Assembly: GCF_056746865.1 (NCBI RefSeq)
Contig: NZ_CM163382.1
DNA length: 64,000 bases
Reading direction: 5' to 3' (one strand)
In this document: piece after piece, positions 1 to 64,000 of the stretch
How the letters are laid out: every line of letters starts with the position of its first letter
How positions within the stretch are numbered: the first letter of the stretch is position 1
Program-made: the position numbers and the translations under genes
The notes under the pieces: generated by a model
What the model was told of the DNA's origin: nothing
Databases searched by the model: none
The model's input: only the letters and a program-made list of their open reading frames with translations

Positions 1-9884: not shown

Positions 9885-11216
9885 ATGGAAAACGCTAAAA
9901 TGAATTCGCTCATCGCCCAGTATCCGTTGGTAAAGGATCTGGTTGCTCTTCAAGAAACCACCTGGTTTAATCCTGGCACGACCTCATTGGCTGAAGGTTT
10001 ACCTTATGTTGGCCTGACCGAACAGGATGTTCAGGACGCCCATGCGCGCTTATCCCGTTTTGCACCCTATCTGGCAAAAGCATTTCCTGAAACTGCTGCT
10101 ACTGGGGGGATTATTGAATCAGAACTGGTTGCCATTCCGGCTATGCAAAAACGGCTGGAAAAGGAATATCAACAACCGATCAGCGGGCAACTGCTACTGA
10201 AAAAAGATAGCCATTTGCCCATTTCCGGCTCCATAAAAGCACGCGGCGGGATTTATGAAGTCCTGGCACATGCAGAAAAACTGGCTCTGGAAGCGGGGTT
10301 GCTGACGCTTGAAGATGACTACAGCAAACTGCTTTCTCCGGAGTTTAAACAGTTCTTTAGCCAATACAGCATTGCTGTGGGCTCAACCGGAAATCTGGGG
10401 TTATCAATCGGCATTATGAGCGCCCGCATTGGCTTTAAGGTGACAGTACATATGTCTGCTGATGCCCGGGCATGGAAAAAAGCGAAACTGCGCAGCCATG
10501 GCGTTACGGTCGTGGAATATGAGCAAGATTATGGTGTTGCAGTCGAGGAAGGACGTAAAGCAGCGCAGTCTGACCCGAACTGTTTCTTTATTGATGACGA
10601 GAATTCCCGCACGTTGTTCCTTGGGTATTCCGTCGCAGGCCAGCGTCTTAAAGCGCAATTTGCCGAGCAAGGTCGTATCGTCGATGCTGATAACCCTCTG
10701 TTTGTCTATCTGCCGTGTGGTGTTGGCGGTGGTCCTGGTGGCGTCGCATTCGGACTTAAACTGGCGTTTGGCGATCATGTTCACTGCTTTTTTGCCGAAC
10801 CAACGCACTCCCCTTGTATGTTGTTAGGCGTCCATACTGGATTACACGATCAGATTTCTGTTCAGGATATTGGTATCGACAACCTTACCGCAGCGGATGG
10901 CCTTGCAGTTGGTCGCGCATCAGGCTTTGTCGGGCGGGCAATGGAGCGTCTACTGGATGGCTTCTATACCCTTAGCGATCAAACCATGTATGACATGCTT
11001 GGCTGGCTGGCGCAGGAAGAAGGCATTCGTCTTGAACCTTCGGCACTGGCGGGTATGGCCGGGCCTCAGCGCGTGTGCGCATCAGTAAGTTACCAACAGA
11101 TGCACGGTTTCAGCGCAGAACAACTGCGTAATGCCACTCATCTGGTGTGGGCGACGGGAGGTGGAATGGTGCCGGAAGAAGAGATGGAGCAATATCTGGC
11201 AAAAGGCCGTTCATAA
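9885..11216 (+). CDS. dsdA: D-serine dehydratase (PLP-dependent)
   Basis: 443-aa [22 protein letters not shown]..., PLP-lysine context SGSIKARGG. Confidence 0.9.
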
Positions 11217-11321
11217 CGTTTCAACGCAGCATCGCCATCCTTTCCCTGGGTGAGCGATGCTGCCGATGGCGCAGACTTAAGATTCTACCGTCTTACCTGC
11301 TATAGCTCTCTCTTTTTACCA

Positions 11322-12860
11322 TCACCCAACGCCTTTCGCTGTAAACGGCGGTTTCGCAAACCAAACCAATACCGTAAGTAAGATAAAAGCAATAGCCGCC
11401 ATACGGAAAATCTCATTTGCAGAAATTGAAAGTGACTGCTGAGTTATTTCATTATTAATTTCATTAAGAACCCCTGAAAGCGAACCATAGTATTTATCCA
11501 TAATTTGTGACGATGAATTAAACACGGGGTTAAATTGATCGATTGTTGCTGTCAACTGACTATGGTGTAATGATTCTCGGCGTCCCCACAGCGTCATTGT
11601 CAACGACGTACCAACTGATCCTGACAAGGTACGAAAAAAATTACTCATACTCGAGGCATTGGCAAATTTATTATCTGGCAAACCTGAAAACGAAATCGTT
11701 GTTAAGGGTAAAAAGAAACAGGCGACGGCGAATCCCTGAAAAAACTGTGGCAAAATGATGCCTGTAAAATCAATCGTTGGCATAAATGTCACAGAACGCC
11801 AGTAATAGCAAACCGCATACATTAAAAAACTAAATGTCACCAACAACCGCATATCAATTTTGTTGCCATAACGTCCTATCAAAGGTGATATTAATAGCGG
11901 CATGATGCCGATGGGCGCATAGGCAAGTCCGGCCCATATCGCATTATACCCCATCGTTTCCTGGAGTAACTGCGGCATAAGGACTATCGCCCCAGAGTAA
12001 AATAAATACGCGCATGTGATACTCACAATACCAATGGTGAAATTACGGGACTTAAACAAACTGAGATCAAGAATCGGGTTCTCTGAGGTCGACTCCCAAA
12101 TGACTAAAGAAATCAGAGAAATAACTGACACTACTGTTAGTATTATTATTGTACTCGAGTTGAACCAATCCAGGTCGCGCCCTTTATCAAGCATTATCTG
12201 CAAGCCACCAACACCGAGCACTAACAGGGTCAGTCCTGGTAGATTCATTTTGACCGGTGAAGTCTCAGTTTCTCTTCCTTTAAGTAAGGTTAAGCATAAT
12301 GTCAGAACGATAATCCCCATAGGGACATTGATTAAAAATATCCAACCCCAGCTAAAGTTATCGCAAATATAGCCGCCCAATATCGGCCCACATATCGGAG
12401 CGATAATTACGGTCATTGACCATAATGCCAAAGCAAATGTTCTTTTTTCTGGCGGATAATTCCTTAATAATAAACTCTGTGACAGTGGAATTAACGGCCC
12501 CGCCATTAACCCCTGAACGACTCTAAAAAATATCAGCACATCAAGATTGGTCGATAGGCTACACATTAAGGAAGACAGCGAAAAAAAAGTGACTGAAAGT
12601 AAAAATAATCTTAATTCGCCTATTCTTTGTGCCAGCCTGCCGGTAACAGGGATCGCAATGGCATTTGCTACGCCAAACGAAGTGATAACCCAGGTGCCTT
12701 CGTCTGTTGATGCTCCCAGAAAGCCAGATATTGTCGGTATTGCGACGTTAGAAATAGTGGAATCCAACATTTGCATAAACGTCGCTAATGACAATGCAAT
12801 AGTGACGCACCATAACGTCCCACCGGTTAATGGTGCCGGAGTTGATTTAGTGATTGCCAT
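11322..12860 (-). CDS. emrY: Multidrug efflux MFS transporter EmrY (EmrB paralogue)
   Basis: 512-aa 14-TM MFS ORF downstream of emrK, overlapping it by 1 bp. Confidence 0.9.
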   Translation of the reverse strand: MAITKSTPAPLTGGTLWCVTIALSLATFMQMLDSTISNVAIPTISGFLGASTDEGTWVITSFGVANAIAIPVTGRLAQRIGELRLFLLSVTFFSLSSLMCSLSTNLDVLIFFRVVQGLMAGPLIPLSQSLLLRNYPPEKRTFALALWSMTVIIAPICGPILGGYICDNFSWGWIFLINVPMGIIVLTLCLTLLKGRETETSPVKMNLPGLTLLVLGVGGLQIMLDKGRDLDWFNSSTIIILTVVSVISLISLVIWESTSENPILDLSLFKSRNFTIGIVSITCAYLFYSGAIVLMPQLLQETMGYNAIWAGLAYAPIGIMPLLISPLIGRYGNKIDMRLLVTFSFLMYAVCYYWRSVTFMPTIDFTGIILPQFFQGFAVACFFLPLTTISFSGLPDNKFANASSMSNFFRTLSGSVGTSLTMTLWGRRESLHHSQLTATIDQFNPVFNSSSQIMDKYYGSLSGVLNEINNEITQQSLSISANEIFRMAAIAFILLTVLVWFAKPPFTAKGVG

Positions 12861-14023
12861 TAAAGTTGTCCATTATGCGAAATAATGTTGCTAATTTCTT
12901 TTTCTATCGGACTGGTATCGATAACTAAAGCCTTACTGGTATAAGCAGGCATGGACGTCACGGTTGAAGCCAGATCGGGCATCTCGGCAATGTCTTCGTT
13001 CCTGGTATCAATAGTTGCAGTCATCGATAAACCAATGCGCAAGGGATGTTCCATGAGTTCTTTTGGATCAAGAGAAACTTCAACCGGGACACGCTGAACG
13101 ATTTTGATCCAGTTCCCTGTCGCATTTTGTGCAGGTAATAAGGAGAACGCATTGCCGGTTCCCATATTGATCCCTGTCACCCGACCATGAAACACAACAT
13201 TTTCACCATAGAGATCGCTGATAATATTGACCGATTGACCAATCCGTACATCCGTGAGTTGTGTTTCTTTAAAGTTGGCATTAACCCACATTTGACGTGC
13301 CGGTACAACAGCCATTAACGATTGTCCGGGACTCACTGTTTCGCCAACCTGAACGCTTCTCTGGGCAATATAGCCGGTAACAGGACTCTTAATATCCGTA
13401 CGTTTAAGCACTAACCAGGCTTCTTTGGTTGCATCCGCCGCTTCAACGACTTGTGGCTGACGGTTTAATGGTGTGTTCATTACTAAAGCTTTATTCGCTT
13501 TATAAGCCTGAATAGCAGCATTCAATGCCGCTTTGCTACTTATTAACGTATCTTTGGTATGCTCCAGCGTTTCTTTTGAAATAACCCCCTGCTTCGCTAA
13601 AGGTACACGACGGTTATAATCTTCTAAAGATTGTTGATACTGAATACGTGCTGAAGCGACTTCGGCACTGTATTGTTTATCCTGTAAGTACAGTTTATTC
13701 GTTTGCCGAACAATATTGGCCAGATTATTTTTAGCTTTATTGAGTGCGATAGTGGCATCAGTCTTATCCAGTGAGACTAAAATGTCACCCTGTCGAACGT
13801 AGTTCGTATCTTTATGATTAACGACAGTGACGCTGCCTGAAACTTGTGCAGAAATTGGATCTGCATTCCCCGTGACATAGGCGTCATCTGTACTAATCAT
13901 GTCTTCTAATTCCATTGACCAATAGGCATAGGCACCTGAAAACGCAATAAATAAAACTACCGCCAATAAAGAAAAGTATTTTCTTCTGTTAGAATGTTTT
14001 TTATTTGAATTAATCTGTTCCAC
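12860..14023 (-). CDS. emrK: Multidrug efflux membrane fusion protein EmrK (EmrA paralogue)
   Basis: 387-aa ORF with single N-terminal TM and coiled-coil/HlyD-like body; divergent from evgA. Confidence 0.9.
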   Translation of the reverse strand: MEQINSNKKHSNRRKYFSLLAVVLFIAFSGAYAYWSMELEDMISTDDAYVTGNADPISAQVSGSVTVVNHKDTNYVRQGDILVSLDKTDATIALNKAKNNLANIVRQTNKLYLQDKQYSAEVASARIQYQQSLEDYNRRVPLAKQGVISKETLEHTKDTLISSKAALNAAIQAYKANKALVMNTPLNRQPQVVEAADATKEAWLVLKRTDIKSPVTGYIAQRSVQVGETVSPGQSLMAVVPARQMWVNANFKETQLTDVRIGQSVNIISDLYGENVVFHGRVTGINMGTGNAFSLLPAQNATGNWIKIVQRVPVEVSLDPKELMEHPLRIGLSMTATIDTRNEDIAEMPDLASTVTSMPAYTSKALVIDTSPIEKEISNIISHNGQL

Positions 14024-14196
14024 TATTATCTCTCATTTCGCATAGATGAAATTTATGAATTGAATGAAAAGAGTATTCATTCTTCATATCAAACACAGTG
14101 CATGTGTTGCACATTATCCCAGGAACGTTGGAGGCCTAATTTAAATGAGGTGCAAAAGAAACAACAGAGGACTAAACCGTGGCTTTTGCAATACGA

Positions 14197-14214
14197 TTCT
14201 TACGCCTGTAGGAT
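14197..14214. promoter_or_regulatory. Candidate EvgA box in the emrK-evgA divergent promoter region
   Basis: TTCTTACGCCTGTAGGAT resembles the TTCYTACA-N-TGTARGAA inverted-repeat type bound by EvgA. Confidence 0.4.
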
Positions 14215-14438
14215 TAGTGAGAAGACTTATAGTGCTAATGTGAAACTATAAATCATCGGTACAATCCCTGATTTTATTGTTGACATTTCATTTATGCCGA
14301 CTATTTATATGGTATACTTGTCGAATTATCTTAAAGGAAGCTCAAATTTTCTTATTTTTATTGAGAAAATGAGATGATGCCTTATGTCTGTATTACTACA
14401 GGGAGAAGGGAGATGCTTCATTGCAAAGGGAATAATCT

Positions 14439-15053
14439 ATGAACGCAATAATTATTGATGACCATCCTCTTGCTATCGCAGCAATTCGTAATTTATTGAT
14501 CAAAAACGATATTGAAATCTTAGCAGAGTTGACTGAAGGCGGAAGCGCCGTTCAGCGGGTGGAAACACTTAAGCCTGATATCGTCATCATTGATGTCGAT
14601 ATCCCCGGAGTTAACGGTATCCAGGTGTTAGAAACGCTAAGGAAGCGTCAATATAGCGGAATTATTATTATCGTCTCCGCTAAAAATGACCATTTTTACG
14701 GGAAACATTGTGCTGATGCTGGCGCTAATGGATTCGTGAGTAAAAAAGAAGGCATGAACAATATCATTGCGGCTATTGAAGCTGCAAAAAATGGCTACTG
14801 CTATTTCCCCTTCTCTCTCAACCGGTTTGTTGGAAGTTTAACGTCCGACCAGCAAAAACTCGACTCCTTATCGAAACAAGAAATTAGTGTCATGCGATAT
14901 ATTCTTGATGGCAAGGATAATAATGACATTGCTGAAAAAATGTTCATCAGCAACAAAACTGTCAGCACTTATAAAAGTCGCCTGATGGAAAAATTAGAAT
15001 GTAAATCACTGATGGATCTTTACACATTCGCACAACGTAACAAAATCGGCTAA
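14439..15053 (+). CDS. evgA: Response regulator EvgA (NarL/FixJ family)
   Basis: 204-aa ORF with REC domain (IIIDDHPLA, D-box) and C-terminal LuxR-type HTH. Confidence 0.9.
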   Translation: MNAIIIDDHPLAIAAIRNLLIKNDIEILAELTEGGSAVQRVETLKPDIVIIDVDIPGVNGIQVLETLRKRQYSGIIIIVSAKNDHFYGKHCADAGANGFVSKKEGMNNIIAAIEAAKNGYCYFPFSLNRFVGSLTSDQQKLDSLSKQEISVMRYILDGKDNNDIAEKMFISNKTVSTYKSRLMEKLECKSLMDLYTFAQRNKIG

Positions 15054-15057
15054 CCAC

Positions 15058-18000
15058 ATGAAGTTTTTACCCTATATTTTTCTTCTCTGTTGTGGTCTTT
15101 GGTCGACCATAAGTTTCGCAGACGAAGATTACATCGAATATCGTGGCATCAGTAGTAACAACCGTGTCACACTTGATCCACTACGTCTGAGCAACAAGGA
15201 ATTACGTTGGTTAGCGAGCAAGAAAAATCTTGTGATTGCAGTACACAAGTCCCAAACGGCTACGTTGTTGCATACCGATTCGCAGCAACGGGTTCGTGGT
15301 ATTAATGCTGATTATTTAAATCTGTTAAAAAGAGCGTTAAATATCAAATTAACACTCCGGGAATACGCCGATCATCAAAAAGCAATGGACGCGCTGGAAG
15401 AAGGTGAAGTCGATATAGTGTTATCACATTTAGTTGCTTCGCCGCCTCTTAATGATGACATTGCTGCAACCAAACCACTGATAATTACCTTTCCGGCGCT
15501 CGTCACCACCCTTCACGATTCAATGCGACCGCTTACCTCATCAAAACCAGTAAATATTGCTCGAGTAGCAAATTATCCCCCTGACGAGGTAATTCATCAA
15601 TCATTTCCAAAAGCAACAATTATCTCTTTTACAAATTTATATCAGGCATTAGCATCCGTCTCAGCCGGACAGAATGATTACTTTATTGGTAGTAACATCA
15701 TTACCAGCAGTATGATTTCCCGCTATTTCACTCACTCCTTAAATGTAGTGAAATATTATAACTCGCCGCGTCAATATAACTTTTTCTTAACCAGAAAAGA
15801 TTCAGTCGTTCTTAATGAAGTACTCAATCGGTTTGTTGATGCTTTAACAAATGAAGTTCGCTATGAAGTATCACAAAATTGGCTTGATACAGGAAACCTG
15901 GCCTTTCTGAACAAACCATTAGAACTGACTGAACATGAAAAACAGTGGATAAAGCAGCATCCCGATTTAAAGGTGCTGGAAAATCCTTACTCCCCTCCCT
16001 ATTCTATGACGGATGAAAATGGCTCGGTTCGGGGCGTTATGGGGGATATTCTTAATATTATTACCTTGCAAACAGGTTTAAATTTTTCTCCGATCACCGT
16101 TTCACACAATATCCATGCCGGAACACAGCTTAATCCCGGCGGATGGGATATATTACCTGGTGCTATTTATAGTGAAGATAGAGAAAATAATGTTTTATTT
16201 GCTGAAGCCTTCATAACAACGCCTTACGTTTTTGTCATGCAAAAAGCGCCTGACAGTGAACAAACATTAAAAAAAGGAATGAAAGTTGCCATTCCCTATT
16301 ATTATGAGCTTCATTCGCAATTAAAAGAGATGTATCCGGAGGTAGAGTGGATAAAAGTCGATAACGCCAGCGCTGCATTTCACAAGGTCAAGGAAGGTGA
16401 ACTTGATGCTCTGGTCGCGACACAGTTAAATTCGCGTTACATGATCGACCATTACTATCCTAATGAACTTTATCATTTTCTTATTCCCGGCGTTCAGAAT
16501 GCATCACTTTCGTTCGCTTTTCCTCGCGGAGAACCGGAACTTAAGGATATTATTAATAAAGCACTGAATGCAATTCCCCCAAGCGAAGTTCTGCGCCTGA
16601 CGGAAAAATGGATTAAAATGCCCAATGTGACCATTGACACATGGGATCTCTATAGCGAGCAGTTTTATATTGTTACGACATTATCCGTTTTATTAGTTGG
16701 CAGTAGCCTTTTATGGGGATTCTACCTGTTACGCTCAGTTCGTCGTCGTAAAGTCATTCAGGGTGATTTAGAAAACCAAATATCATTCCGGAAAGCACTC
16801 TCGACTCCTTACCGAATCCAACTTATGTCGTAAACTGGCAAGGTAATGTCATTAGTCACAATAGTGCATTTGAACATTATTTCACTGCTGATTACTACAA
16901 AAATGCAATGTTGCCATTAGAAAACAGTGAATCACCCTTTAAAGATGTTTTTTCTAATACGCATGAAGTCACAGCAGAGACGAAAGAAAATCGAACAATA
17001 TACACACAGGTATTTGAAATTGATAATGGCATCGAGAAAAGATGCATTAATCACTGGCATACATTATGCAATCTGCCAGCCAGCGATCATGCTGTTTATA
17101 TTTGTGGTTGGCAAGATATTACCGAGACGCGTGATTTAATTCATGCTCTCGAAGTAGAGAGAAATAAAGCGATCAATGCAACTGTCGCAAAAAGTCAGTT
17201 TCTGGCAACAATGAGTCACGAAATAAGAACACCAATAAGCTCCATTATGGGCTTCCTGGAACTTCTGTCGGGTTCTGGTCTTAGCAAGGAACAACGGGTG
17301 GAGGCGATTTCACTTGCCTACGCCACCGGACAATCACTCCTCGGCTTAATTGGTGAAATCCTTGATGTCGACAAAATTGAATCGGGTAACTATCAACTTC
17401 AACCACAATGGGTCGATATCCCTACTTTAGTCCAGAACACTTGTCACTCTTTCGGTGCGATTGCTGCAAGCAAATCCATCGCATTAAGTTGCAGCAGTAC
17501 GTTTCCTGAACATTACCTGGTTAAGATCGACCCTCAGGCGTTTAAGCAGGTCTTATCTAATTTACTGAGCAATGCTCTCAAATTTACCACCGAGGGGGCA
17601 GTGAAAATTACGACCTCCCTGGTTAACATTGATGACAACCACGCTGTAATCAAAATGACGATTATGGATTCTGGAAGTGGATTATCACAGGAAGAACAAC
17701 AACAACTGTTTAAACGCTATAGCCAAACAAGTGCAGGTCGTCAGCAAACAGGTTCTGGTTTAGGCTTAATGATCTGCAAAGAATTAATTAAAAACATGCA
17801 GGGTGATTTGTCATTAGAAAGTCATCCAGGCATAGGAACGACATTTACGATCACAATCCCGGTAGAAATTACCCAACAAGTGGCGACTGTCGAGGCAAAA
17901 GCAGAACAACCCATGACACTCCCTGAAAAGTTGAGCATATTAATCGCGGATGATCATCCGACCAACAGGCTATTACTCAAACGCCAGCTAAACCTATTAG

Positions 18001-18650
18001 GATATGATGTTGATGAAGCCACTGATGGTGTGCAAGCGCTACACAAAGTCAGTATGCAACATTATGATCTGCTTATTACTGACGTTAATATGCCGAATAT
18101 GGATGGTTTTGAGTTGACTCGCAAACTCCGTGAGCAAAATTCTTCCTTACCCATCTGGGGGCTTACAGCCAACGCACAGGCTAACGAACGTGAAAAAGGG
18201 TTAAATTGCGGCATGAACTTATGTTTGTTCAAACCGTTGACCCTGAATGTACTGAAAACACATTTAAGTCAGTTACACCAGGTTGCGCATATTGCACCTC
18301 AGTATCGCCACCTTGATATCGAGGCCCTGAAAAATAATACGGCGAACGATCTACAACTGATGCAGGAGATTCTCATGACTTTCCAGCATGAAACGCATAA
18401 AGATCTACCCGCTGCGTTTCATGCGTTAGAAGCTGGCGATAACAGAACTTTCCATCAGTGTATTCATCGCATCCACGGTGCGGCTAACATCCTGAATTTG
18501 CAAAAGTTGATTAATCTTAGCCATCAGTTAGAAATAACGCCCGTTTCAGATGACAGCAAGCCTGAAATTCTTAAGTTGCTGAACTCTGTTAAAGAACACA
18601 TTGCAGAGCTGGACCAGGAGATTGCTGTTTTCTGTCAACAAAATGACTAA
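15058..18650 (+). pseudogene. evgS: Hybrid sensor kinase EvgS, interrupted by a 1-bp frameshift near 16803
   Basis: Two ORFs (15058..16833 frame 1; 16908..18650 frame 3). Frame 3 is already open from 16803 and carries the continuation DSLPNPTYVVNWQ...; true N-part 582 aa + C-part 615 aa = 1197 aa, the length of intact EvgS. Confidence 0.7.
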
Positions 18651-18654
18651 ATAG

Positions 18655-18690
18655 CGGCTCCCACAATGTTCAAATGTGGGAGCTATTTAC
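18655..18690. terminator. Bidirectional terminator between evgS and yfdE
   Basis: Hairpin GCTCCCACA-atgttcaaa-TGTGGGAGC followed by T-rich tract. Confidence 0.55.
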
Positions 18691-18704
18691 CAGCACATCT
18701 TAAT

Positions 18705-19850
18705 TTACGATGAGAATTCCTGGCGAATTTGTTCCCCATGCTGGTCGAGCGTTGCCGCTCCCGGCATAACATGCGGGTCCGCGCAGCCGCTGATTTTTAT
18801 CGGATTACCCGGCATCATTATTCCCCCGGCTTCAATCAACATATTTCTCGCCTGAGTTTGTGGCAAATTAATGGCCTCAGCCACACTTAATAACGGCGCT
18901 ACGGGTACACCAACTTCATGTATTCTGGCTAACCAAACTTCAGCTGCCTGTGTTTTTAACGTCCGCTCAATATATTGTTTAAGAATAGCCTGGTTTTGTA
19001 CGCGTAAAATATTGCTGATAAATCGGGGATCATCAACCAGCTCCGTCAGATCCAGTGCCTGACATAACGCAGAAAAAAGCTTGTCATTACCACAACAAAT
19101 CGTAATCGGCTTATCCTGAGTATCGAAAACATCAAAAGGTGCCATGTAGGGGTGACGATTTCCCAGACGTTGTGGTGACTTCCCAGTCGCGATATATGCC
19201 ATCAGTCCGTGCTCCAGAAAACTCAGCGTGGCATCAAACATCGCTATATCGACATGCGCCCCTCGTTGGCTCTTTTCGCGGCCATAAAGTGCACTCACTA
19301 TTCCACTGAATAAATAGACACCGCCACATAAATCCGCAAGAGAGGTACCCACGCGCACTGGCGGAGCATCAGGGTATCCCGTTTCCATCATTATCCCGCT
19401 CATTGCCTGAATGATGGTATCGTAGGCAGGAGCATCTTTTAGCGGGCCGGTATGCCCAAAACCTGACGATGAAGCATATATGAGACGCGGGTTGATTTCT
19501 TGTAGCGTTTCCCATGAAAACCCCAGTTTTTCCATTGTACCTGGGCGAAAATTCTCAGCTAATACATCCGCTTGTTTAAGCATATTTATAAATATGCTTT
19601 TATCGTGATCATTCTTTAAATCAAGAACCACACTCTCTTTGCCATGATTAATAAAACTGTAATAGAGTGACTGTCCATCCACATAGGGACCAAATGTGCG
19701 GGTATCATCACCATGACCCGGCGGCTCAACTTTAATTACCCTTGCGCCCATATTACAAAGAAGTTGAGTTCCGAAAGGTCCATTAAGGACATGTGTCATA
19801 TCGATAACTAATAAGCCTTCAAACGGCCCTTTGCATTCATTATTTGTCAT
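18705..19850 (-). CDS. yfdE: Acetyl-CoA:oxalate CoA-transferase YfdE (family III CoA transferase)
   Basis: CaiB/BaiF-type CoA-transferase sequence; start trimmed to MTNNECKGPFEGLL (381 aa). Confidence 0.85.
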   Translation of the reverse strand: MTNNECKGPFEGLLVIDMTHVLNGPFGTQLLCNMGARVIKVEPPGHGDDTRTFGPYVDGQSLYYSFINHGKESVVLDLKNDHDKSIFINMLKQADVLAENFRPGTMEKLGFSWETLQEINPRLIYASSSGFGHTGPLKDAPAYDTIIQAMSGIMMETGYPDAPPVRVGTSLADLCGGVYLFSGIVSALYGREKSQRGAHVDIAMFDATLSFLEHGLMAYIATGKSPQRLGNRHPYMAPFDVFDTQDKPITICCGNDKLFSALCQALDLTELVDDPRFISNILRVQNQAILKQYIERTLKTQAAEVWLARIHEVGVPVAPLLSVAEAINLPQTQARNMLIEAGGIMMPGNPIKISGCADPHVMPGAATLDQHGEQIRQEFSS

Positions 19851-19923
19851 TTGCTTATGCCTTGAAAAAAGCCGAAGGTGAAAAGACACTTCGGCATTTA
19901 TGTAAAATCAATAACATGATTAA

Positions 19924-20868
19924 TTATGAAACCAGTCGACTGACATAAATCCACAAAGGAGCCGTGACGACAAAGCCCAGTACGCTCACAGCCAGTGACG
20001 CTGTACCAGTGCGGGTGTAGACATTAAACCGGCTGGCAATAATGATTCCGGAGAATGCCGGCGGTAAGGCGCCTGCCAGTACCATCATCTGCAAATGTTC
20101 GCTGTTCAAATGACATGCCATACCAACGAGAAGCAGCGCCAGTGGCATCAGAATTAGCTTCAGGAAGGTGTTATAAGCAATTTCGGCACTGAACTCGAAT
20201 TTATGTGCAGCCAGAGTCAACCCCGCAGCGAATACCGCCACCCCTGAGTTTGCCTTCGCAATCAGATTAAAGGTTGGGTCCCATGCTGCCGGAATTTTTA
20301 CCCCAACCAACACCAGGATCGTTGCCAGAACAGGTGCCCATACTACTGGCTCCTTTGCCGCAGAAATTAATGCGCTCAGATTACTATTCTTCTTACCATC
20401 CGCTCCTGAGGAAGGATTCAGCAAATACAGACCAATAGGAATAGTAATTGCGTTAACAATAATAGAAATAATTGCTACCACTAAACCTGTTGATACGGAA
20501 TCGCCATAAATAGGATCGAGAACTGCAAATCCCAGGAATCCGATGGTAGGTGAACCTGCAATTAATGCACATACTGCTGCTTCTGCATGAGTACGTTTAA
20601 AAAATTTGTAGCAACCAAACCAGGAGAAAAAGAAACATCCGACAATAACCACAAGTGATACAAGGGTCAGGCGAGTGTCCGCAAAAATCATTTCCCTGTT
20701 TGCCCGGGTAATAGAAACAAATAGGGCCGCAGGAAGAGCGTAGTTTAATACCAGTTTATTAAATGCCCGGGCTTGATCTTCTGAAAAAGTTTCTCGTCTG
20801 CCGCTAAAATAACCCAACAGCATGATTACGATAATAGGCAATAAATCGCCAATAAAAAATGTTAGCAT
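19924..20868 (-). CDS. yfdV: AEC-family transporter YfdV
   Basis: 314-aa polytopic membrane ORF within the frc-oxc-yfdV-yfdE cluster. Confidence 0.85.
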
Positions 20869-20936
20869 AATAGTATTTCCGATAAGGGTCCCCTCACCAT
20901 CGATAATGAGTTGGCAAGAGGAGACGATGTCAGTAT

Positions 20937-32519: not shown

Positions 32520-33377
32520 ATGAAAGCACCAGGCTTGCCCGCCGATCAACAATTTTTCGCCGATCTGTTCAGCGGCCTGGTGCTTAACCCGCAACTACTG
32601 GGGCGCGTCTGGTTTGCCAGCCAGCCTGCCTCATTGCCAGTGGGCAGTTTATGTATTGATTTTCCCCGTCTGGATATCGTGCTACGCGGCGAATACGGCA
32701 ATCTGCTGGAAGCAAAGCAGCAACGTATGGTGGAAGGAGAAATGCTGTTTATTCCGGCACGCGCGGCTAATTTACCGGTCAACAACAAACCGGTGATGCT
32801 GTTAAGCCTGGTGTTCGCACCGACCTGGCTTGGGTTATCGTTTTACGATAGCCGTACCACGTCGTTGTTGCATCCTGCTCGCCAGATCCAGCTTCCCAGC
32901 CTGCAACGCGGTGAAGGTGAAGCGATGCTTACCGCCCTCACCCATCTTAGCCGTTCACCGCTGGAGCAGAATATCATTCAGCCACTGGTGTTAAGTTTGC
33001 TGCATCTTTGCCGCAACGTGGTGAATATGCCACCGGGCAATTCGCAGCCGCGCAGCGATTTTCTCTATCACAGCATTTGTAACTGGGTTCAGGATAATTA
33101 TGCCCAGCCGCTCACCCGCGAGAGCGTGGCGCAGTTTTTTAATATCACGCCCAATCATCTGTCAAAACTGTTTGCCCAACATGGGACGATGCGTTTTATC
33201 GAGTATGTTCGCTGGGTGCGAATGGCGAAGGCGAGGATGATTTTGCAGAAATATCATCTGTCGATTCATGAAGTGGCGCAGCGTTGCGGTTTTCCGGATA
33301 GCGATTATTTTTGTCGCGTCTTCCGGCGTCAGTTTGGTCTGACGCCGGGAGAGTACAGCGCCCGCTTTCAGGGCTAA
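32520..33377 (+). CDS. ypdC: AraC-family transcriptional regulator YpdC
   Basis: 285-aa ORF with C-terminal AraC-type HTH. Confidence 0.85.
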   Translation: MKAPGLPADQQFFADLFSGLVLNPQLLGRVWFASQPASLPVGSLCIDFPRLDIVLRGEYGNLLEAKQQRMVEGEMLFIPARAANLPVNNKPVMLLSLVFAPTWLGLSFYDSRTTSLLHPARQIQLPSLQRGEGEAMLTALTHLSRSPLEQNIIQPLVLSLLHLCRNVVNMPPGNSQPRSDFLYHSICNWVQDNYAQPLTRESVAQFFNITPNHLSKLFAQHGTMRFIEYVRWVRMAKARMILQKYHLSIHEVAQRCGFPDSDYFCRVFRRQFGLTPGEYSARFQG

Positions 33378-33379
33378 CT

Positions 33380-35875
33380 TCAGAAGGTTAATTCCGTTTC
33401 CAGCAGCGTCAGGATGCTTTGCGCATCTTGCGCGGCGAACAGCGACTGGCGGAAGTTTTTATTCACCAGTTTACGCGCCAGCTGCGAGAAGACTTTCACA
33501 TGATTCATCCCTTCGTTAGCGCCCAGTGTCAGCATGATCACCAGTTCGACTTCGCCCATTTCTGACTGCCAGTCAACCGGTTTCACCAGCCGGGCAATGC
33601 TGATACTGGAATGACGGATCCACTGAGATTTGGTGTGCGGGATCGCTACGCCAAAACCAACGCCTGTGGTAACAATCTCTTCCCGCTGCCAGACATCCTC
33701 TTCCAGCTCGAACGGATGTTCAGTGCGCCCGTTAACGCCGAGGTTACCGCACAGGAACTGGATCGCCTGCTCTTTATTGCTAAAGGACTGATCAACAAAG
33801 ATATTCTCCAGCGCCAGCAGTGGGCGAACGTCTTCTTCCGGCGTAAAGGCGGTGAGTAACGCTTCAATTTCCTGCGCGCTGCGGCATTCACATGCCTGAC
33901 GCGCCAGTTCCCGACACGCCTCGCTATCCAGTTGACGAAGCTGGCTTTTCACCGCCGGAATGCGCGGGCTACTCATACTTAACTCGTCCAGGCCCAGCCC
34001 AAGCAGTAGCGGCAGATAACGGCTTTCACCGCCCAGTTCACCGCAAATGCCTACCCATTTACCCCGCTGATGCGCAGTGGTAATAATCTGCTGCAACATG
34101 CGCAGGAACGATGGCGTAATCGGGTTATACAGCGGCGATACGCGCGGGTTATTACGATCGACCGCATACAGATACTGGGTCATATCGTTGGAGCCGATAC
34201 TGAAGAAATCTACCTCATCGCAGAAGTGATCGATGATGTAGCACACCGACGGCACTTCCACCATGATACCCAGCGTAATCGTCTCTGCATGACGCAGGCC
34301 ATCGCGCTTAAGCTCAACGATCGCTTTTTGGATCTCGCCCTTCACCCATAAGATCTGATCGAGGCTGTGAACCATTGGGATCATCAACTGGGCGTTGCCG
34401 AAACTGGCGGCGCGCAAAATGGCCCGCAGTTGAGTGCGGAACAGGCCCGCAAATTCCGGGTAAATACGTACCGCGCGATAGCCGAGGAACGGGTTCTCTT
34501 CCTGGGGAATATTCAGATAAGGAATGCTTTTATCGCCTCCGATGTCCATTGTGCGGAAGATAATCGGCTTGTCGCCCGCCGCCAGTAGCACCTGCTGGTA
34601 GGCTTCAAATTGCTCCTGCTCGTCCGGCGCGCTGTCGCGATCCATATAGAGCATTTCGGTACGGAACAGCCCGACGCCTTCCGCGCCGTTGGCAAACGCG
34701 CCAGGCGCTTCCAGAGCGGTGCCAATATTCGCCGCGATATCAATGCGCTTGTTATCACGGGAATAGGCCAGCTGCGCGGCAGCCTGCGCCTGCTGCTGCT
34801 GACGTTTATCTGCCAGCGTCTGCGCAACCTGATAATAACCGCTCACCGCGTCATTCGGGTTAATCGCCAGCACACCGCACTGGGCGTCAAGCACCGCCGG
34901 TTGCCCGGCATAGCGCGCGATCGCATCCAGCGGCAGGCCGCTAAGAACCGGGATCGCCGAGGCACGGGCCAGAATCAGGGTATGCGAGGTGCGCCCGGTT
35001 TTCTCCAGAATCATGCCCGCAAGATTTTTTAAATCGAGGCTCAAAAACTGGCTTGGGGTTAAATCCTCGGCCACCAGAATAGTCGGTTTTTCCAGCACCA
35101 GATTGTTGCGCGGCTTCAGTTCCGGCCAGGTGATATGCAGCAACTGTTCGCTGATATCGCGAATGTCGCTGACCCGCTCGCGCAGATAATCGCTGGCAGA
35201 AGCAGATAGTTTGGCGCAAACCTGCTCCATATTGCTGATGATCGCCGCCCCCAGCCCCTGATGCTGTTCTGCCATAAGGCGACGGATATTGCCTGCAAAT
35301 TCATCATCCTGAATCAGCGACAAATGGGCGCTGAGGATAGTTTTGCTTTCGCCGTCACGCTCACGCAGCTGCTGGTTCAGTTGCTCGGCAAGCGTTGCCA
35401 GGCTGTGCTCCAGCCGGGTGGAGTCTTGCGCACTGGCCGGGATGGCCCGATAACTGTCGAGGCTGTCGCTCTGTAACAGGGTCAGCGTACCCACGCCGAC
35501 GCCGCTTGCCAGCACATTGCCGTACAGTAAATCAGGATTCAGACGGCTTAATGAACGCGGCAGCGGATGCGCCGTCAGTTCTGCCTGTGTTGGCTGGATG
35601 CTGTCGCTGTCGATAAAGCGCACCTGGATGTACTCTTCCAGCACGCGCCGCGCCTGCTCTTCATCGCTGCCGCTAATGTTCAGGCTGCAACTGTCATTAA
35701 ATAAAGTGCCGGTGCCAATCAGCGCCAGCGAACTTTTCGCATCGGCCTTTGCGTTCTGGCGATGGTTAATAAAAGTGATTTCGCTTTGCCACTGGCTGCA
35801 CTGTTCTTTAAGTTCCCACGCCGGACGAGCATGAATACCGTTAGGCAAAGGACAGAGAAATTGAATCGTTAACAT
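33380..35875 (-). CDS. fryA: PTS multiphosphoryl transfer protein FryA (IIA-HPr-EI fusion)
   Basis: 831-aa ORF with PtsI-like PEP-utilising core (GGRTSHTLILARA...), HPr-like and IIA(Fru)-like domains. Confidence 0.9.
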   Translation of the reverse strand: MLTIQFLCPLPNGIHARPAWELKEQCSQWQSEITFINHRQNAKADAKSSLALIGTGTLFNDSCSLNISGSDEEQARRVLEEYIQVRFIDSDSIQPTQAELTAHPLPRSLSRLNPDLLYGNVLASGVGVGTLTLLQSDSLDSYRAIPASAQDSTRLEHSLATLAEQLNQQLRERDGESKTILSAHLSLIQDDEFAGNIRRLMAEQHQGLGAAIISNMEQVCAKLSASASDYLRERVSDIRDISEQLLHITWPELKPRNNLVLEKPTILVAEDLTPSQFLSLDLKNLAGMILEKTGRTSHTLILARASAIPVLSGLPLDAIARYAGQPAVLDAQCGVLAINPNDAVSGYYQVAQTLADKRQQQQAQAAAQLAYSRDNKRIDIAANIGTALEAPGAFANGAEGVGLFRTEMLYMDRDSAPDEQEQFEAYQQVLLAAGDKPIIFRTMDIGGDKSIPYLNIPQEENPFLGYRAVRIYPEFAGLFRTQLRAILRAASFGNAQLMIPMVHSLDQILWVKGEIQKAIVELKRDGLRHAETITLGIMVEVPSVCYIIDHFCDEVDFFSIGSNDMTQYLYAVDRNNPRVSPLYNPITPSFLRMLQQIITTAHQRGKWVGICGELGGESRYLPLLLGLGLDELSMSSPRIPAVKSQLRQLDSEACRELARQACECRSAQEIEALLTAFTPEEDVRPLLALENIFVDQSFSNKEQAIQFLCGNLGVNGRTEHPFELEEDVWQREEIVTTGVGFGVAIPHTKSQWIRHSSISIARLVKPVDWQSEMGEVELVIMLTLGANEGMNHVKVFSQLARKLVNKNFRQSLFAAQDAQSILTLLETELTF

Positions 35876-35899
35876 AACCGCTCCGGGTTAATCAGGAGA

Positions 35900-36937
35900 T
35901 CATCTGAAATCCGTCAGTTGAACAACCGTCTCACGGGTAAGACGTTGAATAAGGGCAGATAAAAGCTGCTGCATCTGCAAAATGTCGCGGCAATCGGCAA
36001 TCGATGCCGCACAATGTCCGTGGCGCGTCGCTGGCCCCATCACCACCGTGGGTATGCCGGTGCCAGTTAAATGCACCGCTCCGCCATCTGTGCCGCCGTT
36101 GCTGAACATATCCGCCTGCAACGGTACGCCAATTTCTGCCGCCACGGTTTCAATCCACGCGGTAAGTTTTGGCGGCGCAATCAGCGACTTGTCGCTTAAT
36201 ACCAGCATCGGCCCGTTACCAATCTGGCGATGGTTAGCCGCGCCATAATCAAAGTTTTTCGCCCAGCAGGCGGTATCAAGCACAATGGCGACGTCCGGCG
36301 ACACCGCGCGGGTGGCAGTTTGCCCGCCGCGTAATCCCACCTCTTCGCTGGAACTTGCCACCAGCCACACCTCCGCAGGCAGTTCGGCGTCGTGCAGCTC
36401 ACGTAGTAACGTCACCAGCAGATAGCAACCGAGGCGATCATCAAAGGCTTTCCCCATCACCCGCTGGTGAGGGAGAACCTGAAAAGTGGTATCAAAGGTG
36501 ACGCGATCGCCTGGACGAATTCCCGCCTGCATCACTTCGTCATACGAGCGCGCACCAATGTCCACGCGCATGGCGCTGACATCATTCCCCTGCCGGTCGC
36601 CGTCAAGCAGGCCTGGAATTTTGCACTCTTCACGGGTAGTGATACGCACCGACTGAAGCTGGCGGGCAGCCATGCGTACATTGCCAACCGGCAACACATC
36701 GATCGCCCCTTCGCGGGAGATGCTGCGCACCATAAATCCCACTTCGTCCATATGCGCACAGATCATCACCTTCGGACCTGTCGATTCATTGAGGCGGATC
36801 AGCACCGATCCCAGCCCATCAAATCGCACTTCTTTTTGCAGGCGATCCGCTTCTTCCAGCAGGATCTGCCGTACTTCCTGTTCCGAGGAGGCGATCGCAT
36901 CTGCCTCGCTCAACGCTTTTAATAACGATAAATCCAT
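35900..36937 (-). CDS. ypdE: M42-family aminopeptidase YpdE
   Basis: 345-aa ORF of the FrvX/M42 peptidase type within the fry operon. Confidence 0.85.
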
Positions 36938-38022
36938 TATGCCTCTCCCGTGAGCAACACTGTTTTCGGCATGGCGTAGAGCACTTCTGCGCCTTGCGGG
37001 GTGACCAGCACAACATCTTCGATGCGCACGCCCCCTTGCCCTGGCAAATAAATCCCCGGCTCCACGGTCAGTAACATGCCTGGCTGTAGCGTCGTGGTAT
37101 CCCGCGGTGAAAAACGCGGCTCTTCATGGACTTCAATGCCGATAGCATGACCGGTGTTATGACCGAAATAGTCGCCATAACCTGCTTCTGTAATGACCCG
37201 GCGCGCGGCATCGTCAACCTGCTGGCAGCGCACGCCGGGGCGAATCGCGGAAATTGCTGCGAGCTGTGCCTGCAGGACAATTTGATAGACGTTAAACAGC
37301 GGGTGAGATTCGGCGCTCACCCCTTCGCCGTTCACCAGCAAGGTGCGCGTCATATCAGAGCAGTACCCCTGATAGAGCGCACCAAAATCAAGAGTGACAA
37401 ACTCGCCCGCTGCAACAATCTTGTCGCTGGCTTTACCGTGCGGCAGCGCCCCACGCCAGCCGCTGGCGACAATGGTGTCAAAAGAGGCTTTTTCTGCGCC
37501 CTGCTGGCGCATAAACCACTCCAGTTCAGCGGCTATCTCGCGCTCGCTCATCCCCGCCTGAATAAAGCGGCGAATATGCTCCGCACCACGATCGGCAATC
37601 CCACAGGCGAGGCGGATTTTCTCCACCTCCTCTGGCGTTTTGATTTGCCGCAGCACATCCGGCGTGGCGCTAACCAGTTTCGCATTGAGTTCAGACTGCC
37701 AGCGGTGCGCGGTTTCCCAACTCACCTGCTGGCCTTCAAAACCGAGCGTTTGCAACTGCTCATCGGCAATGATTTGATTGACGATAGTGGTAAGCGTGTT
37801 CGTCGCGTCAAGCAAATGCAGCTGGTAGCCTTGCGTGCGGGCTTCTACATCCGCGTAGTAGCGCGAATCCACCAGAATGTGCGCACTTACACGGCTAATC
37901 ACCACATAGCCTGATCCGGTGGAGATCCCCAGATGCGGCTGTTTGTTCTGCCGTGAGGAGAGAAGCACCGCATCCAGTTGTTGCGCCTTAAGCCAGTCGC
38001 GCAGCGAAGCGAGTAATGTCAT
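36937..38022 (-). CDS. ypdF: Xaa-Pro aminopeptidase YpdF (M24 family)
   Basis: 361-aa ORF with M24 metal-binding motif context ([13 protein letters not shown]). Confidence 0.85.
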
Positions 38023-38036
38023 CAGGATTGTCCTTC

Positions 38037-39284
38037 TTACAGGCTATCGATTAACAATTTGCCTTTACGGAACATCATCAGACGCAGGAACACCACCATC
38101 AGCGCAGTAATGACTGCCCCCAGCGCGATCCCCGCCATGTAGACGCCGAGGTTAGTGACCAGCGGCCATGCCCAGATAGCGGATTCCGGGAACCATTGCA
38201 CTGCGCCCAGCCAGACAGCGGCGGTTGAGCCGACAATCGCGCCGACCATATAGGACGGAATGGCGGTGATAGGGCTTTCCAGTGCAAACGGAATCGCACC
38301 CTCACTAATCCCCATAAAGGCAAGGAACATCGCGGTCTTACCCTGCGGATAAAGTTGAGCGTTGAACAGACGTTTGCCGGTTAAACGACGGTCAATAATG
38401 GTTGCCAGACCCAGACCAATCGGCGGAATAACGATAGCGATAGAACGTGCGGTGACCGGTAATACGTGGTCAGTGGTAAAGCTGAAGGCAACGAAACCGG
38501 CTGCTTTGTTGATCGGGCCACCAAGGTCAATTGCTGTCGCTGCGGCGATCCCCATTGCGTACATCAGCGCACCCTTCTCACCTGCGGCAGTCAGCACGGT
38601 ACGGATACCGCCGTTGATCCAGCCGCCAAAGGGGGTGATGACGTAGTACATCGCCAGCATGACAAAAATGGCGGAAAGAATCGGTAGCAAAAATGTGGTT
38701 TTGAACGCTAACAGGAAATCCGGTAACTGGATTTTCTGGTTCATCCATTTCACAAGGTAACCGGCAACGATAGAAATAATCAGCGCACCAATGAAGGTGG
38801 ACGGCACCGGCGAAGAGGTCGCCCATTGCATAGTGCTGGGATCGAAGTTCAGCAGTTGCGTCGGCTGGGTAGACATCAAGCCGCCGATAAAACCAGCCGG
38901 AAAAGCCAGTTTGCCACCTATAGAGTTCGCCACAAAAGCGGCAAACATCGGAATGGCGAAACCAAACAACACGCCGCCGAAGGACTGCGACAGCCAGGCA
39001 AATTTCAGTAAGGAAAGGTCGAAACCGGAGAATTTCCCGCTATTAAGAGCATCCATGATGCCGATATCAGCAGGAATTTTAAGCCAGCTATAAGCAATAA
39101 GCTGGCTGAAAGCGAGGATCACACCGCCCATAATTAAGGTCGGCACCATGCGTGAAATCCCTGACATCACATGCTGCGGGAGTTCACCCCAGAAGCTGCT
39201 TTTAGAGGCCTGCGGATTCTTAACTGCCGCTGCCGCACCGGATGCGCCAGGCACAACGGTTGCACTGCGTTTTTTAATGGCCAT
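38037..39284 (-). CDS. fryC: PTS fructose-like EIIC component FryC
   Basis: 415-aa polytopic membrane ORF of the PTS IIC(Fru) family. Confidence 0.85.
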
Positions 39285-39305
39285 AACAATTATCCCTGTC
39301 GAATA

Positions 39306-39632
39306 TTACTGTTGTTCAGAGGCAATCATCTCTTCGATTTCTTTGATGATGCCCGCAGCGTTTTTAATTGCGTCCTGCAAAGTGATTTCATAAACGTCGC
39401 GTGATTCGAAACGTTCGTTATCTTCCGGGGTAACCGCCACGGAGTGGATGATGATAGTCGCTTCGGCGATATCCTGCGCCGTCAGGCGATTCTGGATACC
39501 GTCCGCGCCCTGGGTTTCAATTTTTACTTCATAGCCTGCTTCTACCGCCGCTTCTTCCAGCGCCTGAGCGGCCATAAAGGTGTGAGCCAGGCCCATTGGG
39601 CAGGCACATAAGGCAATCAGTTTCTTACTCAT
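39306..39632 (-). CDS. fryB: PTS fructose-like EIIB component FryB
   Basis: 108-aa ORF with IIB active-site Cys context (MSKKLIALCACPMGLAHT). Confidence 0.8.
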   Translation of the reverse strand: MSKKLIALCACPMGLAHTFMAAQALEEAAVEAGYEVKIETQGADGIQNRLTAQDIAEATIIIHSVAVTPEDNERFESRDVYEITLQDAIKNAAGIIKEIEEMIASEQQ

Positions 39633-39851
39633 CGTTAATTCCTCGTTCAGTGATAGTTGACGAGTGAAATTATGAACGTGCAAAACAAATCGCCGTTACC
39701 AGACAAATAATGCATTTACTGGAGAATTAATCCCGCTGTACGGAAGTGTGACGCAGGTCGGCCTTGTGAGGAGGACGCAAAGAAAAATTGAATTAACTGT
39801 ATGATTTAAAAGATTATCGGGAGAGTTACCTCCCGATATAACAGGAAGGAT

Positions 39852-40817
39852 TTACAGAATGTGACCTAAGGTCTGGCGTAAATGTGCACCGGAACCAAGA
39901 AGGCCCGGATTGTCATGGACGATGAGATACACCGGAATATCATGGACATATTCTTTAAAGCGCCCTTTATCTTCAAATGCGGCACGGAAACCAGAGGCTT
40001 TGAAGAACTCAAGGAAGCGCGGCACGATACCACCCGCAATAAACACGCCGCCAAATGTCCCGAGATTGAGCGCCAGATTGCCGCCAAAACGGCCCATAAT
40101 GACGCAAAACAGCGACAACGCGCGGCGGCAATCGGTGCAGCTGTCAGCCAGCGCACGTTCGGTAATATCTTTTGGCTTGAGATTTTCTGGCAGGCGGTTG
40201 TCGGCTTTCACAATCGCGCGATACAAATTCACCAGTCCTGGGCCAGAAAGCACGCGCTCTGCCGAAACATGACCAATTTCTGCACGCAGTATTTCGAGGA
40301 TAATGGCCTCTTCTTCACTGTTCGGCGCAAAATCAACGTGACCGCCTTCGCCTGGCAAGCTTACCCAACGCTTATCGACATGGACCAGATGCGCAACCCC
40401 AAGCCCCGTTCCGGCACCGTAAACCGCAATAGGCTTACCTTCGACCGGTTCTGCGCCACCAAACTGAATCAGATGCTCTTTTTTCAGCATCGGGATCGCC
40501 ATCGATACAGCGGTAAAATCGTTAATAATTTCCAGATGGCTAAAACCGAGATTCTTTTTCATTTCGGCAATTGAGAACGCCCAGGTATGGTTGGTCATTG
40601 CCACCCAGTCACCGGTAATTGGGCAAGCGATGGCAATACAGCCGTCTTTCACCTCGACCTTATGTTCTTCAAGATAAACGCGAATGACCGCTTCGAGGCT
40701 GGGGTAATCAAGCCCTGAATAGGTCTTAGCCTGCGAGATTTCACCACTGGCAATATCACACAGAGCAAGACGTGCGTTGGTGCCGCCCACATCACCGACT
40801 AATGCATACTTTGTCAT
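39852..40817 (-). CDS. glk: Glucokinase
   Basis: 321-aa [22 protein letters not shown]..., ROK-like ATP-binding N-terminus. Confidence 0.95.
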
Positions 40818-41020
40818 TCTTCAACTGCTCCGCTAAAGTCAAAATAATTCTTTCTCACACTGTAAATACCTGGGGGCATAACAACAACGCCGGAAAGGCA
40901 GGCTCCCTGTAAATATCGATCTGGGTCACACAATTACTTTATCGTTTCAGCACCAATTGCAGCGATGCCTTTTTGCAAGCTGGGCAAACTAAGTATCTGA
41001 CCCCGCATAAGGAATAGAAC

Positions 41021-42277
41021 ATGCTCCATCCGCGAGCCAGAACCATGTTGTTATTATCGCTCCCCGCCGTGGCAATTGGGATTGCGTCCAGTCTTATTCT
41101 GATTGTGGTGATGAAAATCGCCTCGGTATTACAGAATTTGCTCTGGCAACGACTGCCGGGAACTCTGGGGATAGCTCAGGATTCACCTTTCTGGATCATC
41201 GCCATATTAACGCTAACAGGTATTGCGGTGGGGTTGGTTATCCGTTTCAGCCAGGGGCATGCTGGACCAGACCCCGCCTGTGAACCGCTGATCGGCGCAC
41301 CGGTTCCGCCCTCTGCGCTACTTGGACTTATCGTAGCATTAATTCTCGGTCTTGCTGGCGGCGTCAGCCTGGGGCCGGAACATCCGATCATGACTGTCAA
41401 TATCGCCCTTGCGGTTGCCATTGGCGCTCGTCTGTTACCGCGCGTCAACCGAATGGAGTGGACTATTTTAGCCTCTGCCGGCACCATCGGCGCACTGTTT
41501 GGCACACCTGTTGCGGCGGCGTTGATATTTTCGCAAACCTTAAATGGTAGTAGTGAAGTTCCGCTATGGGATCGTCTTTTTGCGCCGTTAATGGCGGCAG
41601 CAGCTGGTGCACTTACTACCGGATTATTTTTCCATCCCCATTTTTCACTGCCCATTGCGCATTACGGAAAAATGGAAATGACCGATATTCTCAGCGGTGC
41701 AATTGTCGCGGCGATTGCCATCGCAGCAGGGATGGTCGCCGTATGGTGCTTACCACGGTTGCACGCGATGATGCATCAAATGAAAAATCCGGTGCTCGTG
41801 CTGGGTATTGGCGGATTTATTCTCGGTATTCTGGGGGTTATGGGTGGACCAGTTTCGCTGTTTAAAGGGCTGGATGAGATGCAGCAGATGGTGGCAAATC
41901 AGGCTTTCAGCACCAGCGATTACTTTTTGCTGGCGGTAATTAAACTTGCCGCCCTGGTCGTTGCTGCCGCCAGTGGCTTTCGCGGTGGGCGAATCTTCCC
42001 GGCAGTGTTTGTCGGGGTGGCATTAGGGTTGATGCTGCATGAGCACGTTCCCGCCGTTCCAGCGGCAATAACCGTTTCCTGCGCTATTCTCGGCATCGTG
42101 CTGGTGGTAACACGCGATGGCTGGTTAAGTCTTTTTATGGCGGCAGTCGTTGTACCCAATACCACATTGCTACCGCTGCTCTGTATCGTCATGCTTCCGG
42201 CATGGCTGTTATTAGCAGGTAAGCCGATGATGATGGTCAATCGTCCGAAGCAACAGCCACCCCACGATAACGTTTAG
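41021..42277 (+). CDS. yfeO: Putative ion channel/transporter YfeO (ClC-like)
   Basis: 418-aa polytopic membrane ORF. Confidence 0.85.
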
Positions 42278-42391
42278 CAAAAAATGCTCTCCTTTATGAT
42301 TTAAGAGTTATGGCGATGATACGGGGCTTTACCTCCCCGTAATATTGCGTTAACAGGCCGCTGACGGCTTCGATCGTGAAGGAGAATAACA

Positions 42392-42718
42392 ATGTTCAGG
42401 TCACTGTTTCTGGCGGCCACCCTGATGGCATTTACCCCGCTTGCGGCAAACGCAGGTGAAATCACCCTACTGCCATCAATCAAATTACAAATTGGCGATC
42501 GCGATCATTACGGTAATTACTGGGACGGTGGTCACTGGCGCGACCGTGACTACTGGCATCGCAATTATGAATGGCGTAAGAACCGCTGGTGGCGTCATGA
42601 TAATGGCTACCATCGTGGCTGGGATAAGCGTAAAGCGTATGAGCGTGGCTATCGTGAAGGCTGGCGCGATCGTGACGATCATCGCGGAAAAGGCCGCGGA
42701 CATGGACATCGCCATTAA
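42392..42718 (+). CDS. ypeC: Secreted DUF2502-family protein YpeC (Arg/His/Trp/Asp-rich)
   Basis: 108-aa ORF with signal peptide and low-complexity R/W/H/D-rich body. Confidence 0.8.
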
Positions 42719-42743
42719 ACGCGTCCGTCAATGGAGCACAATG

Positions 42744-42833
42744 CCTGATGCGACGCTAGCGCGTCTTATCAGGCCTACAAACCGTCTCTTTAACGCGTAG
42801 GGCGGATAAGGCGTTTTGCGCCGCATCCGCCAA
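42744..42833. repeat. REP (repetitive extragenic palindromic) elements
   Basis: GCCTGATGCGACGCTAGCGCGTCTTATCAGGCCTAC and CGGATAAGGCGTTTTGCGCCGCATCCGCC between ypeC and mntH. Confidence 0.55.
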
Positions 42834-42859
42834 TGGTGCCAGATGCGACACCAGCTGAA

Positions 42860-44107
<1,248 letters not shown>

Positions 44108-44433
44108 CTAAAACATAGCCTTTGCTATGTTTCATGCTATGCCAAACGAGAATGATTATCAAATTCATTTAAATGGGTTGTGGTGATTTCTCTGATAGAC
44201 CAGGATTATGACTACGAAAAGATTGATGACTTGAATGTTATGGTTATGTTTAATGTTAGCACATTTACATAACTTTCAGCTTCCATACACAACATAGCAG
44301 AAATGTATGACAGCTCACTATTTTTGAAGCTTGTCACAGGACGTCATTATAGTGTGTGTCAGATCTCGTTTTCCTTAACCATGTTACATAGAATGTGCAC
44401 GGAAATTTAACCTGCCTCATATTTGGAGCAAAT

Positions 44434-45636
44434 ATGGACCGCGTCCTTCATTTTGTACTGGCACTTGCCGTTGTTGCGATTCTCGCACTGCTGGTAAGCA
44501 GCGACCGCAAAAAAATTCGTATCCGTTATGTTATTCAACTGCTTGTTATCGAAGTGTTACTGGCGTGGTTCTTCCTGAACTCCGACGTTGGTTTAGGCTT
44601 CGTGAAAGGCTTCTCCGAAATGTTTGAAAAACTGCTCGGATTTGCCAACGAAGGGACTAACTTCGTCTTTGGTAGCATGAATGATCAAGGCCTGGCATTC
44701 TTCTTCCTGAAAGTGCTGTGCCCAATCGTCTTTATCTCTGCACTGATCGGTATTCTCCAGCACATTCGCGTGTTGCCGGTGATTATCCGCGCAATTGGTT
44801 TCCTGCTCTCCAAAGTCAACGGCATGGGCAAACTGGAATCCTTTAACGCCGTCAGCTCCCTGATTCTGGGTCAGTCTGAAAACTTTATTGCCTATAAAGA
44901 TATCCTCGGCAAAATCTCCCGTAATCGTATGTACACCATGGCAGCAACGGCGATGTCCACCGTGTCGATGTCCATCGTTGGTGCATACATGACCATGCTG
45001 GAGCCGAAATACGTCGTTGCGGCGCTGGTACTGAACATGTTCAGCACCTTTATCGTGCTGTCGCTGATCAACCCTTACCGTGTTGATGCCAGTGAAGAAA
45101 ACATTCAGATGTCCAACCTACACGAAGGTCAGAGCTTCTTCGAAATGCTGGGTGAATACATTCTGGCAGGTTTCAAAGTCGCCATTATCGTTGCCGCGAT
45201 GCTGATCGGCTTTATCGCCCTGATCGCCGCGCTGAACGCACTGTTTGCCACCGTGACTGGCTGGTTTGGCTACAGCATCTCCTTCCAGGGCATCCTTGGC
45301 TACATCTTCTATCCGATTGCATGGGTGATGGGTGTTCCTTCCAGTGAAGCACTGCAAGTGGGCAGTATCATGGCGACCAAACTGGTTTCCAACGAGTTCG
45401 TTGCGATGATGGATCTGCAGAAAATTGCCTCTACACTCTCTCCGCGTGCTGAAGGCATCATCTCTGTGTTCCTGGTTTCCTTCGCTAACTTCTCTTCAAT
45501 CGGGATTATCGCAGGTGCAGTTAAAGGCCTGAATGAAGAGCAAGGTAACGTGGTTTCTCGCTTCGGTCTGAAGCTGGTTTACGGCTCTACCCTGGTGAGT
45601 GTGCTGTCTGCGTCAATCGCAGCACTGGTGCTGTAA
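44434..45636 (+). CDS. nupC: Nucleoside:H+ symporter NupC (CNT family)
   Basis: 400-aa ORF from [11 protein letters not shown]...; concentrative nucleoside transporter family. Confidence 0.9.
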
Positions 45637-45646
45637 GACCATACAT

Positions 45647-45678
45647 AAAAAAGCCGGGGATAATTCCCCGGCTTTTTT
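45647..45678 (+). terminator. Rho-independent terminator after nupC
   Basis: AAAAAAGCCGGGGA-taatt-CCCCGGCTTTTTT. Confidence 0.7.
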
Positions 45679-45685
45679 ACGCCTG

Positions 45686-47875
45686 TTAATCAGCTAATGG
45701 CTGCGGGCGACCAATCAAATACCCTTGCAGATATTGCACCCCGAGCTTATGCAATAGCGCCTGCTGCTGTTGCGTCTCGACAAACTCCGCGACCACACTC
45801 AATGACTTCGCTTTCGCCAGATCGGTAATTGATCTCACAATCATCGCATCCAGCGTATTCGTGACGATATCTTTCACAAAGACGCCATCAATTTTGATGA
45901 TATCAGCCTGCAAACGCTTTAACCGTTCGTAGTTGGCATAACCGGTGCCAAAGTCATCAATCGCAATCCGGAAACCAAACTTATGCAGTTGCTCGATGTT
46001 GTACATGCTGCTTTCTGCGTTAGAAAACGCCTGCTCCTCGGTGATCTCAAGAATGACCGCCTGCGGGGAGATGTGATAACGCTTAAACAGACGAATAATC
46101 CGCCCGGCAATATTCTTTTGCAGCAGCGTGAGCGGCATTAAATTGACTGAAAAGCGCGGGCCTTTTTTGTCGCAAGGATGTGTTGCCAGCCACTTCAACA
46201 GGGATTCCAGCACTTGCAAATCAAAACGCGCGCTAAGGTTAAACTGAGCAATAAGGGGCAGAAACTTATCCGGGGTCATAATGCCGCCGTCATATTTCAG
46301 TCGCGCGAGGATCTCATCATAACCTTCACCCTCTTTGTTGCGAATTGGCTGGGCGTAGAGCAGCAAATCACCCTGATCTAACGCCGTGCGAATGGTATTC
46401 AGCAATAGCACCTGTTTAGTGGTCTGCCCGGAAACCATCTCCTCTCTGCTATCCAGCGCCAGCACATGGTGATGTGCGCAGGATTGCTCCGCCAGCCAGC
46501 TTAACTGCCCCAACAAGGGTTGCAGGGTTTCCTGATTTCCATCAAAACGCCCCCAGGCAGCACCATAGCCCATATCCAGCCCGGTATTGTTCCAGTGAAT
46601 TTGCCGACTATTCAGGATGTTAACCATATGCTGGAGTCGCCCTTCCGTTTCCGGTCCACTCAGCACTAACAGCAGTTCACTACCCGGCAATTGATACAAC
46701 TTTTCGTTTTCCTGCATCAACGGCAGCAGCGTACGGTAAATTGAGCGGATACAGTGAACGCGCATCATTAAGCCGTAATGACGACTCATAAACTCAAGAT
46801 TATCAATGCGCAGGCAGCAAAAACTCTTGCCCGCCTCTTGCTCCGGCGCTTGCTCCAACGCACGAAAGTTGGGTAGGAGCGTTAACGGATCGGTCAGCGC
46901 CTGCAAATGCCAGCGGCGATTAAGCCATTCACTGCGATGATAAATGCGCACCATATAGAGCAGGCAAACGCTAAAGGAAATCAGCACCGCGAGAATAAAT
47001 GCCAGCGAATATTCGGTTAGTACCCCTTGCAAAAAGTTCTGGTTGTAATTCAGCAGGCAAAGCGTTGAAACAGCCCAGGTGAGATTTAAAAACGGATAGC
47101 GAAGCTTACCGACACCGAGGGTAAAGATGATAAAGAAAACAGGTACCAGGTAACCGGCAATAAAGTCATTCTCATACGGTGTGCACATCAGAAGTAGCAG
47201 CACGCTAAGAGCTGCCAGCCAGCTTAAGGTAAATGCGCGTTTCTCTTTGCTCAACGACGGAGCGATATCCCTGCGCCACAATATCTGCGCAAAGTGGGGA
47301 CTTACAATCATGCGAGTGAGATAGTAGAAAAGCATGTTGTAAATCAGCACAGCGGTGAAAAGGCTTAGTAAATCAACGACTGTGAAAATGGCATCCGCAT
47401 CGCCGAAAAAGGTGGATATCTTTAGCGGGAAATCAAAAAAGCTCCCCACAAGATACATGCTGCATTTGATGCCGATCGGCGTCACCAAACCAAGCCAGAA
47501 AAGACGTTGCCAGACATATCGGCTGGTCAATCCATAACGCCAACGCGTCCCCAGCTGCCAGCGTAATATTGCGCAGGCACACAACACAACAAACGTCTGG
47601 CTGCCGAGCATGACCGCGGTCTGTAAAAAAGAGAGATGAAAGTTCCACAGATTGGTGCAAAACATCCCGCATAAAACGGGAACGACACCGCGCCAGCCAA
47701 AGATAAACAAGATTGACAGCATTACGCACAGTGGCATCCACGCCAGAAAGATATAACTGGAATGGATAATGGCAAGTGGCGAAATAAAACGGGATAGCTG
47801 AATAAGTACCACGGTGAGCGTAAACGCTAGTGTGAATATCTTGATATTTTTTATCAGGTTATGCTCCACAAACAT
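45686..47875 (-). CDS. pdeA: c-di-GMP phosphodiesterase PdeA (YfeA): MASE1 membrane domain, degenerate GGDEF, EAL
   Basis: 729-aa ORF from MFVEHNLIKN...; multi-TM N-terminus, C-terminal EAL domain. Confidence 0.85.
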   Translation of the reverse strand: MFVEHNLIKNIKIFTLAFTLTVVLIQLSRFISPLAIIHSSYIFLAWMPLCVMLSILFIFGWRGVVPVLCGMFCTNLWNFHLSFLQTAVMLGSQTFVVLCACAILRWQLGTRWRYGLTSRYVWQRLFWLGLVTPIGIKCSMYLVGSFFDFPLKISTFFGDADAIFTVVDLLSLFTAVLIYNMLFYYLTRMIVSPHFAQILWRRDIAPSLSKEKRAFTLSWLAALSVLLLLMCTPYENDFIAGYLVPVFFIIFTLGVGKLRYPFLNLTWAVSTLCLLNYNQNFLQGVLTEYSLAFILAVLISFSVCLLYMVRIYHRSEWLNRRWHLQALTDPLTLLPNFRALEQAPEQEAGKSFCCLRIDNLEFMSRHYGLMMRVHCIRSIYRTLLPLMQENEKLYQLPGSELLLVLSGPETEGRLQHMVNILNSRQIHWNNTGLDMGYGAAWGRFDGNQETLQPLLGQLSWLAEQSCAHHHVLALDSREEMVSGQTTKQVLLLNTIRTALDQGDLLLYAQPIRNKEGEGYDEILARLKYDGGIMTPDKFLPLIAQFNLSARFDLQVLESLLKWLATHPCDKKGPRFSVNLMPLTLLQKNIAGRIIRLFKRYHISPQAVILEITEEQAFSNAESSMYNIEQLHKFGFRIAIDDFGTGYANYERLKRLQADIIKIDGVFVKDIVTNTLDAMIVRSITDLAKAKSLSVVAEFVETQQQQALLHKLGVQYLQGYLIGRPQPLAD

Positions 47876-48082
47876 GAGTACACTACTCTCACTGATCGGG
47901 GTTTTCAGGCACACAAATAATAAGTTTATTCGCATCGCGAAGCAAACAGGGGCCAGCCTGTTGCCGATTTTTCATCCAATGATGCTTTCACCAGGCGGCG
48001 CTAACCCGGACGTAGACTGTATTACAAAAGCGGCAAAAAGCAGAGACAAAAAACCCCCGCTTTGCAGCGAGGGTTGGAAATT

Positions 48083-48158
<76 letters not shown>

Positions 48159-48197
48159 ACGATGCGTTTACGTACCAAATTTGCTGGGTGCAAAATT

Positions 48198-48273
<76 letters not shown>

Positions 48274-48508
48274 GTCACGTAAAGCTTGTCGAGTTGACGG
48301 GCGGCATCATATGAATTCCGCCCGAATGTGTCAACGGCAAATTGCAACGTGTAGTTTCAATCGCTGAAAAATCAGGCAAATGAACAATTTTGGAAAACCG
48401 CTCGCATTCAGTAGTTATTCATGTCACGGTTTCCTGTAAAGTGGTGTTATAAAATGAACTACTAATAGACCCACATACATTCAGGGAATTGTTATGTTCA
48501 AGGAGAGG

Positions 48509-48853
48509 ATGACGCCAGATGAACTTGCCAGACTGACCGGCTATAGCCGCCAGACCATTAATAAATGGGTACGCAAGGAAGGCTGGACAACGTCACCAAA
48601 ACCTGGCGTCCAGGGTGGCAAAGCCCGACTGGTTCACGTCAATGAACAGGTTCGTGAATATATTCGCAATGCTGAACGTCCAGAAGGTCAGGGAGAAGCG
48701 CCTGCCCTGTCTGGTGATGCGCCGCTTGAAGTGTTGCTGGTGACACTGGCGAAAGAGATGACGCCAGTTGAACAAAAACAGTTTACATCCTTGCTTCTGC
48801 GGGAAGGGATTATCGGATTATTACAACGCTTAGGGATTCGCGATAGCAAATAA
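48509..48853 (+). CDS. yfeC: Putative DNA-binding protein YfeC
   Basis: 114-aa ORF from MTPDELARLTGYSRQTINKWVRKEGW (HTH-like); paralogous to downstream yfeD. Confidence 0.8.
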   Translation: MTPDELARLTGYSRQTINKWVRKEGWTTSPKPGVQGGKARLVHVNEQVREYIRNAERPEGQGEAPALSGDAPLEVLLVTLAKEMTPVEQKQFTSLLLREGIIGLLQRLGIRDSK

Positions 48854-48854
48854 T

Positions 48855-49247
48855 ATGAAAAGATTACGCAATAAAATGACCACCGAAGAACTGGCTGAAT
48901 GCCTCGGTGTGGCTAAACAAACTGTTAACCGTTGGATCAGAGAAAAAGGCTGGAAAACGGAAAAATTTCCTGGCGTGAAAGGCGGTCGTGCCAGACTTAT
49001 TCTGGTCGATACGCAAGTTTGCGAGTTTATTCAGAACACGCCAGCCTTCCATAACACGCCGATGCTTCTGGAAGCCGAAGAACCCCTTGCCGAATACGCA
49101 CCGGGGATTCGCACTCCTGCTTATCGGCAAATCATCAGCGCAATAGACAACATGACTCACAGTGAGCAGGAAAAAGTTGCGCAATTTTTGTCACGCGAAG
49201 GAATTCGTAATTTCCTTGCTCGTCTCGACATAGATGAATCAGAATAA
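48855..49247 (+). CDS. yfeD: Putative DNA-binding protein YfeD
   Basis: 130-aa ORF MTTEELAECLGVAKQTVNRWIREKGW, paralogue of yfeC. Confidence 0.8.
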   Translation: MKRLRNKMTTEELAECLGVAKQTVNRWIREKGWKTEKFPGVKGGRARLILVDTQVCEFIQNTPAFHNTPMLLEAEEPLAEYAPGIRTPAYRQIISAIDNMTHSEQEKVAQFLSREGIRNFLARLDIDESE

Positions 49248-49254
49248 ATAAAAA

Positions 49255-49280
49255 ACGGCAGGGGTATCTCTCCTGCCGTT
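49255..49280. terminator. Bidirectional terminator between yfeD and gltX
   Basis: ACGGCAGG-ggtatctctc-CTGCCGT with flanking A/T runs. Confidence 0.55.
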
Positions 49281-49297
49281 TATCTTTTATGCGCTAA

Positions 49298-50713
49298 TTA
49301 CTGCTGATTTTCGCGTTCAGCAATAAAAGCCAGCGCTTTGTTGATACGCTCGATACTGCGGGTCTTACCGATTGCGTGAACGGTAACATCCAGCGCCGGA
49401 GACTGCCCCGCACCGGTAACGGCGACACGCAGCGGCATACCAACTTTACCCATACCCACTTCCAGCTCATCCGCCGTCGCCTGAATAGCGTGATGAACGT
49501 TTTCAGCTGTCCAGTCAGTAATCGCGGCCAGTTTGTCACGAACCACTTCCAGCGGCTGACGCGCTACCGGACGCAGATGTTTTTTCGCGGCGTCGGCATC
49601 GAACTCAGCAAAATCTTCGTAGAAATAACGGCAGCTCTGTGCCATCTCTTTCAGCGTCTTGCAGCGTTCACCCAGTAGTTTCACCAGATCAGCCAGCTGC
49701 GGGCCGTTACGGGTATCGATATTTTCCTGCTCAATGTGCCACTGTAAGTGAGTAGCAACATACTCCGGCGGTAGCGCGTTAATGTAGTGATGGTTCAGCC
49801 ATAGCAGCTTGTCGGTGTTGAACGCACTGGCAGATTTGCTGACGGCATTCAGGGTGAAGTATTTGATCATCTCTTCACGAGTGAAGATTTCCTGATCGCC
49901 GTGGGACCAGCCCAGACGCACCAGATAGTTCAGCAGTGCTTCTGGCAGATAACCATCATCACGATACTGCATTACGCTGACCGCCCCGTGACGTTTGGAC
50001 AGTTTTTTACCGTCATCGCCGTTGATCATAGAAACGTGCGCGTAAACCGGTACCGGCGCTTTCAGTGCTTTAAGAATGTTGATCTGGCGTGGCGTGTTGT
50101 TGATATGGTCTTCGCCACGGATAACGTGGGTGATTTCCATATCCCAGTCATCGACAACCACACAGAAGTTATAGGTTGGAGAACCATCGGTACGACGGAT
50201 AATCAGATCATCCAGCTCCTGGTTGCTGAATTCGATCGGACCACGGATCTGATCGTCAAAAACAACAGAACCTTCCTGCGGGTTAGCAAAACGTACAACA
50301 CACGGTTCATCATCAGCATGATGCTCATGGCTGTGGCGGCAGCGACCGTCATAACGCGGCTTCTCACCTTTCGCCATTTGCTCTTCGCGCAGCGCTTCCA
50401 GGCGCTCTTTAGAGCAATAGCATTTATAAGCTGTGCCCTCTTCCAGCATCTGATCGATCACCGCGTTGTAGCGATCAAAACGTTTGGTCTGGTAGTACGG
50501 ACCTTCATCCCACTCCAGGTTCAGCCAGTTCATGCCATCCATAATGGCTTCGATAGCTTCCGGCGTGGAACGCTCAAGATCGGTGTCTTCAATACGCAGC
50601 ACGAACTCACCGCCGTGGTTACGTGCAAAAAGCCAGGAGTAAAGAGCAGTACGCGCGCCGCCAACGTGCAGATAGCCTGTTGGGCTTGGCGCGAAGCGAG
50701 TTTTGATTTTCAT
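49298..50713 (-). CDS. gltX: Glutamyl-tRNA synthetase
   Basis: 471-aa class I aaRS ORF with [12 protein letters not shown] (HIGH-type) and KLSKRHG (KMSKS-type) motifs. Confidence 0.95.
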
Positions 50714-50926
50714 GAAATGGCCTTACGTTTAGAAAGATGCCGACAACCGGCAAATCCTGGAAAAATTGAGTGGGCGATATTCTATCACTCCCGCCTGATT
50801 CCTCAATGTAGTTCGGGTTGCAACCTTACGCATTATTGTTTTCGTTGACAAATTGCGCAACACGGTCTGTTTTGCGATCATCTTGCTTAAATTTACGACG
50901 AACGAACAATTTCTTTAGAAAATGCG

Positions 50927-50954
50927 TTGACTCATTTTGAACTCTCCCTATAAT
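50927..50954 (+). promoter_or_regulatory. Sigma-70 promoter of the valU-valX-valY-lysV tRNA operon
   Basis: TTGACT (50927-50932), 16-bp spacer, TATAAT (50949-50954), 17 bp upstream of the first tRNA. Confidence 0.7.
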
Positions 50955-50971
50955 GCGACTCCACACAGCGG

Positions 50972-51047
50972 GGGTGATTAGCTCAGCTGGGAGAGCACCT
51001 CCCTTACAAGGAGGGGGTCGGCGGTTCGATCCCGTCATCACCCACCA
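50972..51047 (+). tRNA. valU: tRNA-Val (UAC)
   Basis: GGGTGATTAGCTCAGCTGGGAGAGCACCTCCCTTACAAGGAGGGGGTCGGCGGTTCGATCCCGTCATCACCCACCA. Confidence 0.9.
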
Positions 51048-51091
51048 ACTACTTTATGTAGTCTCCGCCGTGTAGCAAGAAATTGAGAAGT

Positions 51092-51167
51092 GGGTGATTA
51101 GCTCAGCTGGGAGAGCACCTCCCTTACAAGGAGGGGGTCGGCGGTTCGATCCCGTCATCACCCACCA
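51092..51167 (+). tRNA. valX: tRNA-Val (UAC)
   Basis: Identical second copy. Confidence 0.9.
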
Positions 51168-51213
51168 CTTTCTCGCCAGCTAAATTTCTTGTAAAAATGT
51201 GAAGTACCGAAGT

Positions 51214-51289
51214 GGGTGATTAGCTCAGCTGGGAGAGCACCTCCCTTACAAGGAGGGGGTCGGCGGTTCGATCCCGTCATCACCCACCA
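51214..51289 (+). tRNA. valY: tRNA-Val (UAC)
   Basis: Identical third copy. Confidence 0.9.
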
Positions 51290-51293
51290 CTTC

Positions 51294-51369
51294 GGGTCGT
51301 TAGCTCAGTTGGTAGAGCAGTTGACTTTTAATCAATTGGTCGCAGGTTCGAATCCTGCACGACCCACCA
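51294..51369 (+). tRNA. lysV: tRNA-Lys (UUU)
   Basis: GGGTCGTTAGCTCAGTTGGTAGAGCAGTTGACTTTTAATCAATTGGTCGCAGGTTCGAATCCTGCACGACCCACCA. Confidence 0.9.
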
Positions 51370-51374
51370 ATGTA

Positions 51375-51400
51375 AAAAAGCGCCCTAAAGGCGCTTTTTT
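51375..51400 (+). terminator. Rho-independent terminator of the tRNA operon
   Basis: AAAAAAGCGCC-ctaaa-GGCGCTTTTTT. Confidence 0.75.
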
Positions 51401-51488
51401 GCTATATGCGGTTTGTAAGATTGATTTTTCTTCTCAAGTTCCTTGTTCTTCTGCCGATATTACCTCGTACAGTGACGAGGACTGAACA

Positions 51489-51830
51489 ATGGCCACTATC
51501 TCTCCAACTTCAATTCCTTCCATACAAACACAGAGTAGTAACAGGGCATCAGAAGGTAGCGATGTTGCTTCACAAATTGCGCGGATAAGTCAGCAAATCA
51601 TCAAACTCACTCAACAAATTAAAGAGATTGCAGACACTAGCGGCAGTGCTGAAGACAAGCAAAAACAGGCCGAATTGATTCAGCAGCAAATCACCCTACT
51701 GGAAACACAACTGGCGCAGTTGCAAAGACAGCAGGCAGAAAAAGCGCAGGAGAAAGAGCAGCGTTTGTCTCTGAATGCATCCCTTCCAAATCCTGTTGAA
51801 AAAACGACTCAGATCGATATCTATATCTGA
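51489..51830 (+). CDS. Hypothetical 113-aa coiled-coil protein (possibly FlxA-like); absent from K-12 at this position
   Basis: ORF with GAGGA Shine-Dalgarno 9 bp upstream; Ser/Thr-rich N-terminus then Q/E/K-rich heptad-like segment ([15 protein letters not shown]...[22 protein letters not shown]); overlaps the yfeR 3' end by 10 bp. Confidence 0.5.
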
Positions 51831-52747
51831 TACAGCGGATCCCCTTCCCGCCCAGCCATTAGAGCACGGCCCTGGCCTCGTACCACGTCCCATAACGCTT
51901 GTGCGGCGGTGGAAAGTGAACGGTTCTTCCTGCGCACCAGCATCAACTGGCGTTCCACCACCGGCGTAATGCGCTTTACCACCAGCGGGCTACCTTCAGG
52001 TAACGGCAGCGCCAGTGCGGGAAGAATACTAATGCCGATGCCTGCGGCTACCATCGGGAACAGCGTCGCCGGATGTCCAATCTCCTGCACAATATTCGCC
52101 TGAATACCATTGCGCGCCAGCGCTGCGTCAATCAGCGGTCGGCTGCCTGACGCGTAATCCTGCAACACCAATTTCGCTCCCTGTAATGCCTGCCAGGGTA
52201 CATAATCTTCCGCGGCCAAAGCGCTATCGCGATGGCAAAGCAAGAAGAAAGGCTCGGAAAGAATCGCTTCACATTGCAGATCGCCCACTGGGCCTGGATC
52301 GATGACGATGCCAAAATCGACATCTCCCTGGCGAATACTTTCCATCACCCACTGCTGCGGACGATCGTGCAGGATAAACTGAATATCTGGATAGCGGCGA
52401 TGGCTTTCAGCAATGCATTGCGGAATAAGATGCGCGGAAATGGTCTGGCTGGCAGCGACCCGAACTTTTCCGCTCAGTTGTTGCCCCATACGCCCGGTAT
52501 CGCGCAACGTGCTGTTAAGTTCATCCAGCAGTCGCTCAAGACGCAAAGCCAACTGCTGCCCTGCATCTGTAAGCACCACTTCACGCGTGGTTCTGTCCAG
52601 CAGGCGAACACCAGTATGATTTTCCAGCTCCTTCACACTGTGACTTACTGCCGACTGACTCAGGCCGATACGCTCTCCTGCACGACTAAAACTTTTCTCC
52701 TGCGCTACTGTGACGAAAACCTTTAATTGTTTTAAAGAATAATTCAT
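51821..52747 (-). CDS. yfeR: LysR-family transcriptional regulator YfeR
   Basis: 308-aa ORF with N-terminal LysR HTH ([42 protein letters not shown]); divergent from yfeH. Confidence 0.85.
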
Positions 52748-52836
52748 CTGTTTTATTCATGAATGGATGCAATAAATCAATTTTATTTCTCAAACTGGAA
52801 GAAGCACAATAGAACCATCGATCATCTGGAGTCTTT

Positions 52837-53835
52837 ATGAAACTTTTTCGTATCCTCGATCCTTTCACCTTAACCCTGATCACGGTGGTGTTGCTGGCCT
52901 CTTTCTTTCCGGCCAGAGGCGATTTCGTCCCCTTCTTTGAAAATCTGACCACTGCAGCTATTGCCCTGCTGTTCTTTATGCACGGCGCGAAGTTGTCGCG
53001 TGAGGCGATTATTGCTGGCGGTGGGCACTGGCGACTGCATTTGTGGGTAATGTGCAGCACCTTCGTATTGTTTCCGATTCTGGGCGTGCTGTTTGCCTGG
53101 TGGAAACCGGTAAATGTCGACCCGATGCTCTACTCCGGTTTTCTCTACTTGTGCATTCTCCCCGCTACCGTGCAGTCTGCAATCGCCTTTACTTCAATGG
53201 CGGGCGGTAACGTCGCGGCAGCGGTTTGTTCTGCGTCAGCATCCAGCCTGTTGGGGATTTTCCTTTCACCATTGCTGGTTGGTCTGGTGATGAATGTTCA
53301 CGGTGCAGGGGGCAGCCTTGAGCAGGTCGGTAAAATTATGCTGCAACTGCTGCTGCCGTTTGTGTTGGGGCATCTTTCCCGGCCGTGGATTGGTGACTGG
53401 GTGTCGCGCAATAAAAAATGGATTGCGAAAACTGACCAGACGTCCATTCTGTTGGTGGTTTATACAGCGTTCAGCGAAGCCGTCGTTAATGGTATCTGGC
53501 ATAAAGTTGGCTGGGGATCATTGCTGTTTATCGTGGTGGTCAGCTGCGTTCTTCTGGCTATCGTGATCGTAGTTAACGTCTTTATGGCACGCCGACTGGG
53601 CTTCAATAAGGCAGATGAAATTACTATCGTCTTTTGTGGTTCGAAAAAGAGTCTGGCAAATGGCATCCCGATGGCAAACATTCTTTTCCCCACATCGGTG
53701 ATCGGTATGATGGTGCTGCCTCTGATGATTTTCCATCAGATCCAATTGATGGTCTGTGCGGTGCTGGCGCGTCGATACAAACACCAGACCGAACAGTTAC
53801 AGGCGCAGCAGGAAAGCCGCGCCAATAAAGCTTAA
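52837..53835 (+). CDS. yfeH: Putative bile acid:sodium symporter family transporter YfeH
   Basis: 332-aa polytopic membrane ORF. Confidence 0.85.
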   Translation: MKLFRILDPFTLTLITVVLLASFFPARGDFVPFFENLTTAAIALLFFMHGAKLSREAIIAGGGHWRLHLWVMCSTFVLFPILGVLFAWWKPVNVDPMLYSGFLYLCILPATVQSAIAFTSMAGGNVAAAVCSASASSLLGIFLSPLLVGLVMNVHGAGGSLEQVGKIMLQLLLPFVLGHLSRPWIGDWVSRNKKWIAKTDQTSILLVVYTAFSEAVVNGIWHKVGWGSLLFIVVVSCVLLAIVIVVNVFMARRLGFNKADEITIVFCGSKKSLANGIPMANILFPTSVIGMMVLPLMIFHQIQLMVCAVLARRYKHQTEQLQAQQESRANKA

Positions 53836-54050
53836 AGAGGACGCTTCAGGGGCTGGACCAGTTGCGTCAGCCCCTCAGTTTTAATCAGCAGCGTGATTTG
53901 CATTAGCTCACCGAGCTTCCCTGCCGGGAACTCATCTTTGCGGGCAAACCACAGAAGATACTCCTCCGGCAGGTCGATTAAGCGACGCCCTTTGTATTTG
54001 CCAAACGGCATTATCGTATTGGCTATTTCAATCAGCTGCTCTTTTTCCAT
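53832..54050 (-). CDS. ypeB: DUF3820-family small protein YpeB
   Basis: 72-aa ORF from MEKEQLIEIANTIMPFGKYKGRRLIDLPEEYL immediately downstream of ligA. Confidence 0.7.
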   Translation of the reverse strand: MEKEQLIEIANTIMPFGKYKGRRLIDLPEEYLLWFARKDEFPAGKLGELMQITLLIKTEGLTQLVQPLKRPL

Positions 54051-54051
54051 C

Positions 54052-56076
<2,025 letters not shown>

Positions 56077-56137
56077 TCAATGCTAAAAACCCCCGACAAG
56101 CGGGGGTTCGAAGAGGAGTTAATTTGCCTTAAGTGTA

Positions 56138-57136
56138 TCAGGCGTTGGCGTCTTTGACTTCGCGGATGATGTCCTGGTACTCGCGCAATTTCTGCGGAGT
56201 CATCATACGGCGCTGATCGTCAAGAACAACACCGCCCACTTCATCGGCAATATGCTGCGCAGATTGCAGCATCAGCTTGAAGTTCTGCAGCTCGTCACCG
56301 TAAGACGGTACCTGCATAAAGATAGTGACACCCGGAGTAGTGAAATCCTTCATTTCAGGATCAAAGGTTCCCGGTTTCACCATATTCGCCAGGCTGAATA
56401 ACGCCGGGCCGCTGCCATCCGGGCTAAGATGACGATGGTAAATATTCATATCGCCAAAAATGAAGCCCGCTTGTTGAATGCTGTTAAGAAGCAGTTCACC
56501 GTTTAGCTCGCTACCGTGATGCGCCGCGACGTTCATGATAATCACCGCTTCTTTGCGCTTCGGTTTATCCATAACTGGAGCCGGTTCCGCTACAGGCTCA
56601 GGCTGTGGTGCCGCTACAGGCTCTGCAGGCTGGAAAGCCTGTTGTGCCGGTTGCGGTGCTGAATGCACTGGCTGCGGCGCTGATGCGACCTTTGGCGAAA
56701 CTGGCTGCTGCAACGGCTGTTCAGGCTGCGGCTGATAGGCAGGCTGCTGCACGGGTTGCTGCACCGGCTGCGCTGGACGCGGAGCATGTTGCGGCGGTAC
56801 CTGCGCTTCAGGCGGCGGCTGGACCGGTTGACGCGGCTGCGCAGACGCATAAGGCGGTTGGTACTGGTGTTGCGGCGACGGACGAGCAGCCTCATGCTCC
56901 TGGGCGTTAGCCGGGGCATGATTCACGCGGTGAACACGAACCTCACCAACGCCCTCATCATCTTCGACATCCTCGTCATAAGAATCGTCGTCACGTTTTG
57001 ACTTCATTCGTTTTAGTGGCCGATCGCGGAACATAGAAGATCGTTCTTTACGGCTGGTCCAGAAACCATGTACCAGTAAAGCGATTATGGCGATCGCGCC
57101 AACAATGATTAATATCAGACGCAAATCCTGCATCAT
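56138..57136 (-). CDS. zipA: Cell division protein ZipA (FtsZ membrane anchor)
   Basis: N-terminal TM ([22 protein letters not shown]), long P/Q-rich linker, C-terminal FtsZ-binding domain; about 332 aa here. Confidence 0.9.
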
Positions 57137-57365
57137 TATATTCTCTGTTGTTCTAACACCTTGCCACCACGGCAAACATTTACTCACTAAGAGTATTTGC
57201 CGATTACCTCAAGTGCAAGTGCACTATTAACTTTCACAGCACAAAGATAGATGAAATCGTGCTTTTTGCTGTTTTTTCGAACATATCCTAACTGTCCATT
57301 GCGCAATTACCCGGTAAAATACGCAGAATTTTCCTGGGATTGGTCAAAAGGAGCTCATCCTGATT

Positions 57366-58127
57366 ATGGTTTCATCATTCACATCTGCCCCACGCAGCGG
57401 TTTTTACTATTTTGCGCAAGGCTGGAAGCTCGTCTCGCAACCTGGGATTCGGCGTTTCGTTATTTTACCGCTGCTGGTCAATATTTTGTTGATGGGGGGC
57501 GCATTCTGGTGGCTCTTTACGCAACTCGATGTCTGGATCCCGACTCTCATGAGTTATGTTCCGGACTGGTTACAATGGCTGAGCTATCTGTTGTGGCCTC
57601 TGGCAGTCATCTCCGTGCTGTTAGTGTTTGGCTATTTCTTCTCAACGATTGCTAACTGGATTGCCGCTCCGTTTAACGGTTTATTGGCTGAACAACTGGA
57701 AGCACGATTGACTGGCGCTACACCGCCAGATACCGGGATTTTCGGTATCATGAAAGATGTGCCGCGAATCATGAAACGCGAATGGCAAAAATTTGCCTGG
57801 TATCTGCCGCGCGCAATTGTATTACTAATTCTTTACTTCATCCCTGGTATTGGGCAAACCGTCGCGCCGGTACTGTGGTTCCTGTTTAGCGCCTGGATGT
57901 TAGCCATCCAGTATTGCGATTACCCCTTCGATAACCACAAAGTGCCGTTTAAAGAGATGCGCACCGCCCTGCGCACACGCAAAATCACCAATATGCAGTT
58001 TGGTGCTTTAACCAGCCTGTTTACGATGATCCCGCTGCTTAATCTGTTCATCATGCCCGTTGCCGTTTGTGGTGCGACGGCGATGTGGGTCGATTGCTAT
58101 CGCGATAAACACGCGATGTGGCGGTAA
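57366..58127 (+). CDS. cysZ: Sulfate transporter CysZ
   Basis: 253-aa membrane ORF upstream of cysK. Confidence 0.9.
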
Positions 58128-58311
58128 CAATCTACCGGTTATTTTGTAAACCGCTTGTGTGAAACAGGGGTGGCTTATGCCGCCCCTTATTCCATCTTGC
58201 ATGTCATTATTTCCCTTCTGCATATAGATATGCTAAATCCTTACTTCCGCATATTCTCTGAGCGGGTATGCTAGCTGTTGTATCCCAATTTCATACAGTT
58301 AAGGACAGGCC

Positions 58312-64000: not shown

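Follow-up and report, generated by a model that had tools for sequence, protein, structure and literature searches.

In the window, i.e. the whole stretch of 64,000 nucleotides of Escherichia coli DNA analysed here, the sensor-kinase gene evgS is split into two reading frames by the loss of one G on the (+) strand, between positions 16803 and 16804. The change is probably a genuine null allele that has turned evgS into a very young, strain-private pseudogene, and this is the most likely of the readings weighed below. The operon, its neighbours and the site of the lesion are laid out as follows.

11322..14023, (-) strand: emrY-emrK, divergent efflux operon regulated by EvgA; intact, with 0 differences from a relative (annotation of relative L002)
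14439..15053, (+) strand: evgA, response regulator of 204 aa and first gene of the evgAS operon; intact, with the coordinates and sequence of annotated evgA (WP_000991370.1) in L002
15058..16833, (+) strand: 5' part of evgS, with signal peptide, two periplasmic SBP domains, TM helix, 24 cytoplasmic residues, 9 out-of-frame codons and TAA
16803..16804, (+) strand: site of the 1-bp deletion, placed by alignment with strain 118UI, by 3594/3594 identity once the G is re-inserted, and by best genome matches that span 102 bases
16803..18650, (+) strand: 3' part of evgS in frame 3, residues 583-1197 and stop, with PAS region, HisKA, HATPase, receiver and HPt
16908..16910, (+) strand: ATG (Met618), the first possible start of the downstream half in a start-codon scan; without Shine-Dalgarno complementarity
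18705..25079, (-) strand: yfdE, yfdV, oxc, frc and yfdX, the oxalate/formyl-CoA cluster; intact, with 0 differences from a relative (L002 annotation, shifted by -1)

The split gene has the genomic context of evgS, lying directly downstream of evgA and divergent from emrKY, and its flanking genes are syntenic. The yfdE-yfdV-oxc-frc-yfdX cluster on its other side was placed in the EvgA regulon by the original prediction. Further upstream, positions 4000-11220 hold, downstream of a tRNA-Arg gene, a 153-nt DUF4942 remnant and then a sucrose-utilisation block composed of an oligosaccharide MFS transporter, a kinase, cscA and a LacI-type regulator; a dsdX fragment without its N-terminus adjoins this block and is followed by dsdA. 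According to the L002 annotation this content is common to close relatives, and it is therefore a feature of the lineage and not a private one.

The frame-1 ORF runs from 15058 to 16833 and encodes 591 aa ending in FRKALSTPYRIQLMS, with the TAA at 16831-16833 in the ORF listing. The last in-frame residues of this product are FRKALS; nine out-of-frame codons (TPYRIQLMS) follow before the stop. Read from 16803, frame 3 translates as DSLPNPTYVVNWQGNVISHNSAFEHYF and continues for 615 residues to a stop at 18648-18650. Translation of both frames gives 582 + 615 = 1197 evgS residues, which is the length of EvgS. In an alignment with strain 118UI a single gap is seen (118UI CTCTCGGACTCC, window CTCTCGACTCC), and the missing base is one of the GG in TCG-GAC, at Ser582/Asp583. 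When one G is added after position 16803, a gene of 3594 nt is obtained, of which 3594/3594 bases are those of 118UI evgS (protein WP_001323380.1). Relative to intact orthologues the lesion is thus a 1-bp deletion, an indel of a length not divisible by three, as in a frameshift pseudogene. Being a fixed feature of the sequence and no statistical pattern, it raises no question of chance.

These results uphold all that could be checked of what had been proposed from the letters of the window: the identity of the gene, the end of frame 1 at 16833, the count of 1197 residues and the loss of a single G from TCG-GAC near 16803-16804; the reservation about a sequencing error was justified as well. 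Comparison with evgS of other E. coli, which had been suggested as a check, returned the one-G gap against 118UI in an otherwise identical gene. Two statements need a small adjustment. Frame 3 does carry the expected continuation, but it is open from 16767, after a TGA at 16764-16766, and not merely from 16803. The continuation does number 615 residues, but the first ATG, GTG or TTG in that frame is the ATG at 16908 (Met618), so that the downstream ORF that could be started is of 580 aa.

The domain order of EvgS (signal peptide, 2 x SBP_bac_3, TM, PAS, HisKA, HATPase, REC, HPt) is complete when the two frames are read together, with the following limits.

Residues 3-21: signal peptide (hydrophobic segment)
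Residues 64-276: SBP_bac_3 (Venus flytrap) domain 1, Pfam
Residues 306-520: SBP_bac_3 (Venus flytrap) domain 2, Pfam
Residues 536-558: transmembrane helix (hydrophobic segment)
Residues about 570-699: PAS region, by homology to the BvgS PAS structure 6ZJ8 (E = 8e-4)
Residues 711-777: HisKA, Pfam
Residues 825-937: HATPase_c, Pfam
Residues 961-1070: Response_reg, Pfam
Residues 1104-1185: Hpt, Pfam

The EvgS family model of NCBIfam (NF007420) is matched by the N-terminal ORF over model positions 1-583 (1404 bits) and by the C-terminal ORF over positions 618-1197 (1371 bits); neither ORF reaches the curated whole-protein cut-off of 1995 bits, as would be required of a full-length family member. 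The break lies 24 residues past the TM helix, no more than 13 residues into the PAS-homology region. It therefore separates the sensing and membrane part of the protein from its kinase, receiver and HPt modules, and on the domain map the earlier statement that the sensor is severed from its kinase/REC/HPt portion holds.

The allele has not spread. When a query of 101 bases across the deletion site was compared with 5,426 complete E. coli genomes, 5,393 matched, and the best matches all span 102 bases at 99.0% identity, which means that the extra G is present in each of them; the deletion allele occurs in 0/5,426. An exact 37-mer of the allele has no match among JGI metagenome contigs, and the exact 591-aa product is missing both from a collection of 15 billion proteins and from a gene-position index. 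The 580-aa downstream ORF is already recorded (WP_323719658.1) and is carried by eight contig loci. These records were considered as support for the allele and set aside: all five of the loci checked have the wild-type TCGGAC, and their 580-aa ORFs arise from an IS1 insertion in evgS, from other indels or from contig ends. A literature search on evgS together with frameshift or pseudogene returned nothing specific. The allele is either private and very recent, or an error.

The background of the strain bears on this choice. More than 20 genomes differ from the window over its first 25 kb by the evgS gap only, and the near-identical matches to the 101-base query include a strain with the label O15:H18 ST69; the lineage of the source strain includes ST69-type isolates. 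The whole 64 kb was compared base by base with strain 2017C-4173W12, the closest relative compared, and four differences were found, namely the evgS deletion, two substitutions (25787 and 47790) and a 709-bp insertion. The substitution at 25787 is a C-to-T change in yfdY ((-) strand, 25727-25969) that turns Met61 of YfdY into Ile (M61I), and it was present in 0/5,413 matching records. At 47790, in pdeA, the allele of the window is the common one (4,111 perfect-match records) and the variant belongs to 2017C-4173W12.

The insertion, at about 29941-30649, splits ypdA, the gene for the sensor kinase of the YpdA/YpdB system, after nucleotide 592, and the two pieces of the gene now lie at 29349-30011 and 30790-31758. 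The insert carries the gene for an IS200/IS605 transposase (NF033573, E = 2e-43; tnpA on the (-) strand at about 30051-30506), and none of the 5,426 complete E. coli genomes contains its junction with ypdA. Since the related strain ST3 has an IS200C copy 99.0% identical to it at another position, between genes, the sequences suggest that this element may be mobile in the lineage. An IS200 insertion in ypdA cannot be a base-calling error. Two sensor-kinase genes, evgS and ypdA, are in this way privately disrupted 13 kb apart in one strain. Because the ypdA insertion and the M61I change of yfdY are also private, the strain has a recent mutational history of its own. Apart from the evgS deletion, the 64 kb contain no 1-bp indel relative to 2017C-4173W12, and the assembly thus shows no visible tendency to indels.

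The main rival to a genuine null allele is that evgS of the strain is intact and that one G of the GG was dropped in base-calling, assembly or polishing, which is doubtful but quite possible. Such an error would leave exactly what is seen, a single deletion in an otherwise identical gene and an allele that none of the other genomes, metagenome contigs or protein records searched contains; that the allele was never met independently also counts against a genuine mutation. A rate of one indel in 64 kb does not exceed the residual error of many finished assemblies, and 1-base frameshifts in otherwise conserved genes are often artefacts, as Touchon et al. point out for several E. coli genomes in print (PMC2617782) and as is put forward more broadly in PMC11017572. 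In addition, evgS is under purifying selection overall, with a dN/dS of about 0.1 (PMC5706723), which speaks against its genuine loss. Against an error stands the context of the site, which is a GG dinucleotide and not a typical homopolymer error site, in line with the original prediction that no long homopolymer is involved. The lack of any second 1-bp indel argues in the same direction, as do the genuine private changes close to it that alter proteins, the IS200 insertion in ypdA among them. The gene is furthermore dispensable and is lost or attenuated in other natural strains (PMC4283999, PMC5706723). The downstream half carries zero further changes and thus no secondary decay, which fits an error and a very recent mutation equally. 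A genuine deletion remains the probable explanation. The sequence data show directly the lesion and its exact position, its privacy, the absence of secondary decay and the lack of restart signals, whereas the true loss of the base from the DNA and the null phenotype are what we infer.

Two further readings accept the deletion and would let the gene keep an output. In one of them both halves are expressed, and a soluble kinase fragment, present at a low level and started at Met618 or produced by occasional correction of the frame, phosphorylates EvgA independently of any signal and deregulates the regulon. Its appeal lies in the catalytic core, since HisKA, HATPase, REC and HPt are all intact downstream, and in the constitutive activity of a soluble cytoplasmic EvgS (EvgS-Cyt), beginning just past the TM helix and expressed from a plasmid (PMC5573083). 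However, a scan of frame 3 for ATG, GTG and TTG finds no start before Met618, and a product begun there would be short of the first third of the PAS-homology region, about 48 residues, among them N573, S584 and S600, the positions to which activating EvgS mutations map (PMC4283999). The S600I substitution, which impairs the PAS domain, abolishes all activity of EvgS-Cyt (PMC5573083), and for the same reason, a damaged PAS region, the Met618 product should be inactive even if made. Nor are there expression signals of its own for this part: Met618 has no ribosome-binding site (duplex with the 16S rRNA 3' end of +0.6 kcal/mol, against -5.3 for evgA), no sigma-70-like promoter lies within 16400-17000, and the start is 75 nt beyond the premature stop, which together with the missing Shine-Dalgarno sequence makes translational coupling unlikely. 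As the split is moreover not conserved in any other genome, this reading is very unlikely. A conserved split-gene sensor, i.e. a kinase naturally encoded by two genes, was considered as a separate case and is excluded, the arrangement being found in 0/5,426 genomes and the second part having neither a start at its head nor a ribosome-binding site.

The other reading holds that programmed -1 ribosomal frameshifting or transcriptional slippage brings the ribosome back into frame, so that full-length EvgS is still made. Nothing speaks for it beyond the recovery of the frame that a -1 shift at the TCG codon would bring. At the site the sequence reads CTC-TCG-ACT (C-TCG-ACT), which does not fit the X-XXY-YYZ pattern of a slippery heptamer, and no run of A/T is present on which slippage could occur. 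The 106 nt at 16795-16900 fold with an MFE of -16.5 kcal/mol (z = -0.47), no better than shuffles, and as the two-frame arrangement occurs in 0/5,426 complete genomes, nothing has selected for recoding. With slippery site, RNA structure and conservation all missing, recoding was rejected as extremely unlikely.

If the null allele is genuine, its consequences for the cell could be as follows. With one G lost from the GG at codons 582/583, translation would halt nine codons later, and at most a 591-residue periplasmic and membrane fragment would be made, predicted to be exportable and membrane-anchored but to have no signalling output. The distal 1.85 kb, encoding PAS, HisKA, HATPase, REC and HPt, would be untranslated or barely translated, since its earliest start is Met618 and it has neither a ribosome-binding site nor anything resembling a promoter. 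EvgA would then not be phosphorylated by its own kinase, and because of this the induction of the EvgA regulon by mild acid (pH about 5.5) would be lost in growing cells, affecting the ydeP-safA-ydeO branch that leads to GadE/AR2 as well as emrKY, while RpoS-dependent acid resistance in stationary phase would be kept. No polar effect would be expected, evgS being the last gene of its operon and yfdE convergent. These expectations agree with published work in which a chromosomal evgS deletion gave no response to low pH, and in which EAEC 042, which has no evgAS, survived acid shock poorly in exponential phase and kept its RpoS-dependent resistance in stationary phase (PMC4283999). The original prediction had left open whether the lesion should silence or deregulate the regulon. 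On the present analysis silencing is much more likely; the part of that claim concerned with deregulation finds little room, given that there is no start before Met618 and that a soluble cytoplasmic EvgS whose PAS domain is impaired shows no activity (PMC5573083).

Set beside its intact relatives, the allele differs in nothing but the break itself. Closely related E. coli such as strains 118UI and 2017C-4173W12 have an intact EvgS (NF007420; WP_001323380.1) that is the same in sequence as that of the window once the G is restored, and they share with it the evgA-evgS operon and the neighbours emrKY and yfdE-yfdV-oxc-frc-yfdX, whereas in the window the frame is broken at codon 582/583. The gene evgS has been studied in depth, and other cases in which this sensor is naturally inactivated are on record. 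The same two-component system is lost by deletion of evgAS in EAEC 042, one published strain has a 21-residue PAS deletion in EvgS (PMC4283999), and both evgS and evgA are fragmented in Shigella dysenteriae Sd197 (Table S3, PMC2617782). In the public assembly GCA_964056295.1 (locus positions 1374-5743) an IS1 lies in evgS after an N-terminal product of 617 aa, about 35 codons downstream of the break in the window, and leaves the same 580-aa downstream ORF. Unlike these, the allele of the window results from a 1-bp deletion and not from an IS or a larger deletion, and it is private and without secondary mutations. In another public assembly, Logan SRR30896132 (locus positions 1-5743), evgS appears in three pieces and emrK in two, which gives it a noisy look.

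The non-responsive natural alleles of Roggiani, Yadavalli and Goulian (2017, PMC5706723) come close in outcome, in that acid sensing is lost with evgA and the regulon intact, as would be the case here; they are, however, full-length proteins with amino-acid polymorphisms, and the allele of the window is a truncation. The EvgS-Cyt constructs of Sen et al. (2017, PMC5573083) sever the cytoplasmic modules close to the position of the break. Such constructs start right after the TM helix with a complete PAS domain and are provided with a plasmid promoter and ribosome-binding site, in contrast to the downstream half in the window, whose earliest start, Met618, falls inside the PAS region and which has no expression signals.

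Whether a non-essential sensor was knocked out very recently or a single base was misread in sequencing, the evgS change is an ordinary one. As an allele it is a fresh, private instance of the natural loss or attenuation of EvgS already documented. A broader reading would be that the deletion is real and that it and the IS200 insertion in ypdA are two independent private sensor-kinase knock-outs, 13 kb apart, brought about by recent selection to shed environmental sensing in an extraintestinal or host-adapted clone, or else that the orphan EvgS fragment or a Met618 kinase keeps a signalling role; this is very unlikely. No new question is opened by the allele, since natural E. coli and Shigella in which EvgS is lost or attenuated have been described before, and if it is an error the only outcome would be a wrongly annotated pseudogene. 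It is mildly notable that a second sensor-kinase gene of the same strain, ypdA, carries a private disruption so close by. If the deletion is real, growing cells of the isolate would be without the acid resistance that EvgS brings about in mild acid and would not induce emrKY, which would be relevant to work on acid stress, efflux or colonisation with this strain, and it would add one more case to the natural variability of EvgS.

Follow-up and report, generated by a model that had tools for sequence, protein, structure and literature searches.

Introduction

One described hot spot for the insertion sequence IS186 is the lon promoter, where, according to PMC3045373, insertions fall at one position and in both orientations. 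The target of the element was the subject of a 2001 paper (J Bacteriol 183:6943, as cited in PMC3045373, PMC3861542, and PMC6925257), and the preferred target, in a second-hand quotation in PMC6925257, is 5'-GGGG(N6/N7)CCCC. When we searched the literature for IS186 together with nupC, we found nothing. On the chromosome of E. coli K-12 strain MG1655, an IS4-family element of 1339 bp with terminal inverted repeats, IS186B, lies between nupC and pdeA; RefSeq labels its transposase 'IS421 family', and the element is IS186.

A second K-12 feature, the cryptic prophage CPS-53 (KpLE1), is an integrase-bearing element that abuts the tRNA gene argW; intS lies directly 3' of argW and is followed by yfdG and further genes up to torI. 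The same neighborhood holds the variable argW-dsdCXA island. PMC11251922, which cites Jahreis 2002 and Moritz and Welch 2006, places the csc sucrose genes close to argW, in a hot spot of recombination, and describes them as universal across phylogroups D and E; the cscRAKB arrangement at the island is the typical one in phylogroups D, E, and B1.

Here we analyze a 64-kb stretch of E. coli DNA (the window) that spans both of these loci. With a probability of about 93%, we read its nupC-pdeA junction as an ordinary, uninterrupted shared terminator and an unoccupied IS186 target, in a chromosome with the gene content of ST69-type phylogroup D strains. All of this falls within the known strain-to-strain variation of the E. 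coli accessory genome.

Results

The nupC-pdeA spacer contains a predicted two-way terminator

In the window, nupC and pdeA converge on a short spacer with the sequence GACCATACAT-AAAAAA-GCCGGGG-ATAATT-CCCCGGC-TTTTTT-ACGCCTG (Table 1). The initial annotation had reported that only a 49-bp, terminator-containing spacer separates the two genes, and our analysis agrees: the spacer has exactly this length and contains one perfect hairpin, predicted to be a terminator. The identity of the genes comes from a 649-bp query spanning the junction; it matches strain 118UI at 100%, and the genes there are named nupC and pdeA in RefSeq. In the annotation of this identical stretch, the nupC product is WP_000376337.1, a protein that K-12 also has in identical form, and the pdeA product is WP_001309635.1, as it is in strain SCU-313.

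The hairpin folds with a free energy of -25.8 kcal/mol on the + strand (z = -6.0; none of 200 shuffled sequences was equally stable) and of -31.1 kcal/mol on the - strand, and a terminator scan picked it up as well. Six T residues follow the stem directly on the + strand, and the six A residues ahead of the stem read as T6 on the - strand; both hallmarks of a two-way intrinsic terminator, a stable G+C-rich hairpin and a U-tract 3' of it on each strand, are present. Judged by its sequence, the hairpin would end both the nupC and the pdeA transcripts. We found no match to any Rfam family in the spacer; the Rfam hits elsewhere in the window were tRNAs and the IS200-associated STnc490 only. Likewise, a promoter scan returned only one weak promoter-like match (9/12) in the spacer, on the - strand, and across the 1.3-kb region scanned such matches were no more numerous than in shuffled sequence.

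Table 1. Positions of the features discussed, and places where the window (64 kb) departs from K-12.
Feature	Position in window	Strand	Basis or K-12 counterpart
Break with K-12: longer yfdF-like ORF	about 891-948		K-12: yfdF
argW, tRNA-Arg(CCU)	4006-4080	+	ARAGORN, Rfam
DUF4942 gene fragment, 50 codons	4290-4442	+	Pfam PF13708 (E = 2e-6, profile 18-62 of 190); RefSeq
csc sucrose locus	4522-9406		Sequence identical to RefSeq-annotated 2017C-4173W12
cscB	4522-5769	-	RefSeq: oligosaccharide MFS transporter
cscK	5831-6754	-	RefSeq: aminoimidazole riboside kinase
cscA	6970-8403	+	RefSeq name cscA
cscR	8411-9406	-	RefSeq: LacI-family regulator
dsdX 3' remnant	9649-9867	+	K-12 homology; dsdA next
Break with K-12: 709-bp insertion	29941-30649		K-12: none
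nupC (nucleoside permease)	44434-45636	+	ORF end, stop TAA 45634-45636; start converted from an extracted annotated locus
Spacer between convergent nupC and pdeA, 49 bp	45637-45685		ORF table
Two-way intrinsic terminator, predicted	45647-45678		A6, stem GCCGGGG, loop ATAATT, stem CCCCGGC, T6
Unoccupied IS186 target GGGGATAATTCCCC, hairpin core	45656-45669		Motif match, GGGG-N6-CCCC
Break with K-12: empty IS186 target	45658-45667		K-12: IS186
pdeA (yfeA), c-di-GMP phosphodiesterase gene	45686-47875	-	ORF table; ends at 45686
Break with K-12: 409 bp	51411-51819		K-12: 4.56 kb with RtT sRNA gene, xapR, xapB, xapA, yfeN
Break with K-12: direct yfeK-cysM junction	63607-63609		K-12: 961 bp with yfeS

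The window has the pre-insertion form of the K-12 IS186 site

The core of the hairpin, GGGGATAATTCCCC, is the sole match to GGGG(N6/N7)CCCC in the 64 kb, where shuffled sequences lead one to expect about 0.5 matches per spacing. We recognized IS186 by its 23-bp terminal inverted repeats together with an IS4-family transposase gene. A search of the whole 64-kb window for these repeats, tolerating up to three mismatches, gave no hit. In MG1655, IS186 lies inside this very hairpin with GGATAATTCC on both sides of it; the junctions read ...AAAAAAGCCGGGGATAATTCC / CATAAGCGCTAACTTAAGGGTTG at one end and CAACCCTTAAGTTAGCGCTTATG / GGATAATTCCCCGGTTTTTTT... at the other. The target duplication measures 10-12 bp, the range reflecting the ambiguous assignment of the end bases. 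Its presence on both sides of the element shows that IS186 truly inserted here in K-12.

The bases that are duplicated in K-12 are present in the window as a single copy, at 45658-45667. Thus the window shares with the MG1655 IS186B locus the chromosomal position, the flanking genes, and the target sequence, and differs from it in having no IS186 and only one copy of GGATAATTCC; it is the uninterrupted, pre-insertion form of the K-12 site, a structural reading that none of our observations contradicts. This bears out the statement in the initial annotation that K-12 has a copy of IS186 at this spot and the window has none. In K-12, only half of the stem remains to each gene after the insertion; the 3' ends left over reach a folding energy of only about -10 kcal/mol.

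The two loci also differ at one base of the right stem, which reads CCCCGGC in the window and CCCCGGT in K-12. We considered whether this C/T difference could be a product of IS186 insertion and rejected the idea. At least 40 genomes, among them E. coli C and O121 strains, have an empty site that agrees at 100% over 590 bp with our reconstruction of the K-12 one, T allele included; since T is found at empty sites, it is part of the background and did not arise through the insertion.

IS186 occupies the nupC-pdeA site in many genomes and in both orientations

We counted the states of this site in 5,426 complete RefSeq E. coli genomes. The junction is uninterrupted in 4,459 of them (82%). IS186 holds the site in 937 (about 17%), non-K-12 strains and many clinical isolates included; 472 of these copies have the K-12 orientation and 465 the opposite one, with ATCC 8739 and ML35 among the carriers of the latter. 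About 28 genomes show other states, such as an IS2 within the IS186 of Stbl4 or a deletion of nupC in strain ST2747. In ST2747, mntH runs straight into a pdeA that is annotated as slightly longer (equivalent to about 44400-45750 of the window). Across whole genomes, IS186 is found somewhere in 2,210 of the 5,426, and 59% have no copy at all; among IS186 carriers, then, about 42% (937/2,210) have a copy at the nupC-pdeA site.

To compare the two orientations, we read the insertion position and the target duplication in one copy of each, MG1655 and CREC-629. In CREC-629, with the opposite orientation, IS186 lies at the K-12 position and is flanked by the same GGATAATTCC duplication. The element occupies 4332-5670 of the extracted K-12 locus and 2649-3987 of the extracted CREC-629 locus (locus coordinates), in both cases at the equivalent of window positions 45658-45667. 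The flanks of the two loci are identical for 1 kb on each side, and 2 SNPs distinguish the IS copies themselves.

The presence of both orientations, together with K-12-like flanks around an empty site, makes this look like a shared and probably recurrent target instead of a K-12 signature or a clean lineage marker. We lean toward the view that the nupC-pdeA terminator is a natural hot spot for IS186, with two or more independent insertions in wild E. coli. Consistent with a hot spot, the two orientations are nearly equal in number, position and duplication are the same in the one copy of each that we read, 2 SNPs separate these IS copies within identical flanks, and occupancy among carriers is about 42%. 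The site also resembles the lon promoter's hot spot: both have a G-run, a short spacer, and a C-run, and in both the same position is used both ways. They differ in what is hit. At lon the element enters a promoter and causes Lon deficiency, whereas the nupC-pdeA site is a predicted terminator between convergent genes.

If the hot spot is real, insertion might alter read-through and expression of nupC and pdeA, because each insertion removes their shared predicted terminator, and the window would then serve as a reference for the state before insertion. In any case, the presence or absence of IS186 here is a poor marker of lineage, because the hairpin is a preferred target that is filled in both orientations and is also found empty beside flanks identical to those of K-12.

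The empty site is most likely ancestral

The empty state is most likely ancestral in this genome, and we infer that IS186 never occupied the site in this lineage. In the explanation that we favor, IS186, a member of the IS4 family, has transposed into the loop of the GGGG-ATAATT-CCCC stem-loop in K-12 and in the roughly 17% of genomes that carry it there, duplicating 10-12 bp (GGATAATTCC) and breaking the hairpin in two. The source genome of the window would have had no such transposition into the site and would simply have kept the majority state.

An alternative history is that IS186 once occupied the site in an ancestor and was then lost by precise excision. A site restored in this way would look identical to one that was never hit, PMC3861542 reports that the element was precisely excised at the lon promoter hot spot, and about 42% of IS186-carrying genomes have the nupC-pdeA site filled. 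Against this stand the 82% of genomes that are empty at the site and the 59% that have no IS186 at all. Moreover, both occupied copies that we read, MG1655 and CREC-629, have T in the right stem where the window has C, and those insertions therefore arose on a different haplotype. We consider prior occupancy unlikely. Less likely still is that selection for an intact shared terminator explains the absence of IS186 in this lineage. It is true that neither gene keeps an intact hairpin after insertion, but 937 natural and laboratory genomes tolerate it, in either orientation; no constraint particular to this lineage is visible, and most E. coli are simply without IS186.

The initial annotation had itself named a misassembly, collapsing a repeat at these positions, as the way in which its reading could fail; the real genome would then have IS186 here, or a prophage beside argW, that the assembly had lost. 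Repeats can in general break or collapse in short-read assemblies, but we found no specific support for such an event here. The junction is seamless, with one copy of the 10-bp target and no IS186 end within 3 mismatches; the same nupC-pdeA junction is found in the 4,459 complete genomes with an uninterrupted site; the window from 30650 to 64000 is 100% identical to SCU-313; and the junction that the window has 3' of argW is common to 1,410 genomes. We exclude an artefact with near certainty, and an ancestral, never-occupied IS186 target remains the preferred reading.

A csc locus replaces CPS-53 and most of dsdCX beside argW

Homology to K-12, as seen by blastn, breaks off exactly at the 3' end of argW (4080) and resumes inside dsdX at 9650. 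Between these points the window has 5.6 kb (4081-9649), compared to 12.6 kb in K-12 that comprise CPS-53 (from intS to torI), dsdC, and most of dsdX. The window thus shares the tRNA attachment locus with the K-12 prophage, and the prophage is absent: intS does not lie directly 3' of argW, nor do yfdG through torI follow. What comes after argW instead is a fragment of a DUF4942 gene, then cscBKAR, a truncated dsdX, and dsdA. These findings support two claims of the initial annotation, that CPS-53 does not follow argW and that a csc island is present.

Four genes that, by their sequence, correspond to cscB, cscK, cscA, and cscR stand beside argW and dsdA in the known arrangement of the csc locus. 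Only cscA bears its name in the RefSeq annotation of 2017C-4173W12; the other three are presumably cscB, cscK, and cscR, names that we assigned here. Compared to the variable argW-dsdCXA island with cscRAKB, we found no difference: csc lies beside argW, replaces dsdC and most of dsdX, and leaves dsdA in place. What sets the window apart from K-12 at argW is accordingly a replacement, cscBKAR having taken over the position of dsdC and the larger part of dsdX; the locus is not simply an empty attachment site. A search downstream for a direct repeat of the argW 3' end, such as a leftover attachment site, yielded only short chance repeats. The DUF4942 fragment between argW and cscB, which is kept in many csc-positive genomes, may be the scar of an older island integrated at argW.

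Both arrangements are common. The argW-to-cscB junction of the window occurs in 1,410 of the 5,426 genomes, and the argW-intS junction of K-12, with an intS-type element at argW, in 1,875 (35%), strain 55989 included. For SCU-313, a close relative of the window, PMC11251922 describes, in the part concerned with sucrose, only slow growth on this sugar.

The window comes from a lineage close to SCU-313

We aligned the window by blastn to 90 kb of MG1655. The two are colinear in blocks of about 96-98% identity (about 97.4% in the shared blocks) that are interrupted at six places. Identity to other strains is far higher: positions 1-25000 equal 2017C-4173W12 except for one 1-bp deletion and reach a score of 100.0% against many strains, including SCU-313, 118UI, and NMBU-W13E19. 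Over the 39 kb from 24737 to 64000, the window differs from SCU-313 by 1 SNP and a 709-bp IS200 element, and from 30650 onward the two are 100% identical. That the window belongs to a non-K-12 lineage, as the initial annotation proposed, is well supported by this near-identity to SCU-313 set against the identity to MG1655.

PMC11251922 lists SCU-313 as phylogroup D, ST69. By near-identity to this typed strain, the window probably comes from an ST69-type, phylogroup D E. coli chromosome; we made the assignment in this way because the MLST and Clermont loci lie outside the window. The chromosome is an ordinary one of its type, and the importance of the finding is small.

Accessory genes at the other breaks with K-12

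Absence of the xap and yfeS genes, also claimed initially, is evident from both blastn and annotation: xapRBA-yfeN and yfeS are missing from the window. Each absence has its own character. Between lysV and yfeR, the window has a FlxA-like ORF (51489-51830; Pfam PF14282, E = 6e-15), and the RtT sRNA gene that follows lysV in K-12 is missing along with the xap genes. This arrangement, without xap and with the FlxA-like ORF, is a replacement and not a simple absence, and is the minority state, found in 1,299 of the 5,426 genomes. The junction without yfeS, on the other hand, is the majority state (4,038/5,426).

The K-12 map features IS186B, CPS-53, xap, and yfeS are thereby confirmed as accessory. 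The initial annotation had gone further and marked the K-12 features as lineage-specific insertions, and this holds in part. IS186 with its target duplication and CPS-53 with its integrase are indeed insertions, but they are not specific to K-12; IS186 is at its site in 937 of 5,426 genomes and an intS-type element is at argW in 1,875 of 5,426, and the differences at argW and xap are replacements.

At the position of yfdF, the window has an ORF (523-1770) of 415 codons, compared to 352 in K-12, with no match in Pfam. The alignment to K-12 overlaps itself at about 891-948, and either a local duplication or a divergent segment may lie behind this.

Changes in two sensor kinase genes

An IS200-type element makes up the 709-bp insertion (29941-30649) and splits the sensor kinase gene ypdA. 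It contains a Y1 transposase ORF on the - strand (30048-30557; Pfam E = 5e-38) and an Rfam match to STnc490 (30516-30639), and the annotation of relatives gives its type as IS200C. Not one of the 5,426 complete E. coli genomes has an IS200 in ypdA (0/5,426), and the insertion is missing from the otherwise identical SCU-313.

The gene for the acid-sensing kinase EvgS (evgS, 15058-18650) has a 1-bp deletion near 16804, CTCTCG[G]ACTCC, relative to 2017C-4173W12; this is the sole difference from that strain across 25 kb. The frameshift divides evgS into two ORFs of 591 and 580 codons; it may reflect either a genuine pseudogene or an error in sequencing. Strain ST3, which scored slightly higher in the comparison, may share the deletion. 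The changes in evgS and ypdA, each of them either real or a sequencing error, are missing from the close relatives that we compared directly, and both strike two-component sensor kinases.

What the first reader, a model, noticed from the sequence alone, without database searches (positions are those of the whole stretch)
51370..51830. Small coiled-coil ORF where K-12 carries xapR-xapB-xapA-yfeN
Between lysV and the 3' end of yfeR, K-12 has the xanthosine genes plus yfeN; here there is only ~450 bp containing one 113-codon ORF with a good Shine-Dalgarno. Its product has a Ser/Thr-rich head and a Q/E/K-rich heptad-like tail reminiscent of FlxA-like proteins. It abuts a tRNA gene, a common insertion point, and overlaps the yfeR stop by 10 bp. 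Function unknown.
Basis: partly seen in the sequence, partly recalled or inferred. Interest (0 to 1): 0.5.

Follow-up and report, generated by a model that had tools for sequence, protein, structure and literature searches.

The report
FlxA-family flagellar-regulon small gene
The small ORF is a real, already-annotated gene for a FlxA-family helical-hairpin protein with its own conserved flagellar sigma-28 promoter, and it is an old resident of this locus across enterobacteria rather than an insertion, so it is ordinary apart from the family's still-unknown function.

Summary
ORF 51489-51830 (113 aa, SD GAGGA) lies in the 451-bp lysV-yfeR gap and overlaps the yfeR stop by 10 bp. K-12 MG1655 carries xapR-xapB-xapA-yfeN there. 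The product matches Pfam FlxA (PF14282) at 55.7 bits (cut-off 26.3). RefSeq already calls it "FlxA-like family protein", and O157 Sakai names it ECs_3279 "flxA".

It is present in 1316 of 5426 complete E. coli genomes. The same gene sits at the gltX-tRNA locus in Pseudocitrobacter, Kluyvera, Citrobacter, Enterobacter, Silvania and Cedecea, under purifying selection between genera (dN/dS 0.02-0.18). There is no integrase and there are no att repeats, so it is ancestral at family level, not a tRNA-site insertion.

It is conserved at -53 to -58 in all 24 orthologous loci checked, at -50 in all 52 scored prophage copies, and in 3 of 4 distant homologues in unrelated contexts.

The best reading is a dispensable class-3 flagellar-regulon gene. 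Its protein has a disordered Ser/Thr-rich head and a helical hairpin, and may be exported by the flagellar type III system. Export is inferred only. Novelty and interest are low.

The parts
51294..51369 (+). lysV, tRNA-Lys(UUU), last gene of the valU-valX-valY-lysV tRNA operon (context)
   Evidence: ARAGORN; Rfam tRNA 79.2 bits
51372..51402 (.). Bidirectional intrinsic terminator (A-run, GCGCC-CUAAA-GGCGC, T-run) that ends the tRNA operon upstream of the ORF
   Evidence: Fold dG -19.1 kcal/mol, z -5.75, 0 of 200 shuffles as good. The sequence is shared with the K-12 haplotype.
51416..51819 (.). Haplotype-specific segment: 404 bp here, replaced by about 4.4 kb (xapR-xapB-xapA-yfeN) in K-12-type genomes
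   Evidence: Alignment of window, O157 and L37. The segment is present once, on the chromosome, in 1316 of 5426 complete E. coli genomes.
51434..51441 (+). Sigma-28 (FliA) promoter -35 element, TCAAGTTC
   Evidence: Part of a 28-nt PWM match of 18.5 bits, second best of about 128,000 positions in the window. The PWM was built from FliA ChIP-seq sites in PMC4183435 Table 2. The element is conserved in all orthologues.
51453..51460 (+). Sigma-28 promoter -10 element, GCCGATAT, after an 11-nt spacer. The predicted transcription start is near 51467 (inferred from the usual sigma-28 geometry, recalled from memory).
   Evidence: The spacer sequence varies freely between genera while both elements are kept.
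51463..51480 (+). Inverted repeat CCTCGT-ACAGTG-ACGAGG, whose 3' arm covers the Shine-Dalgarno. The 5' arm probably lies upstream of the sigma-28 start. Status uncertain.
   Evidence: dG -8.6 kcal/mol, z -2.4. It is not supported as a conserved structure by RNAalifold.
51477..51481 (+). Shine-Dalgarno GAGGA, 7 nt before the ATG
   Evidence: Read directly from the sequence
51489..51830 (+). FlxA-family gene (113 aa). The product has a disordered Ser/Thr-rich head (residues 1-21), helix 22-47, turn 48-53, helix 54-97, and a disordered tail ending in IDIYI.
   Evidence: ORF; Pfam PF14282; RefSeq WP_000201400.1; AlphaFold model with core pLDDT about 90; dN/dS 0.02-0.18 between genera
51821..52747 (-). 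yfeR (LysR-family regulator), convergent with the ORF and overlapping it by 10 bp
   Evidence: The overlap is conserved in other genera.
51669..51684 (-). Weak terminator-like hairpin on the yfeR strand, inside the FlxA-like ORF. It is a possible yfeR terminator, which would make the two mRNAs complementary over about 150 nt.
   Evidence: Consensus scan only. The number of such sites equals the shuffle expectation, so this is weak.

Best explanation
The ORF is a genuine gene of the FlxA family (Pfam PF14282). It is a chromosomal paralogue of the Qin-prophage flxA of K-12.

It is a separate transcription unit. It lies after the strong terminator of the valU-lysV tRNA operon and has its own sigma-28 (FliA) promoter. 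It should therefore be transcribed as a late (class 3) flagellar-regulon gene, only when basal bodies and hooks are complete and FlgM has been exported.

The product is a 113-aa acidic protein with a disordered, uncharged Ser/Thr-rich N-terminus, an antiparallel helical hairpin and a conserved hydrophobic C-terminal motif.

The most likely mode of action is inferred, not shown. The protein would be exported through the flagellar type III apparatus as a late substrate, like FlgM, FlgK, FlgL, FliD and FliC. It would have an accessory role that is dispensable for motility.

In E. coli the gene is one of two alternative contents of the lysV-yfeR interval. It is present in 24% of complete genomes, and the others carry xapRBA-yfeN. 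At the level of the Enterobacteriaceae it is the ancestral occupant of the locus.
For: SHOWN - family membership. Pfam FlxA 55.7 bits against a 26.3 cut-off. 45% identity to K-12 FlxA with a shared IDIY[IV] C-terminus. Same PHROG. RefSeq name.

SHOWN - a real gene. dN/dS is 0.02-0.18 between genera, and the hairpin core is the most constrained part at 0.10.

SHOWN - separate unit. Terminator dG -19.1, z -5.75.

SHOWN AT SEQUENCE LEVEL - sigma-28 promoter. The match is 18.5 bits, second best in the window and comparable to the validated aer, trg, ycgR and flgKL sites. Sites of at least 9.7 bits occur at only 15 of about 128,000 positions. A site at -53 to -58 is present in all 24 orthologous loci examined, with a freely varying spacer. 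It is also present at -50 in all 52 scored prophage copies, and at -57 or -67 in 3 of 4 distant homologues in unrelated neighbourhoods.

PUBLISHED - the paralogue is FliA-dependent. K-12 flxA falls from 280 to 2 in a fliA deletion and is bound by FliA (PMC4183435). It changes -28-fold in a second study (PMC1935009).

INFERENCE - export. Residues 1-21 are predicted disordered. The head is compositionally conserved and has no charged residue until R19 in the window protein. K-12 FlxA rose in a culture exoproteome together with FlgK, FliD, FliC, FlgL and FlgM and has no signal peptide (PMC6391000). flxA showed opposite mRNA and protein changes at 42 C, where flagellar secretion fails (PMC6551532).

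SHOWN - ancestry. The same locus is occupied in Pseudocitrobacter, Kluyvera, Citrobacter, Enterobacter, Silvania and Cedecea. There are no att repeats. No copy of this orthologue was found in viral contigs.
Against: No experiment on this gene was available, so FliA dependence rests on a sequence motif and on the paralogue.

The export evidence is weak. The exoproteome also contained cytoplasmic proteins such as CheY. The iScience paper does not state the direction of the flxA mismatch. There is no reliable predictor of flagellar export signals.

Within E. coli the gene looks dispensable. It is absent from 76% of genomes. It is occasionally a pseudogene, through an internal stop, an IS1203 insertion or decayed remnants. 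dN/dS between E. coli alleles is about 0.6 on few changes. The O157 allele carries D110G in the conserved C-terminal motif. Many alleles of the ~97%-identity group have ACCGATAT instead of GCCGATAT in the -10 element.

Structure searches give only generic helical hairpins.
Confidence: 0.72

Rival explanations
1. Same gene and same sigma-28 control, but the protein stays in the cytoplasm. It would act as a small helical binding partner of a late flagellar component, in the manner of the chaperones and regulators FlgN, FliT and FliS, or of the stalk protein FliJ, rather than being exported.
For: The protein is small, acidic and helical, like flagellar export chaperones (composition read; model). 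CdsO, the FliJ counterpart of Chlamydia, appears among the non-significant hairpin matches. The conserved C-terminal motif could be a docking peptide.
Against: About 20 residues at the N-terminus are disordered and conserved in composition only, which is unusual for chaperones. The K-12 paralogue was detected extracellularly together with late substrates. No sequence or significant fold match to any chaperone family was found.
Confidence: 0.3
2. In E. coli the ORF is a decaying, effectively functionless leftover. It would be kept in some lineages by chance, and its promoter and coding capacity would be eroding.
For: It is absent from 76% of complete genomes. Pseudogene alleles exist. dN/dS between E. 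coli alleles is about 0.5-0.6, and the O157 allele has D110G in the conserved motif. The -10 variant ACCGATAT is common. The C-terminal G[VI]NxP[ST] motif of the wider family is degenerate in the Escherichia/Pseudocitrobacter clade.
Confidence: 0.15
3. The ORF is cargo of a mobile element, either a prophage moron like Qin flxA or a small island, that integrated next to tRNA-Lys.
For: The tRNA gene is adjacent. The best-known family member is prophage-borne. The family has a PHROG. GC content is 44% against about 51% in the flanks. There are signs of horizontal exchange with Pseudocitrobacter.
Against: There is no integrase, no att-like repeat and no other cargo. The whole variable segment is 404 bp. 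Synteny is conserved in at least seven other genera, including a locus that lacks yfeR. 53 viral-contig hits are all other paralogues at 39-45% identity. The low GC follows from the Q/K/E/I-rich composition. The exchange looks like homologous replacement between conserved flanks.
Confidence: 0.04
4. The main function lies in the transcript, not the protein. Sigma-28-driven convergent transcription would run into yfeR and lower its expression by antisense pairing or polymerase collision when flagella are made.
For: The convergent 3' overlap has no terminator between the genes. The overlap is conserved in many genera.
Against: The protein sequence is under strong purifying selection. The gene persists with its sigma-28 promoter where yfeR is absent (Cedecea), where it is not adjacent (Silvania), and in prophages.
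Confidence: 0.05

Closest known systems
FlxA of E. coli K-12 (b1566, Qin cryptic prophage), founding member of Pfam PF14282
   Same: Same Pfam family and PHROG. 45% identity over the hairpin core, similar length (110 vs 113 aa), the same head-hairpin-tail layout and the same IDIY[IV] C-terminus. Both have a sigma-28 promoter about 50-55 nt upstream of the ATG and a short leader.
   Different: The location differs: a conserved chromosomal locus (gltX-tRNA-yfeR) rather than a lambdoid prophage. The -35 element is TCAAG rather than TAAAG. FliA dependence has been shown for flxA (PMC4183435, PMC1935009) but not for this gene. The two occur in different subsets of E. coli, 1316 and 1200 of 5426 genomes.
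FlgM and the other late flagellar type III export substrates (FlgK, FlgL, FliD, FliC)
   Same: Class-3-type sigma-28 promoter, small size, no Sec signal, and a disordered Ser/Thr-rich uncharged N-terminus. The paralogue FlxA co-varies with them in a culture supernatant.
   Different: There is no sequence homology. FlgM binds sigma-28 and is largely unfolded, whereas this protein has a confident helical hairpin. Export has not been demonstrated for any FlxA-family protein.
FliJ / CdsO-type stalk proteins and the flagellar chaperones FlgN, FliT and FliS
   Same: Small helical coiled-coil proteins linked to flagellar or injectisome type III secretion. CdsO appears among the fold matches.
Replacement-type variable loci beside tRNA genes in E. 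coli (alternative gene sets between conserved flanks)
   Same: Two alternative contents lie between identical flanks (the lysV terminator and the yfeR stop). They segregate in the species at 24% versus 76%.
   Different: There is no integrase or att machinery. Both alternatives have their nearest relatives in Pseudocitrobacter, which points to homologous replacement rather than site-specific insertion.

Membership tests
FlxA-like family (Pfam PF14282) | Score to the family HMM above the curated gathering threshold | tested here: met
   55.7 bits against 26.3, E 5.9e-15, covering profile positions 4-82 of 101
FlxA-like family (Pfam PF14282) | Significant pairwise similarity to the founding member, E. 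coli K-12 FlxA | tested here: met
   BLASTP 45% identity over 74 aa, E 3e-13. Shared C-terminal IDIY[IV].
FlxA-like family (Pfam PF14282) | Stand-alone protein of about 100-125 aa with an S/T/G-rich head, a helical core and a hydrophobic C-terminal motif | tested here: met
   Alignment A2. The 252 family clusters are nearly all 100-125 aa. Distant members keep the layout. AlphaFold model.
FlxA-like family (Pfam PF14282) | Dispensable for flagellar assembly and motility, as reported for K-12 flxA (Ide and Kutsukake 1997, as cited in PMC4183435 and PMC6551532) | not testable with these tools
   Indirect only: natural absence from 76% of E. coli genomes and natural pseudogenes
Sigma-28 (FliA) regulon, class 3 flagellar genes | Promoter matching TAAAGTTT-N11-GCCGATAA at a suitable distance from the gene | tested here: met
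   TCAAGTTC-N11-GCCGATAT at 51434-51461, 18.5 bits, rank 2 of about 128,000 positions
Sigma-28 (FliA) regulon, class 3 flagellar genes | Promoter conserved in orthologues (phylogenetic footprint) | tested here: met
   24 of 24 orthologous loci have their best site at -53 to -58 with a variable spacer. 52 of 52 scored prophage paralogues have it at -50. 3 of 4 distant homologues have it.
Sigma-28 (FliA) regulon, class 3 flagellar genes | Transcription lost in a fliA mutant, or FliA-RNA polymerase binding in vivo | not testable with these tools
Late substrates of the flagellar type III export apparatus | Disordered N-terminal export signal and no Sec/Tat signal | tested here: inconclusive
   Residues 1-21 have pLDDT below 50, and the head is Ser/Thr-rich with no charged residue until R19. 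No validated predictor was available.
Late substrates of the flagellar type III export apparatus | Presence in the culture supernatant that depends on the export gate and on hook completion | not testable with these tools
   Only correlative data for K-12 FlxA (PMC6391000; PMC6551532)
tRNA-linked integrative island or prophage | Integrase gene and direct repeats derived from the 3' end of the tRNA | tested here: not met
   No such repeats in 50900-52000. The variable segment is 404 bp and holds only this ORF.
tRNA-linked integrative island or prophage | Patchy presence without conserved synteny in related genera | tested here: not met
   The same position is occupied in Pseudocitrobacter, Kluyvera, Citrobacter, Enterobacter, Silvania and Cedecea

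The most novel reading that the evidence does not exclude
FlxA-family proteins may be an overlooked class of late flagellar type III export substrates, or flagellum-associated factors. On this reading they are encoded in the chromosomal backbone of many Enterobacteriaceae at the gltX-tRNA locus, always under a sigma-28 promoter wherever the gene sits, and were copied into lambdoid prophages. This would give a 1997 orphan of the FliA regulon an ancestral chromosomal home and a testable role, for example in filament-associated function, signalling to hosts or phages, or exclusion of flagellotropic phages.
Probability: 0.3. Interest if true: 0.5.

Novelty: already known. Interest (0 to 1): 0.22.

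Why it matters
The gene and its family assignment are already in public annotation, so the finding itself is ordinary.

What the follow-up adds is modest but usable. The best-studied E. coli strain lacks this chromosomal FlxA paralogue, so flagellar-regulon maps made in K-12 miss it. The sigma-28 promoter turns out to be a hallmark of the family, independent of genomic location. The chromosomal copy, not the prophage copy, looks like the ancestral one. That makes the long-unexplained FliA-dependent gene flxA easier to study, through conserved orthologues, natural knock-outs and a clear secretion test.

The locus is also a clean example of two alternative gene sets exchanged by homologous replacement between E. 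coli and Pseudocitrobacter.

Tried and rejected
- **PDB sequence search.** A profile search found only designed coiled coils.
- **NCBIfam.** Only weak coiled-coil noise.
- **PADLOC.** No defence family.
- **Rfam.** Nothing but the tRNAs in 50700-52000.
- **Leader hairpin.** The repeat that sequesters the Shine-Dalgarno (51463-51480) suggested a block on translation of read-through transcripts, like IS10 fold-back inhibition. It is decent in the window (z -2.4) but weak in other genera. RNAalifold found no consensus structure. I kept it only as a side note.
- **att-like repeats.** None found.
- **First single-sequence homology search.** It returned only 8 hits because of the word index. The profile search and the exhaustive search were needed.
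- **Literature searches.** A search for locus tags with match 'anywhere' returned unrelated papers. A search for 'FlxA-like' found no papers.
- **Neighbourhoods of distant family members.** None were flagellar, so gene context gives no functional clue beyond the promoter.

Full report
**1. What is in the sequence.**
Window 50700-53900 holds gltX (-, 49298-50713), three tRNA-Val(UAC) genes, tRNA-Lys(UUU) lysV at 51294-51369, a 113-codon ORF at 51489-51830 (+), yfeR (-, 51821-52747) and yfeH (+). The ORF has an ATG start and a GAGGA Shine-Dalgarno 7 nt upstream. Its last 10 bp overlap the last codons and stop of the convergent yfeR. Directly after lysV is a strong bidirectional terminator hairpin (dG -19.1 kcal/mol, z -5.75).

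**2. The K-12 comparison is correct.**
MG1655 has lysV-xapR-xapB-xapA-yfeN-yfeR, as does strain L37. Aligning the two arrangements shows shared sequence through the lysV terminator up to window position 51415, and again from 51820, one base before the yfeR stop codon. So 404 bp here replace about 4.4 kb in K-12. The 404-bp segment is present once, always on the chromosome, in 1316 of 5426 complete E. coli genomes. These include O157:H7 and E. coli B derivatives.

**3. Family.**
The product matches Pfam PF14282 (FlxA-like) at 55.7 bits against a gathering score of 26.3. It is 45% identical to K-12 FlxA over the core, E 3e-13, and falls in the same PHROG. RefSeq names it "FlxA-like family protein" (WP_000201400.1 in a 100% identical strain). 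The Sakai reference record calls it ECs_3279, gene "flxA".

An exhaustive HMM search of 1.84 billion cluster representatives finds only 252 clusters at E <= 1e-3. Nearly all are stand-alone proteins of 100-125 aa. Distant members keep the same layout: an M-[ST]-[ST]-I-S Ser/Gly-rich head, a helical core, and a tail ending in [IV]-[DN]-[IV]-Y-[IV].

**4. It is a real gene and an old resident of the locus.**
A scan of one genome per species, anchored on YfeR, gave 36 loci. I mapped the neighbouring genes by tblastn.
- An orthologue that overlaps the 3' end of yfeR convergently is present in Pseudocitrobacter (84-88% aa), Kluyvera (57-64%), a Pluralibacter MAG, several unnamed Enterobacteriaceae, and Citrobacter werkmanii/youngae-type genomes. 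In those Citrobacter genomes it coexists with xapA-xapB-xapR.
- In Silvania it lies on the lysV side of xapABR.
- Enterobacter asburiae has gltX-tRNAs-FlxA-like-yfeR-yfeH-ypeB-ligA.
- Cedecea colo has gltX-tRNAs-FlxA-like-ypeB-ligA with no yfeR or yfeH.
- Loci that carry yfeN next to yfeR lack the FlxA-like gene.
- Salmonella arizonae and diarizonae, and some Citrobacter, have only tRNA-fragment repeats there.

Pairwise dN/dS between genera is 0.02-0.18. By region it is 0.10 for the hairpin core, 0.29 for the head and 0.22 for the tail. There is no integrase and no tRNA-derived direct repeat. The 53 hits in viral contigs are all other paralogues at 39-45% identity. The reading 'inserted at a tRNA' is therefore rejected. 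At family level this gene is the ancestral occupant, and the K-12 state is the one in which it has been replaced.

**5.
I built a 28-nt weight matrix from the 25 strongest FliA ChIP-seq sites of Fitzgerald et al. 2014 (PMC4183435, Table 2). The site 51434-51461, TCAAGTTC-N11-GCCGATAT, scores 18.5 bits. That is second best of about 128,000 positions in the window and in the range of the validated aer, trg, ycgR and flgKL promoters. Only 15 positions in the window reach 9.7 bits.

In every one of the 24 orthologous loci, the best site in the 130 nt upstream lies at -53 to -58 from the ATG. Both elements are kept while the spacer varies freely. All 52 scored prophage copies have a site at -50. 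Three of four distant homologues, in unrelated non-flagellar neighbourhoods, have one at -57 or -67, scoring 12.9, 15.1 and 21.1 bits. A sigma-28 promoter is thus a hallmark of the family wherever the gene sits.

For the K-12 paralogue, FliA dependence is experimental. Expression falls from 280 to 2 in a fliA deletion and FliA binds the promoter. A second study reports a -28-fold change (PMC1935009).

**6. The protein.**
AlphaFold2 with the orthologue alignment gives a disordered head (residues 1-21, pLDDT below 50), helix 22-47, a turn, helix 54-97 (core pLDDT about 90) and a disordered tail. Searches of solved structures return only generic antiparallel hairpins, none significant.

**7. Mechanism.**
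Shown or strongly supported: the gene is a separate transcription unit with a conserved sigma-28 promoter. It is therefore expected to be expressed late in flagellar assembly.

Inferred: the protein is exported by the flagellar type III apparatus as a late substrate. The grounds are as follows.
- The head is disordered and Ser/Thr-rich, with no charged residue until R19, and is conserved in composition rather than sequence.
- There is no signal peptide.
- K-12 FlxA increased in a culture exoproteome together with FlgK, FliD, FliC, FlgL and FlgM (PMC6391000).
- At 42 C, where flagellar secretion fails, flxA showed opposite changes in mRNA and protein (PMC6551532). The paper does not state the direction.

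This evidence is weak, because cytoplasmic proteins were also present in that exoproteome. I put export at roughly one in three. A cytoplasmic partner or chaperone-like role is the main rival. An antisense effect on yfeR and a mobile-element origin are both unlikely.

**8. State in E. coli.**
The gene looks dispensable.
- It is absent from 76% of complete genomes.
- There are two allele groups: 216 genomes at >= 99% identity to the window, and 1098 at 95-99% (about 97% in the rows listed).
- dN/dS between alleles is about 0.6 on few changes.
- The O157 allele has D110G in the C-terminal motif, and many alleles of the ~97% group have ACCGATAT in the -10 element. That variant also occurs in strong FliA promoters such as ycgR and fliDST.
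- Occasional pseudogenes exist: Q43* in 23CRST031, an IS1203 insertion in CUVET18-789, and decayed remnants in HH97.

This fits the reported dispensability of flxA for motility.

**9. Verdict.**
The gene is already annotated. It is not an insertion but the older of two alternative contents of the locus. The useful additions are the conserved sigma-28 promoter and the cross-genus synteny, which make this a probable class-3 flagellar-regulon gene that K-12-based regulon maps cannot see. Novelty: already known. Interest: low.

Noticed in passing
window 4491-4518 (- strand): This is the best sigma-28 matrix hit in the whole window: 22.9 bits, TAAACTTT-N11-GTCGATAT. It lies 4 nt downstream of the stop of a LacY-family permease ORF (4522-5769, -), which looks like the sucrose permease CscB (from memory). 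It points towards argW, tRNA-Arg(CCT), at 4006-4080 (+), and no ORF of 80 aa or more lies downstream.
   Followed up: partly
window 51416-52747 compared with L006, L007, L008 (Pseudocitrobacter): There is a similarity gradient that suggests horizontal exchange of the lysV-yfeR interval between Escherichia and Pseudocitrobacter. Against MAG L007 the FlxA-like gene is 94.2% identical in nucleotides, yfeR 87.2% and yfeH 78.7%. YfeR is 94-96% identical to Pseudocitrobacter but 79% to Citrobacter and Salmonella, whereas YfeH is 88% against 91-92%. K-12-type YfeN, XapA and XapB are 96-97% identical to P. vendiensis, but XapA is only 89% identical to that of another Escherichia genome (L033). Both E. 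coli haplotypes therefore have their nearest relatives in Pseudocitrobacter.
   Followed up: partly
window 51463-51480: The inverted repeat CCTCGT/ACGAGG pairs an anti-Shine-Dalgarno stretch with the Shine-Dalgarno (dG -8.6, z -2.4). Its 5' arm probably lies upstream of the sigma-28 start. If so, it could silence translation only in read-through transcripts from the tRNA operon. Similar pairings in other genera are weak, and RNAalifold finds no consensus structure.
   Followed up: yes
L042 5300-6530 (E. coli HH97): This is a third state of the locus. It holds scrambled, partly duplicated and decayed remnants of the FlxA-like gene and its promoter, with long poly-T runs, plus an unrelated annotated hypothetical ORF. 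The -10 element is destroyed.
   Followed up: partly
L101 6445-7371 (O157:H7 Sakai): yfeR is annotated as a pseudogene (ECs_3280) in the Sakai reference record, while the overlapping FlxA-like gene ECs_3279 is intact.
   Followed up: no
L001 3921-4283 (strain 118UI); L036, L039, L026, L028 downstream of yfeR: The tRNA array itself varies. 118UI has Val-Lys-Val-Lys instead of Val-Val-Val-Lys. Salmonella arizonae and diarizonae and some Citrobacter carry tandem repeats of the lysV 3' end plus terminator in place of the FlxA-like gene. Several E. coli genomes have an 'RtT sRNA' annotation there.
   Followed up: no
window 17393-17420 (+): This 28-mer is identical to the weak intragenic FliA ChIP site inside evgS reported for K-12 (TCAACTTCAACCACAATGGGTCGATATC, FAT 2). 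It scores 10.2 bits.
   Followed up: no
L045, L046 (viral contigs) and P0105: There is a third FlxA paralogue in E. coli-type prophages, 38-39% identical to the window protein. It also has a sigma-28 site at -50, TAAAGATA-N11-GCCGATAG.
   Followed up: partly

Follow-up and report, generated by a model that had tools for sequence, protein, structure and literature searches.

The closest described counterpart of the locus analysed here is ZipA of Escherichia coli K-12 (b2412, NP_416907.1, UniProt ZIPA_ECOLI, 328 aa), where the transmembrane helix covers residues 7-28, a charged region residues 29-85 and a Pro/Gln-rich (P/Q) domain residues 86-185 (PMC6904479). The P/Q domain has been regarded as an unstructured flexible tether, as stated in the passages of PMC6904479 that refer to Ohashi et al. 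(2002), and one cryo-EM/SAXS study found it to be compact and not freely extended under the conditions used (PMC6904479). PMC8669495 contains no statement on the length of this linker.

Among the disordered linkers of division proteins, the C-terminal linker of FtsZ belongs to a different protein but shares with the ZipA linker the character of a low-complexity disordered spacer that joins a conserved domain to an anchoring or interaction module. Both linkers are poorly conserved across species in length and in sequence. A likeness also exists to the phase-variable simple-sequence contingency loci, in which short direct repeats are likewise the sites of length change and slippage is the probable mechanism.

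Here, these systems are compared with the zipA gene found in a stretch of 64,000 nucleotides, which as a whole is referred to as the window. Its product comprises 332 aa. We consider it about 90% probable that the difference between 332 and 328 aa reflects ordinary allelic variation in the length of the essential ZipA protein, a polymorphism that arose by slippage at short direct repeats within a length-tolerant tether.

The zipA gene and its Pro/Gln-rich linker

The zipA gene of the window is located between ligA (54052-56067, minus strand) and cysZ (57366-58127, plus strand), which is its conserved position in Escherichia and the gene order of both K-12 and the uropathogenic E. coli strain 118UI. 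It is thus the same gene in the same ligA-zipA-cysZ position as K-12 zipA. The following features were assigned:

56138-57136, minus strand: zipA coding sequence, 332 codons plus stop, cell division protein ZipA (ORF call, annotation match, Pfam, PDB)
56882-57136, minus strand: residues 1-85, short periplasmic end, transmembrane helix and charged region (identical in amino acids to K-12 residues 1-85)
56570-56881, minus strand: P/Q-rich disordered linker, residues 86-189, 104 aa as against 100 aa in K-12 (composition, G+C)
56141-56569, minus strand: C-terminal globular FtsZ-binding domain, residues 190-332 (Pfam and PDB; identical in amino acids to K-12)

The mechanically called ORF reaches a GTG at position 57187 and would encode 349 aa, whereas the annotated MMQDL start at the ATGATG at position 57136 yields 332 aa. 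The latter start was adopted from the RefSeq annotation of the identical gene in strain 118UI (WP_001306251.1, 332 aa), with which the window zipA shares 100% DNA identity. The protein encoded in the window is exactly this catalogued sequence, which is present in 118UI and many other strains and differs from it at no position. Its protein identity with K-12 ZipA amounts to 99%.

The Pfam domain ZipA_C (PF04354) was detected on residues 198-321 with an E-value of 3.2e-46 and a score of 156.8 bits (cut-off 23), which identifies the C-terminal domain. ZipA chains in the PDB, among them the full-length entry 9iue, matched with E-values down to 8.8e-212, and the C-domain chains 1f46, 1f47 and 1f7w matched residues 189-332 (E-values of 1e-88 to 6e-93). 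At the other end of the protein, the anchor and the charged region are recognisable in residues 1-85, which are the same as in K-12 ZipA. Judging from the identity of the binding domain with that of K-12, the window protein can be expected to bind the C-terminal peptide of FtsZ and would be essential for cell division.

The limits of the linker were transferred from the K-12 boundaries 86-185 (PMC6904479), and its disorder is taken from the literature, where it is described for the K-12 protein (PMC6904479). Within these limits the linker consists of 31% Pro, 23% Gln and 15% Ala, and the G+C content of the tract reaches 0.60-0.69 in 150-nt windows compared to about 0.50 on either side. The original prediction, made from the letters and an ORF list, had placed a GC-rich, P/Q-rich linker within 56500-56950, which agrees with the mapped limits and the composition.

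It had also called the tract repeat-like, and this holds in a weak sense. Short imperfect direct repeats are present, including a single adjacent pair of 12-nt units that agree at 10 of 12 positions, and the repeat family at 12-nt spacing covers 56742-56758 and 56754-56770. A Tandem Repeats Finder run on zipA with a score threshold of 30 or more, however, detected no array, so that counting repeats in the linker comes down to one unit versus two. Several near-identical head-to-tail units in variable copy number, as they characterise VNTR or contingency loci, were not found in the linker: one or two units occur per allele, and the other natural zipA alleles are deletions with different end-points. 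In contrast to the contingency loci, zipA thus has two imperfect 12-nt units instead of an array, its length change is in frame and fixed within lineages, and it does not act as an on/off switch.

According to the mechanical ORF list, four ORFs of 66-101 aa that use other frames run across parts of the tract:

56535-56735, plus strand
56605-56910, plus strand
56614-56919, minus strand
56756-57001, plus strand

These ORFs had been suspected to be spurious. None of the four gave a Pfam match, and they are unannotated in the RefSeq records of K-12 and of the near-identical strain 118UI. We judge them to be by-products of a stop-poor, GC-rich tract, and gene callers should disregard the false ORFs to which this tract gives rise in other frames.

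Surroundings of zipA in comparison with strain 118UI

Apart from three stretches, the window can be aligned with the genome of strain 118UI over about 59 kb, in which 2 mismatches and one gap occur. The differing stretches are the first 4 kb of the window, an IS200 element and a tRNA array.

A tRNA-Arg(CCT) gene (4006-4080) immediately borders the first 4 kb, within window positions 1-4080. These 4 kb contain an Asn/Asp-rich ORF of 415 aa (523-1770) for which no Pfam match was obtained, as well as two ORFs that we take to be MlaA/VacJ-like (1949-2704) and YfdC-like (2998-3930), both names being putative. At the same tRNA-Arg(CCT) gene, strain 118UI carries an integrase-bearing island in place of these 4 kb. 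Next to the tRNA-Arg gene, window positions of about 4260-11216 correspond to the sucrose-utilisation genes of 118UI, which according to the 118UI annotation encode CscA, a LacI-type regulator, a kinase and a transporter, and a truncated dsdX pseudogene adjoins dsdA in this stretch of 118UI. The sucrose stretch is 99.99% identical between window and 118UI (2 mismatches and one gap over an aligned block of 25.9 kb).

The IS200-family element has a length of 709 bp (29941-30649) and lies inside the sensor-kinase gene ypdA, which it splits into the ORFs 29349-30011 and 30790-31758. It encodes a Y1 transposase of the IS200 family (30048-30557, minus strand; PF01797, E-value 3.8e-38) and is absent from the otherwise identical 118UI. 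The tRNA array at 50972-51369 reads Val(TAC), Val, Val, Lys(TTT) in the window and Val, Lys, Val, Lys in 118UI; it is rearranged or differs in copy number relative to 118UI.

Between the stop codon of zipA and the start codon of ligA, folding predicted a hairpin (CCCCCG-CUUGU-CGGGGG followed by UUUUU; 56086-56110, minus strand) that looks like a candidate intrinsic terminator or attenuator. The folding z-score of the 73-nt stretch containing it was only -1.33, and a scan for consensus terminators did not flag the hairpin.

The 12-nt indel and its frequency in E. coli

Alignment with K-12 MG1655 (b2412) confirmed both protein lengths, the 332 aa predicted for the window and the 328 aa that had been given for K-12. 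The only length change between the two genes is one in-frame indel of 12 nt (four codons) in the linker, corresponding to positions 373-384 of the gene, and it involves the following units:

56753-56764, minus strand: 12 nt missing from K-12, GTGCAGCAACCC, codons 125-128, encoding VQQP, first unit (DNA alignment, codon table)
56741-56752, minus strand: second unit, GTGCAGCAGCCT, encoding VQQP, kept in K-12 (DNA alignment)

Thus, the window reads GTGCAGCAACCC GTGCAGCAGCCT (VQQP VQQP) where K-12 has GTGCAGCAGCCT alone, and the indel is bordered by the direct repeat GTGCAGCA. The original prediction of a small in-frame length variation in the flexible tether is therefore borne out, and the alignment across strains that it had proposed as a check gave unequal lengths instead of a length identical to that of K-12.

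In addition, the two genes differ by 13 nucleotide substitutions. Four of these are non-synonymous, and all four are located in the linker (Q107P, H120R, Q145K and P148S in the direction from K-12 to the window); outside the linker, the two proteins show no amino-acid difference, either in residues 1-85 or anywhere in the FtsZ-binding domain. The window protein is hence distinguished from K-12 ZipA by four extra residues and four substitutions, all of them in the linker.

The frequency of the two forms was assessed in 5,426 complete E. coli genomes, of which 5,425 gave a whole-gene match to zipA. The K-12-type junction of 60 nt was covered to at least 80% in 3,043 of the 5,426 genomes (56%), and it was aligned in part only, as happens with the long form, in a further 2,283 (42%). 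Among 40 evenly spaced whole-gene matches, 17 had the long length and 22 the K-12 length. The 72-nt junction of the window was found at an identity of at least 99% in 1,350 records, the sampled rows being exact or matching at 71/71 positions. The count by coverage of this 72-mer (4021 at 80% or more) is unusable, since two pieces joined across the gap inflate the number with short-allele genomes; the frequency was instead derived from the K-12 60-mer, the identity bands of the 72-mer and the spread of whole-gene matches.

Strains with the long form include O157:H7 (EDL933, TW14359), O55:H7, EC958/O25b:H4 (ST131), 536, ATCC 25922 ("Seattle 1946") and an ST38 strain, and the short form occurs in K-12, BW25113, DH1, NCTC86, O111:H8 and O121:H19. 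We assign the named long-form strains to phylogroups E, B2 and D, and those with the short form to A and B1. Strain AW1.7, which carries the long allele, may belong to phylogroup A, so that the long allele may not follow the phylogeny cleanly.

The exact 332-aa protein, named "cell division protein ZipA [Escherichia coli]" in a public collection, recurs there on no fewer than 1000 contigs, and it falls into one 90% cluster with K-12 ZipA, the sampled members of which have 328 or 332 aa. The 332-aa form is therefore an already known, catalogued and very common allele (about 42% of the complete E. coli genomes). It is not peculiar to the strain of the window but one of two major alleles of the species.

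GC-rich, low-complexity repeats are error-prone in some sequencing technologies, and the extra 12 nt might for this reason be attributed to an artefact of sequencing or assembly. We give this explanation practically no chance: the 1,350 records are independent complete genome records, the zipA gene of 118UI is identical, the exact protein recurs on the contigs of the public collection and the indel is in frame. Taking this recurrence into account, the artefact is effectively refuted.

Direction and tolerance of the length change

The direction of the change was approached by comparison with E. albertii, the divergent Escherichia strain SCPM-O-B-8794 and Escherichia sp. MOD1-EC7003 as outgroups, with E. 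fergusonii lying outside this set. In E. albertii (zipA 90% identical) and SCPM-O-B-8794 (93%), two VQQ-type units are present at the site. They are parted by an additional CCGCAG (Pro-Gln), and the first unit uses CAA and the second CAG, which is the same order as in the window. MOD1-EC7003 (97.1% identical) possesses a single unit of the CAA type, whereas the single unit of K-12 is of the CAG-CCT type. Since the remaining units are of different types, separate deletions are suggested, and two independent events, one in the K-12-type lineage and one in MOD1-EC7003, may have occurred.

The reverse direction, in which the single unit of K-12 would be ancestral and the window allele would have arisen in some E. 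coli lineage through tandem duplication of the 12 nt that encode VQQP, has two arguments in its favour. MOD1-EC7003, the closest non-coli Escherichia record among the outgroups listed, has one unit like K-12, and an 18-nt deletion in the ancestor shared by E. coli and MOD1-EC7003, with a later duplication of 12 nt, amounts to two events as opposed to three if the long form is ancestral. Nevertheless, such a duplication seems unlikely to us. A fresh duplication does not fit two units that differ at 2 of 12 positions, nor does it fit an order of CAA and CAG that agrees position for position with that in E. albertii and SCPM-O-B-8794; the unequal unit types of MOD1-EC7003 and K-12 point to separate deletions, and reference strains from the early-branching phylogroups B2, D and E carry the long form.

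The unit-specific codons of the outgroups, the differences between the units and the fact that several deep E. coli lineages carry the long form make it probable that the two-unit form is ancestral and that the K-12 (A/B1-type) form results from a deletion of 12 nt. The window protein had been called slightly longer than that of K-12. The four residues of difference were confirmed, but the direction implied by this wording is probably the opposite, with K-12 carrying the deletion.

As to the mechanism, the 12-nt indel probably arose by slipped-strand mispairing or by short-homology recombination between the direct repeats GTGCAGCA. Other, rarer natural alleles of E. coli show larger changes. 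A ZipA of 309 aa has lost 69 nt, or 23 residues of the linker, and its exact 60-nt junction was detected in 49 records, including SaT040 and O25:H4 strains; a ZipA of 295 aa, which lacks 111 nt or 37 linker residues, was encoded in one genome (EM10-18-28). Both of these deletions have their end-points at PVQ-type peptide motifs that resemble those at the indel site.

A comparable picture emerges across species. Among the matches listed for a degenerate N-terminal DNA pattern, which number at least 120 loci, 104 species-representative ZipA proteins of the Enterobacterales were compared, and in these 104 the segment aligned to K-12 residues 86-185 took 40 different lengths between 74 and 127 aa. 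In the same proteins, again among the matches listed, the N-terminal part comprised 76-91 residues and the C-terminal domain 143-147. The difference of four residues is well inside this natural scatter of linker length.

If the linker serves as a flexible spacer that connects the FtsZ-binding domain to the membrane anchor, its exact length would be weakly constrained, and a change of four residues, about 4% of a chain of roughly 100, would be neutral or nearly so. We infer the same for the indel from natural variation only. One limit applies to this argument: as the P/Q domain was compact in one study (PMC6904479), a view based on length alone is a simplification.

It could be argued that the linker length is adaptively tuned, with four residues altering the distance between membrane and Z-ring or its dynamics and the two forms being kept by selection across E. 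coli lineages. Both forms are indeed frequent and seemingly associated with lineages, and the non-synonymous changes between the alleles are confined to the linker. Clonal descent alone, however, predicts a lineage association, and relaxed constraint predicts that substitutions are concentrated in the linker. Taking furthermore into account that length varies almost continuously in the relatives (40 lengths between 74 and 127 aa among the matches listed) and that natural isolates have lost 23-37 residues, adaptive tuning appears very improbable. An ordinary polymorphism of a length-tolerant tether remains the preferred explanation.

Still more speculative is the idea that the ZipA proteins of 328 aa (A/B1-type), 332 aa (B2/D/E-type) and 309 aa (the group including O25:H4) represent functionally different tethers, for which we see hardly any likelihood. 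If it were true, these tethers might slightly shift the spacing between Z-ring and membrane or the dynamics of ZipA and FtsZ and thereby contribute to a lineage-specific division physiology.

As a practical consequence of the polymorphism, the K-12 numbering of ZipA is off by four beyond position 122 in about 42% of E. coli strains. With regard to the biology of the protein, the P/Q tether accepts small and, in nature, even fairly large in-frame changes of length around an invariant anchor and an invariant FtsZ-binding domain, which is consistent with a spacer function of the linker.
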